Of a DNA stretch of 64,000 nt, positions 1 through 64,000 are shown in pieces. Within the stretch, counting starts at the first letter, position 1; every line of letters starts with the position of its first letter. The position numbers and the translations under genes were made by a program. The stretch is from Octopus sinensis (taxonomy: Eukaryota). The notes beneath the pieces are model-generated. The model saw only the letters and a list, made by a program, of their open reading frames with translations, searched no databases and was not told the DNA's origin. The stretch is from contig NC_043006.1 of assembly GCF_006345805.1 (NCBI RefSeq), forward strand, positions 14,570,001 to 14,634,000, read 5' to 3'.

Positions 1-396
1 TGTGGTTGCAGTCTTTGTTCCTGAGGTTTCATTGGAAGTGATTGTTGCATTTAATCAACTTTATAAACAATTATGAAACTCACATTAATACAATATCGTC
101 AATTACAGTTATTACAATATTGTAATGATATCTTAGATCCTTCCTCTTTACACCTTATTTGTTATTATTATTATATGTAACAGCATAATTTCTTTCATTG
201 ATGTTACATAAACATTTATTGATGTTTTTTTATTGCATTGTAGCTTGGGAAAAATTATAAACTAAAAGAAGTCGATTTGCTCAGCAATCTCCACCTTCTT
301 TACCTGTAATGTCAATTAAATTTTAGTAAATCATCAGTAATGATCTACGATGTCTGTACTATATATAGTCTATGTTTATATATATATATATATATA

Positions 397-590
397 GGTC
401 CCGGGTTGAGTCGGGGTTAACCACAGTAAATAAGGTACTCAATACATGGCAGAGTAAATTAATTTATTTTATAGAAGGAGCTTCTACAGGACTAGAACTG
501 TTTCATTCAAATGAAATCATCAGGAAGCCTGATGATTTCATTTGAATGAAACAGTTCTAGTCCTGTAGAAGCTCCTTCTATAAAATAAAT
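397..590. mobile_element. Palindromic Penelope-like (pLTR-type) unit inserted in (TA)n
   Basis: Perfect 63-bp inverted arms 462-524 / 528-590 with a 3-nt loop (AAG). The left arm continues to 397. Both ends run into (TA)n. Contains a hammerhead core. Confidence 0.7.
480..528 (-). ncRNA. Type I hammerhead ribozyme motif
   Basis: Minus strand reads GCTTC-CTGATGA-T TTC ATTT GAA T-GAAAC AG TTCTAGTC CT GTA-GAAGC. Stem I GCTTC/GAAGC, core CUGAUGA and GAAA, stem III ACAG/CTGT, GUA cleavage triplet. Stem II is closed by a non-canonical U.U. Confidence 0.75.
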
Positions 591-1037
591 AAATATATAT
601 ATATATAACACATATAGACTATATATATGCTTAAACACATATAGGCTATATACACCTATATGTCTATCAATATACACGTAATGTTTTCGTATTCTGTTTC
701 TGATTGTTTTCTTGTAATTGTTTATTAAAGCTAATATTTAAAAAAAATAAAATATGAAATTAACGTGTAAACAACAAGTATTTTGTAATTTGCTGCTATA
801 AAGAAAATTGATAGTCTTGTCTTTAATAACATCGCAGTATTTTGGCCAGTGCAATAGACACATACACACACACTTATAGCTGTAATACATGTAGACAACA
901 GTGAAGAAAATTGATAGATTTTATAGTCCTGTAGTCTTGATGTGTGTAAAATTAATTAATTAACTAGTAATCAATAGTTTCACCAAGTTGAATTCGGCAT
1001 GAAAAGGGACCATTTCTCGGTAAACTTAAGTAATATT

Positions 1038-1227
1038 TTATAATTAGGTGTTCAGCAAAGATTTGCTCTACCACATACCGAAGTTTAGAAATAGCAGCCA
1101 GAGAGAGAGAGAGACTTAGCTATTTCCTTTTTTGTCCGGGAATCTCTTTTTTAAAGTAGAGGAAATAGCTGCTATTTCTAAACTTCGGTATGTGGTAAAG
1201 CAAATCTTTGCTGAACCCTAATTATAA
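1038..1227. repeat. Inverted repeat, ~60-bp arms with ~70-bp spacer
   Basis: 1038-1098 (ttataattaggtgttcagcaaagatttgc...aaatagcagc) is the reverse complement of 1168-1227 with about 2 differences. The right end abuts (CA)n. Confidence 0.85.
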
Positions 1228-1237
1228 TACACACACA

Positions 1238-1268
<31 letters not shown>

Positions 1269-1388
1269 TCACACACACACACACACACCACACACCACAT
1301 ATGTTATATGTATATATATATATATATCTATATATATATATATATACCAATAATAAATATCAATTTTTTACCCTAAATTAATTTTATG

Positions 1389-1442
<54 letters not shown>

Positions 1443-1783
1443 GTAATATATACTATATATATATATATATATATATAGAATGTAATATATATATATATAT
1501 ATATAATGTATATATATATATATATATATATAATAAAATTAATATTATATATATTATATATATAATGTATATTATATATATATATAATGTATATATAATA
1601 TATATATATATAATGTATATATGTATATATATATATATTAAGTATATATGTAATATATATATATATAATGTATATATGTATATATATATATATATAATGT
1701 ATATATGTATATATTATATATATAATGTATATATGTATAATATAATATCTATAATGTATATGTATATATATATATATAATGTA

Positions 1784-1828
<45 letters not shown>

Positions 1829-2464
1829 GTTATATATATAATATATATGTATATATATGATATCTTATGTATATATATGTAATATATATGTATATATATA
1901 TATATATATATGTAATATATATATATATATGTATATATATATATTATATATATATATATATAATATATGTATATATATTAATATATGTATTATATATGTA
2001 TTATATATTATATATATATGTAATATAATATGTATATATATATACCTATATATATATCATACATATATATTACCATATATATACATATGTTATTATATAC
2101 TTACATATATATATATAAATATATAATCATATATAGTATTATATATATATGTATATATATATACATATATATATATACATATATATATATACATATATTA
2201 CATATGTTATATATATATATACATATATATATATACATATATATACATATATATATATATGTTATATCCATATATATAATACATATATATACATATATAT
2301 ATATATGTATATATACATATATATATATACATATATATACATATATATATCTATATGTATATATACATATATATATATACATATATATATCATATATATA
2401 TATATATGTATATAAACATATATATATATACATATATATACATATATATATATATGTATATACA

Positions 2465-2497
<33 letters not shown>

Positions 2498-2683
2498 GTA
2501 TATACATATATATATATACATATATATACATATATATATATATGTATATATATATACATATATATATATATGTATATATATACATATATATACATATATA
2601 TGTATATATACATATATATATATACATATATATACATATATATATATATGTATATATACATATATATATATACATATATATAC

Positions 2684-2748
<65 letters not shown>

Positions 2749-2774
2749 ATATATATGTATATATATATATATAT

Positions 2775-2863
<89 letters not shown>

Positions 2864-2900
2864 GTATATATATATATTATATATTATATATGTATATATA
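1228..2900. repeat. Compound microsatellite: (CA)n, then degenerate (TA)n with TG/CA interruptions
   Basis: Seen directly; source of the YI-rich spurious ORFs. Confidence 0.97.
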
Positions 2901-2992
2901 AAATATTATTAGAGACAAAACCACTATTTGCAAAACAAACAAGGAAAGACTTAATCAATACATAAAATTTTAATAAATAGTCAAAAAAACCG

Positions 2993-3035
2993 CCACTACA
3001 ATCGTTTCTTGTCTTGATCGACAATCTTCAGGTGG
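2993..3035 (-). ncRNA. Minimal type I hammerhead ribozyme (mirror copy)
   Basis: Exact reverse complement of 3082-3124 in the left arm of the palindrome. Confidence 0.85.
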
Positions 3036-3081
3036 ACTTCCAATAAGTCAGTTTCAAATTTGAAACTGACTTATTGGAAGT

Positions 3082-3124
3082 CCACCTGAAGATTGTCGAT
3101 CAAGACAAGAAACGATTGTAGTGG
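3082..3124 (+). ncRNA. Minimal type I hammerhead ribozyme
   Basis: CCAC-CTGAAGA-TTGTC GATCAA GACAA-GAAAC GATT GTA-GTGG. Stem I CCAC/GTGG, 5-bp stem II, minimal stem III with near-palindromic CGATTG, GUA cleavage site (after 3120). Confidence 0.85.
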
Positions 3125-3291
3125 CGGTTTTTTTGACTATTTATTAAAATTTTATGTATTGATTAAGTCTTTCCTTGTTTGTTTTGTAGTTTTTGTCTCT
3201 AATAATATTTTATAATATTTTACTATAAAATTGGATTTAATCCTAAATCTGATTTTTTCCCTGTAAATTTGGATTTATTCCCTAATATTTA

Positions 3292-3324
<33 letters not shown>

Positions 3325-3854
3325 AAGATTTGGTGTTTAAACACAATTAAGAGAGATAGATAAAAATTGTTAATGTATTTGATTTGCTTTCTAGTTTCCC
3401 CCCTTCCCCCATAATGATAGAAATGTTGATTTATACGGGTCGCTTATGAATGAATGAATGTCTTTTAAAGAAGTTATGAAGTTAATAAAAAAAATCAAGA
3501 GCAGACAAAGGTGATTGTTTGTAGGTGAAAAAAAAAAGAATATCCCCCCCGACTATTATTATTTCGAAACTGAAAGCAAGTTCCCTCCGAGTCGTTCAAT
3601 GGAAGTCGACACTCGATTCTTTCCCTTTCTCCGCAGACTATTTCTTTCTGACCTGAAGCTTGTTTACTCACTCTGAGTATAGCATTATATAGCATGTTCG
3701 TCATATTACATACACACTCACCTACATATATCAAAACTGATTTGTTTACACACATCGAATCTTAAAACACTGGTAATTATAATTAATACATCTGCGTCTT
3801 GATAAGATTCATTCATGCAATCTGTAGATTTCATAAGCACGCGTCAACACCCCT

Positions 3855-4452
3855 CTGTGTGTGTGTATGTATGTATATATAATATATATATATTTGTGCA
3901 TATGTGTATATAAATACATATGTGCATATACATGTATGTATACATATATATTAAATACATGCATATACGTATATGTATATATGTATGAGTATATATATAT
4001 ATATATATATTATATAGAGGGCATTATTACACATAAATGCCACACGCTAGGAGGGACTTTAAAAGTCATTACTACCAAAAATAAACGAATCGTCCCAAAT
4101 ATATATATATACACATGTGTATATGTGTGTGTGCATATGTATGTGTGCGTATATACGTATATATGTGTGTGTACGTGTGTATATATATTTATATATGTGT
4201 GTATATATATGCTTATATATGTGTATATATTTGTGCATACATATATATATATTTGTGTATATATATATGTATATGTGTGTGTATATATATGTATGTATAT
4301 GTGTGTATATATGTATATATTTGTATATATATATACGTATATGTGTGTATATATGTATATATATATTGTGATATATGTGTAATATATGTATGTTTATATA
4401 ACATATATTTGTATATATGTATGTATTTGTGAATATATATATATATATATAT
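3855..4452. repeat. Degenerate (TA)/(TG) microsatellite with a short unique insert at ~4015-4097
   Basis: Seen directly. Confidence 0.9.
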
Positions 4453-4454
4453 GA

Positions 4455-4627
4455 ACGTAAAAGCACCCACTGCACTCACGGGGTGGTTGGTGTTAGGAAG
4501 GGCATCTAGCTGTAGAAACTCTGCCAGATCAAGATTGGAGTCTAGTGCAGCCATCTGGTTCGTCAGACCTCAGTCAAATCGTCCAACCCATGCTAGCATG
4601 GAAAGCGGACGTTAAACGATGATGATG
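4455..4627 (+). mobile_element. Retroposon 3' end with (GAT)n tail (RTE-type LINE 3'UTR / SINE tail)
   Basis: Ends ccaacccatgctagcatggaaagcggacgttaaacgatgatgatg; more than 10 related copies in the window. Confidence 0.85.
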
Positions 4628-4713
4628 TACATACATGTATGTGTGAGCACATATATTTGTGCATATATGAATATATGTGTGTATATATAGAAATATATGT
4701 ATGTCATCATTGT

Positions 4714-4774
<61 letters not shown>

Positions 4775-5261
4775 TGTAAATATGTGTTCATGTATATCTC
4801 TTACGGGAATAGAACCTAGTAGCCACTCGACCTGCTCTTAACAGTAGCTAAATCCTCATTAAATTTTTACTCCTCCATCTAGAATCTTTGAGTACTAATG
4901 TTGTCCCAAAACACATATTGCACAGTAGAAGACATTGTGGCCTTGCCGGGCGCACCTTCTATCACAGGGTGCTTTAGTACTGCATAATTTGAGGATTTTA
5001 AACAACGCAGACGCATATATATATATAAATTTCTTTTCTACACACATGTAATTATGTATACAACCATACACACACATGCACGCATTAAGCCTTTTTTTTT
5101 ACACACATCTACATCTCTATACAGTTTATTTAATTCAGACCCATATTGTTACCTACCACTCATTTTTCGTCAAGAATAACTATATATAGTTATCTGGGTG
5201 TTTAATAGAAATGTGTATATATTAATATATTTCGTTAAACACACGGTCATATATATATATA

Positions 5262-5392
5262 CAGGGTGTCCCAAAAAAATGTATACACACCTTAAATAAT
5301 TGTAAATTTGTTATTCTTTGTAAGCCTAGTACTTATTCTATCGTTCTCTTTTGCCGAACCACTATGTGTATACATTTTTTGGGGACACCCTG
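5262..5392. mobile_element. Tc1/mariner-type MITE with an internal SINE fragment
   Basis: TA-CAGGGTGTCCCAAAAAAATGTATACACA ... TGTGTATACATTTTTTGGGGACACCCTG-TA: ~27-bp TIRs, TA flanks. Confidence 0.85.
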
Positions 5393-6169
5393 TATATATA
5401 CAGATATATTTGTTTTTATGTGAGGTGTATATATAACAAAACACTTGTGCATTAAAATCTAAAGATCACTCAGTACTTTTTTTAGTTCTTTAGCAATTGG
5501 TACCATTTATTAATTGTTACTAAGGAAATATGTTGGCAGTAACTTCGAACTTTCGGTTTAAAAGCCGTCATAAGACTTGCCGAAACTTCGAAGTTACTGT
5601 CAGTTTTTCCCCCCTTGTAACAATGAAATTATTTATGTCTGTGTTGGTGTGTGTACTGAACCGATTCTTGTTTCGTTTTACACATAATTATATATGTCTA
5701 CAGGCTGGCTTGGTACGTCAACAGTTGTGGAAACAGACCATGTTTCTCTGCAATATTTAGTTAATGAAAGACGGGCCAAATATTTTTAAAAGCAAGTGAA
5801 AAAGTGCCGAAGAGGAAGAAGTAAACCTCATTTTTTTTTCTCTCCTTATTTTACCTTTTCTGAATTATAATTTGTTTTTTTCTTCTTCTTTCTTTGTTGT
5901 CGTGTTTGCTTTATTATTAAACCATATGAGAACAGTTGACATTATGCACTCACATTACATATATATATATATATATCTACGTAATATATACACCAACTCC
6001 CATCGGTGTAGTCATCATATACTTATGTACATGCACCCTCTTCTTGTCGGCAAGCAAAGCCGAAACTTCGAAGTCACTATCAACGTTTTTTTCTCTATGT
6101 AGAGATTAATAAATGTGCTCTATATTAAAAAGTATTGAGTAATCATTTCAGTTTAATGTCAAATTGTTT

Positions 6170-6201
6170 GTGTGTATATGTATATATATATATATATACC
6201 T

Positions 6202-6232
<31 letters not shown>

Positions 6233-6319
6233 CACACACATAAGAACAATACATACTACAATCTCCTGTCATCATACACACACACATATATATATACACA
6301 CATACATATATATATATAT

Positions 6320-6368
<49 letters not shown>

Positions 6369-6397
6369 AGAACAATACATACACTACAATCTCCTGT

Positions 6398-6440
<43 letters not shown>

Positions 6441-6530
6441 AGAACAATACATACACTACAATCTCCTGTCATCATATATATATATATATACACACATACA
6501 TACATATACACACATCGTCATTATATATGT
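6170..6530. repeat. Three copies of a ~37-bp unique core separated by TA/CA microsatellite
   Basis: taagaacaatacatac(ac)tacaatctcctgtcatcat at 6241, 6367 and 6439. Confidence 0.9.
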
Positions 6531-7178
6531 GTGTAATATATATATACACTCACTCTCCGTCTCTGCCCAGCATTCATTCACTCTCTCTCTCTCTTTCTCT
6601 CACTCACTCACTCTCTCTCTCTCTGTATATACACACATAGACATTAGAGAGAAAGTGAGTGATAGAGATTATTTATCATTATTAGTGATTAGACACTCTT
6701 AAACAGCCAGAGCTAAGCGACTTATTACTGGCGATCGTAAACAACATTTTTTCCCGTCTTCTTGTGTGTAATTCTTATTTATTACACATATACAACAACA
6801 CAAATCCTGTCTTGGTTTATTTTTAATTAATTAATTTTTTTGCAAAATTCAAAAAACCTTTTAATTTTTTTTGCGAGGGGTTTCTCGATGATGAGGTAAG
6901 CCGGAATGTGTGTAATTGTGTTGTGTTGTGTTGTGTAGTTTTGTCTTGTTAAGAAAATAAGAAAAAAGGAATCGCATTCTAGAAATATAGAAAAGAAAGT
7001 AAAATGACTTCTGCTGTGTATATTTAAAAAAAAAAGAAGCGGCTGAAAGAATAATATGGAAATATGAATGTTTTTAAGTGAGCTTGAGTGGAGATAATCA
7101 TAAAACCTTCATCTAGATCATCACCTTTATTTTTTCCTCTCTTTGTACTCTGTGTGTATATATATAAAACATACATTG

Positions 7179-7209
<31 letters not shown>

Positions 7210-7439
7210 GATATATATATATACACATGTATGAATGTATGTTTTATCTGTTTTATAATAATAATAATGATGATGATAATAATGATACCTTGTGTTGTGT
7301 GTGTCTCTTGTTTTAAAGAGAAGGTACATAACATACACACGATTACGCATCCGCACAGACACACACACACACACACATGAGTACAGACATACACTTACAC
7401 CTTCACACGCACACACACACATACATAAATACAGTTTCC

Positions 7440-7705
7440 ACACCAACACACATACATAAATACACATTCACATGCACACACATACATAAATAGGCACTCA
7501 CGCACACACACATATGCATAAATAGGCACTCACGCACACACACACACATACATAAATAGGCACTCACGCACACACACACACATACATAAATAGGCACTCA
7601 CGCACACACACACATACATAAATAGGCACTCACGCACACACACATACATAAATACGCACGCACGCACACACATACACGTATACGTACGCACGCACGCACG
7701 CACAC
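7440..7705. repeat. Minisatellite (cacatacataaataggcactcacgcaca)n
   Basis: About 5-6 units of 30-38 bp with variable CA counts. Confidence 0.9.
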
Positions 7706-8743
7706 TCCCACCCTCTCACTCTTTCTCTCCCTCTCTTGCTCAGATATAGCGGCCATATTGGAGTTTCCCCAGTTCAGTATTGAAGCTTTGATATTTTTAG
7801 AGGCCGCCCCCTTTCTTCGATGTTTCTTTCCTTCAATTTTCCTTTTGCATCAGCAATCGCGTGGATTAACAGGAGTACCTTTCAGCCAAGCATCGAAGAC
7901 ATTTCAATTTCTGTGAGCCATTTCCTTTTCATATAAACTTCTGGTCATGTTTCTTTTTTTTGTTTTATTCAATAGCTTTTGTTTGTTTTTCGTTTTTATT
8001 CTCTCTTTCTTTCTTTCCTTCTCTTTCTCTCTCTTTCTCCATCTCCCCCCTCTCTCTCTCCTTCTTTCTCTCTCTCTTTTTTTCTTCTTTACATACGTGC
8101 CGAATGTTATTAAATCGGGGATCACTTTACCAATTACTGACTAAATAAAACAGAACCCTCATTTTGTGGCCACCATCCTCAAAAACTATGCATCTGCTTT
8201 TTTTTAATTTTTTTTATTTAAAACTGTTTTGGGTTTTCTTTACTTTTCGTTTTTTTTTTTTTTAATTTTTAAACATAAAAATTATTATTATTATTATTAT
8301 TATTATTATAATTTAAACCCAGAAAAAAAAAAAAAATTTTTTTACTACAATATTCCGAAAATTGTGTTGTTGATTAAAAAAAAAATAACAAAAAAACAAA
8401 ACAAAAATAAAATATGCCGACAGATTTTTTCTGTAAGAGGAAAATTATATTCTTTTAACTGCTGAGAGATCTTTTTTTTTTTTTACACTACAATGAAGCG
8501 ACGAATATCTGCGTCTTCAAATAAACAAGGAGTTTGCTTTAGAAAAGATAAATTATATATTGCTGAAGGTCCTTTGCCCCCTTCCCCCCCCTTTGCTTGT
8601 GATAACAATAAAAGGATTATTCACTCCCAAAAGGTTCTCCTCCATACAGTCTGATATATATAATGTAATGGGTGGTAACGAGGTGGCGTGATGATGATTG
8701 CCGGTTGCAAGTCTTCTCTGAAAAGTCTTACAATATATACATA

Positions 8744-8776
<33 letters not shown>

Positions 8777-8800
8777 GTACATACATGCATCTAGTGTGTA

Positions 8801-8954
8801 TATGTGAAAGAAAAAAAGGTGGTTCAGAATGCTGGATGGTTGTAAAAATATATATTTATTTACATATCACATATTATTTCTTCATATTAGAGCTTTCAGC
8901 TACTCCTACAAACCATCCATCCAGCATTCTGAACACCTTTTTCTTTCATATGTA
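8801..8954. mobile_element. MITE-like foldback
   Basis: tgaaagaaaaaaaggtggttcagaatgctggatgg (~8805-8839) is inverted at ccatccagcattctgaacacctttttctttca (~8917-8948). TA-rich flanks. Confidence 0.65.
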
Positions 8955-11900
8955 ATAAATCTGTACATCACCCCCCACCAATACTTCTAACATATATATA
9001 TATATGTGTGTGTGTGTGTATATAATGTGTGTGTGTGTGTGTATAATGTGTGTGTGTCTGTATATATATAATGAGTGTGTGTATATATGTGTGTGTGTAT
9101 ATATATAATGTGTCTTTGTGTGGGTAATGATTGATCTCATCACACATACATTATGGAATGGTGGTGGGTGAATTGGCAATGAAATAATGCATATTTTTCT
9201 TCAGACGTATCTCGTGTAATCGATATAATATATGCTATTAGGGTCGTATCTAATCTGTATAATAAATGTACGCGTGTGTGTGTGTAGTGTGTGTAGAGTG
9301 TTCAGTCCAGTCCAGTCGTAGACACTTAACATTGAAGATAATAAATTTATGCTTCAAAACCGGCTTTCGTAGGCACAATGCAACTATTTTATCGATTTCC
9401 TCATCTGTAACATTGAGCTTCTCTTTTCTTTTTTTTCTTTCCTTTCTCCTTCTCCCCCCCTTTCTTCTTCTTCCCTCCTTATCCTTTTAATTATCCGTCT
9501 CTGGTCTCTCTCTCTTTATATATGAAGTTCATTTATTTTGTCGTTTCACGTTTTTTAGTAAAGAAGCCTCGCTATGACTGACTTTTTAACTTTTCACTCT
9601 AAAACCCTCATCGGGGTGTATCTATGTGGTGGGGGAACTCGCTAAAAAAACCCGGGGAATCGTTGAAATAAAGCCTACGGTTTCGTTCTACGTTTTTAGA
9701 TAATAATATTTGGCTTTTATTTTAGCAGAAAATCCCAACAATATTGCCATGTAACGGCCTCTGCTGTTGGGGGAAAAAAAAGCATGACTGTCATAACTTC
9801 CGGTTTCTCTATTGTTGGTCGGAGGTGTCATGTCTGTCTGTCTCTTTGCAAAACTTTATATCTCTCTCTGCGGTTTTGTGCGATGGCTTTTTTTTTTTTA
9901 GCAGTGGGTTACTACTGCTGATGTTTGTTGAAATAATCTCAGCAAAATCCAGTCTGCGACTTATTAATTTTTATATTGGCACGATAGGTAAGAGTGCCGG
10001 ACGACGAAATGTGTTGGTTGCTGTGTTCGGTTACTTCCCTTTGCATCGCGAGTTCAAATCCCGCCCAAGTCGACATTGTCTGATAATAAAAACCAGCGAG
10101 TCAGATCGACTGTATCAGCTGTGTGCCTTTGCCCTACAAACCTATGGCTTTATGTAAAAAAGTCGGAAATCACAGCTGATATTGCTTTTCATCTACTGGG
10201 TTTAGTTAAAATTGTACCTGTAATATAATAGTGGACTAGTTGTGTTACTCACACACACACAGCTTGGTTATATACCGAACTATTATGAAATATTTTCCCC
10301 TTGTGATTTGGTCAACGAAAATATTACATAATGTCGACAGTTGCTTTCTATTTTTTTCTTTGTATTTTCTATTTCGAAAGGCTTGGGCACTTCAAAATTC
10401 TGATTTCTTCTACCATTATACAGCAGTTTGTTGTATAAATGGCAGCAGAAATTGTACACATCAGTTATATATATGATGATCGCGGAATGTTTTCGTGTAA
10501 AATGTCATTCATTATCGTTATTTCATTGAGATATAAAAAAAAAAAAAGAGTAAACATCTTGTAAATATCTATAACAGACAGACGTCTGTGTTATGCGTTT
10601 TAGATATAAAGTGCAATAGACTTAGTATTTAGACTATATATTTATAAGCCAATCGTTAGTCCGACAAAATATATTTTGTTTCCCCTACGCTGATAGACAC
10701 GTATATGTGTGTGTGTGTATATATCTATATGTATGTGATCTACAAACTACTATCACTATGCGCATATTAGTTTGTATATATTACGCTATAATTGTCATGA
10801 TACAGTATTTATATCATTCCCATTGGTGGAATAATTCTTCGATTAAGATAACTTTCTGATTTCTTCATCTATTAATTCCGATTGATGTCCTGTATTTATT
10901 AAATTAATCAAACGGTTCATTAGGGAGGTGATTTATCCCAACAATCTCTGCATCTCTTCGCTATTAAAATGTTGCTAGCCATTTCTTCCTTACTTTTTTT
11001 TTTAACCGGACAGGTGATTGAATAATATCGATTAGTAAAACTGATTTCATTATATCGAACGTAACATTTTATTGTTTAGCATTCAGTGTGATAAATGTTT
11101 TCATTTTTTTTCTCTCTTTCATACTGTCTGTCTCTCAAGAAATATGTTGTAGGTCATCACAAAGCGATGTAATCTTTTTTTTTTTTTTTACTCTTTTTGT
11201 TTAAGGTTGGGTGTTCGGGCAAATAGCTTTATTATTTATCTCGCACCATCCTATATATATATAATAAATCCAGGTAAAGGTGGGGTGGTTACTGACATAA
11301 CAATGCCTTGACTGTGCACACGCACAACACACACACATATGTAATGTGCGTGTATATGTCGATATATATACACACACACACGTCCAATGTGTACAATTTA
11401 TGAATGTATAACCTACATACATCATTATCTCCCTTTGCCAGTTGTGACTGGATGGTTTTCATTATGAAATAAGCAACATTAAACATTTCTTTTTCGGTAC
11501 ATACGCAGAGAAGCCTTCCTTCCTTCCTTTAAACAATTAGTGTGTATATGTGCGCGTGTGTATAAATAATATATATATATATATATATAATAATATATAT
11601 TTATATTTTTTGATATGGTAAAACGGCTCAATTTAGGTTAATTGTGTATTTTTCTTTTATTAATTAATTTAAAAGCCATATTTTTTTTAAAATCCTTGAA
11701 GACTCGATCGCTTTCTTTCTTATTTGCTGTACATCTGTTAGTTAACTCGCGCAGTTCGCTGCTGTTAAGGAGGCATGAATATATTAGCGGAGTTTGTTTC
11801 GTATAATCTATTTGGACAGGAGTGTCACATGATGATGATGGTAATTGCGGTGGATTTGTTACATCAAAAAAGAAAAAAATAAGGAAAAACTAAAATAAAA

Positions 11901-12963
11901 ATAAAAAAGAAAGCCATTGTCAAGCTCCCGAGCAAGCGAAGAAGTTGTGCCTTTAATACGTTTCCCAAGGATATTTATTGAGTGACGTAACTATAAATTA
12001 GATTCTTTATAACACTGCGTCTATTATTTATCATTATTACTATTATTATTATTATGAAGGAGGCATACAGTTTTGGGTTGATGGGGAAATAAGATGGTCT
12101 GTGACTTTTGTAACACACCTGAGGTCAGTGAAATAGCTTTAAGTGTGCATCGAATGGTGTCTGAGAAGCTCGCCAAGGAAATTCTTACTGTACAGGAGCC
12201 GCCATAGTACAACTACTAATAATAATTCCTTCTAATTTTGGTATCAGGCCTGCAGTTTTGAGGGGTGGGGGGTTAGTCGATGCGATCGACCCGTGTATCG
12301 GACTGGTACACCACCCTGAAGGGATAAAAATGCCAAGTTAAACCTCGAATAATATTTGTTTATTCTAATTTTATGCCCCTGTTGTTGTTCTGCAGTTAAT
12401 TTTCGACATGACTTTTTAACTGAAGGTGTGGTACGTTGAATGATTCGATTCCATTTCAATGCCATCCCGTTTACTAGGTTACTACGGCAGTGTGTGTTTG
12501 ACCGTTTAATTTTCCCCCTTTTCTATTTTAACAACTACTTCCTCATGTTTTTTAAGAAACGGTTTAGTTTCATTTTCACATCTAGCTTATATATATATTT
12601 TCTAGTCTTGTCCTGTCGAGGGAAGGAGGGAGGGAGAAAGAGTCCGGTCCATAGACGACTGTGTTGTGTGTGTATACTTCACCAATGAGGTGGCGCTAGC
12701 TACCATGATGTCATGTTTTTCATTTCAAGAGAGAGAGAGAGAAAAGAGAGAGCAACTAGCATTTTACTCGACTACTAAATACCAACTCCATGTAGTTTGT
12801 ACATTATAACAATCAGTCTAAACAATTCCAGTTGTTGGTGATCAGCCGTGAACTTGCTCAATGCTTCAAATCCTTTCAAAACGTCTCTCTTAGCTTTATA
12901 CCACTTCATATTATTCGCTCGACTTGACTACGATTGGCTCAATTCGATTTTCTTATATGATCG

Positions 12964-13345
<382 letters not shown>

Positions 13346-14254
13346 CTATATCTCTCTCCCCCCCTCTCTCTCTATATATAAGTATGTATGTATGTATGTA
13401 TGTATCTATTAAAGAAAATGGTTATCTCACTTAGTTTGTCAAACCCCCTCCCCCCTCGTTTGTTTCCTACAATTATTCTAATTGCAAGGGCAGTGCTTGT
13501 TAATGATTTTTTTCCAGTCGAAATCCATTTACGTACCAGTTATATATTGGTGTAGGTTTTCGTGAACCACTCCTCTATTCCTCAGGCACTAGCTTTGTGC
13601 CTAGTGAAGGGAATGGGTGGCGCTTGATAGGTTATCTTTATTGCTGTATTGTGTTGTAATACCCGTAGCACCTAACTGATAACCTGATTTCATTCAAATA
13701 TATATTTCCTCGAACTAGGACAGTGTTTGAGTTATATAGATATATACTTATATATTTTATGTTATAATACCTTCAAAATTACCATATTTATAACAGGGCT
13801 TGCTCGTTGTTTGAATGACTAATGTTATGAAATTATAAACTTTTTACCCCTGCTGCCCCGCAATTTCATTTTATCGGATTCTTTCGTCTGTCAACATTCG
13901 ACTGTCTTAGAACTTGGAGCATTTTCCAAGAAATGACGTGCTTTCGAATGAATCTTTGTTTAGTATTTTTGATAAATTATCATTATATGATCATTTCTAT
14001 TTTATCTATATATATATATATATATATATAATTGGCTGTTATTTGTTTAAACCTGGTGTGTATCTAACCGCAAAGCTTAAAGCTTAAATTGACTGAAATC
14101 TTGTTTGCACTTGTTTCCAATTCATGACATGACTTGTTAGCTATGGTGTGTGTGTGTGTATTATGATTTGTATTGTAAGCACCTCAAACTAAAGCAAAAA
14201 GCAATTAATAATATTTTCTCGCTTGCTAGGATGGCCTTTTGGTATAATTACAGA

Positions 14255-14770
14255 TTGGTGCCCCCTCCCCAGTTTTGACCCTTCACAGATTTTTGAAAAC
14301 TGCGTATTTTAAAGTGAAATTTTGCAGAAATACGTTTTCGAGCGTATAAAATAAAAAAGATAAAGGAAAAGGAATTTTTTTTCAGAAGGGGTTTCAAATC
14401 GTTCTTTCTCTTTGTTAACCACCAATTTCCGTAGCTTGGCCATTTGCTTTTTTGTTGTTTTTTTTTTTTTTTTTCATAATTATGTTTGAAATGTCGTATT
14501 ACGTAACTCACACACTCTCGAAAAGAGATTTTGTTGCAAAATGTCATTAAAAAATGTTTTTCAAAGAGACATAACAAAGTCAAGAGGGACGGAGAGATAT
14601 TCCGAAATATTCCGAAACTCCTACCCCACATCCTTTTATGCCTATCAACATAATTGTAATTTTCACCCTCGAAAATATATCCTTGTAAAATTTCATCAAA
14701 GAAATATAATACAATTTGCAAAATGTTAAGAGGGGGGGGGACAGTCTGTGTTGAGGTGGGGGGCACCATT
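14255..14770. mobile_element. Possible non-autonomous DNA transposon remnant
   Basis: Inverted motifs tggtgccccctcccc (~14256) and ggtggggggcacca (~14755-14768) bound a ~500-bp block. No TSD resolved. Confidence 0.35.
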
Positions 14771-15896
14771 CCGTAGTTATACCTTCCATTTCTCGAGTTT
14801 GTTTCATTTAAAAATGTTTCTAAATATGTTAGTCATTTATTGTACGTAAATCAACGAATAAAAACACTTGAGTTTTTTGAAGAGGTTTTTCCAGTGTCTA
14901 ATTTTACAAGCTGAATATCTTTGCCATAGATACAACTTGTGACAGGATTACGAACCATTGACCGACAACACGCTATTGACCTGATCAGCTCTCTCTCTCT
15001 TGCATAACTGCTCCTTGTTGAAGACAAACTATACAATGCACTTGGCTTTTTATACACCTTTTGCAGAGAGTCATGCATTAAAAAAAAACAAACAAAAAAG
15101 CCACATTTTATGATTCTCACTTGACTGCTCAACAAAGCACTAAATGCATTGAAATTTATGTTGCACTTACTTCCGACCTGTAAAAGTGTTCAGGTTTTGA
15201 AAGGACATTTTTCGACAAGTTGACAAGCTTGTCATTTACTGCGTACTTTAACGGCTCTGCCACTTATAAATTTCAATGAAGGAGTTTTATCTATTAATCA
15301 TTTGTTTGCCATAATTTCTTTTGTAAGGTATGAAATACTTCTTTTTGAATAAATGAAATGTTCACTTAACGATGGGTTCATATTATGAACTTGTCTTAGA
15401 TGCATCTCGATAGTTCCATGAGATGAATCGTGGTTAGAATAGGAGGCTCCTGATTCAGATAATATTTTGAGAAGATCTCGTACTAAAGACTCTAAATAAG
15501 CTAAGGTGTGTAGAATACTCCTGCATGCATAGATGTTTGCGGTATGAACCCATGACAGATTTTAACAGTCTAATAGTTTTCTGCTTTTCATTTAGATAAA
15601 TTTATTGGTACTCTCATTGCACACCAGTGCACATATTGTTGTTGCTTAGTGCCAAGTATTCCAACCATGACCATCCCATAGTTTTAGTGTTTCAATGTAC
15701 TTTTTGAATACGTCATCCAGTGTCATTTCTCTAAGAGAGAGAGCAATATGATTTGAGGAAGATTTAGTTGTTACTTCTAGCTAGGTGATTAACCATTTAG
15801 AGATTTTCTCATTGGCTCATCAATGGGCATGTAGGGATCAGAAGTAGCTTGAAATTTCAATAAATGTTGAACAGAAAAAAAAAATCTTAAGGCACT

Positions 15897-16120
15897 CATC
15901 ATCATTTAACGTCCACTTTCCATGCTAGCATGGGTTGGACGGTTTGACTGTGGGCTGGCGAACCAGATGGCTGCACCAGGCTCCAGTCTCCAGTCTTGAT
16001 CTGGCAGAGTTTCTACAGCTGGATGACCTTCCTAACGCCAACCACTCCGAGAGTGTAGTGGGTGCTTTTACGTGCTACCGGCATGAGGGCCAGTCAGGCG
16101 GTACTGACAACGACCTCGCT
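15897..16120 (-). mobile_element. (GAT)n-tailed RTE-type retroposon 3' end
   Basis: catcatcatttaacgtccactttccatgctagcatgggttggacg..., same family as 4455. Confidence 0.85.
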
Positions 16121-16197
16121 TGATTTTTATTATTTTTTTTACACATGCCAATAGTACAATCTGATGCAAATGTTAATCAGCAATTTTTTTATAGTTA

Positions 16198-16313
16198 AGT
16201 TGACCTGGCAATGTTTTGACTTGTGGAGGTTGACCAGGCAATGTTTTAACTTATGGAAGGTGATCAGGCAATATTTTTACTTGTGACAGTTGACTGGGCA
16301 ATGTTTTAAATTG
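16198..16313. repeat. Minisatellite, ~29-30 bp x4
   Basis: gttgacc(t/a)ggcaatgtttt(g/a)acttgtgga units. Confidence 0.85.
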
Positions 16314-16687
16314 CATCACTAGTAATTTCAAATTAGTGAATATCAGTTGTGAATTCCCCCAAAATGTATTACATATTAATTTGTATCTGAAATGCTTAGG
16401 ACAGAAAGCATTTCAGATGTTTCTCTTTGAATTTCACAATATGAGTGCAATTGATCTGATGAACATGCTTTTGTGGTAGCAGTCTTACTTTAATATAATA
16501 CCACAGGATTTCTTGCTCTGTGATATATGCATGCTGCTCTCACCCTCAATAAGTTCACACATTTTGACCATGTTACCTATGGGGCACTATTTCCACTGTG
16601 GGCCATATCATCATCATAATAATATCTGAATTGGGGACTGTTTCTTCTGTTTCACCATCTGTCATGTAATGAAAAATTGAAATGTCA

Positions 16688-17027
16688 TCTATATATATAA
16701 ACGGCAAAATGTCTGTGTGTGTGTCCTTTATACAAATCCACAATTTTTCAGTTAGAGAGCTCGCACTTTCAATGGTCATTCAAATCCATCCAAGGGTGGT
16801 TGTGCACATCTTTACATTTCCTCAGTCACCCCACAAAGCCATTAAAAAATCAATAGAAGTGACTTTTTTTGTGAATTTTCCATCCAAATGATATGCCAAT
16901 TGAATGCCAGCTAGCTGTATGTGATTGGTCGGAGATTTGGACAGTACTCGCGTGTATGTGTGCACACACGCAGCTGTATATGCATGCACTAGCATTATGA
17001 CCCGGTAATGCCGGGTCATAGTGCTAG
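16688..17027 (+). mobile_element. Non-autonomous Helitron, family A
   Basis: A|TCTATATATATAAA 5' end; 3' hairpin atgacccgg-taatg-ccgggtcat, then CTAG|T; inserted at AT with no TSD. Confidence 0.9.
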
Positions 17028-17049
17028 TTATCAATATTTATAGTGAAGA

Positions 17050-17290
17050 CACATGGGTTCAATTTTTGGATTGGGTGGTGTGTTATGTCCTTGAGCAAGG
17101 CACTTCATTTCATGTTGCTTCAGTTTGTTTATCTGGAAATGATTATTGGTGTAACTCTCTCTGGCTGTCATCTCCTGAATGTACCTCTGAGTCAAAGGGT
17201 GGGAGAGTGAAGAGAGTGTCTGTGTCTGCCCGTGACTAATTAGGAACTTAAAACAATTAGTAAAGCGTGGTACATGTTACTCAACCATAC
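17050..17290 (+). mobile_element. Decayed tRNA-derived SINE (CORE/V-like central domain)
   Basis: gtccttgagcaaggcactt domain; paralogous copy at 22415-22700. Confidence 0.6.
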
Positions 17291-17957
17291 TCATTTGTGG
17301 GTGACAGTTGGCTCGTTATTGATGTCAAAAACGTATCCATCATCTCCAGTGTTGACTGACTATAGTTTTTGCATATGTAAAGAGATCTAGTGACATCATC
17401 ATTGCATTTGGTTCATGGAATCCTTCAAATTCATCACCGAACATAGTACTATGTATGTCTAAGAGAGTTATTTGGTCCAATATATTGACAACTTTGTATG
17501 TGGTATCCTTTCATAGTAAATTCCTGTTAGAAGTCTTCCACACCTCTGCCTCTGTTCGTAACTGTCAGCATGTCATTCAAGAAACGGTACATCATCTAGA
17601 AATCTTTGAGTGATTTCTGGAATTTTCTTTTTGTGGTGCTTGTCTCAAAAATTTAGATTTTGGAGGTTTTGGATTTGGGAATTTTGGTTGGAGGATAATC
17701 AATCTGTACTGCCTTTATTTCATTAAAGTGTAATGCAGAGAGAAACACAAGTATTTTTGGCTCCCTTTGAATTAAAAAAAAAAAAGCAGCATTAATGAAT
17801 AGGTATCCAAATTTCAGAGCAAACCACTTTTCATGCTTTTTCTTAGGAAAATGAAATCTATGTAAAAAAAAGCAAAATATGAAATAAAGAATAATGGATG
17901 TCAGAAAATTTCAGTAGTTATTTAAACTGGCAATTGTCATATTTTTAGACAAAGCAT

Positions 17958-18248
17958 CACTGTGTGTTAAAAAGTTCAATTCTCAACCACATGATTTCAA
18001 GCAGGTTCAGTCCCATTGCGTGGTATCTTGGGCAAGTGTCTTCTGCTATAGCTCCATACCAACCAAAGCCTTGGATAGTTGTAAACGAGCATCTCTATCA
18101 TACAAGCAGTGGTGTCCGTTTCTAGTCTTTGATCAAAATTTGTCCAGGTGAGTGTTGCTGACTAGAAGGGTATCCAGCCATAAAAATTCTGTCGCATTGA
18201 GTTCTGGTGACCCATGCAAGCTAAGAAAAGTGATTGTTAAAACTATGA
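17958..18248 (+). mobile_element. tRNA-derived SINE, tail type B
   Basis: ggttcagtcccattgcgtggtatcttgggcaagtgtcttc head; tail ends like the RTE-type 3' end. Confidence 0.75.
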
Positions 18249-19381
18249 GGCTATCCTATTTTAATTTAAGATTTTCCATTCCCTACTTCTTGATAGCATA
18301 TTAAAGTCATTTCCATATTCAATGTAAATCTACAAATTTGTTTAGAAAGAAATTTTAAATTCAGTTTATCATTATCCACAGCCAGTTGCCCTTCTTGTTA
18401 CCAAGCTCGCTTGTTTCCAATCAAGCTGACATTTCCCCATAGCCTGTGACACTCAACAACTATCATGTGATGTCAAGATGTGACGCATCCAAGCACACAC
18501 ACACACATACATGATTGGCTTCTTTCAGTTTCCATCTACCAGATCCATTCACAAGGCCTGGGTTAAAGTAGAAAACATTTGTCCTAAGTGCAATGCTGTG
18601 GAACTGAATGCGAAACTGTGTTTGGGAAACAAAAACTTCTTAATGACACAAGCCATGTCTGTGCCTTTAATGAAAAATTCTGAATCTAAAATCTTGTGAT
18701 AATTTCTGAACATTTTACCAGGTTTATTTATTTCTAGGACACAAGTTTAAAAAAATTTTTTTTTATCTCTAACGGGAAGTACTTTTTGCACATCATAATT
18801 GAACACTAAAAGCTTTGTTCATTATTGGTAGCAATGATAATTACGGAGGAAGTTTGTAATATTAATGTTGTTTCCCTTCTGTTTATTCATTATTTATGAA
18901 TAGAGTTGATGCAACAGCGACCGTACTTCAGCTTCCAATAGACAAAGGATTTGAGTTCATTCGTCCTCTCCTGGAAAAGGCAATTCTAATCAAAGTAAAT
19001 CTGATTCTGTGGTAAATAACTTTAAAATAAGCATATGTTGTTCAGTTAATTTTTAATTTATGTAGGAAGACTATTTATTAAAATCAGAGATGATAATTTA
19101 TGGCATTTTTTGTTTTAATATCAGACAAAAAGAAACTATTCTAAAAAAAATTCATAATTATTAAGAATATTTTTTTAAGTTTGTTTGACCAGACAAAAAT
19201 ATTAAACTAGTTACCAGGATGTCTAATTTTAATACAATGTTTCTACATAATTTGAAATTAAGCGTTAAATACATTTAACTATTCTCCATAGAACTTGTTT
19301 TTGTTTGAGAAAGTCCAAACACTATTTTTAGCTGAATGTTTACATAATCGTATAAAAAATGGGAATTATATTAATATTTTA

Positions 19382-19616
19382 CTTATTTCTTTACTACCCA
19401 CAAGGGGCTAAACACAGAGGGGACAAACAAGGAAAGACAAATGTGTTAAGTCGATTACATCGACCCCAGTGTGTAACTGGTACTTAATTTATCGACCGCG
19501 AAAGGATGAAAAGCAAAGTCGACCTCGGCGGAATTTGAACTCAGAACGTAACGGCAGACGAAATACGGCTACGCATTTCGCCCGGCGTGCTAACGTTTCT
19601 GCCAGCTCGCCGCCTT
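19382..19616 (-). mobile_element. Young tRNA-derived SINE (Octopus OK/OR-like)
   Basis: Minus strand: aaggcggcgagctggcagaaacgttagc...gagttcaaattccgccgaggtcgac (A/B boxes)...gtaaagaaata. Near-identical to 41041 and 63240. Confidence 0.9.
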
Positions 19617-19737
19617 AGTATTTTAGTTACTGCAGCAGATTAATTAACTTTGTAATTAACATTGAGAGGTAATAATCTTGAGAAAGTTCAACTTAGAAAT
19701 GGTTTCTGAATTGTCTCCTGGATTGTCCAGAGAATAT

Positions 19738-20260
19738 TCATCATCATTTAATGTCCGTTTTCCATGCTAGCATGGGTTGGACGGTTCGACCGGGGTCTGG
19801 GAAGCCAGAAGGCTGCACCAGGCTCCAGTCTAATCTGGCAGTGTTTCTACAGCTGGATGCCCTTCCTAACGTCAACCACTCTGTGAGCGTAGTGGGTGCT
19901 TTTTACGTGCCACCGGCGCAGGTGCCAGGCTAGGCTAGCAGTGGCCACAACCGATTGGTGCTTTTTACGTGCCACCGGCACGGAAGCTAGTCAGGTGGCG
20001 CTGGCATTGGCCATGTTCGGATGGTGCTTTTTACGTGCCACTGGCACAGGGATTACAACTACAATTTCCATTGATTTTTGATGCTGATTTACTTGACTCA
20101 ATAGGTCTCCTCAAGCACAGGGTCGAAACAGTGTTTCTTTACTTGCCACCTGCACAGGAGTCAGTCCAGTGGCACTGGCAATGGTTGGGTGCCAGTCATA
20201 GGATTGGTTCAATTTCAATTCTGATTTCACTTGCCCCAACAGGTCTTCGGAAGCAATGGT
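19738..20260 (-). mobile_element. (GAT)n-tailed RTE-type 3'UTR with internal tandem repeats
   Basis: Tail as at 4455, plus repeated ggtgctttttacgtgccaccggc units. Confidence 0.85.
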
Positions 20261-20329
20261 AATTTCTGTGGTTACATTTACAAAGTGAGCTCTGTAGCAT
20301 CATTACTTGAATAATTTAAGTTGTTGCCT

Positions 20330-20692
20330 ACCATCAAAAAAGTTTGTGTCTCAACCACATAGTTTCAGGTTCAGTCCTACTCTGGCACCTTGGTTAAGTG
20401 TCTTTCACTATAGGCCCAGGCTGTCCAAAGCCTTAAGAGTGGATTTGTTAGGCAGAAACAGGAACAAGCCTGTTGTGTGTATTTATCTTTGATATCACCG
20501 GATATACTTGTAGTGTCATTTGCTTCCAGTCCTCCATAAAAATGTGGTTGGCGATGAGAAAATATCACCTTACTTGAAAACAGGTGAGGATTGGCAACAG
20601 GAATGACATCTGGTTTTGGAAACTCTGCATCAATAAAACCCATCTGACCCACACAAACATGGAAAAGTGGGTGCTAAATAATGATAACGATG
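20330..20692 (+). mobile_element. tRNA-derived SINE, tail type B
   Basis: Homologous to 32138-32543. Confidence 0.75.
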
Positions 20693-21406
20693 AAATAGCC
20701 TTACTTTTGTAAAGTGAAGACACGAACATATTATTAACATCTATAAATATTAGTATTGCCTCTTTTCATTCCCTATTGCAAAGTTGTCTCTATTCTGACA
20801 ATAAGTTTTCTCTAGGCCTCGTTCTTTTTGATGTTTTCGTTTCTTTTTAGGCTAATTTTGCTGAAAGTCAGGTGATTGCATAAGTGTGTAAGAGATAGGT
20901 ATATGTAGCTAGTTACAGTTTCTTGTGACCTGCTACTGCTTTAAAGAAATTTATCATAGCAATGCTATCAGATGATTCTGTATATTCCCCCTCTATTCCC
21001 CCCAGTAAGAAACCGTATGAAATTTTGTAATATTAAGGCTCAGTTGAATGTATCCACATCTTGTGTAGTGTGTATATTGCTGGTTTTGTTTGCCCACCGA
21101 ATACCAGGAAGGATGTGTTGCTGTTAGCAATGGAAAGAATCCCGTTTTACAACCTTGTTTCTTGTCAAACCTGCATTGTAAAACAGCAGCAGAGGTCATA
21201 GGATTTGCATTGTCAATTTTCAGGTAGAGCTATGCTTATGAGTTTACATTTCAGTCATAGAGACCATGTGAATTTGAATACAGCTACTGCTGGCTTTTAC
21301 CTTCCTGTTATATGGCTGGTCTTGTGAAAAGAGATTCAGTTTTGTTGTGTCGTCTCCATTTCTTATGTATTCATTACAGCTGTTGGTGGTAAATTTCATA
21401 TTCCTT

Positions 21407-21560
21407 CATCATCATCATCATCATCGTTTAGCGTCCGTTTTCCATGCTAGCATGGGTTGGACGGTTCTACTGGGGTCTGTGAAGCCAGAAGGCTTCATCA
21501 GGCCCAGTCAAATCTGGCAGTGTTTCTACGGCTGGATGCCCTTCCTAACGCCAACCACTC
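21407..21560 (-). mobile_element. (GAT)n-tailed RTE-type 3' end, truncated
   Basis: Same family as 4455. Confidence 0.85.
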
Positions 21561-21835
21561 CTTGTCTTTTTCAAATAGGAACCGTTTTGTGAATGCCCCT
21601 GCAGTGGCCTCTTTCACAGTGTGTAAAATTCTTTCCATTGTTATCATTTCGAACTAAGTTAAAACTTAGAATAGTATGTTGCAAAGTTAAATTTACAATA
21701 GTTATATTTATCTCCACTTAAAAGGCAACTTATTTTAGCAACTTAATAATTTTCACCAAAATATAAGCAAATGTTTACCTGTATTTTTGTCTAGATATTC
21801 ACCGGTTGAATTGGGTAACTCAGAAATATTTCAGA

Positions 21836-22180
21836 CTAGCACTATGACCCAGCAACGCCTGGTCATAGTGCTAGTGCATGCATATATAGCTGCATGCGTG
21901 CGCACATACACGCGAGTACTGTCCAAATCTCCGACCAATCACATACAGCTAGCTGGCATTCAATTGGGTTTTGGATAGAAACTTCACAAAAGAGTCACTT
22001 CTATTGATTTTTTTAATGGCTTTGCGGGGTGACTGGGGAAATGTAAAGATGTGCACGACCACCCTTGGACGGTTTTGAATGACCACATAAAGTGCGAGCC
22101 CTCTAACTGAAAAATTGTGGATTTGTATAAAGGACACACACACAGACAGACCTTTTGCCATTTATATATATATAGAGAGA
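21836..22180 (-). mobile_element. Non-autonomous Helitron, family A
   Basis: Reverse-complement copy of 16688-17027 with CTAG end and subterminal hairpin. Confidence 0.9.
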
Positions 22181-22414
22181 TTATCTTACACTTGAAAACA
22201 TTGATACACATCTCATTTATTTATTTATTTGCATTGTTGTCTTTCTATTGTTATTTTATAGATGTAGTACTGTTTTTTTAATGATGACACTACAAGTTTG
22301 GGCACTTGAGATTCAAATTCAGAGCACCGATACCTAATTGGTCTTTACCTAAATGAAAATTATCCATTATATGTCTATGTGGATCAGAGACAAAACAGTT
22401 ACTATTGATTATAT

Positions 22415-22700
22415 CAGGCCTAGTGGTTAGTATATTTGGGTTAAAATCATAAGGTCATGGGTCTGATTCCTGCACTGGACAACATTTTGTGTCTTTGAGC
22501 AAGGCACTTCCTATCTTGTTACTCCAGTCTACTCAGCTGAAAATGAGCATTGACCTAGTGTTGGTGTAACTGTCTCCTTCCAGCTGTCACATTGGGTGAA
22601 GTGGAGAGAGTCAAGAGGGTATCTATATCTGTTTGTAACTAAAAGGTGCTTTACACAATTAGTGAAAGCATGGTACATGTTACTAGGTCATACTTTGAAG
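22415..22700 (+). mobile_element. Decayed tRNA-derived SINE (CORE/V-like)
   Basis: Homologous to 17050-17290. Confidence 0.6.
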
Positions 22701-22820
22701 GTTATGGTTTTATGGGCATTAAGCTAAACATAAGCCAAAGAAGAATTATAATAAAATTTAACAAAATAAAACATTTTAAATATTTCAATTTTTCAACACT
22801 TATTTTTAAGTGAACTGTAA

Positions 22821-23295
22821 TCATCATCATCGTAGTTTAATGTCCGCTTTCCATGCTGGCATGGGTTGGACGGTTTGACTGAGGACTGGCAAGCCAGAAG
22901 GCCGCACCAGTCTCCAATCTGATCTAGCAAAGTTTCTACAGTTGGATACCCTTCCTAACGCAAACCACTCTGAAAGTGTAGTGGGTGCTTTTACGTGCCA
23001 CTGGCACGAAGACCAGTCAGGTGGTTCCGGCAGTGACTGTGCTCAAAAGGTATTTTTTACATGCTACTTGCACAGGGGCCAGTCTGGCAGCACTGGCACT
23101 GACCATGCTCGAATGTTGTGTTTCATGTGCCAGTAAGGTGATGCTGGCAACGATCACACTCGAATGGTGCTTTTTACGTGCCACTAGCATGGTGGGGGCC
23201 AATCAGCAGCCCTGGCAACGATCATGCTCAGATAGTGCTTTTAACATTCCACTGGCATGAGTGCCAATCAGGCAATACTGTCATCGGCCACGTCA
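22821..23295 (-). mobile_element. (GAT)n-tailed RTE-type 3'UTR with internal tandem repeats
   Basis: Same family as 19738. Confidence 0.85.
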
Positions 23296-23440
23296 GCAAG
23301 ATTTTCTTAAACAAAATTTATAAAGAAATCTGTTTTTCTTTTAATAAAATGTTCCATTATTAATTTTATGGCTATTGGTTTAAAGTCTGTTATAGTGCGT
23401 TATATGCTTAATTGAAAAATAGTTCTTTCCCATTTTGTAT

Positions 23441-23825
23441 TACTCTTTTACTCTTTTATTTGTTTCAGTCATATGACTGTGTGGCCATGCTGGAGCACCG
23501 CCTTTAATCAAGCAAATTGACCCCAGGACTTATTCTTTGTAAGCCTAGTACTTATTCTATCGGTCTCTTTTGCTGAACCGCTAAGTTACGGGGACATAAA
23601 CACCAGCATCGGTTGTCAAGCAATGTTGGGGGGGATGAACACAGACATGCAAACATACATACATATATACGATGGGCTTCTTTCAGTTTCCGTCTACCAA
23701 ATCCACTCACAAGGCTTTGGTCGGCCCGAGGCTATAGTAGAAGACACTTGCCCAAGGTGCCACGCAGTGGGACTGAACCCGGAACCATGTGGTTTGTAAG
23801 CAAGCTACTTACCACACAGCCACTC
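23441..23825 (-). mobile_element. tRNA-derived SINE, tail type A ((GAGTAAAA)n end)
   Basis: Head gagtggctgtgtggtaag...gggttcagtccc, CORE-like gcaccttgggcaagtgtctt, central microsatellite, tail gactgaaacaa...aaaagagta. Confidence 0.9.
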
Positions 23826-25704
23826 AAAGAAGGATCTTAAATTATAATGATTAGATCTAGTAGCTTAATATGCAAATTTGTGGACATATTTGCATCTTAC
23901 TTGGATGAACTTTGGTGAATCATTCAGCTTTTCCAGTGGAATCTCTGGCACTGCCCAGATCAGACACAATTTGAAATCAGTCTACATTCCATTAATAAAG
24001 ACTGTTAGACAGTTGCTGATCAGTGAAAGATTTGTTTCAATAACTTGCCATGTTTTCAGTTGTCTGTCAATGGTGGTGATGTCAACCTAAATATGAAGTT
24101 CATTGTCAACAGCGTTGAAGCTTTCTGGAGTATCTAAACATTCAAGGCTGCCAAATCTGCAAAGTTGTTAGGTTCGGATTTGCAACGACTGTAGTGTACA
24201 GAGTAATGTTTTTGAAGATAATATATCTACACCCATTCAATGAGGCATACATCTGGCATGCTTCTCAAACATTAATCACTGAACACTCAGACACCTTTGG
24301 CTCATGCACGTCTGCTTTAAATAGTTTTAGAGAAGACTTGAGAGTAAGCCAGCTCTTACATCGCATGGAATTTTGTGGATCGTATAATTTCCTTTTGGGA
24401 CTGCTAATCTGGACATCAAACTCATATGAAGTTTGTACTTATCAGCCTTGTTCTTTGATTGGCTGGTGGGAATTAAAAGCCCAAGTAAATGAACTCACTT
24501 AATGCAGTTGTATGCCAAGTGAGGACATTTTACTTGGCTTGTAAAATTAACTGATAATACTTTGATTATTATGGTAAAATTTAACTTTTAGACAAACCCA
24601 CTTTGAAGCATCCACAAGTGTATTCAATATGATTTAATGATCAAATTCCGTTGCACAGAATTTCCGCAGGCGTGATGTGGGTTATTTCAAAGTAGGGCAT
24701 AAGTGACAAAGAAATAAAACTTGCAATAAAATTCCAATTAAGACTTGGATACATAAGGTACAACAGGAAAACCTACTCTTGTTGCTTTGATATTTATTGG
24801 TTAATGAAGCTAGGTAAATAGCAACAATGCAGCTAATGTTTTACAGTTTTTCATTTTCCAGTTACCATTGTGGTTTTTGACTGGTGCACATTGTGCATTT
24901 GGTTTTTAAATGTTTGTGAGCTTGTAAAATGTGGGAGGTTTTTGCCACTCCTTGTATATCTGTTGTTGTGTACTTTGTCCATTCATGGTTGGGTGTACAG
25001 ATTTTTTTTCTTTTTTTTTGTTTGAAAATTGAAGTTGGGTGTGGGACTAAAATGAATTTAAGGAACACTGGTCAATGAGAGCAGTAGACAACAACTTGTA
25101 AATCACACAATTGGTCAAGATTGGGAGAGTGCGCATTTTTTATCTAACGCCACTTATCTCAAATAATATACCTTCTTTCTGTGCTGCATTGTCTGGGTGG
25201 TAGAGAGGCTCAACTTGAGGATGTTTAGGTTTGATATAAATAATTTTGTCTGTGCAGAGGTACCTATAAGTATTGGCATGTGCTGCTTAGTTCACAAAAT
25301 TACACAGTGCAGACATATCCTGTATGGAGATTTTGGTCAGCATCAGCAAAGAATTCTGGACAGCTGTAGTTTGCTTGTGAAGACATTAAGCTTTCACAGT
25401 TCTCTTATGTATCTGAAGAGACAATTAATGAAGACATAGAAAGAGGAGAAAAAATATAAATTTACAGAAAAGTTGGATTCTGAATTTACACTCATCAACA
25501 TCATCATTACCATTTAAATGTCCAAATTGGCATGTGTTGAATGGATTGAAAAGATCTGATGGGTCCAAGGCTTTCATTGTGCTCCCGTCTACTTCAGATT
25601 GCATATCAAGCTAATGATAAAATAAACTTTTTTTTAAACTATGTTATGGTTAATATTCTTAAATGACTTAACCACAACCTAACTTACAATAAATTGATTG
25701 GATG

Positions 25705-26203
25705 CAGCCATGGGTGGATGGTTAAGAAGTACACATTGGGACTGTGTGATTTGGGGTTTGATCCAACTGTGAATGTTGTTGATTGGCATTCTATGCTATA
25801 GATGCAAATCAACAACACCTTGAGAGTGAAAGTGGTTGACAGAAACTGAAGAAGCCTGTCATGTGTTTGTGTGTGTATGTGTAGTATCTGTGAGCAATTT
25901 TTTGTGAGTTTGTATTTCCCTTTGTTTTCATGCGTTTGCTGATTGTAATCAACCCCACTGGTTTTGTTCTTTGCATGCAGCCAACCTTGAAAGTATGTCT
26001 TACCTTCTTAGTATGTTTTTGTTTTAAATTTTCTTTTTATCATGTAACTATACCCATGTTGTTTATTTTCCAGTAGTAGGGGTTTATTACCTTGCTTGGA
26101 AAATGGTGAGGGTTGGTGGCAGGAAAAGCATCTGGCCATAGAAAATTTGCTTCAATAAATTCTGTGCAAGCATGGAAAAGTGCATTTTGAAATAATGGTG
26201 TTG
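25705..26203 (+). mobile_element. Decayed tRNA-derived SINE, tail type B
   Basis: Homologous to 32138-32543. Confidence 0.6.
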
Positions 26204-26744
26204 ATAACAAATGCTTCTCTTCCCAACAAATTATCTGAAGCATTAAAAGGGCATCTTATCATTATCTATCCCTTACAGTTCTTACTGATCATTTTCTCTT
26301 TGTCTGTCCTCTTTCCCCCTACAAGTTTGTGTAGTTGCCATGCAGATGATCCTCCACAAGTACTTGCCCTTCCCCATGCTTCCACTTCTCATAGTAATTC
26401 CCTTGTTCTTTAGCATGAAGTTGCCCTCCCCAGGGTTTGTAAACCTCTAAACTGTATGGCAACTCAATAGTGCATGTAGCACAAAAATAAAAAGCACTTA
26501 GTCTACACTATAAAGGGGTCAGTGTTAGGAAGAGCGTCCAGCCCTAGACACCATGCCAAAGCAAACATCGGAGCATGATAACAGTCCTTTGGCACATTGA
26601 TCCTCTCAAACCAGCCAACTTTTGACAGCATGGAACATGGATGTTAAATGATGATGATGATGATATTTATATACATCTTCCTTGTATTGTTTTATGCATC
26701 TTCTTGATTGCCTGCTGTTTGGTACTTAGTCCTTTTCTGTGTAC

Positions 26745-27165
26745 TTACTCAATTTTGCTGAAGGCTCAGTTATGCTGGACTGGTCAAGTCATCAGATGGA
26801 CTGACAACTGTGTACCCAGACAGCTGTTGTACGGCAAGCTCATGCAGGGCTCAAGCAAACAAGGAAGGCCTAAACTGAGGTACAAGGACACCTTGAAAAG
26901 CAACTTCAAATGGAGCGGCATTAACTAGTCTATGAAAACTTGAAGCCTCTGCTGCAGACAGATCAGCATGGAAGTCTCTCACCTCACAAGCAGCAGCTGC
27001 CTTCAAAGAAGACAACTGGTGACAACATCTCACTGCTGCAAGAGAAAGACGTCATGGGACAGTGGTCATCTCAATCCAGTCAACAGACTATCATTTTGAC
27101 ATCTGTGGGCACTTGTGTGCTTCCAGCTTTGGATTGCAGAGTCACATGCACGCTCATCGCTGAGA
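26745..27165 (+). mobile_element. RTE-clade LINE ORF2 C-terminal remnant (disrupted)
   Basis: LLKAQLCWTGQVIRW..VPRQLLYGKL..QGRPKLRYKDTLK, then AADRSAWKSL and a decayed C-terminal zinc finger (ICGHLCASSFGLQSHMHAH), with stops and frameshifts. Confidence 0.9.
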
Positions 27166-27202
27166 ACACAGACTTTGTCATTGTTGGACACCGGTTTAGC
27201 TC

Positions 27203-27280
27203 TGTGTGACCCCTTGAGCAAGTGTCTTTGTGTGACCCCTTGAGCAAGTGTCTTTGTGTGACCCCTTGAGCAAGTGTCTT
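27203..27280 (+). repeat. 26-bp x3 tandem of a SINE CORE-like segment
   Basis: tgtgtgaccccttgagcaagtgtctt repeated exactly three times. Confidence 0.92.
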
Positions 27281-27377
27281 CTGTTATGTCCCTGGGTTGA
27301 CTGAAACCTTGTGGCTGGATTTGGTAGCTGGAAACTAAAATAAGCTTTTTACATAAATATTTAAAAATCGTTTTCAA

Positions 27378-27596
27378 CCCTTTCATTACTGTATTTATTT
27401 TGAGGTGCTCTGTGTTTCTTCCAATTACTTTAAATATAGCAAAGAATTTAGTAAAATAACTTAGTTATCATTCAGCTAGTGTTAGGAAAATAAATTGTGA
27501 TTAAGGTTTGGTGAAAGATTTTAATGCAAAACTTATGAAAACAAGACATTTGTACTAGAGCCATAGGCGGTTTCAGCCGGGTTGGTAACAAAAGGG
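27378..27596. mobile_element. piggyBac-like MITE (family P1-related)
   Basis: CCCTTT...CAAAAGGG-TTAA termini; internal gaatttagtaaaataact shared with other copies. Confidence 0.75.
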
Positions 27597-28294
27597 TTAA
27601 AGGCAAAACAATGCAAATTGTAAGAAATGATACAAGTTGATGGTTTTTACTATTACCTTGTATTTCAATACTTCGGCTTGCTTTCCTTTGTCTGACAGTC
27701 TGACTAAGGTGAACATGCAAAAAAGTGACTAAGCATAAAAGCATCAAGTTTTATTGCCTTTGAGCTGTGTTATAGTATTTTTATTAGGGCTTAGAAATTG
27801 AGCTCTCAATTCCGCCATTATTTATCGACTTTATGTCTATTCTTTTACTCTTTTACGTGTTTCAGTTATTGGACTGTGGCTATGCTGGGGCACTGCCCTA
27901 TCAGATCAGTTGAACAAATTAACCCCCAGTACTTTTACTATCAGATTCTTTTGCTCAGCTGCGAAACTACGGAGATATAAACAAACCAACACTTGTTAAA
28001 ATGGTGAGGGGACAAATGCAAAGACACACACACACATCATCATCATCATCATCATCATTTAGCGTCCGTTTTCCATGCTAGCATGGGTTGGACACGCGTA
28101 TATTTATCATCATTTACTGTCCGTCTTCTATACTGGCATGCGATGGATGGTTTATGTATGTTTAATGAGCTTCCATGTAGTTTTTGCCTACCAAATTCAG
28201 TCATAAGGCATTGGTTGGCCTTGTCCAAGATGCTGCCCATTGGGACTGAACTCAGAACCACATGGTTGTGAAGCAAACTTAACTACACCCGTCT

Positions 28295-28444
28295 GTGGCG
28301 TTAGGAAGAGCATCCAGCTGTAGAAACTCTGCCAGATCAAGATTGAAGCCTGGTGCAGCCATCTGATTCGCCAGCCCTATGTCAAATCGTCCAACCCATG
28401 CTAGCATGGAAAGCGGACGTTAAACGATGATGTTGATGATGATG
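28295..28444 (+). mobile_element. (GAT)n-tailed RTE-type 3' end
   Basis: Same family as 4455; inverted partner at 28036-28093. Confidence 0.85.
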
Positions 28445-28900
28445 TTTTTATGGCTAGCAAGTAATTGCTACAGTAATGAGTGTGATATAATAAGCACTGT
28501 AATTTTAAAGTAACAGTTTCATCTGACTTGATTGCTACGGCCATCATTTAAAAAAAATATTGATTCTCAAAAGGATGGAACGGCCACCTATTTAAGAAAT
28601 ATATAATTTTTCAAATATTTTTTTCCTGATTTTTTTTTTTTTAATCATCTGCAAAAAAGCAAACATTTTTAACAAATTTGTTTTTTTTTTTGTCTGGAAT
28701 CATTGATATCAACCTTTTCTGTATTTGTTTCTAATTGTCTTCAGATGTCATATTTTTGTATACTTACATCGCACTTAGTCTTGAATTGGGATGTAGGAAA
28801 TAAATATGTCGGAAAGCCAGGAGTAACAGACAAGTGGCTCCCTACAAGACAGAAAGTGTTTTAACCAAAACAGTGGAACACACCTCAAATGTTACATTAA

Positions 28901-29106
28901 CCCTTTTGTTACTATCAAATGATGAAATGCACTGCCTTTTCATTAATTTTAAAAAATAATCCAGAATTTAGTAAAATAACCTTTTAATTATTAAGCTAGT
29001 ATTTGGAACATAAATTAACATGAAATTTTGATGGGATGCTTAAATTCAGATCATTTTAAAACAACAAGTTTGTATCATGGAACCAGATATCTTGGTATCA
29101 AAAGGG
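28901..29106. mobile_element. piggyBac-like MITE, family P1
   Basis: TTAA-CCCTTTTGTTAC ... GTATCAAAAGGG-TTAA (TIRs plus TTAA TSD). Confidence 0.88.
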
Positions 29107-29412
29107 TTAATGTGATATTGATAAAAGTCTCACAATTGTCAAAGACAATACCACATCAAAATTAAAGTCTTTAATGTTAAATTTCACTCTATGTCATTTC
29201 AGCTTCAGATCAAACTGTGTCATCTTTACTATTTTTTTTTACTGAAGTATTAATTAATACATTAATCATTTTTCCTCTCTTTTAAATATTAGTCTGTTTA
29301 TTAAAAAAAAAATTCAATAAGAATACTAAAATATGACTTGAGGTTCTAATTATTTAAAAAAAAAAAAGATTTATTTTTTATACTTACAAATTCTTTCTTT
29401 TTTTAATTACAG

Positions 29413-29457
29413 ATCAATTGGATTGCTAAATTCTATTTAGGTCACCTACAGCATCAA
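29413..29457 (+). other. Candidate 45-nt internal exon
   Basis: Branch-like tacttac, long pyrimidine tract, TACAG| acceptor, CAA|GTAAGA donor. Open in phase 0 (INWIAKFYLGHLQHQ); no homology recognised. Confidence 0.3.
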
Positions 29458-29687
29458 GTAAGAATTATTAGAATTTGTTTTTAATTGTATGATTTTTAGG
29501 TCAGACTTGTACAGATGTTATCAACTATGAATCTAGTGTATGATCTGCATAATTTGTTGCAGTCTGACATCTAGTGCATCACTATATCTTTTGTGTTGTT
29601 GAATGTTGCTTTTGTGGTTAAATTTGTCATCAATATCATTTGCAATGTGATTGGATTAATTAGACTTTGTATCAAAAAATTTGAGAT

Positions 29688-30100
29688 GTAAGTGTGGCCT
29701 CCAAATGGTTAAGCAGTTTGCCTAACCCATGGTTTTGAGTTTAGTCCTACTGCACAGCACCTTGGACAAGGGTCTTCTACTATAACCCGAGGCCAAAGTC
29801 TTGTGAGTGGATTTGGTAGAGGGAAGCTGAAAGATGCCCGTTGAATACGTGTGTGTGTGTATGTGTGTGTGTTTTTGTCTTGACACCATATGGTAGTTAC
29901 AAACGAATGTTACTGTTATACATGTAGTATAATTTGTTTCTGTGAAAACATGACTGGCTATGGGGAAATATTACCTTGCTTGGAAACAGCTGAGGTTTGG
30001 CAAACAGGTAGGGCTTCTTATCAGGAAATCTGCCTCAACAAAGTCTGCCAACTCATGCAAGCATGGAAAAGTGGGTGTTAAAATGAAGGTCATGATAATG
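29688..30100 (+). mobile_element. tRNA-derived SINE, tail type B
   Basis: Homologous to 32138-32543. Confidence 0.8.
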
Positions 30101-32137
30101 GGTTTAGCCATGGGTCTCTTGGCTCTTTCTATTTGATTTCTGTTTTGAAGATTTGAAAATTTGTTCTACGAATCAGAAAGGTAAAAAAAATGCTAAAAAT
30201 TCAGTGTTTCATGCAAAACTGAACTCTTTTTTTTTATTATAAAATTCTCATTTGCTGTTCATCCACAAATTACTTATATTAAAAAAAAAAAGCAATGAAA
30301 ATGAAAACAAAATGGAAATATAGTCTCATGTTTATAAAATCTATTTAGAACGTCTAAATTGTTACTGATTGTAACAAGATGATAATTAGTCTCTTTACAT
30401 CAATACCTGTTCAATCAAGTATTTAAGTTTATGAACGTTTGAAATAATCTAGTGATCAAGAAATAATAATCTAATCAATCACAGAGGTTTCCAAACAGTT
30501 CTTTATTTTTGCAGAGATCCAACATTTGTTTATATCTTGTTCTATCACTATGCAAAATTACATAATAAAATTGTGTACTGGTTATAGACTGCTTCCTTTA
30601 TAGCTTATTTCTTTAAATTCAAATAAGAAATTTTTCTATTGTTATGTTTTTGTGATATTTGCTTTCTTCTCTTCTTCCCTTGTATTTCTTTCATTGTGTG
30701 TGTGTGACATCTTAATTCTGTGAAATTGTTAAAATTTAGTCATCGTTTTATTACAAATTTCATTTAGAGTTCATTAAGGTTTGACAGTTATAGAAACCAT
30801 ACAATAACTATTAAAACAATCTCATCTCACCGAAACAGTAATTGCTAATAGTTTAAAAAAACATAAAACTACTAAAAGAAAAAATTCCATTCTCAGACAA
30901 AAATTTCATCCCAAGAACTTGCTCCCCCTTACCACCACCAAGAAAAGGGAGCTTTTATTGTAACCTAAAAGTACTGCTGTCAGCATGCCGTACCAATTCA
31001 AATGCAGTATAATTTCTTTAGAATGTACCATACACACAGAAAGCTATTGTGCTTTTTTTTCTTTCTTTCCCTCTGTGAAACTTAGTAATTATTGTTTTTC
31101 TGTATGCTCTTATGTATCAGCTGCTGCCAACTGCTAGCATCCGGAAATTTCTCAAACTACACTTCCCCACCCCCCTGCCAATAGTGTAATGTTTATTTGA
31201 AATTCCTATTGTCTTCAGCTGCGATCTATGCAAAATTAGAAAATGAATTTAGCAAAATAATTTATTTGCAGGCTTGAGCAAAGCACACTAGTGTACTTAA
31301 AGCATCCTTTACAGTAAACTTGGCTTTTACTGTTGTCGTAAACAACCTGGGCAAACTTTCAAGTTGAATATAATATATCCACTTGTAAGTTTTTATCTGA
31401 AGTTAATTAAGGAGTAATGTTAAGTGATTTAGGATTTAAATATAGTGTCTGTTCTCATTGTCTTTTCAATTAGCTACATTTGAAATACTATTTCTTTTTG
31501 TACTTCTGACCTCTAAAGTAGCAGTTTGGGTTTCTACAAGATGGTGACTTTCTATATATGCATGTGTGTTTGTGTTCTACTTACCTGATTATAGGTGATG
31601 CTTGCATTTCACAATTAAAAAAAAGTTATTGTCTCAAAGTATCTGGTTGTAAAAGAAATATGTATTATAACAATTCATTAGCTAACATCCAAATCCAAAT
31701 TAATTGAGACATTCATCTCATCCATTTTTGGCTGAATACTGTCACAGGCCCAAAGTTTAAAAGCAAGGTAGACATTTTTTGTTATTACTCTGCATTTCAA
31801 AATGAAACAAAACAAATGAGAACATGACTGAATATGTCTGGGAAAAGTTTTTACACAGACCGACTTTCTTGTGGATTATTGTCATCATCATATAATATCC
31901 GTTTTCCATGCTGGCATCATGACCAAATTATTATGCTACGTAATTTCAATCAGACGTGTGTCTGACAGACCTCAAATGGATTCCATATTCCTTTTTGCTT
32001 CACGGGTTTTGAATATAAATTGTCATGGACTGATTAACAGTATTTACAATCTGAATGATTCATAAGTCAACGATAGTAGTTCCTTTTGGGTTAAGTGCAT
32101 TATATAAAGAAATGACATGCAAGATATTTATAAATAT

Positions 32138-32543
32138 AGGCATGGCTGTGTGGTTAAGATGCTTGTTTGCCAGCCATGTGGTTCCAGGTTCAGTTCCACT
32201 GTGTAGTATCTTGAGCAAGTGTCTTTTACTATTGCTATGGGCCAACTAAAGCCTTGTGAGTGGATTTGGTAGATGGAAACTAAATGAAGCCTGTTGTATT
32301 TATATATGTATCTATGTGCCCTTGCCTTGACATCACGTGATAGCTGTAAGCATGCATCACCATCATGCAAGTAATGTTGTTTGTTTCTGTCTTCTGTGAA
32401 ACGCATGAATAGCTATGGGGAAATATTACCTTGCTTGAAAACAGGTTGGCAACAGGAAAGGTATTTTGGTCATCGAAAATCTGCCTCAAATTCCACCGGT
32501 TCCATGCAAGCTTGGTAAAGTAGATGTTGAAATAATGATGATG
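32138..32543 (+). mobile_element. tRNA-derived SINE, tail type B ((GAT)n end)
   Basis: ggcatggctgtgtggttaag head, ggttcagttcc B-box-like, tail ggggaaatattaccttgcttg...ccatgcaagc...atgatgatg. Confidence 0.85.
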
Positions 32544-32778
32544 TAATTAGTAAGCATTTATCCTCTGTAGTTGATGTTTTTCCAAGTCAAAAAGGCTGGT
32601 GGAAAAAGAATGGCTTGCTGGGTAATAACAAAGAAGCATCACAGGGGATTTAATTTTACTTTATTGATAACCTGAATTTTTTTTTTTTAATAAAGTATAA
32701 ATTAAGGAATATTTAAAGTAACAGGATTATTTATAACCAGTTTTAAAACTAATATTAAAACGCAGTTCTGTGTAACTT

Positions 32779-32901
32779 CACATGGTTCTGGGTTCAGTCC
32801 CACTGCGTGGCACCTTGGGCAAGTGTCTTCTACTATAGCCTCGGGCCGACCAAAGCCTTGTGAGTGGATGTGGTTGACAGAAACTGAAAGAAGCCCGTCG
32901 T

Positions 32902-32962
<61 letters not shown>

Positions 32963-33173
32963 GTGTGTGTTTGCGTGTCTGTGTTTGTCCCCCCAACATT
33001 GCTTGACAACCGATGGTAGTGTGTTTACATCCCCGTAACTTAGCGGTTCGGCAAAAGAGGCTAATAGAATAAGTACTAGGCTTACAAAGAATAAGTCCTG
33101 GGGTCAATTTGCTCGACTAAAGGCGGTGCTCCAGCATGGCCGCAGTCAACTGACTGAAACAAGTAAAAGAGTA
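32779..33173 (+). mobile_element. tRNA-derived SINE, tail type A
   Basis: Near-identical reverse complement of 23441-23825; central (TA)n. Confidence 0.9.
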
Positions 33174-34577
33174 TAGATCTAAGTTTGCAAGTCTCTTTAA
33201 GCCATTTGCAGCCAAAGTGAAAAAGCTATGGGCACAGTCATAGCTGTGTAGTTAAGAAGTTTGTTTCTAATATTTTTAGATTATAATTTATTGAAAACCA
33301 TCTTTTTAGGATGTAGATATCAAAATCAAATCTGTTTTCTTCAAGGATGCACTGTTTCAGAGCCTTTTTGGGTTAAAACACATATACACTCTCATTTATA
33401 TAGGAGATACATATCTTGGCAGGAAGAGCGTTTGACTGTAGAACAATATTTAAGCACCCCAGCATGGCTGCAGTTCTTGACCTGAGACTGGTTGAAGAGT
33501 TAAAGAGTGGATGTGTGCAGTGAAGCTTGGTGCAGTCCCTTGGCTTACCAGCTCCTTGTCAAACCAGCCACCGCATCCCAGCATGGAAGAGAGACATTAA
33601 GTGATGAGGTGGAGGCGTGTGATCAAGAAGTTTGCTTCTCAAGCACGTGGTTTTTGGATTTAGTTCCACTGTGTGACGCTCTGGGCAAGTGTGATCTACT
33701 GAAGCCCTGGGCTATCCAAAGCCTTGCAAGTGAATTTGGTTGATAGAAACTGAAAAAACATTGGTATGTGTGCATGTACATGTGTGAGTCTGTGTTTATT
33801 TACATTTGTACACACTTTTATGAATGTCTTGACTTATAAGTGGGGGATGTTGTAATTTCTTCTGTTAACAAATCCTTTGCTTTCTTTGTGCCTTTGAAGC
33901 CTTGTGGAATAAGAAATCTCTTACTTGAAAAACTTGTATGGATTAATGGCAGGAGATGTGGCTGAATGGATTTGGTAATAGGCCACCACTTTATAGGTTT
34001 TGGGTTCAAACCAGCTTCCAACATTTTGTGTTACGAGACAGCACACTTAATTCTGGGTACTTAGCTGCTGTGAAGTTGAACTGGATTACCTGGATATGTT
34101 ATATTTGAGACTGGCATCTTGTCCAGAAATGAATTATTCCTTATCTGCTCTGCACCAAGAAAACTGGTTCCACGAAGCACGAGAAGAAATTTATGTAGTT
34201 TACATTTGCTTGGATTAAGCATCTTCTTATTTATTTGAGGGACAGACAGACATTTTATATCAGCATCTCTGCTGGGCAAACAATTTTATTAAGCAATTTG
34301 TGTAGTTATGTTTGAGGATTTGGATCGTGGTTACGTCACCATCTTTTAATATCCATGTTCCATGTTGATATGAATTGGACAGTTTGATAGAATCCTAGGG
34401 GGAAGGGGAAGAGGGGCCCAAGGACTGCATTGTGCCCCACTGTTTATTTTGGTAGGGTTGAGGGGTGGATATAGTGTATGTTGGTTGGAGGGTGTGTGAC
34501 CAATGATGCATTTGTGTTGGGCATAGTAGCAGAATAATAATGATAACAATAGACAGGAGAAGGATGAGAGAAAGAGC

Positions 34578-34608
<31 letters not shown>

Positions 34609-34756
34609 AGAAAGAGAGAGATATGACAAGTAGTTGGGTAGGTTGCAAGAGTGTGGGGAAGGAGAGAGAAGTGAGAGATGTGGTGGAGAAGGTGAGATGA
34701 GTTGATGTCTTGGAGGTGGGGAACAATGTAAAGTCTGGATGGAGAAGATAGTATTA

Positions 34757-34933
34757 ATCCATGCCACAAATGCCTATAAACACCTCTTATCTGTAGCTGT
34801 GAAATCCCAGTGGTACGTATATGCTCTGCTCACAGACATAAAATCCCAGAGATGCTTAAATGCATCTTTTAACGGTCCATATGGGATTTCATAGCTGTAA
34901 ATAAGAGGCACTCATTTGCGCCTCTGGTATGGA
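34757..34933. repeat. Imperfect foldback
   Basis: cctcttatctgtagctgtgaaatccca (~34782-34808) vs tgggatttcatagctgtaaataagagg (~34882-34908); outer atccatgcca / tggtatggat. Confidence 0.7.
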
Positions 34934-35578
34934 TCGTGCTAAGGATGGGGCATGTATATCAAGTGAAATGGTTCCTGGTAGTGTAAAAGATTAGTGGTAT
35001 CAAAAGAAAGTTGGAGTTAGAGAAATAAAAAGTGGTGGGTGGTGTCTTGAGGAAATTGGACAAAGGTCCTGGTTGAGCATGTCTGTTCCTAATATTGATT
35101 AATATGGAACGAAATCAAGTAATTTAATTTCTTAGTACCCAGCATCTTAGATGCACGTCTTGCATAGATATTGTAATGAACAGGTTTAAAATTGCTTTTT
35201 AGATTAAAACTGAAAACAAGGCTGATCCAGCTAGCATAACATTATAATAAATAATTATTATGAAGGCTGTTAATTTATTGGAAAAAAGACTGCTAAATAA
35301 GGAATATAAATGGAGTGCATGGTTAAGAAGTTTGCTTCCCAATAGGGACCTAAACACATTAACACTGGTCTTCAAGTTGTGGTGGGACACATACACACAC
35401 ACACACACACACACATGATGGGCTTCTTTCAGTTTTCATCTACAAAATCTACTCCCAATGCTTTGGTTGGCCTGAGGTTATAGTAGAAGACATTTGCTCA
35501 AGATGCCACACAATGGGACTGAAACTAGAACCATGTGGTTGTGAAGCAAGCTTCTTACCACAGCCATACCTGCACCTT

Positions 35579-35800
35579 CTTGTCTTGAGACAGCATTCAC
35601 CCAGGGTGGGTTGAGCTGGCTTCATTCATCCTCAATGCTACATCTCTCACAAACGCCGACCAGGCCTGGCGATTTGAGGCTAACGACCGCGTGATCTCCA
35701 ACCTCTCACTATTCCAGTGGCGAACACCGTAGACATGGGGGCCTAGGTTGTGTTCCAGATCAGCCTTGACCGTCATCAGCCAGGTTTTTCGTTGTCAACC
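35579..35800 (-). mobile_element. RTE-clade LINE 3' end
   Basis: QRKTWLMTVKADLEHNLGPHVYGVRHWNSERLEITRSLASNRQAWSAFVRDVALRMNEASSTHPG*; second copy at 54285-54400. Confidence 0.8.
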
Positions 35801-37576
35801 ATCTGCTTTGTTTATTTGCTGTTTTATTCTGTATTTGCATTAGTTTCACTTTCTTTGATATTATTCATATAATTTTGTTGGAGGACTGCGATATCATTTC
35901 CTGTTGTTGGCCATTCAGCCATGAAGAAGGTGTGGAATCTATTTCCTGGCATGTAAATAAGATACGCATGGTTGTGTCTCTTACGTAAAAGTACAATGCA
36001 ATGGTTGTAGTATGATTGGAACTGTAGTATGTGGTTGTCAGTGCTCCAAATATTTTTTTCTCTTTTTTCATATCTTTTAGTCAGCAAGCAAGACAGTGCC
36101 CATGCTTCCTTTACAGGGCCTCTGAGACAGGTGGGAAAGAGGGAGGGATAAAGGTATCCTCAAACTGGAAACATGGCCTGAATGCTTGTAACAGAGTGGA
36201 CTATACTAAAGGTACCTAATGTGCCAAGTGATCCCTCTCTCTCTTTCGGAGAGGCACGAGCACCTACACGCCATATGCACACATGGCAGTAACTTCCACC
36301 TACCGAATTCAATCACAAAGCTTCAGGCGGCCCGGGGCTATAGCAAAAGACACTTGCCCAAAGTGCCACGCAGTGGGACTGAACCCGAAGCCATGTAGCT
36401 AGTTAATTAAATTGGGTGACTAATATAGTCTACCATCCAGGTATGCCATGGTGGTTCTTTGAACTTAAAATGCAAAAAGTGGAGCAAAAACCTCTGGACA
36501 TCTGGTCCGTTATTCTTAGTTTTGCCAGTCTACTGCACAGGATTGTTATTTTCTCATTGACCCTGAAAAAATGAAAGGCAAAGATGATCTTGGTGGGATT
36601 TGAACTCAGAGTGCATAGTATTGGAACAAATACTGCAAAGCTTTCTATCCGACACCATTTGCAGGATACATATTTAGTCAATGTGAAGTTAAAGTATTAT
36701 GTTTAAATTTAGATATCAAGCTGTTCTAGTCTGTATTTATAGTGGGAGTTATTTAGTTTAATTGTAGTATTGATTCATAATCGATCATCATTTAAATATA
36801 ATGTGATCCTAAAAGCCAATGATTGAAGTCTCATCTTCAAAATGTGGAAGTTGTGCATAAGTTATAGTAGGAAATACTTGGATGACGAAAGCCAAGTTTT
36901 TTTGATATAATACTAGCAAAGATCTGCAGTGGCAACAATTTAAAATATCTTAGTGGAAACAAAAAAAGGAATATGTGCAGTACAATGCAGTACAGTGCAT
37001 GGTAGTAAAAGTAGAAAGCCTATAAATTATGTGGAGCAATTACATAGTTTCTTCATCCTCTAGATTGTAAATGTCGATTTCCACCAACTTGTTGAGTTTA
37101 GACGTTTTAATTTCCACTTCAGACTGTAATGAATTCCTGCAATAAGAATGAATGACTAATTCTTTTTATTTTTAATTAGCCTGTTGATTCTTATCTCCAA
37201 TGTAATTGCGATATTTAAACTGGTGACATGTCCCTTCCTCCTTCAACCAAAACGATCCTTCTTTTATACATTTCTACAATTGCACACTGTAAAAGAATAT
37301 TTTGAATTCTTTTCTCTATCCACTTGTGGACTTGTATTACATTAATATCTCGAACAGCAGAATGAGGGAGACAGACTAAAACTAGACTGTTTCCCTAGTT
37401 AAACATAATGAGTTACCAATTGGTAGTAATTTATTATTGTTTCATAAATTTATTTGTTTTTGAAATATTAGATGACTATATTTTATTTGCAAGAAATTAT
37501 TTCACATTCTATTTGTTGATTGATAGTAATTCTGATGTGGTTTAGACAAGTTGACTGACTTCTGTTTTATTTTATA

Positions 37577-37967
37577 CTAGCAGTATCGCCCGGCGTTGCT
37601 CGGGTTTGTTTCGACCCTTTTGAATTGGAATTTTCGAAAGGTAAAAATTTTGCATTATGTAGCTTGTTATTCTCTTTAAGTGAACATTTTTCTGGTTGAA
37701 ATACACCGAAAAGTGGCGACACAGCAGTCAAAAAATCGTAAAAAATAGGGATTTTCATAGAAAAAAAAGCACCTTTTTGATGTAAATAGATTTTGGTGTT
37801 AACATGGTCTGATTTAAATTTTTTCTTCTACGGAAGGAAGAGCAAGCCATCTTCTAACATACTCTCAATTTTGGTCAACTTGCGCTGCAGGGTCTCGGAG
37901 GAGATAGTGTTAGTTGTAGGCTACGAAACCTGCCATACACAAACAACTTCAGCTTTAAATATAGAGA
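37577..37967 (-). mobile_element. Non-autonomous Helitron, family B
   Basis: Minus strand: TCTCTATAT 5' end ... CCCGAGCAACGCCGGG hairpin, CGATACTGCTAG|T. Confidence 0.9.
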
Positions 37968-38539
37968 GTTTATATAATAAGGATTTTTGTCCTTTATCTT
38001 TGGCCATAGTTGATGGCATTTTGTGTTCTGAAGGATTTTACCCTGTGTTTTTGTTTTTTTCCTTTTTGGCATATCTTTTTTGAAAGATTTTTGTATATCA
38101 GTCAGTTTAGATTTATCAGCTGACTTAAATCTAGGATTTTTGCCATTTCTTAGATAAGTGAAGAGATTGCCAGCAAATAGTTTTCATTATTCATTCCTGT
38201 ATATTATATAAATGTGTAAAACTTACCCTCCCAGGTCAGCAAATAAAGTACATGTAAAAATGTCACACACACACAAACACATCTGCTTTTTGCACTCCCC
38301 CACTTTTGTTCCTTCTATCTTCTCTGATATAGGACCATTTCCCTGGCATGCTTTGAATCTGAGACTGTACTGTGAAATTGTAGAATTATGCTCATCCTCA
38401 TTGAATGGCCAGTCCTAAAACATAAAAAAAAAAATAATAAAAAAAGGAAACATTTAGAGATTAGTAAATACTTTTCTAGTATTTTTGGAGCTTATGCAAC
38501 TTGTAAGATTTTTACAAATCACTCAACTGCTATCTCTAG

Positions 38540-38952
38540 CATTCTTTTCAGTCCAGTTTATTCTATATTACAACTTCATTCACATTCCTTCTTGCCTCTC
38601 AGTGGAATAGCAGTAATGAAAACTTACAGCTGCTCTAGTTCAAAATCTTTCTTTTTCCATTCCTCTAAGTTCATTTGTTGTTTCTTCTATGCTGAATTCA
38701 TCCAACAATTGTCAGTTTGACCATATCTCATTCTTGCGTTGAAGACTTCTATTTCATATTTTACTAACCTCTCTTTGTAGTTACTGTCTTTGGTGATTTT
38801 TAATGCATACCACACCTCTTGGCTGTTGCACTCCTCCCATAGCAGTGCTACAGTTCAGAGACTGGGTTATTTGCTGTTCTAACTTCCGCATGAGTTATTT
38901 TACTCATATTTCTGACTGGCAAATTGCTTTTCCGAAAGCACTTCTGACTTCT

Positions 38953-38989
<37 letters not shown>

Positions 38990-39450
38990 AACTTTAATGA
39001 TCCACTCTTCATTTCTTTTTAAATTTTCAAGTGCCATCCCCATGTAATGTTGGTTACCTCACACCACATCTACACTGACTCTATGAACAGGGACCTCAAA
39101 AATATTCATCTCGTGGGTGGAGGGCCATACCAGTTTTGTCCCCTTCAACAGCACTCAGATACAATCACTACATATTTCAGCCTTCTAAATACAAACATCA
39201 AACCAGAACTCTCAAGGTTGCTTACTACAAATGCATGTTTGACCTTGCGATTATTGAAGGTTTCTCCTAATGAATGCACATTTTTAATGAAGCAAAGACT
39301 GGCCAGACAAATAAGTTTCTAATACCTATTAATCTTCTGCAAATCTCAGGTAATACCCAAAGCGTAGTAAATACACTGGGATCTTTGACCACCACATCCA
39401 AACAAAGGTTGTGTAACCAATTGGTATGGAGTTACTCACACATTCCAGTC
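38540..39450 (+). mobile_element. Highly decayed CR1/Jockey-like LINE
   Basis: APE endonuclease motif VFGDFNAYHTSW at ~38785-38825; post-YADD RT segment at ~39000-39160 homologous to 50500-50650(-). Confidence 0.6.
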
Positions 39451-39687
39451 TCCTACTTATAGATGTTCCTTTTCTGTTTGCCTTGTCTATGGCTACTACA
39501 GGAGCTTCTAGTCCTTAGAGTTGGCTGGTTTTGTGCCACTTATATTTAATTACTGTTGACTCATTTGTTTATTACCCTCTCTTTTTCTTCACCCATATTG
39601 TATCCATGTCTTCAGACCCTTCACCGACCTCAACACTTCTTCCTCAAGATTGGCCCTCTGGTATTTCCTGTAGTTGTTCAGCTTCTC

Positions 39688-39920
39688 AGTTTCTCTTCTG
39701 TAGATGATATCTTTTTGAGGAGAGTTCTGCAAAGTCAGTCATTGATGCCTCTGGCCATATCTGATGCGGTCTTCCAGATGATAACTAGGAAGATACAACC
39801 CTATAACAAACTTGATCTTAATACTGGTGTGTGGTAAAAGGATGTATGGATAATGTCAGTGGGTGTCTAAAGAAACTTGATTATATCTTCTGGCCCATCA
39901 GGGTGTAAATGAAGAATTTT
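39688..39920 (+). mobile_element. RTE fragment, direct duplicate of 40447-40685
   Basis: cagtttctcttctgtagatgatatctttttgaggagag... block present twice. Confidence 0.8.
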
Positions 39921-40446
39921 GTAAACTAACTTGGTCATTATTAAGCCTGTGTTTGAAACATAAATTAACATAGAAGTTTGATAGAAAGTTTTAACTTAGA
40001 TCACTTTAAAACCGGAAGGTTTTATCATAAAAGGAAAGGTCCCAGTCTTGGTAAACCTGTATCAAAAGGGTTGAAAGGAAGTTTAACCAAATAAGTAAAA
40101 AAACCCCAAAAAAAAACCCCAGCAACCAAAAACAAACAAATCCACTATTTTTTTCTATTACGTTTGTCTAGCCACTCCTGAATCAAGTGAAATACCTCAC
40201 ATCTTCCGCCTACTACACAACAATCCTTATTCTCAAATCCTTTGGTATTTCAAGTCAGTTAACTAGTTGGAGCAGGTAATAGTTCTGTACTGACAGTGTA
40301 TGTATGTAAAGTCTTCCATATATATATATTCTACTGGCTCACTAGTGATAGTGATATACGTGGGTTGTTGGAATTTAAGCGTATGACTTGTGTTTTTGAT
40401 CTATTGATGTTGAGACTTGTCTGCTTTGCATCATTGTTCAGCTTTG

Positions 40447-40980
40447 CAGTTTCTCTTCTGTAGATGATATCTTTTTGAGGAGAGGTCTACCAAGTCATTC
40501 ACTGGATGCCTCTGGCCATATCTGCTGTGGTCTTCCAGATAGTCCAGTTGACAACTAGGAAGATACACTCCTATAACAAACTTGATCTTAATGCTGGTGA
40601 GTGATAAAAGGGATGGATAAGGTCAGTGGGTGTCCAAAGAAACTTGATTAAATCTTCTGGTCCAACAAAGTGTGAAATGAGGTATTGTACAGTAAAACTG
40701 ATTGCTGTGGCATGGTTCTTGAAATAAAATATTGTTGGGTTAGAATAATTTGGCTACATACTCAAAATGGACTGGAATAAGATACCAAAAGTAGCATTAG
40801 GATGGATGCTACTTGGAGTGTGAAAGCCGTGACAACCACAAAACACCTGGCATAGAAAAGTTAAAGGCAAACTCAGAGAAATTTATCTTAACATGGGGCA
40901 GGGCATTGAGACTTGCTAAGTAAGGGCCAGTGTGAATGGTGTTGAATTGTCAAGGTTTTATTTTCCAACTGGGATGAGGA
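40447..40980 (+). mobile_element. RTE-clade LINE remnant
   Basis: IFWSNKV*NEVLYSKT ... GYILKMDWNKIPKVALGW ... PQNTWHRKV ... LTWG motifs typical of the RTE ORF2 C-terminus. Confidence 0.75.
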
Positions 40981-41040
40981 TCCCCAAAAATTAAAAATTG
41001 CATTTTGTAAACATTCTATGTATGAATGAATTCTTATATG

Positions 41041-41246
41041 CCTATTTCTTTACTACCCACAAGGGGCTAAACATAGAGGGGACAGACAAACGGATCAAGT
41101 GCGTAACTGGTACTTAATTTATCGACCCCGAAAGGATGAAAGGCAAAGTCGACCTCGGCGGAATTTGAACTCAGAACGTAACGGCAGGCGAAATACGGCC
41201 ACGCATTTCGTCCGGCGTGCTAACGTTTCTGCCAGCTCGCCGCCTT
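41041..41246 (-). mobile_element. Young tRNA-derived SINE (Octopus OK/OR-like)
   Basis: Same family as 19382. Flanked by an apparent TSD tgaattcttatatg(cc) on both sides. Confidence 0.9.
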
Positions 41247-44200
41247 TTTGAATTCTTATATGCCGATTGAATTGAGCATCCTCTCATTCATGATTTCTTT
41301 GGACAAATGGAGGAGACAATTTAGGATTCTTTAGTCTTAAAGGAGACAAGGCAGTATCTCTGGCACTGGTACCATGATAATATGCATCACTGCACTCGGC
41401 AAAGGGGTTGATAAATGAATTACTGATAACATAAAGTTGAGAGAGTTTTTTATTCTTGCTGATGGTTTAACAACCTTTCATTATATGTGTATATTTAGAA
41501 CTTTGCAAGAAGATATATGGCAATTGTTTTTGACAAAAGACAGTCAAAGTTTGCCGTACAGTTATCAAGATTATCTTGTCAACACTGAATGTTTCAGCAC
41601 AAGTCTAATACACTTTAGTCTCTGATACAAGATAGTGTTTCATTGGTCACTGAAAATTGGTTTGGTAAACCGTATTAGGTTGTTTACCTTATGACTAACT
41701 GCAAAGCTTGTTACTCTTTTAAAAACACATAGATTTGTACTTTTCCCAGTAGCAAACCATTTGGGTTTTATCCAGTCATTTAGCATTTCTACAACAGCAT
41801 CATATTTTAGCTCATTGAGTTCTACTTCTTTTGGCGAAACTATTTAAAAAAATATATGTCATTGGCATGACATACTTGTTCTAATTTAGCTTTACTTCAG
41901 CAATTCATTTCCTAAATGTAATTAATTTTGCATTATCATCATTCTTGTGTTTTTTTAACCACATACTGTCAAAATGCAAAATTATTCTGTTTAATAAATT
42001 TTGACATAGCTGGATATATGTTTTCATATAGGGTTATATTCCCTACATATAAACAATTTTGTACAGATCATAGCAGGTGAAAAATGAAAGGGTATTTAAG
42101 TATTTCAGCACAGTTAGACGCTATCATTTTTATATTTTACATTTTTGCTTATTTGTATCATCTTGAACTATAGATGAACCATGACAATAAACTCCACTTA
42201 GAGGACATTTATATTGTAATTATAAGTATCCTTGAAACCTTATATGTAGAGTGTCCTTTTTGTAGCCTTACTCAGAGTTTTTATTTTTTTGCTAGATTTT
42301 TGGCTAAAATGTTGATATATATTTGATTGTGTCTCTGTATGGCAGACTGAAAAAAAAAAAAAAAGATTCTGTTTCAGTGTGAACAAAATCACAGTAATAC
42401 ATTCCAAACCATTGATCACTTTAAATACAATCGTACATCCATGGCTGGTGGAGAAACTGTTGATCTTGCATACCTAACTTTTTCACTTGATCACATTATC
42501 AAGCTTTTGGAAGGTAACTCATATTAAGTAGTAGAATTAAGTCATTTGTGTGTGTGTAAGTAATTAAAGATAGATTTAAATGGGTTATTAGGCTACGATT
42601 ATGACAACTGTTTAATGAGGGGGTGGCATCAGGTAAGTCATATTCAATAGTTTCTATCATCACTCTTCTATTGCTAGCCATTTCTCTCTCTCTCTCATCC
42701 TTTATTAATATTCAATCACTCTCATTTACCATTGCCCATCTCTATTTGCTGTCCATTATTTACTGTTTTTACCACCACCCATCTGACAGCTGGCAATGAG
42801 CACTCAGCTGATTTGGCCTGCTGAACCCTGACCGATCATGTGGATGAGGCTTTGGTAAATGTAAAATATTATTTGCCTAGAATTACATTTTCCAAACCAA
42901 GATGCATTTTCCACAATGTAGTGTCTATCATGCTGCAAAATGCAGTAACTATGTAGGAAGGAGAGCAAGGAGATAGTTGGTTGTTGTGAAGCACAGTATC
43001 AGAGATGACTTTGGGGGAAAATTACATGAAATTTTCAGGCATAAAAGAGGACATACCTAGCTTGTTGAGGAAGTTTAGTTTCAAATATCTTGTTAAAATT
43101 TCTTACATATTTTTTTTCAAAATGGAACTCGTATACAAACAGAATTCAATCTTGTGTAAAAATAGACTCCTTTCTTTCCAGGATTAGAAATCTGGAATTT
43201 TCCATGTTTTGTAATTATTCAACATCAACATTTGCAGGTCAAAAGATTATTCTGTGTATAAATATTGCTACGAGGAAGCATTTTGATGTACAGGAACAAA
43301 TTAGGTTGTGGAGTTACTTCATGTCCAATACTGAAGAGTCACTGCAATTACTCTAATATAAACAGTGTGCTACAAAATATGCTGTAATTTCTGACATAAC
43401 TTAGACCATATGCATTTACTTTTATAATTCACTGGAATTCTTTTCACTTTGTAAAAAAATTTTTGTTCATTCATTCACTTCAGAGATCATTTCAGATTCT
43501 CCTATTGATATTTTAGATTGTATCTTCATTTTCAGTTCCTGAAAGGTAGTATTTGTGTATTAAGTCAGCTGTTGGAATTTAGCTTAAAAATTTTGGGCTA
43601 AATGTAAGTCCCACTTTTACATTTTACACTATATATTTTAACCTTCAAAATGTTTCACCAAATTTAAACCCCATTGTTCCATCGAAAATGCAGCATACTC
43701 TATATAAATGTTTTTACATTTTTTTTACCTTTAGTGTATTGTGCTTAAAATGTGGTTTTCCACAAGATTTAACTCTTTAAATTGATCAAAAGGTTGGTGA
43801 TTAATGATCTAAACATTTCTGGACACTTAAGGAATTCATATTTCTGTTAGACTGTGTTTAGGGTATTAGCATCAAATTTATGGCAAGAAATAATTTGGAT
43901 GTTGAGCCCCCAACTCCAGTTTCAACTTTGACTGATGCAACCAATGACCAAAGGTGTTCTATCCATGGCCATTGAATCTTCTTGTATACCTGTGAATAAA
44001 TATACAGCATAATTTTTTTTAAAGATGGTAGGGTAAGACTTTGTTGCTATTTCTAGCAGGTTCTCTCAGTTCTCCTTTAACTTGTTCCTTTCAATTACTG
44101 TTATCTTCTTTTTTCTTTTTGGCCATATTTCTCTGAGTATTAGCGTTGACTAACCTGATTAATTTTCATGTCAAAACTAGTTATATTTTAATCCTAAATA

Positions 44201-46632
44201 GATTTCAGAGAATTAAATTAGTGTCGATCAGATTATATTTTATACTTTATTTTCCTTTATTTTATTATTTTTATGAATTTTCTTATGTTACCTTAATTCT
44301 TCTTGATGAGTTTTTTTCTTTCTTTCTCCTGAACAATTCTAATTTTCATATTTAGATTTTATATTTGCTAGAGTAACACTTTGCTAACAAAACAATTTTG
44401 TTTAATATTCCTATTTCCTTATGTTCAATGGTGCCGATTTTGTTGTCACTAATTAGCCATTAAAGCGAGAATGAAATTTGCTTAGGGGCTGCAAACTCAG
44501 GCCAACCCAGGATTTCAAAGCATTTTCATTGCTTCCACAAAATTTTAGGGTGTGCACTTGAATCAACAGCACTCTCTGTTCCCAAGCCTATGTAGTTGGT
44601 ATCAAGTTTGATGTTAATCTTAGCATTATATATTCCTTGCAAGGCAGACCAAAACAGTGAAATGAGATGAAGTGTATTTCATAAGAAATAGATCTATTGA
44701 TTATTCTAAGATAGGATAATTAACAAGCAACTTGACATATCCTTTTAGTGTTCAGATTGGTTAAATTAAAGATTTGTAACTTTATATGTTAGAAAATTTA
44801 TTGAAGTTTGTGTTTCTGGAAATGGACGAAATAGATAAAAATATTTTAATATGGATAATTGTTATCCTTTCACATCTGTTTTTCATGCAGGCATGGGTTG
44901 GGTGGTGCCACAGGATCCAAGAAGTTGGCGGACTATGTCTCACTTTAATGTTTCATCTTTGGCAGTTTCTATGGCTGGATGCCCTGCCTAGTATACTTTA
45001 CAGAGTATATGGGGTACTTTTTGTTTATGCAGCAACAACACTAACAAGGTCTTCATGAAACTTGCAAGACTAACAAGCCCACTAGACGGAATGAGAGTAT
45101 ATCTGAGAAGCAGGTGGCTTATGATAGAAAGGTCAAGAACAGGAATAGGTTTGTTATTGAAGAGATACATCGCTACCCCTCATTTTATAAGGGTAGGAGG
45201 GAGTACCTGGGGTGGAGCTGGAAAGAGAGATAAGGGTAGTGGTGATGAGGTATCAAAGTGTACTCCCAAAGTATATTTAATTAAAATGTTTAATTAAAAC
45301 ATGGTGAGTGCAGTAAAACAAGATGAGATATAGTTTTCTTATTCATTTATGCTACTAATTTTCTTGAAAAACTCATCTTTCTTCATCTCCTCCCCACAAA
45401 ATAGACCTTTATTATTAATTGAAAGCTAATTAAAAAAGATTAAAAGGATTTGTAATTGAAGTTTTTGTTAGGTGAAAATCATAACAATTAGACCAAATTT
45501 ACTGTCATAAACGACATGGAAATCTATTTCTAAAGCTCAAATAAGTATTTGTGACTTGATAATATAATTTAGTGTTCTTTTTATCAAAAGAAAATTACAA
45601 AAGTATGTTTATATATATATTTTTTTAAGGATTTGGTTTATTTAACAAAATTAATTTTTCTCTTTGAAAGAACGAAGTTCATTATTTGGAGTCAAATATT
45701 TTTGTTGCTGTGAATTCTGTTAGCTTATTTGAACCTGTTTCTTACCATATTTATGTTGAAATATACTGTCTTTTCTCAATTAATCTTGAAAATAAGGAAG
45801 AATTTTGTAAAATAACTCATTATGAAGCTTGTATTTGGAAAATTAATTAACATGAAATTTTGATGGGAGCTTTTAAGTTAGATCACTTCAAACAGGAAGT
45901 TTGTATTATAGAACTGGGGGGCTGTTTTAGACAGGCTGATATCAAAAGGGTTAAGTTTTCCTTCACCAGATTGTTTTTGGATAATGTGTTTCTGGTGTGG
46001 TTTTGCCTGCTGATGACTGCCCAAAATTACATAAACACTTGTAGTTTATTTAATCCACAGAATGGACTAAACAGAACAGGAGGATACATGTGGATGGAAG
46101 AGTTGCTGAAGAGGTCTTTGATGTTTGACTAAAGATTTCCAGATGATGGACATGGAAGAAGGAATATATATAGTATGTTTATTTGGCAAGGAAAAAAATG
46201 ACCATCTTGAAATATAACAATACTTATTAATTTCTAGAAGAACATGAATGCAATTTTCATCATCAGCATGCAAAAACTGCATCTAAGCTGTATTTTGTGT
46301 AGGTAATTAGGTGAAGGTTTGAGGGAACTTCAGGTAGTTGGGGGAATTTAACAAAACCCATGTAATTTTGGTTTCGTTTAGGGACCAAAATTTCCTGATT
46401 TTTCTATGAAATTAAGGAAAAAATTAAGTGGGCATGCATCTATCACAGCTCATACAATTATATCAAAAACAGACCCATAAGATTGCATTAGCCTTAATTA
46501 AACAATTTTTTCTTTATATTTTGCTATAAAGTTTTTAGAAAAATTATATTGGTCTTCTTTTGTACACAATTTGCATGGTTAATAACAAGTCTGTGTGTTA
46601 CTTTATGATTATTTTGGATTGGGCAATTTTAG

Positions 46633-47619
46633 CCCTTTTGTTACTGTATTTTTTATGGTATAGACTATTTTTGTTTAAATTAATTTTGAAAATAATGAAG
46701 GGTTTAGTAAAATAACTGTCATTATTGAACTATTGTTTAAGGAGTGAGCTGGCAAAATCTTTAGCATGCTGGACAAAATGTTTAGTGGCATTTTGTCTGA
46801 CTTCATGTTCCAAGTTCATATTCCATCAAAGTCAACCTTGCCTTTAATCTTTTAGGGTTGAGCACTGGGGTCAGTATATTTGGCTAACCTTCTTCCACAA
46901 AATCTCAGGATTTTGCTTATCGCATAAAGGGTTATTAGTGTTTGGAACATGAAGTAACATGAAATTTAAATACTCTTTTACTTGTTTCAGTCAGTTGACT
47001 GTGGCCATGCTGGAGCACCAACTTTAGTCGAGCAAATCGATCCCAGGACTTATTCTTTGTAAGCCTAGTACTTATCCTATCAGTTTCTTTTGCTGAACCG
47101 CTAAGTTACAGGAACGTAAATACACCAGCATTGGTTGTCAAGCGATGTTGGGGGGGGGGGACAACCACAAACATATACACACACATATACACACATATAT
47201 ATATACATATATACGATGGGCTTTCAGTTTCTGTCTACCAAATCCACTCACAAGGCTTTGGTCAACCCGAGGCTATAGTAGAAAACACTTGCCCAAGGCG
47301 CCACGCAGTGGTACTGAACCTGGAACCACGTGATTCGTAAGCAAGCTACTTACCACACAGCCACTCCTATGCCTAAATCACTTTAACTCTTTAGCATTCA
47401 CATTACTCTCTCATAGCTTTGAGATTCTGAATATGTGATTGTTTATTTTTAGAATGACATTGTAAAGTAGGTGCGAAGGGCCAGATCTGGCCAGTTTGAA
47501 CATAAAACAGGTAGAGCATTCTGGGTTGGATATGGCTGGCTTAAATGGTAAATGGTTAAAAAAAAAAAAGCTCATATCATTGAACTAGGAGTGATCTCAG
47601 TCAGGTGGTATCAAAAGGG
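46633..47619. mobile_element. piggyBac-like MITE P1 carrying three nested insertions
   Basis: CCCTTTTGTTAC ... GTATCAAAAGGG termini; interrupted by a SINE (~46740-46935), a SINE-A (46971-47373) and a second TTAA MITE (~47382-47558). Confidence 0.75.
46971..47373 (-). mobile_element. tRNA-derived SINE, tail type A
   Basis: Homologous to 23441-23825. Confidence 0.9.
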
Positions 47620-48010
47620 ATAAGTATTTTATGTCAGTCAGTTATTTTAAATATGTTTTCATGACCTGAATTAACTCTGGGCCTAGTTGGTAATGAGAAT
47701 ACAGGGATAAACTTTGGCAGATTGTAATATTCTCAGAAACATCACCACGCAGGTATATTATTAATGTTTCCTTTTAAAATTTGTTTGTTAGGTGCTTCAG
47801 GTGTTCACATTCAATTACATGTGATTCATTTCTCAAGCTTCACTGTTAGTAGTTACTCAATATTGTTTGGATGGTTATAATAAGTGAATTTATTATCTTT
47901 TTATTTGCCTTTTTATATTTATTAATGGTGGTGCTCTAACATGGCCACAACCTGCCTGAAACAAATCACAGAATAATAGAATATCTGAATAAATTTTAGT
48001 TTACAATTAA

Positions 48011-48407
48011 CCCTTTTGCCACCATATTTCTGTTGAAATACACTGCATTCGTTTGTCTAAAATTAATTTTGAAAATAATAAAGAATTTAGTAAAATAACT
48101 GTCATTAGATTACTGTGGGCATTCAGATTACTGTCAAATATAATACTTATTAATTCGCATTAAGTTAATCTTGCATTATCTTGTATATTCAAGATTTTGA
48201 TGATGTGATTGTTTATTTTTAGAATGACCTAGTAGGATAGGTGTAAGAGGTTGGATCTGACTGATTTGAATGCAAAACAGCTAGAATATTTGGGCCTGAT
48301 ATGACCACTTTAATTGCTAAAGATGCTAATTAATTAACCTGATATTTGGAGCATAAGTTAACATGAAATTTTGATCACTATTCTCAGGCAGGTTGGTAGC
48401 AAAAGAG
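48011..48407. mobile_element. piggyBac-like MITE P1 with nested MITE P2
   Basis: TTAA-CCCTTTTGCCACC ... GGTAGCAAAAGAG-TTAA; internal gcattcagattact...gctaaag block homologous to 47382-47558. Confidence 0.8.
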
Positions 48408-49021
48408 TTAAGGAATATATCAAATTTTTTTAAAGAAAATCTTTTCGAAACCTTGATTATAAACGTTAGTTATCTTTACAAGTAGACATTTTTTTCTGTA
48501 CGTTAATTACAACTTTTGATTGATGTGGTTTAATTTGGCTTATGAATTAAGAAATTTGTGTTGTTAATTATATCTTATGGAAATGCAATTATTGAATTTC
48601 CACAGGTTATTTATCAGACTACATTATCCTGTGTATCTGTCCCTTGTTTTTTAAGTTGGCAGGATGTAGTTTGAGGTAGATTTGGCTGCTATTTCAAGCA
48701 GGTAAATTGACCATGTAGCAGCTACGTCATTTGCCTAGATATAGTGGGAATTGGGTCACTTCCAACGTTAAAATTAAACAGCATTAAAAGTTATTAAGTT
48801 ACAGGTGATTTTTATCATGAAAGTTCTTCAGAGTTGAATACTTTAACTTCAGTTGTAGATGAGTTCAGCTAGTAGCGGCTTAAGTTATAACTAATTTGAC
48901 AGAATTGTTTTACAGTTACTCATCTTAGTTTTATATACGTTTACTTTTAAGAAGTTATTTTTATAATTAGGTTAACTCATTCATATGTTTTTTTAATTCT
49001 TATTATGAAACTATTTTACTA

Positions 49022-49443
49022 TGGCACAGACTGTATGATTAAGAAGTTTGGCTCCTAAATACACGGTTTTGGGTTCAGTTCCACTGTGGCACTTTGGACA
49101 AGTGGTTTCTACTGCAGCCCTGCACTGACCAAAGTCTTGTGAATCGATGTGGAAGACGGAAACTGAAAGCACTACTTAGTGTTCTGTCTGTCTCTCTCCT
49201 TCTCTCCATCCCTCCTCCCTCTCTGTGAATGTGTTTGCGTCTCCTTGTCTTGGCATCATGTGATTGTTGCAGATGAATATCCCTGTCATACAAGCAGTCC
49301 CATTTATTTCTAATATTCTTTGAAAACATATCTGGCCATGGTGGGGAATATTACCTTGCTTGGAAAAAGGTGAATGTTGGCATCCAGCCTCAGAAAATCT
49401 TCATGCAAGCATGCAAAAATGGATGTTAAGATAATGATGATGC
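49022..49443 (+). mobile_element. tRNA-derived SINE, tail type B
   Basis: Homologous to 32138-32543. Confidence 0.75.
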
Positions 49444-49989
49444 TGACATTTATCATCCGGCAGTTAAGTGAAATTGATATTGACTTGACTGAAACAAATG
49501 TAGTAAAATGTCTTGCTTAAGAGTTACAATGTAAAATATCTCTGACAGAATTTGAATTGGCTTTCTTACTACTAAAAAGGTTTACTTACAGATTTATTTT
49601 GGTTGAGAAGTAGTATGTAGTAGGAGGATTCTACACAAAGTTTGTCTTGGCAGGAAATTTGGGGGGGGGGCAGAAGATGGTAAGAGTGAGAACTTTGGAT
49701 TAAAGAGGGTTCTGGACGCATGCAAATGGTTAAGATTGAAGTTGACTTGAAAGGAAGCTTTCTATCATGTGATCACTTGTGAATTATGGTTATAGTTAAT
49801 TAAATTAGGTATATGCAACACTGATTTCTTCAAAGACTTTTAACCTCTTGCTCCCCATTCAGCCTTTAGCCATCCACTACAGTCTTTGTTCCCATTGGAT
49901 CATCTGCCCTCAGCTTTCAACTGAATAATAACTCTTCTCTCATTCAAATATATTATCATTGGTTTTGTCTGTATCCATAACATTTGCAG

Positions 49990-50680
49990 GTCTTCTGAGA
50001 TCAATGAGATAGATGCTGGTACTGTTCTACTTGAACTGTTTTAATTTGAGGGTCATGGGAAAGTTGTGCTAGTAGGGACTTCCAGAAAACAAAGATACTG
50101 AGAAGAAAGGACTTGGTATGGTGGTCAGTATGGGGCCTGGGGGAAATGCTAGACATAATTGGGATGGTGTGAGGAGGAGTGACAAGTGAATCAAAAGTGC
50201 TTGGATTGGGGTTACTAACATTGCTGAGGAACAGTAGACCTTGTAATAACAATAGCAAAGGCAGAGAGACGAGACAGCACAGCTATGGAGCAGAGGCTGG
50301 AGTTTATTTGTGAGTGATTTCATGCAAATTAGTTGAATGACCATTCTTTGGATGTGGTCTAGAATGTGACAAAGAAGCCCTCAGTGATATGGAGGTCAAG
50401 CATTTAAGTGATTACAAGGGCTCTATTTGTATGCTGTTCATGTGGACAGGTGGATGAGGTGTGATAATGTTTTCTTAAGTGCAGTGGATATGTTTCACTG
50501 TTGAAGGGGATACAATCGATACGGTCCTATTGGAAGATGGTTTGAGGCCTCTATTCATAGAGTCAATGTAGATTCAGTGTGAGGTGTCTTAAATCGCATG
50601 TGAATGATGCTTGGGTATGGGAAATTAAAGAGGAATGAAGAGTGATATCACCTGTCTATTTCTTGTGATCTAACTGGTCA
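49990..50680 (-). mobile_element. CR1/Jockey-like LINE ORF2 C-terminal remnant
   Basis: DITLHSS (post-YADD), LDHIQRMVIQLI, LQPLLHSCAVSSLCLCYCYY and FWKSL motifs. Confidence 0.75.
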
Positions 50681-50699
50681 GAGCTTCTTTGTTGTTTGC

Positions 50700-51240
50700 A
50701 AACGACCTTTAAGTAAAAAATGTATGTGCCTCAGTGGTGAAAAAAAAAAAAATCTCTTGGCTATAATGTATATCTTTCCACATCCTTCACACAACCAAAT
50801 CTCAAGCCACCCGAGTGGTTCACTTACCTGCCCTGCAAATGTATAAGCAAACAATTTACCCACCACTGCAGTGCCAGTGTATAAACACCAGAAAAGCAAA
50901 GTCTGCCTTTGTGCATCACATGGCCTTCACACTCACTTGCCTCCCAAATTACAGCTGGTTTCCTGCCAAGACAAACTTTATGTGGAATCCTCCTACTACA
51001 CACTACTTCTCAACCAAGATGATTGTGTAAGTAACCCTCTTAGTAGTAAGAAAGCCAATTCATTTACTGCTAGTTCTACCTGCAGCTCCACACCACGTAT
51101 GTATCACAAAATTCTTCTCGGGCTCTCTCCACCCATCTCTGAACGACATACATCCAGTTGTTAAGTGTCAAACTGATGGAGTGATAAGGTCCAAGTGATG
51201 TCCCTTTCATTACTGTCAGACAATGCGTCAAATCTTTTCA
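50700..51240 (+). mobile_element. LINE ORF2 linker-region remnant, inverted relative to 49990-50680
   Basis: PNLKPPEWFT and INTRKAKSAFV motifs; 50959-51062 is repeated inverted at 49552-49657. Confidence 0.55.
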
Positions 51241-52013
51241 GACTGGTGTAGAAACTCTAAAATATTCAATTGTGGCTTAGCATCAGTTAGGAAAGAAGTT
51301 CTTATGAGGAATACATTCATAAAACCAGCTATTTTTATCTTCACATTTTATTAAATTTTCTTATAAAATCATCACATTTGGCTGTCTGTAGATAATCTTT
51401 GCTGTTAGTGAGTAAATGTTAATGTGGCAAGTTATGGGTGGGAAAAAAAAGAATTCTGGCTTTATATTGATTTTCTTTCTTTTACTTCATCCAGATCATT
51501 GGACTGTGGCTATGCTGGGGCACCACCTTGTTGAGTTTTGTTGAACAAATTGACCCTAGTACTTTTTTAAAGTTTGATATATATTTAGAAAATGAATAGT
51601 TGTATGTGTGTGTGTTTGTGTGTGTGTATATATATATATATATAAAATTCTAATGCCTACTTTTCTATGGTTGCATGGGTCAGACAGAATTTGTTGCAAG
51701 ATCTTCTGCAGCTGGATGTTCTTCTTACCTATTTCCAAGCAAGGTAATATTCCCCCATGACCAGACATGTTTTTGCGGAATACTGGAAATGATGACACCA
51801 CTTGTATGACCGTATCACTTGTTTACAACTATCATGTGATGTCAAGACAAGGATACTCACACGGGCTTTCAGTTTCAATCAAATTCATTCACAAAAAGGT
51901 CCTGTTATTTAAGTTGAATAAAAAACATCCCTTTGTATATTACACACACTCACACACACACACTTTCATTTAAATTTTAGTTCATAGCTTTTGTATTAAA
52001 TTTTATCTAAATG

Positions 52014-52405
52014 CTAGCAGTATCACCTGGCGTTGCTCGGGTTTGTTTCGACCCTTTAGAATTGGAATTTTTGAAAAGTAAAAAATTTGCATTATGTAGC
52101 TTGTTATTCTCTTTAAGTGAACATTTTTCTGGTTGAAATACACTGAAAAATGGCAACACAGCAGTCAAAAAATCGTAAAAATAGGGATTTTAATAGAAAA
52201 AAAAGCACCTTTTTCATGTAAATAATTTTTGGTGTTAACACGGTCTGATTTGAATTTTTTCTTCTACGGAAGGAAGAGCAAGCCTTCTTCTATCATACTC
52301 TCAATTTTGGTCAACTTGCGCCGCAGGGTCTCGGAAGAGATAGTGTTAGTTGAAGGCTACCAAACCTGCCATACGCAGACAACCTTAGCCTTAGATATAG
52401 AGAGA
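52014..52405 (-). mobile_element. Non-autonomous Helitron, family B
   Basis: Close copy of 37577-37967. Confidence 0.9.
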
Positions 52406-54284
52406 TTTGCTTTAGCTTCTGAACATTAGCCTAAATACAATATCATCAATAAAGGCAAACACTGTATTTAAGTGATTAGAAGTTAGTATTGTTATCAATT
52501 ATTCTTTTGAAGGCATCTTTGACATTCTTCAGTCTGAAAAGCATTTTACAAAACTGACATACTGTAAAAAGTTGATCACTAATATACAGCTGGACTTCAT
52601 TATAAGCTTGTTATGAATTTCAGCCTGTTAAAATAATTTGTTTTTAGATGTTAATAACCAAAGCTGAAATTAAAGGTAAGAGATAAGCATCTGAAGGAGT
52701 GAGTTGGTAAATAGCTTGTTAATAATCTCCTACCATTCTTAGTGTATTAGAATTTTTCACAACTAAAACCTGGGCAGGTCAAGGAGAAATATTGACCTAG
52801 TATCCTGTTTGTCTATGAAGAATTCATTTTCAAAGAAACGAGTTACCTTTTCAGAATGAAATTGTCTTGTAGTGAAATTGCATTACAATTTTTATCAAAA
52901 CCATTAACATTTTGAAGTGGACCTATAAGTAGTAGTTAGGGAGCAGATTGGAAGCATAAGTACCATTTTTTTTTTTTTATGAAGAAACATAAAACCTTAT
53001 TTCCTCTGTTAAAGGTTCACAAAAATAATCTATTATTGAAAAATTGATATTATAAATATTGTCATTAAGAGTAATTTCACAAAAAGAAAAATAATCTCTA
53101 ATTACTTTCTTGCATGTAGAAAAATCCATAATAATTATAGAACTAGAATTAATTGCCGGTTCATACTAATGGCAAAATAAATGTGAATAAAGTCCTCTGT
53201 ACTTCCTGAATCAATTACTGTGTCAAAATTTTTGTAGTCGTAACTTTTGACTTTAGAGTAGAATCTGAAACAGCTGTAAATACCATTAAAATGGTACTGA
53301 ATGACTTATTAGTAGATCCACATACTTTTGAGTAGTGACCTTTTATTTTTACTTTAAGAATGACAAAAAAAAATGTCCATGCTAGGATAATCTTGTCATT
53401 TTTGAATCTTACTACTACAAAAAGGAAAAGGAAAAAGCCTTTTCTAATAGAAGCCAGATGAAGAGAATCATTAGAGTTATATTGATCATGTTGTACAGGC
53501 TCTAATGCCACATTAGTGGATTGTGAATTAGAGCAATTAGCAGTCATCTGAGCCTACTCCAATGCTTGTGTTTTCTGTATTGCATCATCTACTTTGACTT
53601 TGCTATTGTCAAGTAAACTTTGATGTATAGCATATTGTTAGTCTGCAATAAAGACATCTCATATCCCTTCTTCACAGTATCCATCATCATTGTTAATGTC
53701 CACGCTCCATACTGGTATGGGTTGAATGGTTTGACATGGAGCTGGTTGATAGCTTTCCATTCCATGGTATAATAGTATTGGTACAAGGCCTGAAATTTGT
53801 CAATAATAGAATTAGTAACATTGATCCCAGTACTTGATTGGTACTCTTAATTGGCAAAATACCTAGTGGTATACAAGGTGTTTTGTCTGACGCTCTAATG
53901 ATTCTGCTAATCTAACACTAGGTACCAATGATAACTCTAGTAACAACAAGAGCAGTCGTAGCAATTATAGTAATAACAATACTGAATGTGTTTCACATAA
54001 ATCTATAAGAAAGTTAAAGAAATCTTTGAATCAGAAATGGCTGGGAGCGTCTTATCTATACAGGACATACTTTCAAAAGTTTTATTCAGCGATCTGAATC
54101 TGCCACAGTTTCTGTTATGTTTTATTTGACTGTTAAGCAAGTGCATACACACTGTAACTGTTATGAAATTTAAAACTTTACACACACAAAGAATGGCAAA
54201 TTTCATAGTCATCATTGAATTTATATCCATATGGGTTGCATAGATCTGCATAATAAATTCTAATTTATTATCTGTTCTTCTGGC

Positions 54285-54400
54285 TTAGCCTCAAATCACC
54301 AGGTCTGGTTGGCGTTTGTGAGAGATGCAGCATTGAGGATGAATGAAGCCAGCTCAACCCACCCCAGGTGAATGCTGTCTCAAGTCAAGTCAAGTCAAAG
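54285..54400 (+). mobile_element. RTE 3' end with (TCAAG)n tail
   Basis: Reverse complement of 35579-35685; ends tcaagtcaagtcaagtcaaag. Confidence 0.8.
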
Positions 54401-54443
54401 TCCTCTGGCTTAGAACTTTTTATAGTTTTTTAGTTCTTTTTAT

Positions 54444-54836
54444 AGGCACTGAAATGGCTCTGGTTAAGAAGCCTGCTTCTCAGTCATGTAGTCTTGGGTT
54501 CAGTCTACTACATGGTATCTTAGGCAAGGGTCTTCTACTACTGCTTAGGCTGATCAAAGGCTTGTGAGTGGGTTTGGTAGACAGAAACTGAAAGAAGTCC
54601 ATCGTCTGTGTGTGCATGTGTGCGCTCATGTTTTGGTCGTTAATGAGCAGCACTGTCTTAAAGTGCTGTTCTTTTCCAGTTTTACGTAAAAACTGGAAAT
54701 ATGGGAAATATTACTTCGCTTGGAAACAAATGAAGGTTGGTGGCAGGAAAGGCATCCGGCTGTAGATTATTTGCTTCAGCAAATGCTGTCTGACCAATGC
54801 CAACATGGAAAAGTGGATGTTAAGCAATGATGATGC
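54444..54836 (+). mobile_element. tRNA-derived SINE, tail type B
   Basis: Homologous to 32138-32543. Confidence 0.75.
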
Positions 54837-56730
54837 CCTTTCCTTCATTCTCTAGCATATACTGTAATCTTTCAGATATTATCGCTTCATGTAATCTTTT
54901 GTTTGTGGGATAGAATTACTTGCTATAAAAAGTTTCAACAGCTCTGGAACATTGCACTCACTCAAATTCTGGAAAGAAATCTTTGGAACCAATGCAGCTC
55001 ACAATGTTAGTTGCATTTATCCATTTGATGTACTTAAACTTTTTTGGGCTACTATCTGGTCTTCATATGATTTATCAGAGCCCATTCTGCTGTAAGTATT
55101 CAGAGCAGGTTTTCAGTTTGAAGATGTCTTAATATTTTAATGTACTCCTTCCTACTGTAGCAACCTGTCATGTTCCCTTTGTCCTTGAAGCCCTTTAAAG
55201 GTCATGGCTACTGCATTTCTCTGACTAAGCTATATCAAAAAAGTTCCTTGATATTTCTAATATTTTATACCATTATTTATTCTTCACTAGAGATTTTCTA
55301 ATATAATGACCTTCATTGTTGGAAACTTAGTTCAAAGAGTTCTTGTAATTCATTAATTTTATTTATGGTCTATAATTTGCATATGTTATTAAACAAGGAT
55401 TTTTTTCTCAATACTTTATTCTCTATCCTTAGAATTCAAAATCTGCTGATTTACAGCTTTGCATAGTAAATAACCTTCGTTGGCCTACAAGATAAATTTC
55501 TCGACTATATTTGGTTGTAGCAATTATTCTAGCATTCAAAATTTCTTGGTATTGATTGTTTTTCTGATCTGTATGTAATGCCTCTTTGTATTAAAGATTT
55601 AGCTGTTAACACATTTTTAACATCAAAGATTCTTGAGTAATTTTTTCTGTGTTTATATTTATTCTCCCATGTTAGTATAGTGAGGTGGGTTTTTTTTTTC
55701 TACTAATTTGGGCATTTATATTTTATTGAAGTTGGTTTACTGATTGTGGTACTTCACACAACTAACCTCCATTTCTACCACAAAGTGTGTAGAACTTATT
55801 TGTCATGCAGATGATGCTATATGCTTGCCCGAGTAAATAGCATATTGGATTGACTCTTGATATATGTAGGTTGTAGTCTAGCATCTTTGCCTTACAGACA
55901 ATTGTATCATAACTATCCAATTTAATGTTTCCTTGCTTTGTAAATTTTCTTGTCATCTAAAGTTTGTCACTTAACTCTTAACCTGTTGAAAATTTTCTTA
56001 GTTAAAAGTCTAGTCCTGTAATGATTCCCTTACAAATTGGAAATGACCAATAAAGGGAAGGATTAGAATTTTCTCCATTGCATTAGAGAGTTCCACATTT
56101 CCTTTAAAATCAGTTTAAAGGTGAGTTTGATTCTTGTGATAGTGTGCAATTCAGGACTGGTTAACCGATGCAGTCCACTGTGGTATTGTGTCATTCAGGA
56201 AATTAAGAGTTAAGATGTAAAAGTAATTGTGCAAAAGGTTACTGATAGTTTTGTGTCGAAACCTCTTTCGTAGTGTCCTGTCATAAGGTTTAAATTTGTT
56301 AATGGTCTAAAAAAAAGTAATGAATAGTTGTAGGAATTATGCAAATAATTTTTAACTAAAACTACGTGAAATTTTTGGATTGTGCAAGTGGCAAGTCTTG
56401 AGACTTAGACACATTGAAAATGATTGAGAATGGCCAACCGAGTCCTTGTACTCACAGAACCGATATGGTGAAGTTCATGGTGAAAATTATGTCTCTTTAC
56501 ATAAGCTAATATATATTTTATTTGCCACTATTTTATTGAGTTAAACACTTGCAGTTTGTTTTCCATTCTTCACACTAGTAAGTAAGTGTTATTACTAATA
56601 AAATATTTAATGCATGGGTTGAAAATGTGCTGTATGCTATGACTCATAGCATTGACTTCAAATGTTGTTACTATGGAATTAGTTGTCAATATTCCAATCT
56701 TAATTTATCAACAGTTTGGCAATATCTACA

Positions 56731-56767
<37 letters not shown>

Positions 56768-57115
56768 TATTATGGTGTTCATTTATTAGTCTTGAGTGGA
56801 AGATCTTGTTGAAATAAAAAATAGATGTAGATAGTAAATAATTTTCCCTGTGAATTACTTGATATACTTTTAATAAAAATTTATGCAGAATTGCTTGCAG
56901 TACTGTTGTCTTAGCCTGTAATATGTGAAATTATTTATTGCATATTCAGATTTCCTTCTGCTCATGCAGAAGCAAATGTCATCATCTGTGCTGAAATAGC
57001 AGGCAATGTGTACATGTAACACTCGTATATTGAGATGGTAAAGTAAACTATATATTATGTATTGATATATTTATCTTATTCATCTAATATACCAACATTA
57101 CTTCTATGATCAACA

Positions 57116-57395
57116 CATCATCATCATCGTTTAGCGTCCGCTTTCCATGCTAGCATGGGTTGGATGGTTCAACCGGGGTCTGGGAAACCAGAAGGCTGCA
57201 CCAGGCTCCAGTCTAATCTGGCAGTGCTTCTACAGCTGGATGCCCTTCCTAACGCCAACCACTCTGAGAGTGTAGTGGGTGCTCTTTACGTGTCACCTGC
57301 ACAGGTGCCAGAGGAGGCTGGAAAACGACCACGATCGGATGGTGCTTTTTACGTGCCACCGGCACGGGGGCCAGACGAGGCTGGCAACGGCCACA
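57116..57395 (-). mobile_element. (GAT)n-tailed RTE-type 3'UTR
   Basis: Close to the 19738 copy. Confidence 0.85.
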
Positions 57396-57776
57396 ATTCA
57401 CATTATATTTGTTTACTTATACCAGCTGGGGCTAGTGCTGTATGATAGCAATGCAAAGAAAAGAAGATATAGCTGAGTATCATGGCAATGTAGTATTTCA
57501 CCATGATGTTGGAGAGGCTGTTTACACCAGTATTATTTTTAAGTGAAAATTCTGTTACTATTCCACTAAATTAGCAATATTTAGAAGACCCTTTGATTAT
57601 CTTCCTCTCTAAATATTTTACTCTGTTATCTCTTGGAAATGTGTGACATTCCTGCGGAATATTTATGTCAGTGTTTTTTAAGCAGCACAAGCATAAATAC
57701 ACACACACAAGTATTTATTATCATTATCATCATCTTCATTTTAACATCCGAATGAAAACTGAAAGAATCCCATTGT

Positions 57777-57810
<34 letters not shown>

Positions 57811-58077
57811 AGAGTAGTGTGTGTTAGTGTCTCCTTGTCTTGACATTATGTAATAATTGTAAATGCAGGTTACTGTTATACAATGCCCACCACTTCCAAT
57901 CTTCTGTGAAAATATGTCTGGCTAGAGGGGAATATTACCTTCCTTGGAAACAGGAGTTATAGGATTGGCAACAGGAGTGACCTCCAGCTGTAGAAAATCT
58001 GCCTTAACAAATAGCCTCTCATTTATGTAAGCATAGAAAAGTGGACATTGAGAATGATTATATATATATATATATTG

Positions 58078-58156
58078 TTGTACTTCGAGATGGTTATTTT
58101 ATTATCATTTTTTTTGCCAAATAAACACATGCTCTCTCTCTCTCTCTCTCTCTCTA

Positions 58157-58195
<39 letters not shown>

Positions 58196-58475
58196 TGTCT
58201 TCACTCGTTTATTACTGTTATTCTACTATTTTAATGGCTGTCCAGAAGTCTTTCATCACACATCTGTGACCTCTTCAGTGACACTTTTCATTTCTGTGTG
58301 TGTTCATGCTCCACCCACTCCATTGTTTTGCTAGAAGAACAGAATGGAGTGAGTGGAGCAAGAACACACACGGAAATGAAAAGTGTCACTGAAGAGGTCA
58401 CAGATGTGTGATGAAAGACTTCTGGACAATGGACAGCCATTAAAATAATGGAATAACAGTAATAAATGAGTGAAG

Positions 58476-58520
<45 letters not shown>

Positions 58521-58585
58521 TGTGTATTTTTATTTGGCAAAAAAAAAAAATAATAATAAATAAAATGACCATCCCCAAAGTACAA
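58078..58585. mobile_element. Large imperfect palindrome with degenerate hammerhead motifs (old Penelope-like unit)
   Basis: Inner arms 58194-58324 / 58343-58480, a microsatellite in each arm, and outer arms 58078-58135 / 58517-58585 also inverted. TGTCA-CTGAAGA-G GTCACA GATG TGTGAT-GAAAG at 58384-58417 and its mirror at ~58250-58283. Confidence 0.6.
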
Positions 58586-58637
58586 TTTCTATTTTTCAAC
58601 ACGATTTCACATCAGGAATCTTGCAAAACAAATTGAT

Positions 58638-58678
<41 letters not shown>

Positions 58679-60000
58679 CATATATATATATATACGCTCA
58701 CACATACATACACACACACACACGTGTAGTATGCAGGTATGGCTGTGTGGTGAGAAGTTTGTTTCCTAACCACATCGATTCAGTTTCAGTTCCACTGCAT
58801 GGAACCTTAGGTTTGTGTCTTCTACTGTAGCCTGTCAGACCTAAGCCTTGCAAGTGGATTTCATCTATAGAAACTGAAAAGAAGCCTGTTGTGTGTGTGT
58901 GTGTGTAACATTTCATGATCTCTCTTGACATAGCCTGGATTAAATGGTGATGTGATGCTTACATTCCTTGCTGATATCATGACTGGATATACTTCATCTT
59001 TGAAGTCAAGTGAAAAAAAAAAGGTCTTTTAGTTGCAAAACAAAGATAGTGATAGGAAGAACATCTTTTTGTAAGATGCTTCCTGAAGTAATCTGTGTTT
59101 AGGGCTGACAGTTTGGTGCATGGATATTAAAGATTAATTTCTAGGATTATTCAGTTTTGTTTTGTCTTTTAACAACTTTTGTTTCCATTCCTGTTTTATT
59201 AAGCGTCGGAGATTACAATTCTAAACCTTCCTCTCGAAAAAAATGTTCTAAAATTTTTATTATTTTATTTTTTGTTATCCCTTGCCATTTTTACTTTCGA
59301 GTACAGAGCCTGCTGGAATATTTTTGGCATTTTTTCTGTTTTTTGTTTAATTTTCTTTTTATTATTCATTTATGAATTTCATGTTTTAAACATGAGATTA
59401 TGAATTTGAAAAAAAAAGAAAGAAAATTTTTGCACAAAATCAGTTTTTCTTTATAGATGGACGTGGGGGGGGGGTTATTCTGATACATTACCATTATATA
59501 GTGTACTAGCTTAAAAGCTGTACTCCGTGCAGACTTTTAAGCTAACTCCTGTGGAGGGCTGTTGGGTCTGTAGCCCAAAACTAATGAGAGCTAAATAACA
59601 TAACTATAATATATCTGTAATGACTATATGCCCGGTGGTGTTTGATCAGAAGTTAAGGTTGGATGAAAATTCTATTGTTCTAGTCCCTCCAACTGTTGGC
59701 CAATTTGTCCCAAAATTTTTATCTCAACAGAAAATTAATGAAGCAAATGTCATATATCTCTCTTTTGATCTCTGATGTCATTTGACAAATGCCAACCAAA
59801 ATGGCATGAATCAATCAAGCTTTACCTGCTAGAAACAGCAAACCAAATGCTTTTAAATCAGATCCCAATGCTGGATGTTCTAGAATCAAATGAAAGGCAG
59901 ATTTTCAATCCCAGAATCATCCTGATTCCAAAAAGGTATAATATGTCTATGTAGAGCAAATGTAGACTAGATACAGGGGTCCCAGACGGACAGAGTTTCA

Positions 60001-60037
<37 letters not shown>

Positions 60038-63000
60038 AGATAGTGTATAAAGGAATACTTAAAGAAAGGACCTTTAGATGGAAGGATCTGTTATGAAAAC
60101 TGAAGTAAATATTTAAAGAACTGGAAAGAAATGTTATATTAATTAGACTTAAGCTGACTGAAAAAAGTCAGTCGTAATTGAGAAACACATATTTCAAAAA
60201 ATATAATTAATTATGATTTCAGTATGTCCACCTCTATCCCCTTCTCTAACCATCTGTTACTCCCTTTTCACACTCTTGCAGATTTACCTACTCACCCACC
60301 CTTTCCAATCTTCTATTTCTATTGTACTTTGAGAGTATATTGAGAGTACTTGAGAGTATATTCTCAACATCATTTTTCTCTCTTTCTAGCCAGGGAAGCC
60401 ATGTATCTCTTCAGTAAGACATGTTCCCACCCTTCTACCATACTGTCAACACCTAGCATAAAGCCACCCTTCTCAATACTGCACCTCCACTTAGTTGAGG
60501 AGGGTCTTGTCTTATGAGTTACTTAGTGTCCTCACTAGTGCCGGTGCCATGAAGAAAAGCACGCACTATACTCTGTAATGTATTTGGTGTTAGGAAGGAC
60601 AACAAGCCATAAAGAAAACTATGTCAGATCGGACATTGGAGCTTAGTGCTGTTATCTGGCTTGTCCGTTCCTGTCAAACTGCTCAGTCTATGTTTGTATG
60701 GAAGGCTGGTGTTAAATGATGATAAATTTGATCTGGGGGAATAAATGTAACATTTGGGTGCTGATGATATCAGATGCTTTGTTCACATACATTGAAAAAA
60801 TAAGAGAAAAAAGTTCATGGAAGTAAGGTCTATCAGTTATTACAATAAAATGTGAAAAATGTCTTTGTATATAGTGTTGATAAAAAATGTATGTTACTCA
60901 TTGGGATGGTCACAAATGGAACATAATAGATTGGTGCTTCAGACACAACTTAATGAAAGGTTAATTTCATTAGCTGCGTGACTGCTGTTGGACACTGGGC
61001 TTATGCAATGCATATAATAAGTTACTTAACTGGTTTAATTTTGATCTGGAGTTGTTACGTCCAGTCATTTGAAAAGATACTAGATCAGGTTAGCCATCAT
61101 TGAGCAGAGACTTGATAAGACATTCTAGCTATGACCATCCTTTGAGGGACTATTTTGTGTGTGTGTGAGTGTACATGAATATTTACTTTTTGCTGTCAAC
61201 TCCGATTCAGCAGATCTATGATTGAAGGCATTCCAGCCATATCAATCCCCTTGTTATTTTGTTATTAATCCTGATAGGTCAGCTCTTATTGAAAATGACC
61301 TTTATAATCAAAGATACTACAGCTTTGGTCATCGCTCACTTTGTTTCCTTTCCCTCAGGCATAATGTATATAGGACTGCAGTAACCAGAGTGTCTTTATT
61401 GAAAGGTAGGATTCTAGAGAGATTTGGCTGTGAGTTCTAGCATGTTAAGTGATTATGTTAATTGGTATTCTTTAGGTTCATTTGTCACTTAACAAATTCT
61501 ACATTTTGACGTTAATGGCTTTGTGCTCTGTGTTTGTGTTTTCAGTGAATGGTAGCAGTGATTTGATTTTGTTGAAAAGATTGTGTTAGATAAATTACAC
61601 TGTGACTGCCTACCTTTTTTGATTCTGCACATTGTACAAAAGGAAGAAAGCTTAGGTGGAAAAACTTTTCTATTAATATAAGATTTGTATATGTGTGTGT
61701 GTGTGTGTAAAAGTGCTCATGCCGGTATCATGTTAAAAGCACCTAGCACTGTAAAGTGGTTAGTGTTAGGAAGGGCATCCAGCTGTGGTAACCAAGCCAT
61801 ATCAAACTGGAATCTGGTGCAGTTCTCCTGCTTACCAGCTCTGGTCAACTATCCAATCCATGCCATCATGGAAATGGAGCTATGGATATTAAAGGATGAT
61901 GATGATAATATATATATATATATAGGCAAATTTTTGTGTCAAAATTGGTGTTTTTCAAATGGATACTGTATGATGTTTGTTTCACCTGGTTGAATTGCAC
62001 AGAATCTTTGGTCAGAAGCAGTTGGTCAAATATAACTCTGACATTGTATGCAATATTTAAGGAAAAATAGAGAAAAAAAACAACAACAGTATTATGACTT
62101 ATTTTATGATAGCAGCCTTAGCTGGAAGTGGTTTATTGAAACAACTGTCAAAATCAGAACTAAATATTTAACAAAAAGCAGTGTGCAAACTGAAGACAAC
62201 CTCTCATTTTTAAACCTTTTCATCCGTGCTAGTAATATTTTGATATTTTGTATATTAATCGTTTGCATAGATACTCATATTCTTGCTAGCCATTAACTGA
62301 TGAAGTGGTAATAATGTTTATATTTATCTAAGCTGAGTTTCTCCTGTAAGAAAAAAAAAATCATCTGAGCATTTTGTGCCTTCGAAGCCTGTGTGCAATA
62401 AAATATAACTGATCCTTTATTTGAAAAACGGGAAAGGATTAATGTCAGATAAAGTGTCTGTCTGACTGTAAAACAATACCTCAACTTATTTGTTCAGCCC
62501 ATGCAAGCATGGAAAAACAGATATTAAAAGGGGCAAATGAACAAAGTTCCTTGGAGAAAGTATGGAAGTTTTCATGAGCAGTGATTCCAATCTCTAAATA
62601 GTACTAATAACTCTGAGATCAAATATAAGTTAGATTAATTGAAACAGAAAAAAAATTGTAAATAGTTGTTAGTAGTCATTGTCATCATCATCATCTTTTA
62701 ATGTCAGTAGTCATCATTATCATTATCTTTTAATGTACATCTTCTGTGATGGCATGGGTCTGAGGACTGTATTGTGCTCCTGTGTCTTCTTTGGTATGGT
62801 TTCTATGACTGGATACCTTTTCTAATGCCAACCACTTTACAGAGTGTACTGGGTCCCTTTTATGTAGCACCAACACTAATGAGGTAAGCATGCAGCTCAC
62901 AAGACTAAGATCCTCTTTGACTGAGTGGGGCATGGTAGTGGAAGGCAGCCTTATTATTAAGAGATGATAGATAAAGTATGAAAAAAGTGGTTAGAATGGA

Positions 63001-63239
63001 ACAGGTTTCTTGCTGGAGAGGAGCTAAATGGCTACTCACATTTTAGAAGAGTGGGCAGAAGTTCAGTGGTGATGAATCCTGGGTGGACTCACAAGGTACA
63101 AGGTGAATAGAAGTGGGAACAGAAAAACAGGGAGGAAGGGTGGGTAGAGGTAATAGTGGCAAACAAAATACCTTAGGACATTTGACTGTGTTTCGAGTTT
63201 AAATGTTCAATCCTTCCACTGGTCATTTTGCTATTAAAT

Positions 63240-63447
63240 ACCTATTTCTTTACCACCCACAAGGGGCTAAACACAGAGGGGACAAACAAGGACAGACAAA
63301 CGGATTAAGTCAATTATATCGACCCCAGTGCATAACTGGTACTTATTTAATTGACCTTGGCGGAATTTGAACTCAGAACGTAGCGGCGGACAAAATACTG
63401 CTTAGCATTTTGCCTGGCGTGCTAACGATTCTACCAGCTCGCTGCCT
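63240..63447 (-). mobile_element. tRNA-derived SINE (Octopus OK/OR-like)
   Basis: Same family as 19382, with an internal deletion. Confidence 0.88.
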
Positions 63448-64000
63448 GCTATTAAGTACCAGTCGAATACTGGGCTTGATATAATTTACTATACTCTGAA
63501 GTTGTGCCCCAGCATGACCCCAGTCCAATGATTGAAACTAGTGAAATGGTAAGAAGGCTTAAGTGTGCATTTGCTCAGTATACATTGGTACATCGCTAGG
63601 TCAGTGTATTCAACAGTTGCTGGATGTTTAAATTCAGTAACTGATTTCTTTAGAAAGTAACTAGTGAATTTGGTCAGTTATAAATATACACACACACGTA
63701 CATATGTATTTGTTGTTGAAAAAAAAAAAAAAATTTACAACTCTGCTTCAGAGAAGAAAGTACTGTATTTTATTTTCAGCAGCTGTTTTCTCTGCAATTA
63801 AGCTTTGTTGAAGTGCTAATGAAAGAATGTTTGTGAATAGCCAACTGTTACAATAATCCGTTGCTACTATAATACTTACATTTGGTATTTCTTCTTTTCT
63901 GTTAAGTAAACGACTAGTTTTGATAACTGGAATTATCAATGTGATTTTGGTAAAAGTAGTATTTTAATTAGCTGTACTTTAAGTAGGGTTTTAGGCTTGT

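Follow-up and report, generated by a model that had tools for sequence, protein, structure and literature searches.

Inverted pseudo-LTRs (pLTRs), tails, hammerheads located in pLTRs and a 5'-UTR intron are already known in Penelope-like elements (PLEs). Two points are stated as open in the literature, namely the head-to-head repeats of these elements and the retention of introns through an RNA step. The significance of PLE intron retention is called unknown in the accessible text of PMC8557442, and PMC3846280 proposes self-priming on an antisense template for both observations and asks for discriminating evidence. In vitro, the protein of PAc (a Poseidon of Anolis) cut both strands and extended them from two internal RNA sites, with a dimer predicted (PMC11167929). 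In the same source, ribozyme cleavage was dispensable and uncut hammerhead RNA served as template. Dimer-acting PLE hammerheads with low activity have been described (PMC4209133), and the octopus repeat annotation in PMC13282606 lists Penelope-like families, with ribozymes unmentioned in its accessible part.

The window, as the whole 64-kb stretch of octopus DNA analysed is called here, contains a palindrome that the initial annotation had described as a coding-free, head-to-head ribozyme cassette. Each arm was instead recognised as the spliced 5' leader of a coding PLE. The preferred reading, with a probability of roughly two in three, is that the palindrome represents two inverted spliced-leader copies of such an element in (TA)n, made when the enzyme of the element copied one capped sense RNA twice.

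Palindrome geometry and hammerhead motifs

The arms were perfectly complementary over 128 bp on either side of 3058/3059, with the first mismatch at 2930/3187, which confirmed the loop-less 256-bp perfect palindrome of the initial annotation. Its setting in (TA)n was likewise confirmed by TRF, with period-2 tracts on both sides. The next-longest perfect palindromes in the window had arms of at most 31 bp, all of them (TA)n. The two arms were unequal, the left one spanning approximately 2897-3060 and the right one 3057-3296, and their outer ends (~2897-2901 and ~3296) both lay in (TA)n. The perfect stretch stops at 128 bp because the right arm alone has a 7-nt shortening at ~3187, private to it relative to 29 other copies. 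The window copy also lacks +1..+7 of the leader. The parts are as follows, in window coordinates.

1305..2900, no strand: (TA)n-rich target tract, left flank (TRF period 2)
2897..3060, minus strand: short arm, leader positions ~+8 up to ~+176, where the proximal 3' end runs into (TA)n (palindrome and copy comparison)
2993..3035, minus strand: mirror copy of the minimal type I hammerhead, with cleavage predicted after 2997 (descriptor search)
3057..3060, no strand: self-complementary AATT (+8..+11 of exon 1), common to both arms and forming the loop-less centre (sequence)
3057..3072, plus strand: exon 1 remnant (+8..+23); the same letters precede the GTAAGT donor in coding copies
3072/3073 (mirror 3045/3044), plus and minus strands: exon-exon junction (comparison with coding copies)
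3057..3296, plus strand: long arm; its spliced leader begins at +8 and stops at the distal 3' end (~+253), before the ORF start (copy and parent comparison)
3082..3124, plus strand: minimal type I hammerhead whose loop III (ACGAUUGU) is self-complementary, with cleavage predicted after A3120 (descriptor search)
3187..3193, plus strand: private 7-nt shortening that ends the perfect palindrome (comparison with 29 copies)
3211..3296, plus strand: "tail" between the proximal and distal 3' ends, ~80 nt, long arm only (copy comparison)
3297..3324, no strand: (TA)n target tract, right flank (TRF)

Both hammerhead motifs, which are predicted ribozymes, were of type I, with stem I CCAC/GUGG, CUGAAGA, a 5-bp stem II and GAAAC-GAUU-GUA; the CUGANGA and GAAA..UH core and stems I and II of a minimal type I hammerhead were thus all present by sequence. 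The intact motif claimed for each strand was recovered by a descriptor search, which gave exactly two matches in the 64-kb window, at 3082-3124(+) and 2993-3035(-). Of the model searches suggested with that claim, only the descriptor part succeeded: Rfam returned 0 matches in the window at gathering score and, at E ≤ 10, no hammerhead and 18 weak hairpin-type matches.

Loop III was self-complementary in all variants, GATT (with a wobble), AATT and GATC, as well as in a sister family described below, with a computed duplex energy of -5.8 to -10.0 kcal/mol. Such a loop III has been described for dimer-acting PLE hammerheads (PMC4209133), and the earlier reading as a minimal dimer-type hammerhead was upheld. 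The computed monomer hammerhead fold (-5.9 kcal/mol) was less stable than an alternative fold (-10.2 kcal/mol), and any activity of the hammerhead of this family is predicted to require a dimer. A ribozyme cut as the determinant of an arm end was rejected, as the arms run intact across the cut site.

Several other repeats were observed in the window. At 455-597, a second (TA)n-flanked head-to-head palindrome carries a CTGATGA...GAAAC hammerhead-like core on both strands; its arm also occurs at another genomic locus (L260), and it probably belongs to another PLE family. A third such palindrome, with CTGAAGA...GAAA cores on both strands, lies at 58169-58505. Short inverted-repeat elements without hammerhead cores are present at 5254-5400 and 1038-1227, the former with TA-flanked ends, which we take to be MITE-like. 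Several dispersed short repeat families (D11-D20), probably SINEs, occur within 15884-62764.

A dispersed family of spliced leaders and its coding parent

When the 2.7-Gb genome of the animal was searched with the right arm, 693 first-look candidates were obtained, of which 40 were scored; 75 matches resulted, many of them standing as inverted pairs. At 29 other loci, the long arm was nearly identical, started at most 10 nt upstream of the query start and had one fixed 3' end, and the inverted arm, where present, stopped at another fixed position, about 80 nt short of the first. Perfect palindromes are known as long-read assembly artefacts, which would speak for a fold-back at this locus. Two family-wide fixed ends combined with varying centres are, however, not what an artefact would give: each window arm ends at such a fixed site, the two arms are unequal in length, a private indel distinguishes them, and dozens of loci share the layout with differing centres. 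An assembly artefact is therefore hardly credible.

For the pair analysis, a set of 66 loci was used, corresponding to the first 100 listed of 1,405 spliced-arm matches. In this set, the 5' ends of spliced arms clustered at +1 to +12, with 102 of 124 arms starting at or before +12. The short 3' end lay at +176 in 50 of 65 non-long arms, and the long 3' end reached the reference end (+253) in 58 of 59 arms. Among the matches listed, (TA)n followed within a few bases after the long ends, and the (TA)n flanks of family copies agreed with the (TA)n targeting suggested in the initial annotation. Centres were loop-less at 10 of the 66 loci, six of the 66 having the same AATT centre as the window palindrome. 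The same two 3' ends, with arms of 0.2-6 kb, were found in 20 regions around the first intron-retaining matches.

Variants of the layout were also observed. At two loci (L029 and L187), approximately 600 and 250 nt of unrelated DNA had been captured between the two arms. Other loci (L069-L083 and L098) contained tandem arrays with a period of ~220-310 bp, composed of leader and ORF-start fragments and mostly devoid of a hammerhead. A sister family (L039:733-1258; L251-L280) had a longer stem II, a GATC loop III and a conserved tail; a search for it gave 791 candidates, and the family showed the same fixed 5' end and the same long and short 3' ends. Its parent was not found, and a splice donor search with one pattern (GTRAG within 14 nt) gave 0 matches.

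The family also bears on a functional head-to-head cassette at the window locus, which the initial annotation had pictured as switching between silenced dsRNA and self-cleavage. Both cores are intact, and any read-through RNA of the whole palindrome is predicted to form a long hairpin (-253.5 kcal/mol). A purpose-built cassette regulated in this way found no support. Intact cores are what a very young repeat family should show, the centres vary freely, many partner arms are truncated before the core, and the less stable monomer fold also speaks against such a cassette, which we regard as highly improbable. The window copy is best read as a transposition by-product, one of hundreds with variable centres, and the locus itself is most likely inert.

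In each arm, a 23-nt exon 1 directly adjoined the hammerhead exon, the GT-AG intron of 1.3-1.8 kb being absent. In coding copies, an AG acceptor precedes the hammerhead exon, and the 23 nt that open the short copies are found 1.3-1.8 kb upstream, where they run into GTAAGT; the intron measured 1,813 nt in one locus (L093) and ~1.3 kb in another (L219). Each of the three exon-1 variants seen in the short copies was recovered as a donor among coding copies. A trans-spliced leader was rejected as the source of the 23-nt 5' piece, which lies in cis before a GT donor. By comparison of these sequences, the arms are intron-less cDNA copies of a spliced mRNA leader, ending at a putative start site.

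Exact whole-genome counts were 1,405 spliced and 1,151 intron-retaining arms, the units being arms and not insertions; some parents carry exon 1 twice. An unspliced arm that is truncated within the intron is assignable to neither RNA type. When arms reaching +6 were considered, only 24 of 806 spliced arms continued upstream of +1, compared with 565 of 591 unspliced arms. No spliced junction or spliced partner was found in 20 intron-retaining loci.

The parent was reached through one copy (L002) with a slightly longer tail. An exact search for that tail gave 82 matches, many of which continued into an ORF whose ATG lies ~55 nt beyond the long 3' end. The suspected PLE link was thereby substantiated, and the joining of arm copies to a GIY-YIG and RT reading frame, named in the initial annotation as a check, was observed in what appears by its motifs to be such an ORF. 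Read by eye, natural parent copies carried the RT motifs DIDNYY, MGAPDS and YRDD and an endonuclease-type VVY..YIGS..R..QH. The Hydra-clade features DKT (QSDKTRN), the CxCX5C linker (CTCRDKSNC) and CxxC plus CxH near the end (CYLC, CRH) were present, as were (TA)n insertion and a canonical hammerhead. KWK stood at the place of the RWK motif of that clade, and the repeat units of 4.1, 5.6 and 7.4 kb exceeded its usual length (<3 kb, a general and not a strict trait). Among general PLE features, partial tandems forming pLTRs, an inverted 5' copy, a one-sided tail, and a hammerhead and 5'-UTR intron in the pLTR were found, the intron being recognised from its GT-AG ends and from spliced genomic copies. 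Judged by these motifs, the parent appears to be a coding Penelope-like element with Hydra-clade signatures.

The longest ORF had 491 aa, and no uninterrupted full-length ORF was present in the 20 regions fetched or the other loci examined. Pfam gave no RT match on four parent ORF pieces. A homologue search for longer proteins yielded one match among 7,668 candidates; this nearest longer protein was an unnamed cnidarian protein (P0001), 34% identical over 462 aa. When the genome was screened for the GIY-YIG family, the 147 matches at 30 loci did not include the parent, and the main 781-aa GIY-YIG family had no match to the RT part of the parent ORF. Assignment to Neptune, considered from the N-terminus, was dropped in view of the Hydra definition. 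Two further observations concern one parent locus: a duplicated promoter/exon-1 block of ~1 kb (L093:5886-7943), and an asparagine-rich stretch between RT and endonuclease (L093:3630-3930), like those in rotifer Penelopes.

Paired arms and the proposed copying of one RNA

The 66 loci comprised 52 head-to-head pairs, namely 49 long+short and 3 long+other, with no long+long and no short+short combination. Outside these pairs, a short arm stood alone in 8 cases and a long arm in 4, and 3 layouts were of other kinds. Together with the window copy, these pairs supported the inverted pLTR-like layout that had been suggested earlier. As short arms also occurred alone at 8 loci, the proximal site can be concluded to prime on its own. 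In one pair (L135), the arms do not overlap.

Concordance of variants was evaluated in 49 pairs with an overlap of at least 30 bp, using 1,000 shuffles. Recurrent variants were concordant in 66 and discordant in 10 cases, compared with shuffled means of 21 and 110, and the lowest discordant count in 1,000 shuffles was 81. Five non-recurrent substitutions were common to both arms, and the unshared differences numbered 48 in total. In 11 of 52 pairs, each arm held sequence absent from the other, the short arm reaching further 5', which indicates that neither arm was copied from the other; in 6 of 52, the long arm reached further 5'. Shared variants could alternatively arise by gene conversion within palindromes, and asymmetric centres could be post-insertion deletions.

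One alternative is that two RNAs of the same source locus, perhaps held together via the self-complementary loop III, each templated one arm. RNAs of the same locus would share variants, and loop III remains self-complementary in the GATT, AATT and GATC variants with the duplex energies given above. This alternative is nevertheless unlikely, given the absence of long+long and short+short pairs among 52, the lack of any spliced+unspliced mix at the 66 spliced and the 20 unspliced loci, even though the RNA occurs in both forms, and the five non-recurrent substitutions common to both arms.

Self-priming, previously proposed for PLE palindromes (PMC3846280), would also account for shared variants. 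Here, a single cDNA would reach the 5' end, snap back and copy itself, the second end joining the target via TA microhomology, and repeated template jumps at some centres (L015, L017) fit this course. Short arms that stand alone and have the same fixed end (8 of 66 loci), pairs in which neither arm contains the other (11 of 52) and loop-less centres (10 of 66) speak against it, and we consider it quite improbable. Its antisense-template version is contradicted by the sense-strand splice junctions in the pairs, which argue against an antisense template in the window family.

The 5' junctions were examined for the letter preceding +1. By hand count, it was G in 59 of the 100 spliced junctions listed among 114 matches, the remainder being 14 A, 10 T and 17 C, of which 11 represented the full upstream sequence. 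G preceded +1 in 0 of 56 donor-bearing copies. In a second junction set, G was found in 30 of 45 non-read-through junctions (two rows being tandem duplicates); 20 of these G could also be supplied by the partner arm, untemplated inserts accounted for 7, and 3 belonged to solo or other joins. A or T without a template is seen as well. Full-length L1 insertions are reported to show a cap-derived extra G (PMC11702581), and from the DNA ends we infer +1 as the putative start site and the cap as the probable origin of the extra G in this family.

In the preferred reading, copying of one capped RNA twice, the RT-endonuclease would nick both strands of (TA)n, and each nick would prime at one of the two fixed leader sites (~+176 and ~+253) on one sense RNA. 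Both cDNAs would extend to the cap, which would at times be copied as an additional G, and their 3' ends would anneal via microhomology, followed by fill-in. The AATT centre of the window palindrome probably reflects such a cDNA-cDNA microhomology join. The hammerhead would be carried along passively, uncut. Two rounds of copying on a single RNA would require an RT that lacks RNase H and is capable of strand displacement.

The position of the priming sites upstream of the ORF means that spliced mRNA would yield only ORF-less copies of ~250 nt. Copying of the ORF would need priming in the next downstream pLTR on read-through RNA, and unspliced read-through RNA, whose downstream pLTR retains the intron, would template long and full-length copies. 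The intron would then persist in the family because full copies come from read-through RNA in which it is kept. Exon 1 in read-through RNA, far from the cap, appears to be rarely spliced (24 spliced versus 565 unspliced arms), and cap-dependent first-exon recognition would account for this.

It is also conceivable, if rather unlikely, that the short copies propagate themselves as a non-autonomous family resembling retrozymes or SINEs, with an internal exon-1 promoter and mobilisation in trans; this would be compatible with the proposed joining. Spliced arms outnumber unspliced ones, leader-derived tandem arrays exist, and for a sister family no parent was found. In D. virilis, the promoter maps between start site and intron, and an intron-less construct was still transcribed (PMC2377424); by analogy, an internal promoter could let some short copies move again. 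Against such a family, all five main haplotypes among 93 spliced arms also occurred among 65 unspliced arms and no haplotype was specific to short copies, as expected of by-products, and the window copy lacks +1..+7.

The wider reading, which we hold to be evenly balanced, is that these insertions are missing processed products of the PLE cycle: a capped spliced sense template, one RNA copied twice from two fixed sites, would provide a structural reason for intron retention, spliced mRNA giving only dead-end leaders and unspliced read-through RNA propagating the element. If general, many "solo" hammerheads and palindromic mini-elements of animal genomes would be such leader copies. The family represents ~1,400 natural products with a sense splice junction, a putative start-site end, and one long and one short 3' end. 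It ties two-site priming in vitro to genomic structure and offers a short, defined RNA (~250 nt) for reconstitution.

Comparison with known systems

No description of spliced, start-site-terminated PLE copies was found in open PubMed Central and bioRxiv. With the Hydra-clade PLEs of Craig et al. 2021 (PMC8557442), the parent shares DKT, the CxCX5C linker, CxxC plus CxH at the endonuclease end, the canonical hammerhead and (TA)n, and its RT motifs resemble the Hydra alignment in the supplement. It differs in having KWK instead of RWK and a unit of 4-7.4 kb instead of <3 kb, and its protein start differs from that of Hydra-1_Obim in the same supplement. For the Hydra clade, the accessible text of PMC8557442 mentions neither a 5'-UTR intron nor spliced short copies.

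The inverted pLTR and tail insertions of Penelope/Poseidon (PMC8557442, PMC3846280, PMC2377424) are alike in their head-to-head arrangement and in a tail on one end only. The start site and intron are also located in the pLTR, with the hammerhead just downstream of the intron (also PMC4209133). In contrast, the insertion in the window family consists entirely of spliced leader, the tail measures ~80 nt and not 30-40, and the intron 1.3-1.8 kb and not 75 bp.

With PAc (PMC11167929), the family would share two adjacent internal RT start sites that define the tail, the cutting and extension of both strands, and an uncut hammerhead RNA as template. The PAc sites, however, lie inside the ORF and show no strand preference, whereas those of the window family lie in the 5' UTR and are represented by one of each per insertion. 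L1 twin priming (PMC11702581) resembles the proposed copying in that both target ends prime on one RNA, with microhomology joins and an extra G at full-length 5' ends. Twin-primed L1 pieces abut with little overlap, whereas the two arms of the window family are both copies of nearly the whole of one stretch.

Non-LTR retrozymes (bioRxiv 10.64898/2026.07.22.740005), as far as the accessible text describes them, are likewise non-coding, PLE-derived and equipped with a type I hammerhead. Their units are arranged as head-to-tail tandems, whereas the window family forms dispersed head-to-head pairs, an arrangement found in the window copy and all 52 pairs. Its bounds, moreover, would be the putative start site and the RT start sites, and not ribozyme cuts.
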